Virus genome (UHGV): UHGV-0204260
From: a virus
DNA length: 45,765 bases
Reading direction: 5' to 3' (one strand)
Each line of letters opens with the position of its first letter. Positions within the stretch are counted from its first letter, which is position 1. Position numbers and translations under genes: made by a program. The notes beneath the pieces are model-generated. The model was given only the letters and a program-made list of their open reading frames with translations. It was not told the DNA's origin and did not search any database. This document shows, one piece after another, positions 1-45,765 of the stretch.

Positions 1-126
1 TTGGCGGCAGCGCTGCTTTCAGGTCATCAGGCATCATTACCCACACATGCATCATTGCATCAGGCCATAACTGCAACAGCGAGCAGAACGAAATCCACGC
101 GCCGAGCAACCAGTTACTTAGCTTTT

Positions 127-567
127 TCATTGCCCCATATACATAGCGCGCTCTGCGTTACGCCTCCGCGTCAGGCCATTCATAACTTTGCCAGCGGCGC
201 GATTCCACGCAAGGAACTGACTGGCGGCACAGGTGTAGCATTTCTCGTTATGCTTACGTAGCAGGGTTGATTTGCGGAAGTTGCCAAGTCCAATATTGTA
301 TGCCAGTGACACCATTGCATCGAATTGCGACTGAGTGGTTGGTGCGGTTAACAGTGCCGACACGCCATCCTCAAACTTCTTCACATCACTATCCAGCCAT
401 GCATTGGCCATTTCCTGCGTCACTGCCATTCCTGGCTTAACATCCGCGCCAGTGTGACCATATCCAGCAGTCCACGGAGCGCCACCCGTAGCCGGGTCGG
501 GATAAGCGCGGAGCTCAAGCCCCTCGAATGACTTGATTAGCTCTTTGCCGCGTTGCGATAGTTTCAT
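127..567 (-). CDS. Endolysin, T4-type lysozyme (GH24)
   Basis: 146 aa with motif LELRAYPDPATGG-PWT-GYGHTG typical of GH24 phage lysozymes. AGGAGG RBS lies upstream of the ATG at 567. Confidence 0.9.
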   Translation of the reverse strand: MKLSQRGKELIKSFEGLELRAYPDPATGGAPWTAGYGHTGADVKPGMAVTQEMANAWLDSDVKKFEDGVSALLTAPTTQSQFDAMVSLAYNIGLGNFRKSTLLRKHNEKCYTCAASQFLAWNRAAGKVMNGLTRRRNAERAMYMGQ

Positions 568-611
568 TCTGCCTCCTGTTCAAATAATGATTAATTCTAT
601 CACAATGACTA

Positions 612-650
612 TTGACGTAGATTGAGTGGTGGTGCATAGTATCTACATCA
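612..650. promoter_or_regulatory. Divergent promoter/operator: TTGACGTAGATT (612-623) facing inverted copy ATCTACATCA (641-650), with TAGTAT -10 at 637-642
   Basis: -35-like TTGACG and a -10-like hexamer at sigma70 spacing. The same 10-mer recurs genome-wide. Likely drives both the plus operon 673-1696 and the minus endolysin gene. Confidence 0.5.
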
Positions 651-672
651 AATGATGAGTGAGGAAGAAATC

Positions 673-816
673 ATGGTGATGGTCAAATTCAAAGAAAACG
701 GACGTTGCGGAGTGTTCGGACTTGAGCAAATCAAAATCCGTCCGTGCGGCAAGGTTGTTGCGCCATTTGGTCTGGTGCAGATGCGTGAATGCGAGATTGT
801 TGAATATATTAAGTGA
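673..816 (+). CDS. Hypothetical small protein (47 aa)
   Basis: ATG at 673 with GAGGAAG RBS directly after the promoter. Stop at 814-816, just before the RBS of the next gene. Confidence 0.4.
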   Translation: MVMVKFKENGRCGVFGLEQIKIRPCGKVVAPFGLVQMRECEIVEYIK

Positions 817-824
817 GGTTGATA

Positions 825-1082
825 ATGACGCAGCGCGAAGTGTACCAATTATTTATTGAGTGGTTTGATTCGATTGGATTCGATGACATGGCATATAGCG
901 AAAAGGATAAGTTATGGCATGGCTTTTCTGTTGGATATTGCCACGACAATAACAAGGCTATGTTATCAGCACTCCAGCAACTACTGGAAATCTACGACGA
1001 CCAATCCGGCAAAGTCTGGGCAACATCAAGCAAGCGCCGCGCTCTGGATAATGCGCGCGCGGCGGTTAATAAGGCATTGTGA
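825..1082 (+). CDS. Hypothetical protein (85 aa)
   Basis: ORF-track ORF 813-1082. The likely start is the ATG at 825 (MTQREV...) with a GAGG RBS. Confidence 0.55.
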   Translation: MTQREVYQLFIEWFDSIGFDDMAYSEKDKLWHGFSVGYCHDNNKAMLSALQQLLEIYDDQSGKVWATSSKRRALDNARAAVNKAL

Positions 1083-1090
1083 GAAACAAA

Positions 1091-1696
1091 ATGAAACTTA
1101 TCGACATGTTAGTTCAAGAATTGCCTAAGCGTGGTGGGTGGCCTGAAGGTGTAAATGAAATAGGGCAGGATTATGATGGAGAATTAATGTTTTATGGGCG
1201 CGGTAATCCAAGGACTAGAATTTATCTCCCTTTATCCTCTGACCATAGAAACCTGAACCGTCGCGATGGTGACAAAGTAACAAAGGATAGATACGAATCC
1301 GCGCTCGCCGCATCACAAAAGCCAGCATGGAACGGCGAAGGTATGCCGCCAGTTGGTGCAAAAATAGAATTCTTCATTAATCCAAGGTTAGTATACCGCA
1401 ATGCCTGGATTCCTGATGCTGGCACTGAAATGGAAGTTGTGGCGCACAAAACAACAACGGACGGGAACGATGTTGCTGTTTGCTATTGGGATGATGGTGG
1501 CGCTGGTCGGTCATACTGCTTCGTACCGAAAAGCCTAAAACCGCTACGCACAGAAGCAGAAAGGAAGCGCGATGAGGCAATAAAGGCAATGCAGAGAGAA
1601 GCTGACGAGGGTGACAACTGGATTTATAGCGAATACGAAATCATTTACGACGCCATCGCAGCAGGCAAGATTCCCGGCGTGAAACTGGATGATTAA
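1091..1696 (+). CDS. Hypothetical protein (~201 aa)
   Basis: Long ORF (track 1079-1696). The ATG at 1091 has a purine-rich RBS. No recognisable motif. Confidence 0.6.
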   Translation: MKLIDMLVQELPKRGGWPEGVNEIGQDYDGELMFYGRGNPRTRIYLPLSSDHRNLNRRDGDKVTKDRYESALAASQKPAWNGEGMPPVGAKIEFFINPRLVYRNAWIPDAGTEMEVVAHKTTTDGNDVAVCYWDDGGAGRSYCFVPKSLKPLRTEAERKRDEAIKAMQREADEGDNWIYSEYEIIYDAIAAGKIPGVKLDD

Positions 1697-1779
1697 AACA
1701 ATATTCAGCGTCGTAGAGATATTGTGCTATGCGATAATAATATTTGTTCTATGCATGCTGATAAGATGAAACCAAGCCC

Positions 1780-4135
<2,356 letters not shown>

Positions 4136-4163
4136 TCACATTTCTGTAAGGGTCATTATATCA

Positions 4164-4655
4164 TCAAGCGCCGTGGTTCTCATGGAAGCCGAGTTTCCTT
4201 TCAGCCGATTTCCTCGCCAGTACAGCATCTTCAAATCGCGCATGTCTCCCGAGACTGTGCATCACCCCATCTTTCTTTATGTATGCATACCACTTTTCTG
4301 TCAGATTGCACCACGATACACCAACAACACCTGACGTATTTCTTGATGTTTTACTCCTATTCATGGCGTTTTGCTGGCGAGACACGAGTCTTAAATTTTC
4401 AATGTGGTTATCTGTTCTTATGTGGTTCACATGGTCAATCTCCATTCCATCTGGTATCTCACCATTGTGCATTTCCCATATAATGCTGTGAACAGATTTC
4501 ACCTCTTGATTTACTTTTACATACAAGTAGCCATTTGTCGGGGATAGTCTTCCAGCGATATCGCCTGGCTTATTGTATCTATTCCTGTTAACCTTTAACC
4601 AGAAAATTTTCCCGTCAGAGTAATGAAATATTTCATTCCAGTTCATCTCAGTCAC
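4164..4655 (-). CDS. HNH homing endonuclease (free-standing)
   Basis: 163 aa with an HNH motif (IDHVNHIRTDNHIENLRLV) and an AP2-like C-terminal region. It is a paralogue of 7797-8300. Confidence 0.85.
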   Translation of the reverse strand: MTEMNWNEIFHYSDGKIFWLKVNRNRYNKPGDIAGRLSPTNGYLYVKVNQEVKSVHSIIWEMHNGEIPDGMEIDHVNHIRTDNHIENLRLVSRQQNAMNRSKTSRNTSGVVGVSWCNLTEKWYAYIKKDGVMHSLGRHARFEDAVLARKSAERKLGFHENHGA

Positions 4656-4840
4656 TCCACCTTTTCCAGTTTATCAATGACGACATCACGCCCCTTGCTT
4701 TCGTGGCCTTCCACCATGTCGCAATCGAGAAACATTTCAAATGCTCTTTCCGGGTCAGATGCAGTAACAACAGCGCAGAGTTTCGTGACAATATTACTAC
4801 CATTAAGCACTTCAGCATGAATGAAATAAACGCTCATCAC
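4652..4840 (-). CDS. Hypothetical protein (62 aa)
   Basis: ORF whose stop overlaps the start of the HNH gene. Confidence 0.45.
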   Translation of the reverse strand: MMSVYFIHAEVLNGSNIVTKLCAVVTASDPERAFEMFLDCDMVEGHESKGRDVVIDKLEKVE

Positions 4841-4841
4841 A

Positions 4842-5048
4842 TCACCCTCTCAAAAAATCATTCTTGCAGCAGATACCCTTATACCCGCGCTTCTCTTGCA
4901 GGTTAACGAAAACATCATCCAGAACGCGCAGCAGGAAATCCTCGTCGATATCATAACGACGGCAAATCACATCATCAGGAACACCAGCCCGTGCCAGTGA
5001 ATAAACCTGCTCTTTTTCCTCCTGTGTGAATCCTGCATAGCTGCGCAT
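4842..5048 (-). CDS. Hypothetical protein (68 aa)
   Basis: ATG at 5048 with a GGAGA RBS. A minus-strand promoter lies upstream (TTGACC rc 5108-5103, 17 nt spacer, TAGTAT). Confidence 0.5.
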   Translation of the reverse strand: MRSYAGFTQEEKEQVYSLARAGVPDDVICRRYDIDEDFLLRVLDDVFVNLQEKRGYKGICCKNDFLRG

Positions 5049-5068
5049 AGTAATATCTCCGGTAAGCC

Positions 5069-5171
5069 TGATGTAGATATACTATGCGCTCGGTGTAGAT
5101 TGGTCAAGTGTGGTGATGCAGATTTACAAGCAATAATAAATGTTGACGTAGATTCAATGGTGACGTAGAAT
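5069..5171. promoter_or_regulatory. Tandem array of five TGAYGTAGAT-like motifs (5069, 5093, 5115, 5143, 5161) forming divergent promoters
   Basis: Read directly: TGATGTAGATA, GGTGTAGATTG, GATGCAGATT, TTGACGTAGATT, GTGACGTAGAAT at ~22-30 bp spacing. TTGACG-17 nt-TAGAAT makes a consensus sigma70 promoter for gene 5203. Confidence 0.5.
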
Positions 5172-5202
5172 GATCTCATTGAAACGAGATTGAGGAAAGA
5201 AA

Positions 5203-5415
5203 ATGATTAACTTAGTTGAAGTTGCTGAAAAAATCATAAATGAAAACTCTGAATTTGGTTATGTTGCTGGAAAACTGGAGATTGCTAACGATATCTGGAA
5301 CGGTTACTTAACCCCCTCAGATCGCCTGGAAATCATGAATCAGACAAATACAGATGGCTTGAGCGCCATGGAGAAATTGAGAGCATGTGTAAAAACTCTA
5401 TCGTCGATGTTTTAA
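5203..5415 (+). CDS. Hypothetical protein (70 aa), moron-like
   Basis: Own promoter upstream and own terminator downstream. A plus-strand gene embedded between the minus-strand portal and terminase genes. Confidence 0.6.
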   Translation: MINLVEVAEKIINENSEFGYVAGKLEIANDIWNGYLTPSDRLEIMNQTNTDGLSAMEKLRACVKTLSSMF

Positions 5416-5543
5416 GATTTGAATCAATTTGCGCCCTGTTAAAAGCGGAGTGTATTGACATTCATGATAAAGAAAAAGTTTATCATTCACTTTCAGAAAC
5501 AGTAATGGCAAAGGCAAATATTGAGTGTTATGACAGGATGATG

Positions 5544-5573
5544 AAAGCCCTCAGATGAGGGCTTTATTTTTAT
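5544..5573. terminator. Bidirectional rho-independent terminator (AGCCCTC-agat-GAGGGCT + T-run)
   Basis: Hairpin plus TTTATTTTTAT. It lies between plus gene 5203-5415 and the 3' end of the terminase large subunit gene. Confidence 0.6.
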
Positions 5574-6994
5574 CGCCTGCGCCTGATCAGCATTCCGCTA
5601 CCACGTTGAACGATGTGGTCATTTAGAGCGTAGCGAACCGAATCCCAGTAGTGGTTATATGCATCAACAATATCAGTCAGTACATTCCCTGTCAGTTTAT
5701 CGACCTTGTAGCTGTACATTGCCGCCTCATTCTGCATCTCCTTGCATCGTTCGTGGATGATGATGCTGTCGCACCCGCGCAGCCACGTCACGCCATCTTC
5801 AACGCTTCCGGGCCATTTTGTGCATGGATGAATATCAAAGCCAGAGCGCTTGATGTGGCTAATGGTTTCTGGTCGAGCGCAGTCTGCATACCATCGCGCG
5901 CGCTTAGCCATCGGGAATGATTGCTCCATCGCAGCTGGCGTGTCGGTAATCTCAAGACCAACCTTGCCGTACTCGCGATTAATATAAATGTTGCGTCGCC
6001 CGCCCGGTAATTCTTCGATATAAACCTCAACCATTGCGGTTGGATCGGTGGAGAATCCGAAGTCCATCCCGAAATATGGGCCATGCCATTCAGTTTTGAC
6101 CTCGAAGTTATCAATGCGCCATTTGCCGCCAAATACCTGTTCGTCGCTGCGTTTGTTGAATTTTCCTTCCCATATCCACATATATCGGTCGAAATCGACG
6201 CGCTTCATTTGCTCCATAGCGGATGGCAGGGGAGTGTCCCAGAACCACGGATTGTCTGAATAGTTACATTCGATAATCAGAATTTCATCATTTTCGAATA
6301 TGCCATCAACCATCTGCGAGTGATAGGGAGCAATCCAGTTTTTCCATGTCGGGTCTGTATCCTTATTCGGGTTGAATGAGCACCACAACTCGGAATTGGC
6401 AGCACGAATGGTAGGCACAAGAATATCCCAGCTTGTCTGACTGACGTTCTCTGCCTCCTCAACCCAGCCGACGGTAATACCAGCAAAACCTTTAACTGTA
6501 GTCTGATTGCGATACAACCCCTTAAAGCGAAATTTGGCCTTAGTCTTTTTGTGTGTTATCTCGTTGTTGATAACACGGAACTCAGCTGACTCACCCTTGC
6601 GCGCTATTTCGTCGCACAATTCCTGATAGCTTGAGTCTTCAATGGATTGCTGAATCTCGCGGAAGCAGGCGAAACGGTCAGGTCGAAACCTTGCTCGCTC
6701 AGTGAGTATAGTGATAATCGTTCTTGTCTTCCCTGACCCGCGCCCACCGTAGACAAACTTGAACCGCTTAGGATAAAGCAGGCGCTCCAGCTTTGCTGGA
6801 ATCAGGTGGTCGGCATGAGTAGTCGCGTTAGTCACATCATCAACGCCAGTAGCAGTCATCCTTAACCGCTTAATGACGTTCTTCTGCATATCGCAGATGC
6901 CAAAGATAGCTGACTCTGCAACATCTGTCATTGCATCATCAATCTGCGCTTCCAGCTTTTCTATTGCCAGCGCGGAGAGGCGTTTACGAGCCAT
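5570..6994 (-). CDS. Terminase large subunit
   Basis: 474 aa with Walker A GGRGSGKT near the N-terminus and a nuclease-type C-terminal half. Confidence 0.9.
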   Translation of the reverse strand: MARKRLSALAIEKLEAQIDDAMTDVAESAIFGICDMQKNVIKRLRMTATGVDDVTNATTHADHLIPAKLERLLYPKRFKFVYGGRGSGKTRTIITILTERARFRPDRFACFREIQQSIEDSSYQELCDEIARKGESAEFRVINNEITHKKTKAKFRFKGLYRNQTTVKGFAGITVGWVEEAENVSQTSWDILVPTIRAANSELWCSFNPNKDTDPTWKNWIAPYHSQMVDGIFENDEILIIECNYSDNPWFWDTPLPSAMEQMKRVDFDRYMWIWEGKFNKRSDEQVFGGKWRIDNFEVKTEWHGPYFGMDFGFSTDPTAMVEVYIEELPGGRRNIYINREYGKVGLEITDTPAAMEQSFPMAKRARWYADCARPETISHIKRSGFDIHPCTKWPGSVEDGVTWLRGCDSIIIHERCKEMQNEAAMYSYKVDKLTGNVLTDIVDAYNHYWDSVRYALNDHIVQRGSGMLIRRRR

Positions 6995-7139
6995 ATCGAC
7001 TCCTGAATTGCGAATACATCATGCAGGAGAAACAAAAAATAAACGCCAGCGCCAGTAGTGCGTGGTTATCAGTGAGGCCACCAGCAAAAAGCATTGTCTG
7101 AAATATCATTCCGCACATAAAGAAGATGAAATCACGCAT
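6984..7139 (-). CDS. Small hydrophobic protein (51 aa, two predicted TM helices) nested between terS and terL
   Basis: ATG at 7139 overlaps the terS stop (ATGCGTGA) and its stop overlaps the terL ATG. GGAG lies 8 nt upstream. This is an internal-Met part of track ORF 6984-7262. Confidence 0.3.
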   Translation of the reverse strand: MRDFIFFMCGMIFQTMLFAGGLTDNHALLALAFIFCFSCMMYSQFRSRYGS

Positions 7140-7551
7140 TCTGCTGCTCCAGTAATTTCTCCAGTCGCTCCAGGCGCGCGGCGAGTTCGGTAACTTCGGC
7201 AATGTCCAGCCCCGTCCTGATAACCTCAGCAAACGTCTTGCCAATGTCCACAGGTATAACACCGGCTGCTATGCCACGAATAACGGCGTCAATCTTCTGC
7301 ACTGGAGTTCCGTCATCAGGAAAATCAACTTCAAAGACAGGTGCCACCGGTTTAGGCAGTGGGCTGAATCGAACGATAAGTTCCTTCATCATTGCTGTGT
7401 CACGTTCAATCATCGCCATCTCAACAATGGTGTCATAGAGCTTTTCTTCGCTAAATCCCTTTCTCTCAAGAGCTTCAACGAGCAACTTACGCTTGTCTTT
7501 CCCGCGTTTGTTTTGTGGTTGATTTTCTTTACTGAATAGCTTTTTAGCCAT
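7132..7551 (-). CDS. Putative terminase small subunit
   Basis: 139 aa basic protein (N-terminus MAKKLFSKENQPQNKRGKDKRK) with a coiled-coil C-terminus, directly upstream of terL. Assignment is by position. Confidence 0.55.
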   Translation of the reverse strand: MAKKLFSKENQPQNKRGKDKRKLLVEALERKGFSEEKLYDTIVEMAMIERDTAMMKELIVRFSPLPKPVAPVFEVDFPDDGTPVQKIDAVIRGIAAGVIPVDIGKTFAEVIRTGLDIAEVTELAARLERLEKLLEQQNA

Positions 7552-7626
7552 AGATAAAACCTATCAATATTCCGCTTTTTTTCCGTTATTCGATATTGTA
7601 ACAGATTCTACACCATAGCGTTAATG

Positions 7627-7653
7627 GCAAAAAAGAACCCGCACAAGCGGGTT
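7627..7653 (-). terminator. Rho-independent terminator on minus strand (AACCCGC-acaa-GCGGGTT + T6)
   Basis: The minus strand reads AACCCGCTTGTGCGGGTTCTTTTTTGCC. It separates the upstream small-gene/HNH operon from the terS promoter. Confidence 0.55.
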
Positions 7654-7796
7654 AAATGTTGGGTGATGATATGAGTTAAGCAATGGTGGTTTACCTGCTT
7701 ATTGTACACCATCATTATCACGCTTGCCAGTATAGCACCATGCGTTTTCTGTTCTCGTCTGCACATGAACGATTTCAAGCGCATCAGGGAATTAAT

Positions 7797-8300
7797 TCAA
7801 CAATTCACTCCGTGATTTTTGTGGAACCCATACCTTTCATTAGCAGAAATCCTTGCGGCAACAGCTGATTCAAAATCACTAAAATACCCAATGTGTATAC
7901 TTTTTCTGTCAACCATTATTTGCACCCTCCACTTTCCCCGGCTTTTGTACCATGAGACGCCAGTAACACCACTAGTGTTATTTGTTTTCTTGGTCAAATT
8001 TCTACCGTTTGATATTTTAGTAACCATCCTTAAGTTTTGAATTCTGTTGTCACTCCTGTCGTGGTTGATGTGGTCTATCTGCATACCATCAGGTATCTCG
8101 CCGTTAAACATTTCCCATACAATCCTATGAATCAAATGTATCTTGTTCATGAATCTTACTTGCAAGTAACCATCGTTTCTCATTGTTCCCGCTGGAGATG
8201 ATTTTTTCATGTTCTTGCAAGGCTTAATCTTCCACGACAGCACACCATCGCTATAATCAAAGACGTCATCCCACTTGAACTCTCTGCTTTCTGTCAGCAT
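7797..8300 (-). CDS. HNH homing endonuclease (free-standing)
   Basis: 167 aa with HNH motif IDHINHDRSDNRIQNLRMV, a paralogue of 4164-4655. Confidence 0.85.
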   Translation of the reverse strand: MLTESREFKWDDVFDYSDGVLSWKIKPCKNMKKSSPAGTMRNDGYLQVRFMNKIHLIHRIVWEMFNGEIPDGMQIDHINHDRSDNRIQNLRMVTKISNGRNLTKKTNNTSGVTGVSWYKSRGKWRVQIMVDRKSIHIGYFSDFESAVAARISANERYGFHKNHGVNC

Positions 8301-8400
8301 TTCTCCTCCTCGTGGCTTTTAACTTGCAATAAGGAGAGCAATACTTCTTATCCTTACGGCACCCAGGAAGAAGTTCCCTACCACATGTTTTACAAATCAT
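8266..8400 (-). CDS. Small zinc-ribbon-like protein (44 aa)
   Basis: CxxC...CxxxC (MICKTCG...CSPYCK). GAGGTG RBS. It overlaps the start of the HNH gene in another frame. Not in the ORF track (<60 aa). Confidence 0.3.
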   Translation of the reverse strand: MICKTCGRELLPGCRKDKKYCSPYCKLKATRRRNADRKQRVQVG

Positions 8401-8590
8401 TTTTGCACCTCGTGAAAATGATGATACCCTTTAGTTGGTATCATGTAAAGAGTTTATTTTGCTTTGCACCATACGTCGCAGCGTGGTGATTTAATGTGAA
8501 CAACATCTATTGCGCCGGGGAAGTTCTTCGAAATCATCGATATGAACCTGTCCACCCCTTCTTTTTTTGCTTCCTCCCAAACCTTCGCTT

Positions 8591-8770
8591 TAGTCGTTTG
8601 CATTAGCATAATCCCTAGTTGAACACATGCACTTAATGTCATGCACACCACTGTCAGGCACAACCTCAATGTAATTACCTATCTGTACCATCATGTAGTG
8701 ACACGTCTTCATGCTATCCCAGTAGCGTTCCCACATGTTTTGCATTGCGTCACTAATATCGTTAAACATA
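8591..8770 (-). CDS. Hypothetical protein (59 aa); an alternative to overlapping track ORF 8454-8669
   Basis: Starts ATGTTTAAC behind GGAGTGG, the same start context as gene 8762-9082. It overlaps the 8454-8669 ORF in another frame. Confidence 0.35.
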
Positions 8771-9082
8771 ATGCTGCCACTCCATTTTAACCCATGCTAC
8801 GCGATTCTTGTTGGTGTGAATTGTTCCATTGATAGATTCCTCATCATATGGATTATCCTTATTGTTGAACGGATAGTTCCGGTCAAGGCCAGCTTTAACA
8901 AACTGCACTCGCATCACCATCAGGAGCGCCGACCTCTCACTTACTTGGTATCCATTCATTGCTGCGTATAGGAAAACAGAACCACAAAGCCCGCCTCGAC
9001 GACTAAATGGCTCACCTTCTGGTGCGCCAGCATCAATCCAGTCGGAATATGCTTCATAAAACTCAGCTAATTGATTAAACAT
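8762..9082 (-). CDS. Hypothetical protein (106 aa)
   Basis: ORF with a GGAGTGG RBS and ATGTTTAA start. Confidence 0.55.
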   Translation of the reverse strand: MFNQLAEFYEAYSDWIDAGAPEGEPFSRRGGLCGSVFLYAAMNGYQVSERSALLMVMRVQFVKAGLDRNYPFNNKDNPYDEESINGTIHTNKNRVAWVKMEWQHYV

Positions 9083-9245
9083 AATGCACCACTCCTTCTA
9101 TAGCTGCTACCAGTGCCAGCACATAAACAGCAAGGAATATTTTAGCGCCAGTGGTGTATCGGCGTCTTTTGTGGTTATTCATTGACATGTCTCCACTAAA
9201 GCGTGCGCCACATAGAGCGCACTGATAATTAATATGAACGGGTAG

Positions 9246-9527
9246 CTATTCACTTTTAGCCAGGCTTTCGAATTGCTGGTTGGCGGTGTCGTACTCATCA
9301 GGAATTAGTGCCTGCTTATCTCGCAAAGCTTCTTCAAGCTCTGCAATTCGACACCCATCATCAAGGGCTTGGTCCTGCATGTTTTTGATTTCTTCAAGTA
9401 GCTCATCGCATTTAGCTTGAAGAACTGCGTAATCAGCATACTTAACATATGAGCCAGAGATGTCATCACCCTCTGTATTAAGCCACGCGTCGTTGCAGTT
9501 TACTGCGTATGTTTTAACTTCACTCAT
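9246..9527 (-). CDS. Hypothetical acidic coiled-coil protein (93 aa)
   Basis: ORF in the tightly packed minus-strand small-gene operon. Confidence 0.55.
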   Translation of the reverse strand: MSEVKTYAVNCNDAWLNTEGDDISGSYVKYADYAVLQAKCDELLEEIKNMQDQALDDGCRIAELEEALRDKQALIPDEYDTANQQFESLAKSE

Positions 9528-9757
9528 ACCATAACCCCCATAATTTCTTCGTAATAACCATCTTCTTCAAACTCAATCTTTGCGATTTTGAGCGCATCCT
9601 CATCGGTGATGTCAATCGCTTTGAATTTGCACTTTGCCAGCACAATGCAACCGAAAATGATTAGCCACTTATTCCACCAGCACACTCGCTTGATTGTCCT
9701 GCTTGCATACATTTTATTCTGCACAAACCAGAACTCGTATGTTTTTACTTTTGCCAT
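9524..9757 (-). CDS. Hypothetical protein with one TM segment (77 aa)
   Basis: ORF with hydrophobic stretch WNKWLIIFGCIVLA. Overlaps the next gene by ATGA. Confidence 0.5.
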   Translation of the reverse strand: MAKVKTYEFWFVQNKMYASRTIKRVCWWNKWLIIFGCIVLAKCKFKAIDITDEDALKIAKIEFEEDGYYEEIMGVMV

Positions 9758-9793
9758 ATCATCACCATTAAAAATAAGAGCGCTGAATCGAGG

Positions 9794-9976
9794 TCAGAAT
9801 ACGATAATCAGCTCATCCATTACTCTTCGCTTACCTTCACCATTAAACACGCGCACAACGCGATTTACGCGGATAGATTCCATTGCATTGCGTGCCTGCT
9901 TGCTCATGAAGTTTTGCGCGCCGACGTGACCGAGTTCCTGCTCCAGTTTCTCGCGACGATAGATAGTCTTTGCCAT
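9794..9976 (-). CDS. Hypothetical protein (60 aa)
   Basis: ORF. Three further tiny ORFs (27-48 aa) lie between 9976 and 10303. Confidence 0.45.
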   Translation of the reverse strand: MAKTIYRREKLEQELGHVGAQNFMSKQARNAMESIRVNRVVRVFNGEGKRRVMDELIIVF

Positions 9977-10333
9977 TTATTGCACCTCGTAAGAGTTAGT
10001 GATTGCCTTAATGCGGCGACGATACCATTGCATGATGTGCTCGTTATGCCAGTTGCTCATTCCGCTACTCCCTATACCCCGATTTAGAAACTGCCACTGC
10101 GATGATGATGAACGCCGAGGCAACCAGACTGGCGATAAGTTCGAATGATGCGCCTGTCATTTGCTTAACCCATACGCTGAGATTAAAGCCTGCATTGCTG
10201 CGTTCCAGAATGCTTCGGCAGGAATTCTGTTGTTTGTGCGTTCAACTGCAATGCGCGCCATAGCCTGAGCATCTTCAAATTCTTCACGGTCTTTGATTTT
10301 CATCTCTTCACTCTCGCTTGTTCCGATGAGTTC

Positions 10334-10362
10334 AATCTACATCAATGATGATTCTACGTCAA
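10334..10362 (-). promoter_or_regulatory. Minus-strand promoter: TTGACG (rc 10362-10357), 17 nt spacer, TAGATT (rc 10339-10334)
   Basis: Two motif copies (ATCTACATCA at 10335-10344, TCTACGTCAA at 10353-10362) give a consensus -35/-10 pair. The first gene ATG is at 10303. Confidence 0.5.
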
Positions 10363-10380
10363 CATGCAGAGAAAGAAAAA

Positions 10381-10870
10381 GCACTACTAAATGTTAGTTA
10401 ACGCTAGCCTACATATATAGTTACATATATTACTAATAGTAACCTTTGTGTATTACATCTATAAAGTATATTAAGATCTTCTTTATATTTATTATAGATA
10501 TTAATACCTTACACTGCAGAAACACGAAAACCAGCAATTAAGCTGGTTGATTTGTTAATGAATTTAGTTAATTTTGAATCCCGAGTTATCGGGAAGCGAA
10601 ATTCCTTTTGTTTTCAGTACTTTCCGTTCGCTTCCCAGCTTCCCGAAAGTACCCCCCCTTTTTTTTGTGATTAGCTTTTGTTTATCCATTTTTTTTGACT
10701 CGGGAAGCGAACACCTAAACTATTGATTTTTCTTAATATTGGCTTCCCGAGAATTTTTCTCATTTACCTATATACTATTGAAAGATAAAGGAAAAATTAA
10801 GGCCTGAAATATTAATACGCTTTTTCGGGAAGCGTGTCAACTCAGGAAGCAAAGCATGTAGGTTGCTATT
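10381..10870. repeat. Putative replication origin: AT-rich block (10381-10520) plus seven or more CGGGAAGCG/CGCTTCCCG iterons, palindromes and homopolymer tracts
   Basis: Iteron copies at 10589, 10628, 10638, 10699, 10742, 10825 and 10843 in both orientations. Palindromes TCCCGAgttaTCGGGA and CCAGCaattaaGCTGG. C7T10 tract. No credible ORF. Confidence 0.45.
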
Positions 10871-10888
10871 AAGTGTTTCTTCGTGCGC

Positions 10889-10917
10889 TTGCTGAATTAT
10901 AGGAAAGTTGATATATT
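10889..10917 (+). promoter_or_regulatory. Candidate sigma70 promoter for the replication operon (TTGCTG, 17 nt spacer, TATATT)
   Basis: Hexamers and spacing read directly, ~40 nt upstream of the first plus-strand gene. Confidence 0.4.
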
Positions 10918-10956
10918 AAATTGAGTTTACTGTTGATTGATTGTCTGGAGGTTGTC

Positions 10957-11172
10957 GTGTACAGGTTTGGTAGCGCAATGGCTGAGGTGTATGAGTTTGT
11001 TAGCGGGATGTCGATTGGGGAGGTGAGATTTTTTGTGGTAGATGATTTCCGTGCCAATAACAGTATTGAAAAATTCAGGGCAAGTCTGTGTTGTGTTGCG
11101 AAAGATAATTCGTGGCTTTTTGTAACCAGAAAGATGGAAGAAGGCGAAGTGTCTGTTCGGAGAATTAAATGA
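10957..11172 (+). CDS. Hypothetical protein (~71 aa, GTG start)
   Basis: GGAGG sits 5 nt before the GTG at 10957. The stop overlaps the prim-pol start. Confidence 0.45.
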   Translation: MYRFGSAMAEVYEFVSGMSIGEVRFFVVDDFRANNSIEKFRASLCCVAKDNSWLFVTRKMEEGEVSVRRIK

Positions 11173-13502
11173 TGATTGGTTATGAAGATTACCGCAAATG
11201 TGGCTTCCCTATTATTGGAATCCATGCAATGGATATCGACCGCAATTGCACATGCGGTGATCCAGAGTGCAATGCTGCAGGTAAGCATCCGGTTATGAGC
11301 AACTGGCAGCTTGGAGTTATATGGGCTGATGACCAGATTGAAAATATGGCTGAATATGGTCAATTGCAGTCATTCGGCGTTCTTGTGAATGGTTATCTGG
11401 TCGTTGATATTGATCCACGCAACGGAGGTAATGATGGATATGAATCGCTTTGTGATGCCTTAGACGTAGAGCTTGCTGACGAAGCTGGTTTTACGGTCAA
11501 GACTGGTGGTGGTGGTCGCCACATCTATTACAAACTTCCTGAAGGAATAAAGCTGCGCTCTCATGACAGAAGGTTTAAGGGTATTGACTTTAAATCATCT
11601 GGTTTTGTTGTTGGATGCGGCTCATTTCATAAGTCAGGTAACTTTTATGAAGCTGAGCATGGCTCCCCTTCAGAGATAACTGAATGTCCATCTGAACTTA
11701 TTGAGATTTTGTTGCGCCCTGAGAGAACGGAAGACGAGGTTTTCACGCTTGATAGTAAAAATTACAGCATTGCCGAAATGGAGGATATGCTCAAATACAT
11801 CAAAGATGGTGATGAGTATGACCCATGGCTTCATGTAGGCATGGCTATCCACGAAGCTACAGAAGGCAATGGTTTTGAGCTTTGGGATAGGTGGTCATCG
11901 CAGTTCAGCAAGTACAGAGCTGAAGAGATGGACGCAAAATGGCATTCCTTTGGAAAGGACGGTGTTAGCGAAAAGATAACCGAAGCAACGCTGGTTTATC
12001 TCGCGCAAGAGGGAGGGTGGGTAAGGCAAGTAACTTTTGAGGCTACTCCAGAGGAAATTGAGAAACTTGAGTCTTTCGAGCGAGAGATGGCAATGGGTGT
12101 TGGTGAATGCCCTGTAGAGTACAAAAGTGTTGATGTCCGTTATCCTCCTGGATTTGTTGGTCGCCTTGCCGCCTGGATTAATAAGAACTGTGCAGAGAAG
12201 CGTGAGAATATTGCAGCACTTGCCGCACTGCATGCAGCATCAATGATTTGTGGTGCATCATCTGATATTTACCTTACAAACAGGAAGGCTTTACCAAACC
12301 TTTTTGCTGTTGGTATCGCTGGTTCAGGTTCAGGTAAGGGTGATGTCCTTGCTGCGCTACAAAAGATAATTGATTGCTCAGGATTGAGTAAGACTGTCGC
12401 CGGTAAGATACGTTCAGAGCGTGCGATATATGAAGGTCTTTGCGCTAACCAGATGTTTAATATCATCATGGATGAGATTGGGATAAAACTTGGGAGTGTT
12501 GTTGGTCAGAAAGTAAGCGAGTACAACATGGCAACTGCTGGTGCGATCATGGAGGCTTACACGTCAGAAGTTCTTTATTGTGACCAGCGGGTTACTGAGG
12601 ATTTCATTAAGTCTTTCGAAAAGAGAAAGGCTATGCTGTTGATGGCTATTGAGGAAAATGAAATACAGGCAGACCCCGTTGACATTAAGTGTCAGTTTGA
12701 TGATGTGATAAACAGAATTGACGGAGCTATAAGGAATCCATTTTTTTCAATCTTTGGTGTGTCTACTGATGATCAGTTTAAGCGCCTTATTACTGAAGAA
12801 AACATTAAGTCAGGTCTTATGGGGCGCGCAATGATTATGCAGGAGTTGCAGGAGATTGCTGACGAAAACGAAAACGTCAACTACTGCGATCTGCCAATGG
12901 ATATGCAACTGACCATAAAAACAATAATAAATGGCGGAACTGCTGGGCACAAAAACTGGACAGACTCAATAATCAGTCAAAAAGAAAGACGGATTATAAA
13001 AGCTACGCCTGAAGTTTCTCAGCTCGCTAAGGAGTTCTTCTCATGGATTAAAACAGTTGCAAGAAAGCATGTAGAAAACGGCACTGGTTATCACCCACTG
13101 ATAAACAGATGCGCTGTGAAGGTGGCAAAGATTGCTGGCATTCTTGCGTGTGATACTGGCGTCATAACCATGGAGCACTTGAGATATGCGGTAGCATTAA
13201 CAATTAAATCAACAAGCGATCTGATGATGCGTGCTGACAGTATCGCCGGAGCGAAGTCTAAAGCTATGGAAGAACGAATTGAAGGTATTTTCTCCATGGT
13301 TAAAGAATATGTGAAGCGTGGAATGACCAAAACAGCAATGGTTAGAGGTGTAGCAAAAGAAGGTGGGTATAAACGTGCTGATGTCGAGAGGTGCGTAGAG
13401 AAGTTGTTATCAGATGGCATTATTTGCATTGATGAAAATGCAAAAAGAACATCTCACAACGTAATAATTTACAAATTAACAAATGATGAGGTTGAGATAT
13501 GA
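11169..13502 (+). CDS. Bifunctional primase-polymerase (prim-pol) / D5-like helicase
   Basis: 777 aa. N-terminal prim-pol motifs (VVDIDPRNGG, zinc-binding CTCGDPEC) and a C-terminal P-loop (GIAGSGSGKGD), as in D5/P4-type helicases. Confidence 0.85.
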   Translation: MMIGYEDYRKCGFPIIGIHAMDIDRNCTCGDPECNAAGKHPVMSNWQLGVIWADDQIENMAEYGQLQSFGVLVNGYLVVDIDPRNGGNDGYESLCDALDVELADEAGFTVKTGGGGRHIYYKLPEGIKLRSHDRRFKGIDFKSSGFVVGCGSFHKSGNFYEAEHGSPSEITECPSELIEILLRPERTEDEVFTLDSKNYSIAEMEDMLKYIKDGDEYDPWLHVGMAIHEATEGNGFELWDRWSSQFSKYRAEEMDAKWHSFGKDGVSEKITEATLVYLAQEGGWVRQVTFEATPEEIEKLESFEREMAMGVGECPVEYKSVDVRYPPGFVGRLAAWINKNCAEKRENIAALAALHAASMICGASSDIYLTNRKALPNLFAVGIAGSGSGKGDVLAALQKIIDCSGLSKTVAGKIRSERAIYEGLCANQMFNIIMDEIGIKLGSVVGQKVSEYNMATAGAIMEAYTSEVLYCDQRVTEDFIKSFEKRKAMLLMAIEENEIQADPVDIKCQFDDVINRIDGAIRNPFFSIFGVSTDDQFKRLITEENIKSGLMGRAMIMQELQEIADENENVNYCDLPMDMQLTIKTIINGGTAGHKNWTDSIISQKERRIIKATPEVSQLAKEFFSWIKTVARKHVENGTGYHPLINRCAVKVAKIAGILACDTGVITMEHLRYAVALTIKSTSDLMMRADSIAGAKSKAMEERIEGIFSMVKEYVKRGMTKTAMVRGVAKEGGYKRADVERCVEKLLSDGIICIDENAKRTSHNVIIYKLTNDEVEI

Positions 13503-13894
13503 TCAATTACAAGTATCTGGTGATGAGAGGTTTGTATGACTATTTTGAGTCAGAAAATCCTGAGCGCGCACATGATAACGCAATATCCATGATGACAGGA
13601 AAACACCTGATGGAGGTTTACTACTGGAAAATGCCCGTATTCCGCTGCAATATGGGTATCTGCATTGATGATGACGTACTGTTTTGTCGAATACAATACG
13701 AAAACAATGTAGGCATAGTAACAGCATCATACAGGGATGTTGCAAGACATTCAGGAAGCTGGCATCCAAGCGAAGTGTTTGCTGGTGACGCACTATTTAA
13801 TTTCTGCAAGGCATTTGGCGTTCCGTACGAGGAAGTAAACAAAGAGTACGGAGGAAGGAGAGAGAAAGACAGCTTGAGTTCGAAAGGGATTTAA
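13499..13894 (+). CDS. Hypothetical protein (131 aa)
   Basis: ORF translationally coupled (ATGA overlap) to the prim-pol gene. Confidence 0.55.
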   Translation: MINYKYLVMRGLYDYFESENPERAHDNAISMMTGKHLMEVYYWKMPVFRCNMGICIDDDVLFCRIQYENNVGIVTASYRDVARHSGSWHPSEVFAGDALFNFCKAFGVPYEEVNKEYGGRREKDSLSSKGI

Positions 13895-13916
13895 CAAAAA
13901 GACTGCAAACGCAACA

Positions 13917-13946
13917 AAAAGCCCGCAAACGCGGGCTTTATTATTT
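13917..13946. terminator. Bidirectional rho-independent terminator (GCCCGC-aaac-GCGGGC + T-run)
   Basis: Hairpin plus TTTATTATTT. It lies between convergent genes 13499-13894 (+) and 13941-14183 (-). Confidence 0.6.
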
Positions 13947-14183
13947 AACAATCCATTTTGTAACGGCTGGCCTTAAATCTTCCTTCCTGAAAACACCACC
14001 AGTAAGCGCCTCGACATGAATTGCTGCTGTTGCGCTAATTCTTCCTCTTGATACCCATTGACTGACTGCCTGTTTAGATACACCAAGAAACCTTGCCAGT
14101 TGTGATTGCCCACCAACATAATCAATCAGCTCTGACAGCTTCGTCTGTTCCATTTCTCTTATCTGTTCTGCGATGCTTTTCAT
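13941..14183 (-). CDS. Cro/XRE-type HTH DNA-binding protein (80 aa)
   Basis: The stretch QSQLARFLGVSKQAVSQW is a classic Cro/CI HTH. ATG at 14183 with a GAGG RBS. Track ORF 13941-14225 uses an upstream Met. Confidence 0.7.
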   Translation of the reverse strand: MKSIAEQIREMEQTKLSELIDYVGGQSQLARFLGVSKQAVSQWVSRGRISATAAIHVEALTGGVFRKEDLRPAVTKWIVK

Positions 14184-14317
14184 GTGTTTACCTCTGCTAT
14201 CTGTATGCGGCAATAATGAACTCAAAAAAAATTTTCGTCAAGGTATTGCGTTTACTATCATGTTGACGTATCTTTAAGTCACACCAGCGATATGCTGAGT
14301 TAAATCGAGAGGACACT

Positions 14318-15160
14318 ATGAGCTTATCAATGATTCAAAAACCAAAACCAGCAGCGCCAATCATAACATTGGTTGGTACTCCAGGTGTAGGCAAGACAAC
14401 TCTTGCTGCGCTATTTCCAAACCCAGTGTTTATTCAGGCAGAAGAGATCACCGGTGTTTTTGATGACTGGGATGATGAAAAAAAACCTGATTCATTTCCT
14501 GTTCTGAAGCGCGCTGACGCTAAACGAAAAACAAGCACAAAGGATGATTTGTTATCACAACTTCGCGCATTAATTACTGAAGAGCATAACTATAAAACAT
14601 TGGTTATTGATTCAATAACAAGCCTGCACTCAATGTTTGAGCATGAGGTTTGTGAAAACTACGGTGTTGACAACGTTGGTTCTGCTGCTGGAGGTTACAA
14701 CAAAGGATATATTGTTGTTTCTGAAATGCACGCTGAAATAATAAATGCATGTAAGTATCTTCGCAAAGAAAAGGGGATGAGCATTATTTATCTTGCGCAC
14801 GCAGGTGTTAAAAAGATGAAGAATCGCCCTGATGCTGATGAATACACTGTTTACACACTTGACATGCATGATGCTTCTGTGTCTGGTTATGTGAATCTTA
14901 GTGATGCTGTTATTTATATCCGGAATGAAGAGTTTGTTAAAGGGACTGAGACTGATAAGAAAGGGCAAGTCACCAAGTTTGGTAAGGTCGTACAGACTGG
15001 TCAGCGAGTTCTTATTACCTCTGGTGATGGTCGTGTTGGGTATGTTAATGCTAAAAACAGATACAACCTTGAGCCTGAAATTCCTTTTGAAAAAGGTGAG
15101 AACCCGCTTTTGAGTGAGATTAAATATTATGCATCTCTACGAGATAACCAAACAGCTTAA
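14318..15160 (+). CDS. Sak4-like RecA-family ATPase (AAA_24-like)
   Basis: 280 aa with Walker A GTPGVGKTT, in a gp157-SSB recombination cassette. Confidence 0.8.
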   Translation: MSLSMIQKPKPAAPIITLVGTPGVGKTTLAALFPNPVFIQAEEITGVFDDWDDEKKPDSFPVLKRADAKRKTSTKDDLLSQLRALITEEHNYKTLVIDSITSLHSMFEHEVCENYGVDNVGSAAGGYNKGYIVVSEMHAEIINACKYLRKEKGMSIIYLAHAGVKKMKNRPDADEYTVYTLDMHDASVSGYVNLSDAVIYIRNEEFVKGTETDKKGQVTKFGKVVQTGQRVLITSGDGRVGYVNAKNRYNLEPEIPFEKGENPLLSEIKYYASLRDNQTA

Positions 15161-15608
15161 TGAACTGCTTGCGATGGAGGATATTCCACGGGAGCAGATT
15201 GAAGATACTATAAACCTTATTGAAGAGGAGTTTGAAGGAAAGGCTGAAATGGTTGCTGCTTACATTCGTGAGCTTGAAGCTGATGAGTCTGGACTAAAGT
15301 CAGAGATTGACCGTCTTTCTGAGCGTAAGCGTGTTTTAGTTGCGAAGATTGATAACCTTAAAGATTATCTTCGTCAGAACATGATGGCTTCAGGGAAGAC
15401 AAATATCAAAGGTAAGTTGTTTAGTATCACGCTTGGTAAACCATCACCAGTTCTTGATGTGTTTGTTCCTGTTGAGCAGCTTCCTGAGAAGTACCGTGTT
15501 GTGAAAGTGTCGGCGGATAACGCAGCGATTAAAAATGCGATTAAAGCCGGGATTGAAATTAATGGTTGTGCCATTACAGATGGCAAACCGAAACTGATCA
15601 TCAAATAA
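15114..15608 (+). CDS. Siphovirus Gp157-like protein
   Basis: 164 aa coiled-coil protein in the position and of the size of Gp157, next to Sak4. The true start may be the ATG at 15129. Confidence 0.65.
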   Translation: MRLNIMHLYEITKQLNELLAMEDIPREQIEDTINLIEEEFEGKAEMVAAYIRELEADESGLKSEIDRLSERKRVLVAKIDNLKDYLRQNMMASGKTNIKGKLFSITLGKPSPVLDVFVPVEQLPEKYRVVKVSADNAAIKNAIKAGIEINGCAITDGKPKLIIK

Positions 15609-15626
15609 ATCGAGAGGACACAAAAA

Positions 15627-16148
15627 ATGGGTTTCTGGAATCTTTCTGACGGTAAAGCTGTTGAATCTAAATCTGAATTTGAACTGGGTGGTGGTTTCGA
15701 AGTAATTCCTGATGGTAGCCGTGTTCTTGCTGCCGTTGAAGAGTGTAAAGACGATCAGTGGGAAGGTGAGCGATTCTTCAATCTTAAGTGGCGAATCCTT
15801 GATGGTGAGTATAAAAATCGCATCATCTTCCAGAAGCTGAAAGTATTTAGCTCAAAAGAGAAGCAGCGTGATAATGCTATCACTATGCTTGCAGCAATTG
15901 ACGCAAACGCTGGTGGCAAGCTGATGGCATCAGGAAAAGAGCCTACTGATTTTGCTATTGCCAGTGCGCTTGCAAATCGCCCGATGATTCTTCTTCTGCG
16001 CGTTTGGGAATCTGAGGATAAGCAAAAAACTGGTAACTATGTGGCTGGTGTTTTCAGTCGTCAACAGACAAAAGCAGCGCCTGCTCCTAAGCAATCAGCG
16101 CAGTCTAACGAGCCACCGATGGACTTTAGTGATGATGTGCCGTTTTGA
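15627..16148 (+). CDS. Single-stranded DNA-binding protein-like
   Basis: 173 aa ending in the acidic SSB-type tail DFSDDVPF, within the recombination module. Confidence 0.7.
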   Translation: MGFWNLSDGKAVESKSEFELGGGFEVIPDGSRVLAAVEECKDDQWEGERFFNLKWRILDGEYKNRIIFQKLKVFSSKEKQRDNAITMLAAIDANAGGKLMASGKEPTDFAIASALANRPMILLLRVWESEDKQKTGNYVAGVFSRQQTKAAPAPKQSAQSNEPPMDFSDDVPF

Positions 16149-16201
16149 TGTTCCATTTTAATTATTGATTTGATAAAATACCTCCGAAAGGGGGTATTTT
16201 T

Positions 16202-16684
16202 ATGAAAAGCAAAAAGTGTACGAGATGTGGTGTTGAAAAAGATTTCACTGAATTTCAGAAGAGGGCGGCATCAAAAGATGGCTTGACTTCATCATGCAGG
16301 GAGTGCTTGAGGGTTTACGATAAAGGGAGATCTTCTTTGCCTCATAGAGTTGCAGGAAGGAAGGCTTATATGAAAACTGATAGGGGTAGAGAGGTTCACA
16401 GGAAAAGCTGTAGAGAATATTATAAAAGAAACAAAGAAAAAGTTGCTGCGTCACACCATAAGTGGCAAGAGTTAAACCCCAAAAAAAGAAGGGTGCATGG
16501 GATAGTTGCTTATGCTATCAGGATTGGTCATTTGCGAAAAATGCCATGCATTATTTGCGGAAACGAAAATTCCCATGCTCACCATTGCGACTATGATAAA
16601 CCACTTGATGTCATGTGGTTATGCCCATTACACCATGCTGAATGGCACGCCGTTAATGGTGAAGGTCTGAATGGTGAAGAGTAG
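16202..16684 (+). CDS. HNH endonuclease (free-standing)
   Basis: 160 aa. N-terminal Cys pairs and the C-terminal HNH signature AHHCDYDKPLDVMWLCPLHHAEWH. Confidence 0.8.
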   Translation: MKSKKCTRCGVEKDFTEFQKRAASKDGLTSSCRECLRVYDKGRSSLPHRVAGRKAYMKTDRGREVHRKSCREYYKRNKEKVAASHHKWQELNPKKRRVHGIVAYAIRIGHLRKMPCIICGNENSHAHHCDYDKPLDVMWLCPLHHAEWHAVNGEGLNGEE

Positions 16685-16704
16685 TTTTTATTCGAGAGGA
16701 CACT

Positions 16705-18573
16705 ATGAAAGTACAGCTTAGAACATACCAACAAGAAGCCGTTGATTCTGTTATAGGTCATATTCGTTCAAGCGTTTCATCGTGCATGATCATCTTGCCT
16801 ACAGGTTCTGGTAAAAGCGTTGTTGTTGCATCAATAGCCGATTGGGTTTTTAAAAATACTGGTAAGCGCGTTCTGTGCGTTGCCCCAACAAGCGAGTTAG
16901 TTGTACAAAACAGGCAGCGTTATCTTTCTCTCACTGGAGAACCAGCCAGCATGTTCAGTGCAAAGGCTGGACCAAAAAACCTGCGACATCCGGTTGTTTT
17001 TGGATCACCAGTAACAATTAAGAACTCAATAGAGATGTTTGGTGATAAGTATGGCGCTGTCATTATTGATGAATGTGATGGAATAACGCCAACCATTAAA
17101 TTTATTATTAATGAGATGAAGCGTCGCAATCCAAAACTACGTGTTATTGGAATGACCGCTACGCCTTATCGCCTTGGTACTGGATACATCTACAAAGAGC
17201 ACTACATCGACGGTCCTACAGATGAAGAAACAGCCATAGACCCATATTACGACAAAGTCGTTTATGAGCTTGAAGCTAAATTTCTCATCGAAAATGGATA
17301 TCTTACGCCACCAGTTACAGAGCCTGTTTTTGACGAGTATGATACGTCTTGTCTTGAAAAGGATAAGTTAGGTCGGTACACGATAGCTTCAGTTGAAAAG
17401 GCGATGGTTGGCAAGGGAAGGAAAACATCACGCATTGTTGAAGATATTATCCGTCGCTCTGTTAATCGGCGCGGAACGATGATTTTTGCCAGCACCAAGA
17501 AACACGCTATGGAGATAATGGAGTCACTTCCTCCAGGGTCTTATAGTTATGTTTTTGGTGATATGCCAACAGCAGATCGCAACAAGGCAATATCAGACTT
17601 CAAGGCACAAAAAGTTAAATACATCGTTAACCAGAATATCCTTACTGTAGGGGTTGATGTTCCTCATTGTGATCACATAGCAGTAATGAGAGCCACAGAA
17701 TCACCAAGACTCTACCAGCAAATAATTGGCAGGGGGACGCGTCTTTATGAAGGAAAGGAAGACTTTCTTGTCAGCGATTACGCAGGCAACATTCAGCGTC
17801 ACTTTTCTGAGACTGGTGACTTGTTCACTCCAGAAATAAAGGCAACAAGGAAAAAACCATCCGTGCCAATGGATGTCAAATGCCCTCTTTGTGGCTTTGT
17901 TAATGAATTTGGTGTGCGTCCAAATCCTGAAAATCTTGAAGTTGACAAGGAAGGTTACTGGCTTGATTTGGCTGGTGATAGGGTGATGATTGACATTTTT
18001 GATAAATCAGGTGAAAAAATCGGAAGCAAGCCTATGCCTGCTCATTTTGGTAGGAGGTGTAAAAACTACGTTATGCACGGCCCACTAAGGGAAATGCACA
18101 GGTGTACTTATAAGTGGTCGGTTAAAGAGTGTCCTGATTGTGGATTTGAAAATGATATAGCGGCAAGAAACTGCACATCATGCGGTGCTGAAATCATTGA
18201 TCCAAACCAAAAGCTAAAAGAAGAAGCTGACAGGCTTGATTCTTCTCCTTATGCAACCAAGCAATCAAGCGTAACCATGATGAACATCATGAAGCATTAC
18301 GTTTCAAGTGGCGAAGATTTGGTGCACGTAAAATTTGCTATTGACCAGAAGCCATTTTTTGTTAGCAAGTTCTACAATCCAAACTCTGAGAAGGAATGGA
18401 TGAAGAAGGAGTGGGAAGAGTTTTGCTGGAAGTCCTTTGGTGAGTCTGACATGTCAATTGATGATGCAATAGCAAAAAGAGATGATGCTGTCGCACCATC
18501 AGTGATTATGTTCAGAAGAGACAAGGGTAGTAAATATTGCAACGTTAAAGGCATGTATTGGGGGGTATTATGA
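16705..18573 (+). CDS. SF2 (DEAD/DEAH-like) DNA helicase
   Basis: 622 aa. Motif I ILPTGSGKS, motif II IIDECD, C-terminal Cys-rich zinc-ribbon pairs. Confidence 0.85.
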   Translation: MKVQLRTYQQEAVDSVIGHIRSSVSSCMIILPTGSGKSVVVASIADWVFKNTGKRVLCVAPTSELVVQNRQRYLSLTGEPASMFSAKAGPKNLRHPVVFGSPVTIKNSIEMFGDKYGAVIIDECDGITPTIKFIINEMKRRNPKLRVIGMTATPYRLGTGYIYKEHYIDGPTDEETAIDPYYDKVVYELEAKFLIENGYLTPPVTEPVFDEYDTSCLEKDKLGRYTIASVEKAMVGKGRKTSRIVEDIIRRSVNRRGTMIFASTKKHAMEIMESLPPGSYSYVFGDMPTADRNKAISDFKAQKVKYIVNQNILTVGVDVPHCDHIAVMRATESPRLYQQIIGRGTRLYEGKEDFLVSDYAGNIQRHFSETGDLFTPEIKATRKKPSVPMDVKCPLCGFVNEFGVRPNPENLEVDKEGYWLDLAGDRVMIDIFDKSGEKIGSKPMPAHFGRRCKNYVMHGPLREMHRCTYKWSVKECPDCGFENDIAARNCTSCGAEIIDPNQKLKEEADRLDSSPYATKQSSVTMMNIMKHYVSSGEDLVHVKFAIDQKPFFVSKFYNPNSEKEWMKKEWEEFCWKSFGESDMSIDDAIAKRDDAVAPSVIMFRRDKGSKYCNVKGMYWGVL

Positions 18574-19025
18574 TTTTTCCAGAAGGCGTTAAGGTATATG
18601 GAGATTTAGATTACAGAAACAAAAAGTGCCCGTCAGAAGATGCTGAGCTGGAGACTTTTGTTAATCAGATAAGGAAGCTATATCCTGACTTTGCAAGAGT
18701 TATGATTCATGTGCCAAATGAAGGCAAGCGTAAAGGGTATGAAGTTGAAAACCTGAAGAAAAAGGGCGCGTTAAACTTCGGCGCCTCGGACATCATTATT
18801 ATAGGAAAACAATCATTCGTTATGGAGATGAAGAAAAAGGATCACACTTTATCAAAATGGCAACCTGGACAAATGGCATATCTCAAGGCAGCAAAAGAAT
18901 TAGACTCCTTCGCGTGTGTATGCCTAGGTTGGGAAGCGGCGATGATGGCATTTAATGACTGGAGAGCAATAAATTACCCAAACTATAAAAAACCATCAGA
19001 ACCATTGATATTTGATGGTTTTTAA
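18558..19025 (+). CDS. VRR-NUC domain nuclease (PD-(D/E)xK)
   Basis: 155 aa with the motifs GASDIIII and EMKKK typical of VRR-NUC, downstream of the helicase. Confidence 0.75.
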   Translation: MGGIMIFPEGVKVYGDLDYRNKKCPSEDAELETFVNQIRKLYPDFARVMIHVPNEGKRKGYEVENLKKKGALNFGASDIIIIGKQSFVMEMKKKDHTLSKWQPGQMAYLKAAKELDSFACVCLGWEAAMMAFNDWRAINYPNYKKPSEPLIFDGF

Positions 19026-19149
19026 CAACAACGCCAGCAATCAGGCCAACAACCGCAACAACATCAGCAGCCAAGACAACAAAGCCCACAAGGAGGCAAT
19101 GAGACGCCTATGGGCTTCGACGTTTCAATACCCTTCTGATGATAAAAAT

Positions 19150-19176
19150 AACCCCGCCGAAGCGGGGTTTTACTCA
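19150..19176. terminator. Bidirectional terminator (CCCCGC-cgaa-GCGGGG + T-run on both sides)
   Basis: Hairpin flanked by A-run and T-run, between the end of the replication operon and the convergent tailspike gene. Confidence 0.6.
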
Positions 19177-19208
19177 ATTCACAATCCATTTAAATAATAT
19201 TCCATGAC

Positions 19209-21101
19209 TTAAATAGAATATGCCACAGAACCGTCTGCTTTAAGCCATGAATTATTTCCATTATACCAAACAGGGATGTTAAAAGTAGAGTCGAAAGTTG
19301 CGAACCCTTTTGTCTGTATGGCTACCTTGCTTTTTATCTCAGCAGTGGTGCCGAATGAGTACTCAATCAGGCGATGCGACACAAGACCTGTTGTGTTTGT
19401 CCATAATATTTCGTGTTTCTCTGTCTTTCCCCCGCTGGTTATAGGATTAACCTCGTACTCGACACGCACTGTATTTATAATGCCATTGTAAAAAGTAGCA
19501 TACAGACATAAGTATCCTGAGGCGTCACCTATAGCTGTTATCCACGGGAGAAAAACGTTACGTATGTCGACGGTAGAGTCTCCTAAAAACACTTTGAATT
19601 CAAAATTATTGCGGATGTTATTTTCGTTACACCATGTTTTAATAGCGTTACACGCTTGTAGTACCGTCATTCCGGGCGTTACGGTTGATAGGTACAGGTA
19701 CTTAGCCAGTTCCGGGTCACTACTGGAAAGTATATCCGACTGCTGGATACTACTGGTGTAATTCACTACCGGGAATATACTACCATCTACCATATTCAGC
19801 ACTCGAGTTAACGGGTACGATTTCCGCTCCATAGTATTTGTATATTCGTTTGTCACGGATGCATCGACCACATTCGCGGTATAGCCGTATGCGTTAGGGT
19901 CCCAGATTGATAGATCAAATCGGCAGCCACTCATGAATCCCGGTGCGTGTTCCATATGCACAACCTTAACCATCTGAGCGTGAGGTTGTGATTGCAATCG
20001 CACATGCACATCACCAATTCCTCCAGCTACGTTGCCACCAGATTGCGGGATGCTGGTATCCCTGAAATGATATGTACTGAACCAGGCTACCAACTTAAGG
20101 TCAAGAGATGAAATAAAGTTAAGTGGATTTGTTCCTACGCCTATTGCATGAGCCACAGTAAACCCAGTGGATGAGACATCAACTTCGTTCCATATCAGTA
20201 TTTCTTCATCTGCTGAGTTGCAGTCTATAGAGAAGCCGTACCCCTCATCGGTAACAGGAGTAGAAGCAGATTCTTGTTTAACGGCTCCTTGTCGGTTAAA
20301 CACGTAAAAAGGACCGAATTTATTCTTCTGAGTTAATCGCCCAAGATTAGAAGGTCCGGTGTAGTATTTGCTACCTCTTAAAGTTAAGGCTATTCCAGTG
20401 TACCCACCGCCCGGGATATCTACGGTTATCCGCATTCCGTTTGCGTCGAAATTGGCGTTTGGATTCTTAAATATAAATCCGTTGATATTGCTTCTAATGA
20501 TAAATTCAACGTCCGGGCCAACCTCGATATATTCAAGGGATGAAATATCAACCTCATGAGATGATGTTATTAGGTAAGTACCAGAGTTAACTATGAATTT
20601 TTTATCAGCTAGCATTTGTGAAAGTTGGTTGTCACATGGAATTGATCCAGAAGCATCTGCTCCGTATGATTCAAGGTCGCCTCCTATTAATTTTATTCCA
20701 TTCTTTGACGATAAATCTGCTCGTAATGATGCATCACCTACACCAACCCACGCACCCAAACCAACCCCGCCGGAAGTTTCAGGAGTTGAAGCGGCAGAAA
20801 CAGTTTTAGGAAATTCGCCATCCCAACGGTAATACTCACCAGTAGCTTTATATCGCAACACCTGATTTGGTAATGTCAGTGTCGAGCCATCTTCGAAACT
20901 ATCCATTGTGATGTAGCCGTAGTTACGGATAGCTTCTTCTGCGGTGTATTGGAAGCCAGCAATTGTCCAGCGGCGAACTCCGAAGCGGTCGGTGTAGTAA
21001 TGCGCGTTAGATGTTACCACCTCGTCGATTTTCCCTGCGTTAAACTTGAGGTCGCGCGGGTCTTCTGACGGAATTGGTTTATTAGTTGGTGTGGTAGCCA
21101 T
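19209..21101 (-). CDS. Tailspike protein
   Basis: 630 aa. N-terminal adaptor domain and a linker segment [30 protein letters not shown] that closely resembles the linker of K1F-type endosialidase tailspikes. AAGGAG RBS. Confidence 0.8.
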   Translation of the reverse strand: [630 protein letters not shown]

Positions 21102-21140
21102 TATAATAAATGCTCCTTTGTGGATTTGATGTATATTGTA

Positions 21141-24478
<3,338 letters not shown>

Positions 24479-24484
24479 TTACTA

Positions 24485-25855
24485 TCAGACATTGAATTTT
24501 ATTGTTGTGATGTACTTACTGCCCCACGCAGAATCCGCTTGAGGGATAGCCGCGTAATCATCTACAGACGGAACGTTTACCACAGTGCCGTCGGAATATG
24601 TAATGTCGATGCTTGTTGCACCGTTCATTGCTACTTTTGCCGATGGCGTAGGTCTGGTTACCGGTGACTCTTCAGTAATTATTGGCGATGTGGCAAACGA
24701 TGATTTTTCTATTTGTGGTGCGGATACTAGAATTCCACTGGAACCATCGCCGGCGAACGATGATACTGTCGCTGTTTGAAAAACCCATATACCCAATGAT
24801 AGCTGAGTGGCTCCCGCGCTTTTTATCGTTACCGTTTCCGTAAATCTGTACCACCCGCCCCCTAAATACACTACTGTGCTTCCTGTTGCGCCTGAGGAAA
24901 ACGTTCCGTCCGCTAAATTGACAAGAACGTCACCGATAAGCCCGGATTCATCCGCGGCGCGTAATCGTGCGTAGTTATACCCGTAAGCCTTAGCAACGTA
25001 ACTAAAGGTGTATACATCGCCACCCGCAAAAGCGGAAGACACTGATTGTTGCACTATGTGATTGCCGTTTGTCGTGGTTGGTACTAGTGAGAACGCACCG
25101 CCGTTTAGAATTCCGCCAGCTGCGTCTGACACTGTTGTTCTAGTTTTTGACCACGATGCGTCAGATAATTTCGACGATTTAATCAGGATATTGCTGGATG
25201 CAGCTTCCGGCGGTACACGCCCAACAGCAACCCCATTAATAAATGTAAGTGGCCATTCATTAGCAGCGGACTGCACAAGATTACCGTTTCTGTTGATATA
25301 GTAAATCTGTGGACCTTCGTAAACAATGCGGCTATCAAGCATAGATGACAGCATGTTAATTGGCATGTGCAGTATCGGTGTCATATAGACTTGCGGGAGT
25401 TCGCGATTAACGACTTCATCCAGCCAGTTATACCATCTGTAATCCAGTTCAACCAGAACATCATCAAACTCGTCCATTGTGTTATTGATTTTTTTAGCGA
25501 TAACGTTACCAGTCCACGTTACCACGCCGCCATCAATACTGGTCTGCACCGGATAATCGGTAAAGTGCAGCGTCTGCTCCTGCAATCCGCTGCCGCCGAG
25601 GTCAATCACCATGGTGAACCAGTTGTTGCATTTGTTGAGGTAGTTCGAACTACGCAACCACTGGATAAATGCGCGTTCTTCTGCTAGCGTAAACTTCCAC
25701 GTCAGGCTCCATGTCGCCGCAATGTCGGTTGTCAGCTTCTGAAAGATTGGTGCGCCGACCGCAGGCTGATCACTGCGGAACGGGGTTTGCTGTGTCAGGT
25801 TTTTACTGGCGCGCTGTGCGAGTGGCAGCCAGTCAGGGTATTTGATGATAGCCAT
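24485..25855 (-). CDS. Minor tail protein (gpM-position, with extra C-terminal domain)
   Basis: 456 aa. Start overlaps the TMP stop. The C-terminal half is Gly/Ser/Thr-rich. Confidence 0.55.
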   Translation of the reverse strand: MAIIKYPDWLPLAQRASKNLTQQTPFRSDQPAVGAPIFQKLTTDIAATWSLTWKFTLAEERAFIQWLRSSNYLNKCNNWFTMVIDLGGSGLQEQTLHFTDYPVQTSIDGGVVTWTGNVIAKKINNTMDEFDDVLVELDYRWYNWLDEVVNRELPQVYMTPILHMPINMLSSMLDSRIVYEGPQIYYINRNGNLVQSAANEWPLTFINGVAVGRVPPEAASSNILIKSSKLSDASWSKTRTTVSDAAGGILNGGAFSLVPTTTNGNHIVQQSVSSAFAGGDVYTFSYVAKAYGYNYARLRAADESGLIGDVLVNLADGTFSSGATGSTVVYLGGGWYRFTETVTIKSAGATQLSLGIWVFQTATVSSFAGDGSSGILVSAPQIEKSSFATSPIITEESPVTRPTPSAKVAMNGATSIDITYSDGTVVNVPSVDDYAAIPQADSAWGSKYITTIKFNV

Positions 25856-28191
25856 TATTCAGTTGCCCTCCGGCTTGCTGAGTAGTTTCTTCCAATGCTT
25901 TGCCCGATAGGGCCGTTGTTTTCGATATCACTAACGATAGTCTCAATCGTCACACTGCCATCGCCATTATCTCTGGCACTGCTGCTAACCTGCGCTGAGC
26001 TGTTATTTATCACGTTATTATAAACCACAACGCCACTGCTTCCGCCTGTCAGGTCTTTGTTGCTGATAACGCGGCCACTATCACCCGGTATCATGTACTG
26101 ATGACCGTTTGATGCCTGGAATATCTCAGGGAGGTTATTCTCTCCTACTCGGTACATTGAACCTTCCTGCGCTGGACCGCCGTTTTTCAGCGCGCCAGCA
26201 ATGGATAGTGTCTTTGCAAGGCCAACGGTTGCTGACATTCCAGCCATTGCTGGTGCTGAGTTTGTACCAGCCGTTGCCAGTGATGTCATAGCTGCTGCTG
26301 GAGCCATTGCTGCTGATATCGCTGCCGCCTGAGCTATTGTTGCTGCTGATGCGGCCGCCATTCCAGCCTGACCCATGATTACAGACTGCGCCCACTGGAT
26401 ACCCATTTGAACGAAAGCATTGATAACGCTGGACAGTATGTTCGACCCAATAGAACGGAGTGCATCTGATACAGACATTGAACCAGTAAGGATGCCAGTT
26501 AAAGCATTACCAGCGGTCTGCCCGAAAGCATCAAATGCCGCCGCCGCCGCTTGTGTGGCTGCGCTTTGCTGACTCCACTCCTGCCACATTGCTTCAATTC
26601 TTTGCTGCCTGTACTGCTCTTCAATTGTAGCTCTGGTTTGCTGTATCTCTGCCATCTTTTGCGGGTACGCTTTGGCATAAGCATCCAAATCAGCCATATC
26701 CTTCTGATAGGATGTTTCTACAGCAAACATTGGTGAGGTTTGCGATTTTAGTGCGCTGTATCCTTTTACGGCATCTATTCTTCTCTTTTCCGCCGCCGCT
26801 TGTTCCTTCAACGCATTCTTCTGTTCCCAAATCTTCGCAGCGTACTCACCAGCCAGTTTTATTTGCTCCTGAGTTGCCGCCTTGCCAAGCGATTGCTGCG
26901 CATTGAGGATTGCTTGCTCTCGGGAGAGTTCGCTGGTAGATGTGGCATTAAGCATGGTTTGCTGGCGTAATTTCTCCAGCTTTTCAGCCACCGACTCAGC
27001 TTGCCGCTCTTCGGCGCTTTTGCCTTTTTTCTTTTTGTCTTTGGTTGGTGCTTGTGCAATCTTCAGGTGTTTTGTTGCTTCAGCCTGTTTCTTTGTCTGC
27101 TCGTAACCTTCTGCTGATGCCTTAACGAATCGCTCAACCTGTTCGTTATATTGCTTTTGGTTTTCAATATCATCATCACCAAAAAGCGCATCGACTCCCA
27201 TCTGCGCCCATGCTCCCGGGTTTAGCTTAGAAATGACAGTGGCTAGAGAAAGAATCTTATCGCTTGTGCTGGTTGATTTGTCACCGAGGAAATCAATGTA
27301 TTTTGCCAGCTGGTCGATAATCTCTACTGCTGTTTTTGATGCACCAGTGGCATCGTTAACGGCAACCACAAGTTTGGAGAATGAAACCTCAAGAGAACCA
27401 ACGGCCTGATCCATTGTGCGAGGAAGTTTTTCAAACTCAGCATTGACGACGCTTGTCCTGTCCTGAATGGCATTCAGTGCATCTTCTGCCGTCAATTTTC
27501 CGTCAAGCATTCTGGCGCGGAGTTCACCCATTGAAATGCCAAGACCTGCCGCTATCTGGCGCGCAAGTTCAGGCATCTGCTCAAGGATTGAGTTAAATTC
27601 TTCTGCACGGATTGTGCCAGATGCGATTGATTGACCAAACTGGCGCAGGGCGTTAGCCATTTCTTCGGTTGATGACCCGCCTATTCGCCCTATTTTTTGC
27701 AGGGTATCTGTAAGGTTAAGAACCTGCGCATTTGTTGCGCCAGCCTCTTTCAGTGATGACGTCAATGTTTCCCACAGCTTCGTGGTGTCGCTGAGGCTTG
27801 CGCCAGTGGTCGAAGCGATATTTGCCAGTGAACTGAATGTTTCGTTCGCGGTTTTTGCATCAGTTGATAGGCGAGCAATCCTTGCCTGAAGCTGCGTCAT
27901 GTTATCGGCAACTTCAAGGAATCGCTTTCCCCATTCGATAATCAATGACACGGATATTGCGCCAGCCAACATCGACATGCTGGTTTTAAGCCCTGAAGCT
28001 GCGCCGCCAGCATTCTTCATTCCGCTGCCAGCATTGCGCGCGCCTTTGTCCAGCTTGTTGAGTTCTCCGGTAGTCTTGTTTACTGATGATTCAAGGTCAT
28101 CTAAAGTCTTATTGGCTGTTGTCGCGCCAGCTTTCAGGCCTTTAACATCCATCCCGACTTCATAGACAATTCCGCCGACTTCTTCAGCCAT
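25855..28191 (-). CDS. Tail tape measure protein
   Basis: 778 aa, strongly alpha-helical/coiled-coil and Ala/Gln/Glu-rich with a Gly-rich C-terminus, in the canonical position. Confidence 0.85.
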   Translation of the reverse strand: MAEEVGGIVYEVGMDVKGLKAGATTANKTLDDLESSVNKTTGELNKLDKGARNAGSGMKNAGGAASGLKTSMSMLAGAISVSLIIEWGKRFLEVADNMTQLQARIARLSTDAKTANETFSSLANIASTTGASLSDTTKLWETLTSSLKEAGATNAQVLNLTDTLQKIGRIGGSSTEEMANALRQFGQSIASGTIRAEEFNSILEQMPELARQIAAGLGISMGELRARMLDGKLTAEDALNAIQDRTSVVNAEFEKLPRTMDQAVGSLEVSFSKLVVAVNDATGASKTAVEIIDQLAKYIDFLGDKSTSTSDKILSLATVISKLNPGAWAQMGVDALFGDDDIENQKQYNEQVERFVKASAEGYEQTKKQAEATKHLKIAQAPTKDKKKKGKSAEERQAESVAEKLEKLRQQTMLNATSTSELSREQAILNAQQSLGKAATQEQIKLAGEYAAKIWEQKNALKEQAAAEKRRIDAVKGYSALKSQTSPMFAVETSYQKDMADLDAYAKAYPQKMAEIQQTRATIEEQYRQQRIEAMWQEWSQQSAATQAAAAAFDAFGQTAGNALTGILTGSMSVSDALRSIGSNILSSVINAFVQMGIQWAQSVIMGQAGMAAASAATIAQAAAISAAMAPAAAMTSLATAGTNSAPAMAGMSATVGLAKTLSIAGALKNGGPAQEGSMYRVGENNLPEIFQASNGHQYMIPGDSGRVISNKDLTGGSSGVVVYNNVINNSSAQVSSSARDNGDGSVTIETIVSDIENNGPIGQSIGRNYSASRRATE

Positions 28192-28907
28192 TATGTATTC
28201 CTCGCTTTTTTCGCTTTGCGTTCAGCCAGTGCCTTCATGCGCTCACGGTCTGCTTTAGCCTGATCGTACTCTGCTGCGCGTTCTTCTTTCGTTAAACCTT
28301 TCGGCTCTGGATATTTATTCTTAATCATCATCTGAAACTCTGTCATGGACAGGTTTTCGGCCTCATCGCGCGTCATATCGAAGTGCGTGCGTGCTGAGAT
28401 GATGTATTGCGACGCATGAAACTCATTTGTGGTTTTCTTTCCCTGCTCTTCCAGACGCTCAGGCACTTTGAGTGGAGATTTTCCGATGATTCCATGCTGC
28501 ATAAGGTTACGCGCAATAATAATAATGTCGCTCACTGGCATGATGCCGGGAACATATCGCATGCCGCGCGGAGTTGGTTTCCATCCACCAATCAGCACAG
28601 AAACATCATCTTCACAGCATGATTGCATGACAATATAGGCCGCGCTCAGCACGTGGCGACCATACACTGGCTTGCTGATGGTTTTCATAACCTGCATCTG
28701 CGCGCCAAATGGCAGGTATTCGATGTGCTGCAATGGCGCAACATAATCAATGCCATTGAGTCTGGCGTACACCTCGACGATTTCCTTTGGCGTGCCGATT
28801 TCATTCATGGCGCGGAATGATGGCTTAAAGAAAAAACTCCTGTCAGAAAGCGAGATGCGCATCTCCCCGATTTCTGTTAGTGGCGTGCGATTGGTCATGT
28901 TTTGCAT
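28191..28907 (-). CDS. Tail assembly chaperone (G/GT-like position)
   Basis: 238 aa ORF directly upstream of the TMP (TAATG overlap) with a basic coiled-coil C-terminus. No separate frameshifted T ORF was seen. Confidence 0.5.
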   Translation of the reverse strand: MQNMTNRTPLTEIGEMRISLSDRSFFFKPSFRAMNEIGTPKEIVEVYARLNGIDYVAPLQHIEYLPFGAQMQVMKTISKPVYGRHVLSAAYIVMQSCCEDDVSVLIGGWKPTPRGMRYVPGIMPVSDIIIIARNLMQHGIIGKSPLKVPERLEEQGKKTTNEFHASQYIISARTHFDMTRDEAENLSMTEFQMMIKNKYPEPKGLTKEERAAEYDQAKADRERMKALAERKAKKARNT

Positions 28908-28947
28908 CCTGAATTTGACTGATGTTGATTATATCATCTCGGTGGTG

Positions 28948-28976
28948 TTGACACCTGTGAGGTGGTGATGTAGATT
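28948..28976 (+). promoter_or_regulatory. Promoter TTGACA (28948-28953), 17 nt spacer, TAGATT (28971-28976)
   Basis: Consensus -35 and near-consensus -10. The 5' leader is conserved with the leader of gene 5203. Confidence 0.55.
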
Positions 28977-28999
28977 CAAATCATCGAAACGAGATAGGA

Positions 29000-29206
29000 A
29001 TGAGGCGAGTTATGGATACCGTAGTTGCGTTATTTATTATTGGCTTGGCTGTTTTTGTGTACCTTTTACCTGCGTTTGTGGCTCTGCAACGCAAGCACGT
29101 AAACACGACTGCAATCTGCGTACTGAATATTCTTGTTGGATGGAGCTTTATTGGATGGGTTGCAGCACTTGTCTGGGCATTAGTTAACAGTGGCGACAAG
29201 AAATGA
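29000..29206 (+). CDS. Superinfection immunity-like membrane protein (Imm_superinfect family-like, two TM helices)
   Basis: The stretch LPAFVALQRKHVNTTAICVLNILVGWSFIGWVAALVWAL matches the motif of small superinfection-immunity proteins. Probable start is the ATG at 29012. Confidence 0.7.
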   Translation: MRRVMDTVVALFIIGLAVFVYLLPAFVALQRKHVNTTAICVLNILVGWSFIGWVAALVWALVNSGDKK

Positions 29207-29346
29207 ACGAACAAACAAAAGCTGACCTGATTTTCTACACCGATTTGTATGTCGATGCGGGTTACGACTACGAAGAAGCGGAGCGCATGGCGAAAGATTT
29301 GCTTCGCGTTATTGGTGTGATTTTTGATGAGGATAAGGTGATATGA
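29203..29346 (+). CDS. Hypothetical protein (47 aa)
   Basis: ATGA overlaps at both ends couple it to the genes upstream and downstream. Not in the track (<60 aa). Confidence 0.4.
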   Translation: MNEQTKADLIFYTDLYVDAGYDYEEAERMAKDLLRVIGVIFDEDKVI

Positions 29347-29690
29347 AAAATTATGAAGAGATGAGCGATTTTGAAATTAACAAGCGAGTATTTAAAGTGA
29401 TAGTTGGGGCAAAGCCATTAGGTTATCCACACAACGCAGATGGGCGGTCTGTTGGCAATGAAGCAAATGGTAATTATCTATGGTACGACTATTGCAATAA
29501 TCCAGAAGATGCTGAGCCTATTATTATTGAAAACAGAATCGGCACTATTCCAGCACCAGATAATGGATTGTGGAAAGCCGCGCACAGAAAGATTGGTAAT
29601 GATGATACGCCATACCACTTTACTCAAGATAAAAACCCACTACGCGCCGCCATGATTGTCTTCCTTAAAATGAATGAGGATAAGTTATGA
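29343..29690 (+). CDS. NinX-like protein (DUF2591-like)
   Basis: 115 aa with an N-terminus MKNYEEMSDFEINKRV typical of NinX/DUF2591 phage proteins. Confidence 0.6.
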   Translation: MKNYEEMSDFEINKRVFKVIVGAKPLGYPHNADGRSVGNEANGNYLWYDYCNNPEDAEPIIIENRIGTIPAPDNGLWKAAHRKIGNDDTPYHFTQDKNPLRAAMIVFLKMNEDKL

Positions 29691-29890
29691 GCCAGTGGAT
29701 TAAGTGCAGTGAGCGGATGCCTGAAGAAGGCAAGCCAGTTTTAGTTGTCAGCAGTATTGGTGGTGCGGTACAGAACAATGTGTACGAGTGGGATGGTAGA
29801 ACTTGGTGTGATTTCAGGGCAGACTACAACGAACTCAGTATGGATGTTTTTACCCACTGGATGCCGCTACCAGAGCCACCACAAGAATAA
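29687..29890 (+). CDS. DUF551-like protein
   Basis: 67 aa. MSQWIKCSERMPEEGKPVLV resembles the DUF551 N-terminus common in phage accessory regions. Confidence 0.55.
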   Translation: MSQWIKCSERMPEEGKPVLVVSSIGGAVQNNVYEWDGRTWCDFRADYNELSMDVFTHWMPLPEPPQE

Positions 29891-29892
29891 AA

Positions 29893-29920
29893 CAAAGCCC
29901 CTTTCGGGGCTTTTTCTTTA
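29893..29920. terminator. Bidirectional rho-independent terminator (AAAGCCCC-tttc-GGGGCTTT + T-run)
   Basis: Hairpin with U-runs on both strands, between moron island 29000-29890 and the 3' end of the major tail gene. Confidence 0.65.
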
Positions 29921-30637
29921 TCCGGTTACAGTGCAAGCTGTACTGATAATAATTTCCGGGTCAGTAGATGAATCAGTTACCGTGACGGTATACACGCCAG
30001 CGGTAGGGCTTGACAGCGTTGCGCCTGATTCACTGCCAACAACTACGCCATCTTTACGCCACACGTAGGTGTAAGGAGAGACGCCGCCTTCAACAGCAAC
30101 AGTTAATGGGCTGCCAGCAGTTCCAGTTGGTTGCAAGTCAGTAGTGAACTTCAGAGGCTCAAGGCTTTCAACGGTAACGCTGTCAGAATCGTAAACCTTG
30201 AACTCAAGGCTACCAGTCACGATGTCGTTTGTTCCGCCTTCGTAGCTGATGCTGGTGATGTTGCAGTAAGCGGTAACGATGGTGGCACCAGTCACCTGAC
30301 GCACCCACAAGGAAGGCTGACGACGCGATTTCAGTTCAGTGGCGTAAATCTCAACCAGACGATGGAATCCAAACTCATCGCTTGGGTCATTCTTGCGGAT
30401 TTCCACCTCTGCGCTGATGGTCATATCAGAGCTGGTAACGAGAGTGGAAACAAATCCGCCAGCGGTATCCGCTTCCGACGTGGTGGTCTGTGGCGAGTAG
30501 TCAACACCTTTACTGGTGGTTGAGCCTAAATACTTCCAGTCTCCTGCCTCAGGAACTGCGTCACCGCACCCTTCAGCAAGGAACAGTCGGGTCATGCGAC
30601 CGACCAGAACGCCTTTATCATTTGCACAAATAGCCAT
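29918..30637 (-). CDS. Major tail protein with C-terminal Ig-like (Big_2-type) domain
   Basis: 239 aa in the lambda V position. The C-terminal ~80 aa are Thr/Ser/Val-rich with a GVYTVTVTD Ig-like pattern. Confidence 0.75.
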   Translation of the reverse strand: MAICANDKGVLVGRMTRLFLAEGCGDAVPEAGDWKYLGSTTSKGVDYSPQTTTSEADTAGGFVSTLVTSSDMTISAEVEIRKNDPSDEFGFHRLVEIYATELKSRRQPSLWVRQVTGATIVTAYCNITSISYEGGTNDIVTGSLEFKVYDSDSVTVESLEPLKFTTDLQPTGTAGSPLTVAVEGGVSPYTYVWRKDGVVVGSESGATLSSPTAGVYTVTVTDSSTDPEIIISTACTVTG

Positions 30638-30688
30638 TTCGATCTCCGAATTGTGTTAGCTGCTAACGTGGTGATTATATCACAGGTG

Positions 30689-30717
30689 TTGACAGTGATT
30701 ATTTTGTGGTGTAGATT
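30689..30717 (+). promoter_or_regulatory. Promoter TTGACA (30689-30694), 17 nt spacer, TAGATT (30712-30717)
   Basis: Consensus hexamers, with a GGTGTAGATTG motif copy. Confidence 0.55.
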
Positions 30718-30723
30718 GTATTT

Positions 30724-31200
30724 CAGATGGTTTTCGTGAGCTACTTTGCGGACTTTTTAGAAACTGACCACAAAGATAAATGCAAACGATGATGTTGTTC
30801 TGATGGCGGCGTAATAGCCTGTAAGTCAGCAAGGTCTTCCGATTCCTTGTAAGCAAATTCAGCGCAGTGGCTCGCTGTGATTAATAATGTGCACACAACA
30901 GGTAAGAGCATTGGGTAATGTCAGCCTTGGTTCGAAGTCGAAAGACATGCGGTAATACCCAGCCCAAGTTCCAGTGCTCTTTCCGTTGTGGTAATGCGGC
31001 TATGCGCACGCGGCAAGGTAAAGAAACACTCCATTTGTTTTGGGATTGCCTGCTGGATTTACCGACCAGCAATCTGGAGGCACCAGAACCACAACACTTA
31101 ATATCCAGCGTTATCGCAAGCATATGTAGGGGTATGTATGGGTTACGGGGCTGGATGTTAAGAAAGCACGCTGGCAATGCTTAAACCAGCACTAAATCAA
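30724..31200 (+). ncRNA. Candidate structured non-coding RNA / long tRNA-operon leader (~480 nt)
   Basis: Lies between a strong promoter and two tRNAs. It has only implausible ORFs and several GC hairpins (CCAGC/GCTGG stems, CAAGG/CCTTG, CAGCG/CGCTG, GTC-GAAA-GAC tetraloop). Confidence 0.3.
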
Positions 31201-31201
31201 C

Positions 31202-31289
31202 GGATAGTTGGCTGAGAGGCCGAAAGCAGTCGGTTGCTAACCGATAAACCGGAAACGGTTCACAGGTTCGAATCCTGTACTATCCGCCA
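31202..31289 (+). tRNA. tRNA-Ser (anticodon GCU), type II with long variable arm
   Basis: Folded by hand: acceptor GGATAGT/ACTATCC, anticodon loop TTGCTAA, variable arm ACCG-gaaa-CGGT, T-loop GGTTCGAATCC, 3' GCCA. 88 nt. Confidence 0.85.
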
Positions 31290-31295
31290 CATTAA

Positions 31296-31371
31296 ACACC
31301 ATTAGCTCAACGGATAGAGCAGTAGCCTTCTAAGCTATTGGTTGCAGGTTCGAGTCCTGCATGGTGTGCCA
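31296..31371 (+). tRNA. tRNA-Arg (anticodon UCU)
   Basis: Folded by hand: acceptor ACACCAT/ATGGTGT, D-arm GCTC-AACGGATA-GAGC, anticodon loop CTTCTAA, T-loop GGTTCGAGTCC, 3' GCCA. 76 nt. Confidence 0.9.
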
Positions 31372-31386
31372 GTTCGGGAAATTCCG

Positions 31387-31566
31387 ATGACAATCCAGCA
31401 AATCCATAATGATTACTGGCGAATCGCTGACAACCACAACAGGCGCATTGCTTCTATATCAATGATTAACAAATGGTACGTAGTTAGTCTTGCCAATGGA
31501 GGTTATGCGGGAAGGTTCGAGTCATTTGATGATGCGATTGGCTCAATCAAAAGCAAGGATAATTAA
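31387..31566 (+). CDS. Hypothetical protein (59 aa) downstream of the tRNAs
   Basis: ATG at 31387 follows GGGAA 7 nt after the tRNA-Arg end. It is the in-frame part of track ORF 31342-31566. Confidence 0.5.
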   Translation: MTIQQIHNDYWRIADNHNRRIASISMINKWYVVSLANGGYAGRFESFDDAIGSIKSKDN

Positions 31567-31595
31567 AAGCCGCTTCATGCGGCTTTATTTATTTC
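31566..31595. terminator. Bidirectional rho-independent terminator (AAGCCGC-ttcat-GCGGCTT + T-run)
   Basis: Hairpin plus TTATTTATTT. It ends the tRNA island and abuts the 3' end of minus gene 31589-31963. Confidence 0.65.
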
Positions 31596-31963
31596 ACGAC
31601 CCGCAAAAGCAACTCATGCACAGGACGTTTTTCTTCCGTCAGCATTGGCCTGCCGAGCGGAGCCTGCAACTGAATGTAGTTTACGCATGAATCAATCGGA
31701 TGAGTTTTGATGTATTCTATAATCTCCAGCGCCTTAGCGTCAACGTCGGCTACGTTATACTGCCCATGTTTGCCAACAACATACAGAGAGAAATAGAAAT
31801 CACCGCCGAGTCCATCCATAACCTGCGTGCCGCCATTGGATTGCAGGACAATAAATTGCTCATTGCCATCTCCGGTATCATTCCAGAACTGCAACTGCGA
31901 AGTCCAGCCATCATACAATCCGGCATCCTGAAGATATGCATCAACCAGTTCAAGCATATTCAC
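31589..31963 (-). CDS. Tail terminator / tail completion protein (gpU-like position)
   Basis: 124 aa ORF between the gp10-like gene and the major tail gene. Assignment by synteny. Confidence 0.5.
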   Translation of the reverse strand: MNMLELVDAYLQDAGLYDGWTSQLQFWNDTGDGNEQFIVLQSNGGTQVMDGLGGDFYFSLYVVGKHGQYNVADVDAKALEIIEYIKTHPIDSCVNYIQLQAPLGRPMLTEEKRPVHELLLRVVK

Positions 31964-32373
31964 AGTTTCATCTCCTTCTTAATCACGCCGTCAACCAGGT
32001 CTTTTGTGCGTTGCGCTGCTTTGGTCAGGAATTGTGCCTCTCCTCCCGGACTCCAATACGTGCCGTTACCATTGCTGCGCGGCTTACCTGCAAGTTTGCC
32101 ACTGGCATTGTGAACGTACAGCGCATATTTTGCAGAGTAGCCAATTTTGCCAGTGATGCGCGTTCCGCTAACTTCCACCGTGTCAAACTGACTGTTAATC
32201 AGAGTCGATGTATCAATCGGCGTCAACGTGGCTGATTCGGTGCGGATGATGTATGTCGCCGATTTCAGAGCGCGCACGGCTTTCGTGGCGATTATCTCAT
32301 CCACAATCTGCGATGTTCTGGCTATGGCTTCGCGCACTCCAGTTAGTTTGGCTGGCATCTTATATCCTTGCAA
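31960..32373 (-). CDS. Head-tail joining / tail component (HK97 gp10-like, gpZ position)
   Basis: 137 aa. Size and position after the head-tail adaptor genes. Confidence 0.5.
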   Translation of the reverse strand: MQGYKMPAKLTGVREAIARTSQIVDEIIATKAVRALKSATYIIRTESATLTPIDTSTLINSQFDTVEVSGTRITGKIGYSAKYALYVHNASGKLAGKPRSNGNGTYWSPGGEAQFLTKAAQRTKDLVDGVIKKEMKL

Positions 32374-32522
32374 AATCTATCACCCAAGTATAACATTGAA
32401 TAGTCACGTAGGCGTGGAACCCGAAACGACACACAAGCAACAATGAATTTAACGCCCTTGTCAGTATGGTTTGTTGCAACCATGTTCCACCTGACAGGGG
32501 CGTTACCCTTTTGGAGGTGAGT

Positions 32523-33011
32523 ATGCTGACCGTTGAGAGACTTAAGCAGAAATTAATTTATAATAGTGAGACTGGTGTTTTTACGTGGAAGAAAGGAAGA
32601 GGTCCAGTAAAAGCTGGTTCCATGGCAGGAAGACCGCATAACCAAGGATATATCAGAATAGCTATTGATTACAAAGACTATCTCGCCCATAGATTGGCTT
32701 GGTTATATGTATACGGAGAGTGGCCGGAAAATGAAATTGACCACATCAATGGCATCAAGACTGACAACAGGATTATAAACTTAAGGCAAGCAACAATGGA
32801 AGAGAATTGCAGAAATGTTAAGGTTCATAAAAGAAATAGACTTGGCATAAAAGGCGTCTCAGAGAGAATTGATTGCAAGCTAAGATTTGTTGCTAACATA
32901 AGGATTAATGGATTAGTGACTTGCCTTGGTCATTACGAAACGGCAGAAGAAGCTAAGGCCGCATATGACAAAGCGGCGCTTGAGCATTTTGGTGAGTTTT
33001 TCAGATCGTAA
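32523..33011 (+). CDS. HNH homing endonuclease (free-standing, opposite strand)
   Basis: HNH motif IDHINGIKTDNRIINLRQ plus an AP2-like C-terminal region (NUMOD4-like N-terminus). Probable start is the ATG at 32523 behind GGAGGTGAG (track ORF 32466-33011). Confidence 0.8.
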   Translation: MLTVERLKQKLIYNSETGVFTWKKGRGPVKAGSMAGRPHNQGYIRIAIDYKDYLAHRLAWLYVYGEWPENEIDHINGIKTDNRIINLRQATMEENCRNVKVHKRNRLGIKGVSERIDCKLRFVANIRINGLVTCLGHYETAEEAKAAYDKAALEHFGEFFRS

Positions 33012-33353
33012 TCATGTTACAAGGGCAAAGTCTGGCGGCTCTGCCCTGTTGAAAGTTGAGCCGTAATTAATCACATTCAGAATCTGATTTGCGCCAGCCG
33101 CCAGCGGGTCAGCTTCTGTCACCGCGCCAATCATGATGTAATCACCTACCTTAGCGGCAGTGTATTCTGTCCAGAAGGTGTTCTTCTGCACAATCTCATT
33201 ACCTTTCGCATCGGTAGATACATCATCGTTAAAGCCATAATCGCACATGATGCTTACTGGCGCGTCAAAAGTTGGCTTGCCGTACTTGTCAGTGCCGCTT
33301 TTGTGCCAGATGGTGCACGGCTGCGTATAGCTCCAGTTAGCCAGAGAAGTCAT
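33012..33353 (-). CDS. Head-tail joining / head closure protein
   Basis: 113 aa ORF next to the connector-like gene. By synteny. Confidence 0.5.
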   Translation of the reverse strand: MTSLANWSYTQPCTIWHKSGTDKYGKPTFDAPVSIMCDYGFNDDVSTDAKGNEIVQKNTFWTEYTAAKVGDYIMIGAVTEADPLAAGANQILNVINYGSTFNRAEPPDFALVT

Positions 33354-33778
33354 TTACACTTACTCCCGCGCACAACCGCTAACCACGGTTTACCGCTTCC
33401 GTCAGGGTCTTCCACCAAATCGCCAGTGCATCCGGCTGTATCCAGTAGTTTCATCTGATTGTACAGCGCCACCCACGGCTTACTGCCATACGCGAATGAT
33501 TGTGATGCGCCAGAAGGTGCGCTATGACTGGTAACGTAGCGGCCAGCGGTATTTGCACTAATCAGGATGGAAGCCCACAGCATGATCGCATTTTGTCGGC
33601 ATTCATCATTTGGATAGTTCAGCTCAAGGCATTCACTGATTGACGCCACAAGACACAGAATGCCAGACGCATCTGTTGTGGTGATAGTCATCCCGCGCGA
33701 AGCCATCTGACTGACAAGTTCTTCAGGTGTTGGTGCTGTCATTTCTCTTTGACTCCCGTACTTTCCACCACATTTCAA
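33350..33778 (-). CDS. Head-tail connector (gp6-like) protein
   Basis: About 130 aa from the likely start MTAPTPEEL at 33742. By position. Confidence 0.5.
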   Translation of the reverse strand: MKCGGKYGSQREMTAPTPEELVSQMASRGMTITTTDASGILCLVASISECLELNYPNDECRQNAIMLWASILISANTAGRYVTSHSAPSGASQSFAYGSKPWVALYNQMKLLDTAGCTGDLVEDPDGSGKPWLAVVRGSKCK

Positions 33779-34007
33779 ACAGGTTCTTTATTACCAGAGA
33801 CAGCGCGCCAAGAATTGACGCTACTGCCGCCCACTCCGTCAGGCTGTGTGGAATCATAGCCTCAAAATAAGATTGCGTGACAGGTGTTTGTTCTGCAACT
33901 TTCAGGCCGATGCCAGTACCGATAGAAGCATAGCCAGCCTTATCAATCACCTGCCCTGTCGTTCCGCTTATAACTTGCTCCGCGGCCTGCCTTAGTGTTT
34001 CGTTCAT
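33723..34007 (-). CDS. Small membrane protein (94 aa, one C-terminal TM helix then a basic tail)
   Basis: A hydrophobic 22-aa segment followed by KVRESKRNDSTNT, which is a holin-like topology. Confidence 0.45.
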   Translation of the reverse strand: MNETLRQAAEQVISGTTGQVIDKAGYASIGTGIGLKVAEQTPVTQSYFEAMIPHSLTEWAAVASILGALSLVIKNLFEMWWKVRESKRNDSTNT

Positions 34008-34039
34008 TGCGAGTCTCGCTGATGATATGTTTCCAGCAC

Positions 34040-34480
34040 TTATAGATTTGAATCAGCGAAAAAACGATGGCGACCACGCCAAGAAAAATGTCCAATTTCG
34101 CCGCCCCATTTAAAAGTGATGGAAAGAATGAGCAGATGGATGCCGATAATAATAAATGCGTACTGCGCATGAAGCGGCGTTTCTACAGGCGTGATAAATT
34201 CCCATACGAATGACTCTATCGCCACCAGCCATTCGTAAAGGCTCATCGTCAGCACGCAGAGCGCCATCTTTGTACTTTTGCGCAGTGCAATAGCCGGAAA
34301 CAACCAGACCATAGACTGCGCAAGGTAATACAGATATTCGGCGGGAAATGAATCAACAAGCACCCATCCAAGATACACAGACATCACCATTGCCGGAATG
34401 AACACCAGAAACGCAACCATGCCCGTGCAGGCAAAACCCAACACATACATGATCATGATGGCAACATCTGCGCCGAACAT
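34040..34480 (-). CDS. Polytopic membrane protein (146 aa, 4-5 predicted TM helices)
   Basis: Several 18-22-aa hydrophobic stretches read directly. Start overlaps the upstream stop (TAATG). Confidence 0.55.
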   Translation of the reverse strand: MFGADVAIMIMYVLGFACTGMVAFLVFIPAMVMSVYLGWVLVDSFPAEYLYYLAQSMVWLFPAIALRKSTKMALCVLTMSLYEWLVAIESFVWEFITPVETPLHAQYAFIIIGIHLLILSITFKWGGEIGHFSWRGRHRFFADSNL

Positions 34481-34599
34481 TATTTCTTACCGCGCGATGG
34501 TGAACGGGTAGAGCCGTTTGGCTTCACTACGCCAGTTTTGCCGCCAGTTTTGGCATTGCCAGTGGCGCGCGAGCGAGACGGACCGTTTGTTGAACCCAT
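34480..34599 (-). CDS. Highly basic Gly/Ser/Thr-rich peptide (39 aa)
   Basis: MGSTNGPSRSRATGNAKTGGKTGVVKPNGSTRSPSRGKK. AGGAGA RBS 8 nt upstream. First gene of the minus late transcription unit. Not in the track. Confidence 0.4.
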   Translation of the reverse strand: MGSTNGPSRSRATGNAKTGGKTGVVKPNGSTRSPSRGKK

Positions 34600-34646
34600 G
34601 CTTAAGTCTCCTGTTGTTTGATTAGCATGATTTTAGCATATTCCTG

Positions 34647-34689
34647 TTGACGTAGATTAGCACGGCGTTTATAGTTAGTGACGTAGAAA
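34647..34689 (+). promoter_or_regulatory. Promoter/operator: TTGACGTAGATT (34647-34658) and GTGACGTAGAAA (34678-34689)
   Basis: Two motif copies in a divergent region. They drive plus island 34699-37063. Confidence 0.5.
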
Positions 34690-34698
34690 CAACAATAA

Positions 34699-35061
34699 AT
34701 GTTAGAGGCGATGGAGATGAAAGAATTTAAAGGCACGCCAGGGCCGTGGGTCGCAGATATTCGCGGGGGTTGCGCAGCTATTTACCCGTCTTGTCGAACT
34801 GATGACACACCTGGCTGTCACCACGACGATGACAGAAATATTGCCTTCTCTAGCAAGGGTGCTAAATACAACGGGATGCATTGGGAGATTGATAGCAGTG
34901 TTGAGCATGACTTTAATTTAATGGCAGCAGCACCTGAGTTGCTTGAAGCTCTGCAAAAAATGCTTAGCAAGGCATACAAACAAAACTGGAATGAACAATA
35001 CCCAGATGAATTGCTGTTAGCTGAAGAATCTATCAATAAAGCATTAGGAAAGAAACAATGA
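34699..35061 (+). CDS. Hypothetical protein (~115-120 aa)
   Basis: ORF. The true start is probably the ATG at 34708 or 34714 (GAGG/GGAG RBS). Confidence 0.55.
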   Translation: MLEAMEMKEFKGTPGPWVADIRGGCAAIYPSCRTDDTPGCHHDDDRNIAFSSKGAKYNGMHWEIDSSVEHDFNLMAAAPELLEALQKMLSKAYKQNWNEQYPDELLLAEESINKALGKKQ

Positions 35062-35867
35062 AAACACTAAGCAAAATCTATTCAGACAAAGAAACGCGCA
35101 ACGGCATCGCTGTCAACAAAACCTATCTCGTGCCAGTGGAGCAAATCTATCTGGAGCCGGGATATAACATCCGTGAAGCAGATGAGCAACACGTTGAATA
35201 TTTCGCGCAGTGCTGGGAATCGGGTCAGCCACTGCCAGCATTAACAGTTATTCCTGATGAGAAGGGTATTCGCATTCTTGATGGTCAGCATCGCTATCTC
35301 GGCGCATTGCGTGCCATTGAGCGCGGCGCACCAATCGTTCGTATTGAGTGTAAGGATTTCACAGGAGACGAAGCAGATAAAATCGCCTTCATGGTGTCAT
35401 CCAGCCAGGGGAAACAGCTCGACCCATTTGAGCGCGCAAAGGCTTACACGCGATTGAAAGGCTTTGGTTGGACGAATGAAGAAATCGCCAAAAAGGTAGG
35501 CCGCTCAGTATCTGACGTGCAAATGCACCTATCACTGGGTGATGTGCCAGCGGAAGTAAAAGCTCGCATCAGTGCCGGGCAAATCAGCTATGCAAATGCC
35601 GTAGCGGTAACCCGTGAGCATGGTGACGATGCGGTTAAAGTTATCGACGAGGCGGTCGAAGAAGCGAAGGCGCAAGGCAAAGATAAGGTTACAGCAAAGG
35701 TGCTGAAGTCGAAAAAGATTAAGCCAGTAGACCGCCTGATTGAGCTGTTGAAGCAAGCAGACCACGTGATTCTTCCCGCTGGCCATGAGTTGAAGGAGGA
35801 TGAGGAGTTTATCCAGATTCCTGTTGCTGACATTCACGAGGTTATGGCAATTCTGGAGAAGATGTGA
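35058..35867 (+). CDS. ParB-like nuclease domain protein (ParB/Srx N-terminal domain)
   Basis: 269 aa with the ILDGQHR motif and conserved acidic residues, and a helical C-terminal half with an HTH-like segment. Confidence 0.75.
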   Translation: MKTLSKIYSDKETRNGIAVNKTYLVPVEQIYLEPGYNIREADEQHVEYFAQCWESGQPLPALTVIPDEKGIRILDGQHRYLGALRAIERGAPIVRIECKDFTGDEADKIAFMVSSSQGKQLDPFERAKAYTRLKGFGWTNEEIAKKVGRSVSDVQMHLSLGDVPAEVKARISAGQISYANAVAVTREHGDDAVKVIDEAVEEAKAQGKDKVTAKVLKSKKIKPVDRLIELLKQADHVILPAGHELKEDEEFIQIPVADIHEVMAILEKM

Positions 35868-36073
35868 TGAATGAACATGATGATAAATTAATTGCAGGAT
35901 GGGGAGGCCCATTACTGGCTAAGAAAGTTCACTATTTCCGCGATGGGAAAATTATCAGTGAATGTGGGAAATGGATGTTTGGTGGAGGAAGAGAAGATAT
36001 ATCGGCATGGAAACCTGATGCAATATGCAAACAGTGTTTTAAGAAGTACGAGAAGATGGAGAAGATGTTATGA
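35864..36073 (+). CDS. Hypothetical protein (69 aa)
   Basis: ORF with ATGA coupling on both sides and a CxxC-like pair near the C-terminus. Confidence 0.5.
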   Translation: MMNEHDDKLIAGWGGPLLAKKVHYFRDGKIISECGKWMFGGGREDISAWKPDAICKQCFKKYEKMEKML

Positions 36074-36243
36074 CCCCCGAACAATTCATCGAAAAACAGC
36101 TGCGCGCCAAAATACCTGAAATCGACCAGATGGCAATTGATGCGGCAATTCAGTATTACAAGCGCAATCAGAGCGCAAAGAAGGGTGGCATTTTTGAAGA
36201 ATGCCTGAAGGTTGCAAAACAGCACATAATTAAGGTGAAGTGA
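36070..36243 (+). CDS. Hypothetical protein (57 aa)
   Basis: ATG at 36070 overlaps the upstream stop and the stop overlaps the next start. Not in the track. Confidence 0.45.
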   Translation: MTPEQFIEKQLRAKIPEIDQMAIDAAIQYYKRNQSAKKGGIFEECLKVAKQHIIKVK

Positions 36244-36782
36244 TGAAACTAAAAATCAGCAAATTATTACTTGAATCAGCATTGATATTTCAGGCGCGCA
36301 ACGATGTGCGGTATTACCTGAATGGCATCTGCTTTATGCCTGATGGTCGCATTGCATCAACTGACGGTCATCGTGCATTCATTGGTGGAAGCCATACCAA
36401 TAATCTGGCAGAAAATGTGATTATCAAGATTGGCAAGTCTCCAACAAAACGCTATGACTACGCCATCATTGATACAAAGTCGAAAATTGCAACGTATCAT
36501 GATGAAGCTGGCGCGATGGTTGGCACTGGTATCTGTGAAGAGATTAACGGGCGATTCCCTGATATTGATCGTGTGGTACCAAAAGAAACGAAAGCAGCAG
36601 AGGAAATTGGCTTCAATGCTGGCTATCTGGTTGATATTGAGAAAGTTGCGAAGCTGTTTAATCCTAAATTCTGTGGCGTCAAATTTGAACTGAATGGAAA
36701 CACAAATGCCGCAGTTTGCTGCCTTAGTGCGCCAACTGGCGAAACTGCGAAGATTGTTGTTATGCCGATGAGGATTGATTAA
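36243..36782 (+). CDS. Truncated DNA polymerase III beta sliding-clamp (DnaN) homologue, about half length
   Basis: Aligns by eye to E. coli DnaN residues ~150-366: DVRYYLNG, TDGHR, GRFPD--RV-P, and the C-terminus AKIVVMPMRID against AAYVVMPMRL. Track ORF 36240-36782 with a GTG/ATG start. Confidence 0.75.
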   Translation: MKLKISKLLLESALIFQARNDVRYYLNGICFMPDGRIASTDGHRAFIGGSHTNNLAENVIIKIGKSPTKRYDYAIIDTKSKIATYHDEAGAMVGTGICEEINGRFPDIDRVVPKETKAAEEIGFNAGYLVDIEKVAKLFNPKFCGVKFELNGNTNAAVCCLSAPTGETAKIVVMPMRID

Positions 36783-37063
36783 TGAGTGAAGAGATGAAGC
36801 CATGCAGGCTTTGCGGAGTTAAGCAAAGCGGCGTCGATGAACATAATAATGAATACGAAAAGTTGGTAAGTATTATTCTTCGCTCCGGAGATGAAAGGGA
36901 GTTACTTGAATTAATTGATATAATGAGGAGTAAGATAATAACATCTGTAACAACATCGGTTGGTAGCAGCAAGCTGGCATATGAAGACCGCGAACTTTAT
37001 CATGTTCAAGTCATGCATGACGCAATATCTTTACTGCGTGAAAAGCTAATTTCCAGACAGTAA
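36782..37063 (+). CDS. Hypothetical protein (93 aa)
   Basis: ORF with TAATG coupling to the dnaN-like gene. The CRLCG motif gives only one Cys pair. Confidence 0.5.
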   Translation: MSEEMKPCRLCGVKQSGVDEHNNEYEKLVSIILRSGDERELLELIDIMRSKIITSVTTSVGSSKLAYEDRELYHVQVMHDAISLLREKLISRQ

Positions 37064-37065
37064 AC

Positions 37066-37095
37066 CAAAGCCCCGTAAAGGGGCTTTTCTTTTAT
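37066..37095. terminator. Rho-independent terminator (AAAGCCCC-gtaaa-GGGGCTTT + T-run)
   Basis: Hairpin plus TTCTTTTAT at the end of plus island 34699-37063. Confidence 0.65.
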
Positions 37096-37913
37096 CACGC
37101 CAGATAGGTATCATCCTCAAACCACGAGACATACGCATTGATATTCTGCACTGCAGTATCCAGTGATGTTATGCGAAGCAAATACGTCGTATTTGGTGCC
37201 ATGATAATCTGCTCGCCGAGTTTCGCCTGCGAGTTACCCTGCCCCTGATTTGATGCGTTCCCCTCACTATACGTCGCTGCTACCGTCAGCTGCCCAATAC
37301 TTGTGATCGTAGAGCCAGTCAGAAGCTGCGCCGTAGCTGCCTGTGGCGTTATGTCGTTTGGGTTGTTAATCTCTGCCGCCGTGCCGCCAGTGGCAACTGC
37401 GCCGCGATAGATTGATGCAACAACACCTTTCCCTGTATAACCAATGATGCGCTGGTTAAATATCACCTGTTTTGTTCCGGTGATAAAGATGCTGTCAAGG
37501 TTAGCTCCGCCAGCGACATCGGTCACGCGACGCGAGGCGGTGAATAACTTTCCTTGCTTGTTGGCAAGCTCTGCATAGGACTGCGCGACAACCCTACTTG
37601 ATGGTACTGATGTGGCAGTTCGCCATACTAGGACTTTCAGAGATGCAATGCCAGCAGGTATCTGGGACTTGATCACCTTCAGTCGCAGCGCTACGCCATA
37701 ATAATTATTATTGTTAACGCCAACCCAGAAATCACCAGACGCGAACGGCGACACCATTACGGAAACAGACCCGCTTGTTAATGGCTCATAGCCACCGGAA
37801 GAATTTAGCGGCACAATCTGCACCTGTAATGCTGACCAGTCCGCTGACATGATTTCGCTAAGCAAAACCTCTCCGTCATCCGGAGTTGTGTTTATTTCGT
37901 ATCTTACAGCCAT
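37095..37913 (-). CDS. Structural protein (272 aa; head decoration or fibre-like?)
   Basis: ATG at 37913 behind a GGGGG RBS directly after a minus-strand terminator. Gly/Thr/Ala/Ser-rich. Track ORF 37095-37925. Confidence 0.5.
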   Translation of the reverse strand: MAVRYEINTTPDDGEVLLSEIMSADWSALQVQIVPLNSSGGYEPLTSGSVSVMVSPFASGDFWVGVNNNNYYGVALRLKVIKSQIPAGIASLKVLVWRTATSVPSSRVVAQSYAELANKQGKLFTASRRVTDVAGGANLDSIFITGTKQVIFNQRIIGYTGKGVVASIYRGAVATGGTAAEINNPNDITPQAATAQLLTGSTITSIGQLTVAATYSEGNASNQGQGNSQAKLGEQIIMAPNTTYLLRITSLDTAVQNINAYVSWFEDDTYLA

Positions 37914-37921
37914 AGAAACCC

Positions 37922-37949
37922 CCAATAAAAAACCCGCATTGTGCGGGTT
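37922..37949 (-). terminator. Minus-strand rho-independent terminator (ACCCGCA-caa-TGCGGGT + T6)
   Basis: The minus strand reads AACCCGCACAATGCGGGTTTTTTATTGG. It lies after the capsid gene cluster and may attenuate read-through. Confidence 0.55.
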
Positions 37950-37953
37950 CAGT

Positions 37954-38151
37954 TTACTCTGCTTTCTTTTTCTTTGTCGTCTTTTCTTGCGGGGTTGCGA
38001 CTTCGAAAGACTTTTCCAGTTCCGGCATGACGCGCAGCTTTGACATCAGATGATCAGCTGGTTCGGCAATCACCTCGCCAAGCTGCAATTCACGAATCTT
38101 GCCTTTCTCCTTAACAAATATTCCGCGTGCGATAACTTCGTATTTAGCCAT
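37954..38151 (-). CDS. Hypothetical protein (65 aa, Lys-rich C-terminus)
   Basis: ORF that ends just before the terminator. Confidence 0.45.
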   Translation of the reverse strand: MAKYEVIARGIFVKEKGKIRELQLGEVIAEPADHLMSKLRVMPELEKSFEVATPQEKTTKKKKAE

Positions 38152-38527
38152 TATTTACCTCCGAAAGATTCTGCTTAAGGAGATAACCCTCAAGCATCCA
38201 GATTTTATTTACCGCATTCTCTCTGGCAATCTTGCGACCAATTTCAGCATCGAAATTCTCTGGACTGGCACAGGCGCTTTCTCCGGTCACGGTGAATCCG
38301 TTTTTCAACACCAATACGCAGAATGTGATAAGTTTTAATGATTCATGGCTCGAACGCAAGTAAAGTGCTGACTTGTATTTTGCCCACCCACCATCTCCAC
38401 CAATGCCATCATAACCCGTAAAGTAGTGCTCACTGACAATGATGCCTTCAATGTGTTGTCCGGTTACTCGTGGTGCTTCACTGCCTTTGTCCTGAATCTC
38501 TTGCTCAATGCCTTTGCTGGTCATCAT
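38144..38527 (-). CDS. Hypothetical structural-module protein (127 aa)
   Basis: ORF downstream of the major capsid gene. Confidence 0.5.
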   Translation of the reverse strand: MMTSKGIEQEIQDKGSEAPRVTGQHIEGIIVSEHYFTGYDGIGGDGGWAKYKSALYLRSSHESLKLITFCVLVLKNGFTVTGESACASPENFDAEIGRKIARENAVNKIWMLEGYLLKQNLSEVNNG

Positions 38528-38539
38528 AACCTCTGATAG

Positions 38540-38567
38540 TTAAAAGGGACTTTCGCCCCTTTTTTTA
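38540..38567. other. Stable stem-loop immediately 3' of the major capsid gene (AAAGGG-loop-CCCTTT + T7 on the plus strand)
   Basis: Hairpin read directly. The T-run is on the plus strand but the genes here are minus-strand, so it could be an mRNA stability element or an antisense terminator. Confidence 0.4.
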
Positions 38568-39638
38568 TTACAGCGGAGTTTGCGTACCGTAGCCGTTGAA
38601 TACTTTGGACTTGCCAGTGAAATCCTTACGGATTTGCAGGCCCATAGCAGACCACACTAGGAAGTTAAAGTTATCGTGCGGGTTTGCACGGGCTGCCGCA
38701 TAGGTGGAAACAGGCTGAGCAACACGCGGACGGATGTACATGTCGTTGCGAACATAGCCAACGAAATGGTTGCCAGTCAGCAGGAAGTTGGTGCCAATCT
38801 TGCCAATACGACCATTGCCGAATTGCGTGATGTACTGCTCAACCGTGCCGCCTTTGAAGCCTGCTGCATTAGAATACGGACGCATGAAGCTGCGACGCAC
38901 TGCCGGTGAAACCCACAGAGTCACCTGCTCAAATACGTTCTGCGCATCCAGAATAGCCTGGAAATCCTGATTAAAGAATTTCACGATTTCGTCTGGCGTT
39001 GCGGTTTGCAGGTCGATATTCAGGCCGCCGGAAACATTCAGGTCGACCTGAACGGTGTTCGGGTGGTTGGTGATGCCGTAACCAGTGTAAACGCCGTTCA
39101 CGTTCAGAGTCTGGTCGCCAGTCAGCAGGTACTGCGCCATATCGGAACGCAGGTTAAAGGTGACGTTAGCCTGATCGTCCAGCAGCGGGTCGAAGCCTTC
39201 AGACTGCATACCCAGCAGTTCGCGCCATTCGCGGCTGTAGCCAGTTTTGAAGATTGGAATCACATCACCAGTGTAATCGTAGCGAGTTTTATCCAAATCT
39301 TCCGGTTCCTGACCAGACAGGGTGCGGACGACCTTACCAGCATCGGAAGCGATGCGACTGATTGCCACAGTCTTACCGATATTGATGTTTGCCGCGATGC
39401 CCATCAGGTCAGCCATCATGTCCTGACCAGCTTCGTTGCGGAAAACGCGGGTGGTAACGTTATCCACGTCGCGCCAGTAATCTTTCGTTACCAGTGCGGT
39501 GGCGTTAACGCCGTAAGTTTTTGCCAGCTCGGCTTCCGCATTGCAGAACACCTTGCGGTCGATGGTCAGATGTTTCCACTGGTCAGCCACCACTGCGGAG
39601 TTGGCTACCAGATCTTTGGTAAAAATAATCTTTTCCAT
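38568..39638 (-). CDS. Major capsid protein
   Basis: 356 aa, the largest head-module ORF, downstream of the scaffold/protease and the 155 aa head protein. Confidence 0.7.
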   Translation of the reverse strand: MEKIIFTKDLVANSAVVADQWKHLTIDRKVFCNAEAELAKTYGVNATALVTKDYWRDVDNVTTRVFRNEAGQDMMADLMGIAANINIGKTVAISRIASDAGKVVRTLSGQEPEDLDKTRYDYTGDVIPIFKTGYSREWRELLGMQSEGFDPLLDDQANVTFNLRSDMAQYLLTGDQTLNVNGVYTGYGITNHPNTVQVDLNVSGGLNIDLQTATPDEIVKFFNQDFQAILDAQNVFEQVTLWVSPAVRRSFMRPYSNAAGFKGGTVEQYITQFGNGRIGKIGTNFLLTGNHFVGYVRNDMYIRPRVAQPVSTYAAARANPHDNFNFLVWSAMGLQIRKDFTGKSKVFNGYGTQTPL

Positions 39639-39640
39639 TA

Positions 39641-41394
<1,754 letters not shown>

Positions 41395-41409
41395 CGCGTA
41401 GCTCCACGG

Positions 41410-41532
41410 TTAGTTTGTGGACGAATTATAACACAGGGAGATGTAGCACCATGAGGCGGTAGCCAGTGCAAATAATGGCGAATTGGTGAGTGCGTATAGC
41501 GTGAGAAAGTAAGTAATAGGGATTATATTCAT
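41410..41532 (-). CDS. Small hydrophobic peptide (40 aa)
   Basis: AGGAGG RBS 7 nt upstream. One or two TM-like segments. Not in the track. Confidence 0.35.
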   Translation of the reverse strand: MNIIPITYFLTLYALTNSPLFALATASWCYISLCYNSSTN

Positions 41533-41587
41533 GGGCTACCTCCTGATTAAATGATAGCAGCCCATGATGAACGAAAGATATACGGTG

Positions 41588-41740
41588 TTAGTCTGAAATT
41601 ACATCATCCATGAATGCGAGCGCAGCACCTGATAGGCAGAACAGTGCTCCATAGCAAATCACCTGGTACAGAGTGTCAGCCTCAAATACCCTTGCGAATG
41701 CGTAGGCTGATAATATCCACAGTAATGGAATCATTTGCAT
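41588..41740 (-). CDS. Small membrane protein (48-50 aa, two TM segments, acidic C-terminus)
   Basis: GAGGG RBS. Hydrophobic segments IPLLWILSAYAFARVF and ICYGALFCLSGAALAF. Not in the track. Confidence 0.35.
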   Translation of the reverse strand: MQMIPLLWILSAYAFARVFEADTLYQVICYGALFCLSGAALAFMDDVISD

Positions 41741-41916
41741 ACCCTCATTATCTTTCGACTATGAAACACGTGAGATGAATCTTCCCTAATCGGCATTGAA
41801 CCAACTGGTGATTGCTCACAACGAATACACTTTCTGGTCCAATATTTTTGACCAGGATTAAATCTATACCAATCCTTTGACTCACCACACCTGTAGCACT
41901 GATACATGCGCATCAT
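41731..41916 (-). CDS. Cys-rich small protein (61 aa; zinc-ribbon-like CxxC...CxxC)
   Basis: ORF with the Cys pairs CYRCG and CIRCE. Confidence 0.45.
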   Translation of the reverse strand: MMRMYQCYRCGESKDWYRFNPGQKYWTRKCIRCEQSPVGSMPIREDSSHVFHSRKIMRVCK

Positions 41917-42242
41917 ACCAATCCAGCCTCCTGTTTTGCGCGGTGAACGTACGACATGAACTTGCCAATCGGCATTTCCTTGCGGATTTGCGCCAGTATC
42001 GCGCCATGCAAATATCTTTCCTCGCCGTAATACAGCTTATCGAGACGCGTTTTAATAAGCGCTCGCGTGCGCTTCATGTGGTCGCGTGCCTTAAGTGCTT
42101 TCTCGTGCCAGACGCGGTCATTCTTCTTATCCGCATATTGCAGTTGACGCTCGACGGTTTCGATTTCAAATGCCAGCTGCACGTCATAATCTTCAAGCTG
42201 AATGATGTCTGCTTTCATGATGTCGTTTAGTTGGATAATCAT
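41913..42242 (-). CDS. Hypothetical coiled-coil protein (109 aa)
   Basis: ORF with ATGA coupling to its neighbours. Confidence 0.5.
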   Translation of the reverse strand: MIIQLNDIMKADIIQLEDYDVQLAFEIETVERQLQYADKKNDRVWHEKALKARDHMKRTRALIKTRLDKLYYGEERYLHGAILAQIRKEMPIGKFMSYVHRAKQEAGLV

Positions 42243-42616
42243 TTTTTCACCTCTAATCCTGCTTGCTCAATTGCCAGTTCATATGCATCCATTGCGTCAC
42301 CAAATCCATTGGAGTAATCAACCGTGTAGCCTTTATTTAATGCCGCTCTTGAATCAATGAAATCCGGAGACTCAATCTCAATTGCTGCGCGCGATGCTCG
42401 CCACGCCAGAAACGTATAAACCTCTAACTCCTCTCTCTCCTCATCGGAATAATATGGCCTGTCAAAATTCTCACTAAACCACTTCTCAAACTGCTCTCTA
42501 CTCGTCATCTTCACTTCCTCCACTATCCAGCCCATCTTTCTACGGTTATTGGCAATAAACTCATCCGATGTAACAAACAGGGTTCTTCCTGATTTATGCT
42601 TAATATCCCATCTCAT
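42239..42616 (-). CDS. Hypothetical protein (125 aa)
   Basis: ORF in the early operon. Confidence 0.5.
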   Translation of the reverse strand: MRWDIKHKSGRTLFVTSDEFIANNRRKMGWIVEEVKMTSREQFEKWFSENFDRPYYSDEEREELEVYTFLAWRASRAAIEIESPDFIDSRAALNKGYTVDYSNGFGDAMDAYELAIEQAGLEVKK

Positions 42617-42782
42617 TTAGTACGTCCTCAGCAAGTTTGCGGAACATGATTTGCACTCTTGCTACTTTTCGCCACTCAGCCTCGGTGAGAATCATATCTT
42701 CTTGTTGCGGTATTCCTGACATTTCGCATGGCGGTAATGGCTCATAATCTACTGCCTGTTTCTTGCGCTTCGTCTTCCCCAT
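42600..42782 (-). CDS. Hypothetical protein (60 aa)
   Basis: ORF with a basic N-terminus. Confidence 0.4.
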   Translation of the reverse strand: MGKTKRKKQAVDYEPLPPCEMSGIPQQEDMILTEAEWRKVARVQIMFRKLAEDVLNEMGY

Positions 42783-43236
42783 GGTGGCCTCTTACATTGC
42801 GAAGAAGTGAATTAAACAGATTGCTGACGTTAACTTCCTGCTCACGCCATGAATAACGCCACAGCTTCTTGTGGTGGTCATAGCTTCGCGTTACATCACC
42901 GTTATGAAACATAATGCGGATGCGGCTTTTCACGATTCGGTAATCAATGTCAGTGGCAGAGCTGATTTCTTTCACCTCAGCGCCAGCGTTATCAAGCAAA
43001 TGGCACTTAATCGCATCATCAATGCCAGCAGCATCATCAGAGATGAAATATTCATACTGCCACTTACCACCACGAATCACTGACTTCTCGCGGCGAATGA
43101 AGCCAAGAGCGAGCATCTCATGCAGGCGGTGCGTTGTAGTGCTTGAATGCTTGCCGCCGCAATGCTTTTCAATATATGCGCGCGTTGCTCCCGGGTGATT
43201 GAGAATCACGCGCATGATTTGTGATTTATAGTCCAT
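42742..43236 (-). CDS. Hypothetical protein (164 aa), possible winged-helix N-terminus
   Basis: ORF only. Confidence 0.45.
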   Translation of the reverse strand: MDYKSQIMRVILNHPGATRAYIEKHCGGKHSSTTTHRLHEMLALGFIRREKSVIRGGKWQYEYFISDDAAGIDDAIKCHLLDNAGAEVKEISSATDIDYRIVKSRIRIMFHNGDVTRSYDHHKKLWRYSWREQEVNVSNLFNSLLRNVRGHHGEDEAQETGSRL

Positions 43237-43483
43237 GCTCTCGTTCCTCTGCTGCCTGATTGAAGTCTTCTGCCGTGTAGAGATGTCCGTTGCGCGTGTT
43301 CCATGACTTCACTGCTGATGCCTGACGAGGCCACTCATCAGTACCGCACCCACACTGCGAGCAAGCAACGTAATAGCCATTGGTATTCTTATCGCTGTAC
43401 GCATCGTTACTGTTGCAAAATGGGCATTCCAGTAATCCCTCATCATTCATCATCGGCATATGTGGCACTGTCATTTCAACCAC
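43226..43483 (-). CDS. Lar-like restriction-alleviation-type zinc-finger protein
   Basis: 85 aa with the pattern ECPFCNS...ACSQCGCG typical of the Lar family. Confidence 0.6.
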   Translation of the reverse strand: MVEMTVPHMPMMNDEGLLECPFCNSNDAYSDKNTNGYYVACSQCGCGTDEWPRQASAVKSWNTRNGHLYTAEDFNQAAEEREHGL

Positions 43484-43665
43484 TCCCCAAGATTGTTAAA
43501 TTTAGGTGCATCGCCAGACCAGTCGATAACATCTTTCTGCTGGCTGCGCTTGCGTTGCAGTCGGTTGCGCACTTCTCGCAGCTCGCATTCCAGCCATTCG
43601 CGAGTACGCTCAACTTCATTCAGTCGCTGGATTAACGATTGTTCGTACAGCTCGTCATGCGCCAT
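43471..43665 (-). CDS. Hypothetical coiled-coil protein (64 aa)
   Basis: ORF only. Confidence 0.45.
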   Translation of the reverse strand: MAHDELYEQSLIQRLNEVERTREWLECELREVRNRLQRKRSQQKDVIDWSGDAPKFNNLGEWLK

Positions 43666-43725
43666 TTATAATTTCTCCCGTAGAATTTTATAACAACGTG
43701 CTCAACGCACAGATAGCCTTCATCC

Positions 43726-43920
43726 TCAACCGTTACTGGTTGAACTATAAACAACCGCAGATATAAGTTCGTCAGCCTTTTCACGACCTGCAACCTCCGC
43801 TTCAAGCGCCAGTGAGCACATGGCAGTTTCCACAAACTTAATGGTATCCTCGCGGACATTAAGTATTTCCATAACCTCGCGAACTTCCTTCTGGTATCTC
43901 GCTGCTATTTCTTTGTATCG
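43726..43920 (-). CDS. Hypothetical protein (~65 aa), first gene of the minus early operon
   Basis: Likely start MRYKEI at 43920. Track ORF 43726-43953. Confidence 0.4.
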   Translation of the reverse strand, partial: RYKEIAARYQKEVREVMEILNVREDTIKFVETAMCSLALEAEVAGREKADELISAVVYSSTSNG

Positions 43921-43952
43921 CATTTCCACATCACCTTTTCCGTTGTGGTACA

Positions 43953-43995
43953 ATCTACGTCAATAAGTATTGACTAAGTGATGTAGATTGGTCAA
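43953..43995. promoter_or_regulatory. Divergent early promoter/operator region with ATCTACGTCAA (43953-43963) and GTGATGTAGATTGGTCAA (43978-43995)
   Basis: Opposed motif copies, plus the same GTAGATTGGTCAA 13-mer seen at 5096-5108. Confidence 0.45.
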
Positions 43996-44024
43996 CAATA
44001 ATTTTCGAAAAGGAGTAGTAAATA

Positions 44025-44248
44025 TGCCAAGACCACGACGCGAGCCGATGGACATTATCACGAGCATTGTGGAGAAGCGGCAGCCGCTGACACTCCGTGA
44101 TGTTCGCTACTTTGCCCGTTGCTATGTGGCGCTGGCTGATATGCCAAAGGATGAGATGTATGATTTGATTCGTGCGAATTTTAACGTTGATGAACACAAC
44201 CGCGTCACCATGCCGCGACGCGAGATGATTAAGTGGAGAGAGAAATGA
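44025..44248 (+). CDS. Hypothetical early protein (74 aa)
   Basis: ATG at 44025 behind an AAAGGAG RBS. Confidence 0.5.
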
Positions 44249-44736
44249 AGAAGTGGAAATATCTGAAAGGTTATGAGGATGATTTTGCTGGCCATGACAC
44301 GGCTTGTCTTGTAGTTAAGTCAGGAAGTACTGGTGAGATTTTTTATCTAAGCATAGATTACGCTGGTCGCCTTGAATTGATTGAGGGTTGCGGGGATATT
44401 GTTATTGCATACCGCGAGCCAATTACCGACGAACAAGACTTAAACGATTGTATCGTCGCGCCGGAAGCAGATGCAACAGAGCGACTCATCACCGAGCGCG
44501 GAAGCCGATACGGCAAATTCAAGGATGGCGCCGAAATCATGCAGGAACTGAAGGAGGTGATGCGCGAGGTTGATGGATGGCGTAATCTGACACCGAGCCA
44601 GCGCGAGGCGCTCGACATGATTCAGCACAAGATTGGGCGCATCCTGAATGGCGATCCGACCTATGATGATAGCTGGAAAGATATTGCTGGCTATGCAACG
44701 TTAATTGTTAATGAACTGAATGGAGAGATTAAATAA
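44233..44736 (+). CDS. Hypothetical protein (167 aa); the C-terminal half is reminiscent of all-alpha MazG/NMAD-like NTP-pyrophosphatase folds (uncertain)
   Basis: ORF only. The pattern R-YGKF...W...L..IQHKIGR...D-W-DI-GY is weak recognition. Confidence 0.5.
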   Translation: MEREMKKWKYLKGYEDDFAGHDTACLVVKSGSTGEIFYLSIDYAGRLELIEGCGDIVIAYREPITDEQDLNDCIVAPEADATERLITERGSRYGKFKDGAEIMQELKEVMREVDGWRNLTPSQREALDMIQHKIGRILNGDPTYDDSWKDIAGYATLIVNELNGEIK

Positions 44737-45044
44737 TGGCATTTTGCGATATCACAATCGCGCAACGAAACGCGAACTACACCAACATTGCTGACACTTC
44801 CGCGCAGCTGGTATCACTGAATAGCGACGGCAGCGCAGTGCTAAAAATCGGCACAGAAACAGCGCAATTCATCGTGCAGAATCTGTCGCAGGCGAACGCA
44901 AAGCAGGTGCTGATTAGCACTGGCAGCGTGCTGTTTTTGGCGGGTAATTACAATGCACCAAATCTTGAGTGTTCACTGGTGCGCATCGTTGAACCTGCGG
45001 TTGAGGAATCTGTTGATGAGCCAACAGTATTGCCAGCGGAGTGA
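44736..45044 (+). CDS. Hypothetical protein (102 aa) with acidic C-terminus
   Basis: ORF with ATAATG coupling. Confidence 0.5.
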   Translation: MAFCDITIAQRNANYTNIADTSAQLVSLNSDGSAVLKIGTETAQFIVQNLSQANAKQVLISTGSVLFLAGNYNAPNLECSLVRIVEPAVEESVDEPTVLPAE

Positions 45045-45171
45045 GCCACCAAAGCCATCTGCATGGTGTGAGCAAATGGAGCGCAATGCTAAAGATGGAG
45101 ATGAGGCTTATGCTTATTTTCAGCTGAAGCAGATGTGGAAGCAGAGAGAAGAGTCTGAGCAAGCCAATTAA
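45019..45171 (+). CDS. Hypothetical protein (~50 aa)
   Basis: ATG at 45019 behind GAGGAA. In frame with track ORF 44953-45171. Confidence 0.4.
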   Translation, partial: SQQYCQRSEPPKPSAWCEQMERNAKDGDEAYAYFQLKQMWKQREESEQAN

Positions 45172-45174
45172 ACA

Positions 45175-45200
45175 CAAGCCCCTTCACGGGGCTTTTTTAT
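45175..45200. terminator. Rho-independent terminator (AGCCCC-ttcac-GGGGCT + T6)
   Basis: Hairpin plus TTTTTTATT, after the plus early operon and abutting the Rz 3' end. Confidence 0.65.
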
Positions 45201-45675
45201 TACGCAGCGAATTGTACTGCGCCTCACATGCTAATCCTGCCTCTCTTGCCCTGTCAGCGTAATCTGCCAGTTGTCGATTTCTTTCGACAGATGCTGCGAG
45301 CACGTTGGCAAGCAAAACTCCGGTTTCTGCGGCTGGATTGCCAATGGACTCAGTGGTGGAATATCCGACGAGCTGCTTGCGGATGCTTGCAAGTTGTTGC
45401 TGCAACCTGCCAGACTTAGCAGCAGCATTAACAGCATCATTACGCGCAGCATCAATCCTTTGCTGTGCGTCGGCCTGAATCTTTTGCAGTTCTGCATTGC
45501 GACGTTGCTCCTCTTTTTTGTCTGCGGCCTTTTGTTCGGCTATTGCTTGAGTTTTGCCTTCTGCGTATCGCTGGTTGCCGTAGCTGATGATTTCGCTATA
45601 CGCCCACAGCGCGCCAGCAGCAACAATTATAATAATTGCCAGCGGTCGCCAGTATTTAGCGAGAATCGACATCAT
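45184..45675 (-). CDS. i-spanin (Rz-like)
   Basis: 163 aa. N-terminal TM helix followed by a long Q/A/R-rich coiled coil. GGAGG RBS. It contains an embedded +1-frame lipoprotein gene. Confidence 0.8.
   Translation of the reverse strand: MMSILAKYWRPLAIIIIVAAGALWAYSEIISYGNQRYAEGKTQAIAEQKAADKKEEQRRNAELQKIQADAQQRIDAARNDAVNAAAKSGRLQQQLASIRKQLVGYSTTESIGNPAAETGVLLANVLAASVERNRQLADYADRAREAGLACEAQYNSLRNKKAP
45231..45452 (-). CDS. o-spanin (Rz1-like lipoprotein) embedded in Rz
   Basis: Track ORF 45231-45497 in another frame. Lipobox LSLAGC after a hydrophobic signal, and a Pro-rich mature part. The start Met is uncertain (M16 or M20). Confidence 0.6.
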   Translation of the reverse strand: MLRVMMLLMLLLSLAGCSNNLQASASSSSDIPPLSPLAIQPQKPEFCLPTCSQHLSKEIDNWQITLTGQERQD

Positions 45676-45765
45676 TGCGCAGCCTCCGGTTCTCCTTCCT
45701 CATGCCGTGCATCTTGCCGAGGATGCCAACAAGCATGATTGAATAACTCACACCTTTAACAACGA

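Follow-up and report, generated by a model that had tools for sequence, protein, structure and literature searches.

A tmRNA-like tag module without a tRNA-like domain in a mosaic RNA operon of enterobacterial phages

Introduction

Between positions 30724 and 31200 of the virus genome UHGV-0204260, the 45,765-nucleotide stretch of DNA analysed here (the window), lies a module whose layout looks like the local layout of the message domain of a tmRNA. It contains a possible pseudoknot, a ten-codon tag frame with its stop codons in a hairpin, then another hairpin and a further pseudoknot, and we refer to it as the tag module. On the pattern of conservation among its homologues we put forward, tentatively and with somewhat less than even confidence, that the module may be a phage-encoded tagging template with a partner that is either non-canonical or supplied by the host. 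Trans-translation is thought to require one RNA, or a base-paired pair of RNAs, in which an alanine-charged tRNA mimic is linked to a short message. Full-text literature searches turned up neither an account of the element nor any tmRNA listed or described for a phage of Enterobacterales.

Results

Layout of the operon

The region is a promoter-to-terminator operon (Table 1). An earlier note on the sequence had described the stretch as accessory, non-coding, structured and co-transcribed with tRNAs, all of which is borne out, but it had also taken the roughly 480 nucleotides for a single RNA. They are instead a mosaic of at least four non-coding modules (tag, H, M and B), each of which is exchangeable independently of the others. 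The consensus promoter proposed in that note, TTGACA and TAGATT separated by 17 nucleotides, matches 10 of the 12 consensus positions and is kept in related loci. A promoter scan of the window gave four sites against 1.9 ± 1.6 in shuffles, which is not significant alone. A 19-mer flanking the promoter is present in 29 IMG/VR contigs, and a promoter pattern lies immediately 5' of the tag module in 26 of the 92 distinct tag-module contexts. Transcription would start at about 30724.

The two tRNAs, the 59-aa ORF and the terminator that were said to follow the stretch are all in place, as is the plus-strand island within the minus-strand tail module; the neighbours on the minus strand are the major tail protein gene (29918-30637) and a phrog_782 gene (31589-31963). 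Both the tRNAs and the 59-aa ORF are passengers that the operon can do without. The ORF is missing from many related loci, and in about 10 the RNA modules and the terminator are found with no tRNA at all.

Table 1. Features of the operon, with positions in the window
Feature	Position	Strand	Details
Sigma-70-type promoter	30689-30717	+	-35 TTGACA 30689-94, 17-nt spacer, -10 TAGATT 30712-17
Tag module, tmRNA-like message domain	30726-30892	+	PK1 (proposed), tag frame, P5, P6, PK2
PK1 (proposed pseudoknot)	30729-30775	+	Stem 1 30729-33/30761-65; stem 2 30744-51/30768-75
Tag frame	30782-30817	+	GCA AAC GAT GAT GTT GTT CTG ATG GCG GCG TAA TAG; 10 codons (ANDDVVLMAA), then two stop codons
P5-like hairpin	30800-30829	+	Outer stem CTGA 30800-03/TCAG 30826-29; stop codons in loop
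P6 hairpin	30830-30849	+	CAAGG/CCTTG; 98.6% of cells paired
PK2, H-type pseudoknot	30863-30892	+	Stem 1 30863-67/30875-79; stem 2 30870-73/30889-92
Hairpin H, irregular stem and hypervariable loop	30894-30991	+	CACAAC 30894-99, then bulged A; 5' strand GGTAAGAGCATT 30901-12; 60-nt variable loop 30913-72; 3' strand AGTGCTCTTTCC 30973-84; GTTGTGG 30985-91
Module M (variant a), multi-hairpin fold	30985-31095	+	8-bp acceptor-like closing stem GTTGTGGT/ACCACAAC
Module B	31097-31198	+	13-bp helix 31097-109/31150-62
tRNA-Ser (GCU)	31202-31289	+	57.5 bits
tRNA-Arg (UCU)	31296-31371	+	70.2 bits
59-aa ORF, passenger gene without known function	31387-31566	+	phrog_35112, E = 2.6e-40
Intrinsic terminator, end of unit	31566-31596	+	Also placed at 31566-31586; conserved in all related loci

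Structure of the tag module

The Rfam/Infernal scan that the earlier note had proposed returned nothing above a gathering cut-off in 30724-31200. Among the non-tRNA families only the tmRNA models came near the region, with a sub-threshold match to tmRNA_permuted (RF04321, 29.5 bits against a cut-off of 47) and a lower one to RF01849 (15.7 bits against 50), the score coming from the resume and tag segment. The test for covariation in related phages, also proposed there, was carried out on an alignment of 57 distinct homologues with slid pairings as controls, and the helices that follow the tag were found to covary. Across the helices of the module 89.9% of cells are paired, compared with 34-41% in the slid controls, and 15 pairs have two-sided changes (142 cells) compared with 3-8 pairs (at most 22 cells). 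In thermodynamic terms the earlier description of the region as hairpin-rich is not beyond chance: the MFE of 30724-31200 lies just 1.44 sd below that of shuffles (z = -1.44) and is uninformative as evidence. It is covariation that carries the argument for structure. The covariation of the helices around the tag indicates that the module itself is under selection.

Six nucleotides separate the end of the proposed PK1 from the resume codon. Most copies could form PK1 (84-94% of cells can pair), yet its stems are invariant, so that covariation speaks neither for nor against it, and some prophages have a second, unrelated version. P5 shows two-sided changes in all four outer pairs and in three of the five inner ones (e.g. 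GC in 35 copies and AU in 21). The CAAGG/CCTTG hairpin picked out in the earlier note is real and corresponds to P6; it covaries, with pairs occurring as CG 32 / UA 25, GC 36 / AU 20 and AU 45 / GC 11, and its loop is conserved as UCUUCCGAYU in most copies. The CAGCG/CGCTG pairing, on the other hand, is unsupported by the comparison in that register, CGCAG pairing instead with CTGTG as stem 1 of PK2. The closing pair of this stem is CG in 39 copies, GC in 10 and UA in 8, and all four pairs of stem 2 show two-sided changes, with longer variants of stem 2 recognisable by eye (UCCCUGA/UCAGGGA and GGCGGGAG/CUCCCGCC). The PK2 loop, GAUUAAUAA, is almost invariant.

Conservation of the tag frame

The tag frame has neither a start codon nor a ribosome-binding site, and an in-frame TAG lies eight codons upstream. 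It opens on a resume-type GCA directly preceded by GAUAAAU. All 25 distinct tag sequences have ten codons and a stop. The single-base differences among them are 9 synonymous to 5 non-synonymous where about 3:11 would be expected (synonymous fraction 0.23), and 2:12 and 1:13 when read in the other two frames, though these counts are small, lack phylogenetic independence and are in part confounded by helix P5. All four codons are used for the last alanine, CUG or UUG for leucine and UAA or UAG for the stop, and the middle of the tag diverges freely in nucleotides. At least 14 tag peptides are found in about 120 IMG/VR copies, including ANDDVVLMAA, ANEEMYLAVA, ANDEQFLAVA and ANDDLMLMAA, and the peptide of phage P1 is ANDDLMMVAA; all were found to fit the pattern A-N-D/E-x-x-hydrophobic-L-x-A/V-A. 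It is shown here, by comparison of these sequences, that the tag frame evolves under what appears to be selection at the level of the peptide.

For reference, the ssrA tag of E. coli reads ANDENYALAA. The tag frame (30782-30817), the most informative feature of the stretch, had been overlooked in the earlier note. When one genome was taken for each of 185,579 species, chance occurrences of the resume 18-mer numbered about 60, and none of these can be read as a tag of ten codons. In a genuine permuted phage tmRNA (locus L040) the 'resume consensus' reported by ARAGORN, gataaatgcaaacgat, is the same string as in the window.

Comparison with tmRNA

The tag module resembles the tmRNAs (ssrA; RF00023, RF01849-51, RF04321) in its resume-type GCA, set in the same GAUAAAU context without a start codon or ribosome-binding site, and in a ten-codon frame that encodes an ANDxxxLxAA-type degron and runs to a stop codon in a hairpin loop. 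A pseudoknot follows the frame, and another may precede it, the proposed PK1 being compatible with this but invariant. With respect to its partner helix the module occurs in two connectivities, H-tag and tag-H, a trait that it shares with permuted tmRNA genes. It differs from a tmRNA in having no tRNA-like domain (G3:U70 acceptor stem, T arm, encoded 3' CCA), either on the RNA itself or in the rest of the window, in having one downstream pseudoknot where tmRNA has three, and in falling below every Rfam cut-off with no sequence homology to host ssrA. Because no canonical tRNA-like domain is found anywhere in the window, it is not a standard tmRNA.

The search for such a domain covered the window and every enterophage copy of the tag module, and ARAGORN in its tmRNA and intron modes found none. 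There is no Rfam match to a tmRNA or tRNA in 30724-31200, and no tRNA-like domain was seen in E-value scans. When the entire window was scanned for T arms with CCA after them, just the two tRNAs came up, and no T arm in the window had beside it a sequence complementary to the transcript's 5' end. The sole tmRNA called by ARAGORN among the related loci (L032) takes its 3' half from a neighbouring tRNA-Met and uses a different frame. The alanine identity pair G3:U70 is missing from the acceptor-like stems: M has U3:A70 and H, read as a tRNA-like fold, has a wobble in the reverse orientation. H acquires the G3:U70 orientation only if its loop is excised and the molecule is read with the 3' strand first, and even when re-cut in this way the wobble is the third pair in some copies only; alanine identity in H was therefore discarded.

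Several further readings were also considered and set aside. Recent capture of the host gene is not supported, each module matching E. coli ssrA no better than shuffles (z < 1), and an apparent likeness between module B and the PK4 region of ssrA falls short of significance. An origin within a genuine tmRNA lineage was scanned for in one genome per species; nine real tmRNAs share the resume 18-mer and none of them shares P6 or PK2. A helix enclosing the tag module, made of an upstream 3' strand and a downstream 5' strand, was rejected since a copy in a phage of about 157 kb (L084) has no matching downstream strand.

Modules H, M and B

H is an irregular helix of about 17-20 bp sited between modules. 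Some 145 distinct H hairpins, with about 68 unrelated loop families, were collected from 106 loci. One position of the stem is mostly a mismatch and another is usually wobble-type (U.G 59, C.A 23, C-G 19, U-A 17). The GTC-GAAA-GAC tetraloop reported earlier is present in the hypervariable loop. A strand of H adjoins the tag module, on either side, in at least 83 of the 92 distinct contexts, and in at least 36 contexts H is followed by a GUUGUG...CACAAC module. Group I introns, integron attC sites and self-cleaving ribozymes were tried as explanations of H and rejected, with no model match and unfitting motifs; the ribozyme-like element that had been suggested for the stretch matched no ribozyme family in Rfam.

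The GTTGTGG strand of M has an alternative pairing with CACAAC of H. Copies of M are 105-112 nt long, and 17 homologues gave two-sided changes in 4 of 28 pairs. The closing stem is common to at least six alternative interiors, of which variant c combines a canonical T arm with a D-arm-like hairpin. ARAGORN, with introns allowed, found no tRNA in variant c; variant a in the window matched no tRNA or tmRNA model. H and M are tRNA-like in topology only, through their terminal 8-9-bp stems and the two arms of variant c, so that of the tRNA-like role raised in the earlier note the topology fits, while neither module gave an ARAGORN or Rfam tRNA match in 30724-31200. Both join the tag module via the ends of their terminal stems, not at the site where the connecting helix of tmRNA emerges.

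Module B lies directly 5' of the tRNAs, and in relatives directly 5' of the terminator. It is in every Escherichia and Salmonella relative, is missing from the Klebsiella relatives and the prophages, and varies too little for a covariation test. A pseudoknot of AAGCA/TGCTT and GCTGG/CCAGC is possible at 31164-90. The three CCAGC/GCTGG stems described previously do exist, one in M (~31052-31070) and two in B (31105/31150, which belongs to the 13-bp helix, and 31170/31186).

Distribution

The tag module is in 506 phage records, and among 5426 complete E. coli genomes 137 have it in prophages; the whole 477-nt query matched 1249 E. coli genomes, a number that includes short matches to other modules. 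It is carried by 46-kb siphoviruses, by phages of roughly 70, 88 and 157 kb and by P1, and the carriers include phages sized like the Vi01-like, N4-like and Felix O1-like groups as well as lambdoid prophages. In the latter the array occupies the late leader, with Q on one side and the holin gene on the other, and in prophages and P1 arrays reach 600 nt or more. About 10 relatives have an unrelated 95-nt module in place of the tag module, which is thus dispensable for the locus. The junction sequences (CACAAC, GGTAAGAGCATT, AGTGCTCTTTCC and GTTGTGG) are conserved around dozens of unrelated inserts, and T arms and D-arm-like hairpins occur in some H loops and M variants. The tag module is almost never annotated as RNA, and in nearly all records the locus is either blank or annotated with spurious 'hypothetical protein' features.

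Discussion

If the tag module is a tagging template, then during lytic growth it would be the message on which stalled ribosomes resume translation, and unfinished proteins would receive a phage-specified degradation tag, the ssrA-like degron ANDDVVLMAA. Delivery to the ribosome would need a non-canonical partner because there is no alanine-accepting tRNA-like domain in the window. We can only speculate that this might be the adjoining acceptor-stem-like H or M, after processing and addition of CCA, or host factors such as SmpB. The broader proposal, possible though doubtful, is that hundreds of enterobacterial phages carry a stand-alone template for trans-translation, a tmRNA message domain without a tRNA-like domain of its own, which would be loaded through a non-alanine tRNA-like partner (H or M) or through parts of the host SmpB/tmRNA system and would place degrons of the phage's choosing on rescued proteins.

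The lack of a tRNA-like domain would also suit an untranslated mimic of the message domain and pseudoknots of tmRNA. As a decoy or modulator of host ribosome rescue, this mimic might titrate SmpB, ribosomal protein S1, RNase R or even the stalled ribosome, and trans-translation by the host would be dampened or redirected during infection. The context of the resume codon and the loops are strongly conserved as RNA, and the reciprocal half-molecule is known from mycobacteriophage DS6A, whose tmRNA consists of the tRNA-like domain only, so that a phage may carry one half alone; a similar molecule inhibits tmRNA (PMC4131195, PMC11915505). However, a decoy requires no open frame, yet length, stop and amino-acid pattern are kept in the 25 variants with an excess of synonymous differences, while the middle of the tag diverges in nucleotides and the module bears no sequence similarity to host ssrA; we consider a decoy unlikely. 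The tmRNA of DS6A and the full tmRNAs of the cluster C mycobacteriophages and Bacillus phage G are, like the tag module, phage-borne pieces of ribosome-rescue RNA, but DS6A has the tRNA half without a tag, whereas the tag module is the tag half without the tRNA half, and it differs from all three in having Enterobacterales as hosts. The 'processed leader' of the earlier note is a live rival. The array might be a scaffold for processing or recombination, a leader of tRNA-like or RNase III/RNase P-type hairpins that would punctuate the transcript and release tRNAs or stabilise the downstream mRNA, its stems serving as homology linkers for the shuffling of cassettes and its tag frame being a relic of a captured tmRNA. 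The extreme mosaicism with conserved junctions, the irregular helix of H between modules, the T arms and D-arm-like hairpins and the position in the late leader of lambdoid prophages would all fit. A relic, though, would not be expected to retain ten codons, a stop and an ssrA-like peptide across very different phage groups, and the covarying helices around the tag point to selection on the module; we consider this account quite unlikely. For H and M it is compatible with the tagging template.

GOLLD and ROOL are large, ornate phage RNAs found beside tRNA genes, with variable and conserved parts, and like the stable RNAs C and D of the tRNA cluster of phage T4 they are structured non-coding RNAs co-transcribed with the adjacent tRNA genes. 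Given its size, its place beside tRNA genes and the long arrays of prophages and P1, the whole array might fold or multimerise with the tRNAs into a higher-order particle of this kind. The present locus differs from these RNAs in having no Rfam match, in being modular and mosaic, and in having a tag frame in one module. No GOLLD, ROOL or other large or self-cleaving RNA was matched at gathering cut-offs in the whole window or at E ≤ 10 in 30500-31700; there is no universal module, independent exchange argues against one co-folding unit, and the folding energy of the region is unremarkable. A particle of this kind is improbable. More improbable again is a sponge for the host small RNA GcvB, in which repeated CACAACA would mimic GcvB targets as does the prophage anti-sRNA AgvB. 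CACAACA is the consensus target of the R1 seed of GcvB, and the 'moron' site in which the array lies in lambdoid prophages, downstream of PR', is also that of AgvB (PMC4104026). In the window CACAACA is found at 30894-30900 and CCACAACA at 31089-31096, but for these motifs internal pairing with GUUGUGG is predicted. AgvB and AsxR, which share the insertion site and the CACAACA motif with the present element, are separate Hfq-binding sRNAs of 51-60 nt with their own promoter and terminator (PMC4104026) and have no tag frame or pseudoknots, features that a sponge would leave unexplained. Finally, several GenBank records would have the stretch encode one or more small proteins, on either strand. 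ORFs of 88 aa (30918-31184, plus strand) and 98 aa (30881-31177, minus strand) exist, and 'hypothetical protein' features overlap the homologous region in Bas77, Bas81, NX263 and others. The earlier note saw no credible ORF in the stretch, and we agree: these longest ORFs have no PHROG or Pfam match and cross module junctions that relatives have exchanged, the annotated ORFs vary in both strand and frame from record to record, and the lengths of M imply indels that are not multiples of three. With neither a conserved frame nor homologues, a protein-coding role is hardly credible.

The analysis corrects the annotation of these loci from blanks or spurious protein calls to RNA modules, and defines the new modules H, M and B, whose conserved stems and hypervariable inserts resemble a shuffling system for RNA cassettes. 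P1 and the BASEL phages Bas77-81 are direct test systems. A lone message half that is conserved and structured, and that appears to be under selection at the level of its peptide, would mean either that a tagging template reaches the ribosome by a new route or that viruses have a new way of manipulating ribosome rescue.

Organisation of the plus-strand unit

The phage is a siphovirus with a genome of ~46 kb, its nearest relative being Shigella phage Sf11 (genus Cedarrivervirus). The earlier note correctly described a promoter, ~480 nt with no credible ORF, two tRNAs, a 59-aa ORF and a terminator. Neither of the two longest ORFs of the 480-nt stretch had a match in PHROG or Pfam. In GenBank, 'hypothetical protein' CDS features are drawn over the RNA locus in Bas77 (22317-22937), Bas81 (2084-2915), NX263 (2197-2310) and contig L221 (898-1102); their strands and frames vary between records and they are probably annotation artefacts.

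Features of the plus-strand unit and its flanking genes
Feature	Position	Strand	Remark
Major tail protein gene	29918-30637	minus	flanks the unit
Sigma-70-type promoter	30689-30717	plus	
~480 nt without a credible gene	between promoter and tRNA-Ser	plus	
tRNA-Ser(GCU)	31202-31289	plus	
tRNA-Arg(UCU)	31296-31371	plus	
59-aa ORF		plus	real gene, matches phrog_35112
Terminator	31566-31586	plus	
phrog_782 gene	31589-31963	minus	flanks the unit on the other side

A second small plus-strand island (29343-29890) lies upstream of the major tail gene, so that the tail module bears two accessory insertions. It encodes two small proteins, one of which is the counterpart of a gene that carries a DUF551 annotation in relatives, where it sits beside a superinfection-exclusion gene. 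Within the minus-strand structural module, some 900 nt past the RNA locus, is a plus-strand HNH homing-endonuclease ORF (32466-33011), which matches Pfam HNH_3 at E = 1.4e-17 and AP2 weakly. In prophage contig L142 an RNA array is followed by an ORF whose N-terminal sequence, by eye, resembles that of the HNH ORF, which hints that homing endonucleases are linked to the mobility of the RNA cassettes.

The tag frame

In the Rfam scan that the earlier note had proposed, 30724-31200 gave no tRNA or tmRNA hit, and the scan by E-value yielded a single non-tRNA lead, which matched the permuted tmRNA model below threshold. This match was driven by AAAGAUAAAU GCA AAC GAU GAU GUU GUU CUG AUG GCG GCG UAA UAG, which translates as ANDDVVLMAA followed by two stops; the ssrA of E. 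coli encodes ANDENYALAA. The frame has neither a start codon nor a ribosome-binding site, and there is an in-frame UAG eight codons upstream.

An 18-mer spanning the resume codon, used as a probe, matched at least 120 viral contigs, and in every one the tag is ten codons long and then stops. Read from the GCA, the variants include ANDDVVLMAA, ANEEMYLAVA, ANDEQFLAVA, ANDDLMLMAA, ANDDQFLAVA, ANDDLMLAAA and ANDNTFLAVA. Among 25 distinct nucleotide versions, pairs differing by one base comprise nine synonymous and five non-synonymous changes, against an expected synonymous fraction of 0.23; in the other two frames the ratios are 2:12 and 1:13. The amino-acid replacements are all conservative ones (A/V, M/V, M/I, D/E), all four codons are used for the last alanine, and either UAA or UAG ends the frame. 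The tag frame is under peptide-level selection. As a baseline, a set of 185,579 species, each represented by one genome, contains the 18-mer 75 times. Genuine tmRNAs account for nine of these and enterobacterial copies of the tag module for three; of the ~60 chance matches, which lie inside genes, none reads as a ten-codon tag.

Structure around the tag

The stems described in the earlier note are present, one of them in a different register. Its claim of structure is not borne out by folding energy, which is unremarkable (z = -1.44), so the case must rest on comparison with relatives; there the suggested covariation check, run on 57 distinct copies of the tag module, reveals covarying helices. 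For a structure that we defined ourselves, 89.9% of cells are paired versus 34-41% in controls with the partners slid, 15 pairs are changed on both sides versus 3-8, and 142 cells are changed on both sides versus at most 22. The stop-codon hairpin (outer pair GC 35, AU 21), the hairpin after it (CG 32, UA 25 and GC 36, AU 20) and both stems of the downstream pseudoknot are supported. An upstream pseudoknot whose end lies 6 nt 5' of the resume codon is no more than a proposal, because its stems never vary between copies.

A mosaic of exchangeable RNA modules

The window was aligned with its relatives and 29 IMG/VR contigs that have the same promoter flank. Promoter and terminator are constant, with exchangeable pieces in between. 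The first slot holds the 167-nt tag module (30726-30892) or an unrelated 95-nt module. The hairpin H follows, its conserved strands GGTAAGAGCATT / AGTGCTCTTTCC lengthened by CACAAC / GTTGTG and its loop wholly different between phages. Next come module M, in which GTTGTGG(T) and (A)CCACAAC enclose one of at least six unrelated interiors, and module B. The tRNA slot holds tRNA-Ser and tRNA-Arg, tRNA-Met, tRNA-Ile or none, the last in ~10 loci. The constant content consists of the RNA modules rather than the tRNAs. In Klebsiella virus KpV2811 (~1015-1050) a truncated tRNA-Met 3' fragment (TTCGAATCCTGTCGCGGGAACCA) is joined directly to the end of M, apparently a deletion scar showing gain and loss of tRNAs at the locus. 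Further modules recur in late-leader arrays, for example ...GGGTAACAACGGGCATRTYGCCTYAGTAAATCCC... and a GCTCC-ACGAAAC-GGAGC hairpin just 5' of an H, 150-400 nt after the tag in lambdoid prophage contigs (L037, L039, L042, L077) and also in L003 and phage P1.

H comprises ~145 distinct hairpins, whose loops of 20-113 nt fall into ~68 unrelated families. One stem position is usually mismatched and a second forms, in most cases, a wobble-type pair (U.G 59, C.A 23, C-G 19, U-A 17). Across 92 distinct contexts, H strands abut the tag module on both sides in 38, downstream only in 26 and upstream only in 19; each one-sided arrangement is a circular permutation of the other, and in all 26 downstream-only contexts, as in the window, sequence that fits a promoter pattern immediately precedes the tag module. 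A GUUGUG...CACAAC module follows H in at least 36 contexts. M folds into several hairpins with a closing stem of 8-9 bp. The GUUGUGG strand has two possible partners, upstream CACAAC, which extends H, or downstream CACAAC, which closes M, and in a P1-like plasmid compensating changes keep both pairings (GUUGCGG with CGUAAC and with CCGCAAC).

Search for a tRNA-like domain

ARAGORN called a tmRNA in none of the enterophage copies of the tag module. As a positive control, it detects a genuine permuted two-piece tmRNA in an unrelated viral contig (IMGVR_UViG_3300018418_001574, 37% G+C), with the tag ANDNIAYEEFALAA and its own promoter. Its one call in a related locus, that of phage vB_EcoS_swi2 (212-586 from the promoter, tag AKAVRLRKCSFRCGECAG), is a false positive: it makes use of the neighbouring tRNA-Met's 3' half, reads a different frame and ignores the true tag, ANEEMYLAVA, upstream. 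No T arm followed by CCA occurs in the whole window besides the two tRNAs, and the tag module has no sequence similarity to the host ssrA. Without a tRNA-like domain the tag module is, by defining features, not a tmRNA; it looks like the message half only.

A canonical T arm is found in M variant c, and a T arm with a D-arm-like hairpin inside a minority of H loops; G3:U70 is absent from all H and M elements. Unlike the connecting helix of tmRNA, H and M are attached to the tag module by their terminal stems, at the stem ends. The 158.6-kb viral contig L084 has at least four T-arm-containing mini-helices around the tag module (~560-1290 of the 2-kb context), none called a tRNA by ARAGORN; together they make up an array of tRNA-like elements of a non-canonical kind.

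Surveys of tmRNA record phage examples from mycobacteriophages and Bacillus phage G, list a form in DS6A with the tRNA-like domain only, and accept candidates only with CCA-tail positions (PMC4131195, PMC11915505). A full-text literature search found no description of the tag-module element.

Distribution

The tag module is present in 506 phage records, with organism names starting with Salmonella (192), Escherichia (112), Klebsiella (107), Shigella (26) or Erwinia (19) among them. Carriers include 46-kb siphoviruses, phages of ~70 kb, ~88 kb and ~157 kb, and P1 and P7. It occurs in prophages in 137 of 5426 complete E. coli genomes, annotated in none, and in both prophages examined lies between the Q antiterminator and holin genes. 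A further 56 plasmid records, mostly ~96-112 kb and predicted non-mobilizable, are taken to be phage-plasmids. In P1 (MH445380.1 32753-35230) the unannotated module lies straight after the dmt terminator (locus ~1185-1450), with the tag GCA AAC GAT GAT CTG ATG ATG GTA GCG GCC TAA (ANDDLMMVAA), followed by H, tRNA-Asn and tRNA-Thr, and further H- and M-like elements.

Discussion

The locus is a modular operon of non-coding RNA, and the local architecture of its first module is of tmRNA type, with covarying helices. That the module is a tagging template is a serious possibility, which we place a little short of an even chance. Stalled ribosomes would resume on the tag frame and translate the tag, adding a phage-specified degron; any route of delivery without a canonical tRNA-like domain would be speculative.

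Several rival explanations have to be weighed against a tagging template. The module may be a non-translated decoy of the rescue machinery, or the locus a processing and recombination scaffold carrying a relic tag. An architectural RNA like GOLLD or ROOL is another candidate, and protein coding of the 480-nt stretch is essentially excluded.

The locus could also act as a GcvB sponge. The CACAACA junction motif (30894-30900 and 31089-31096; also in L033, L036 and P1) is the published GcvB consensus target of the R1 seed, and its internal partner GUUGUGG resembles that seed; the match may be fortuitous or reflect an additional, sponge-like role. AgvB and AsxR occupy the same prophage insertion site as the element and also contain CACAACA, yet are different RNAs (PMC4104026).

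The interest of the locus is high because each of the two leading readings would, if true, amount to new biology, and phage P1 allows both to be tested directly.
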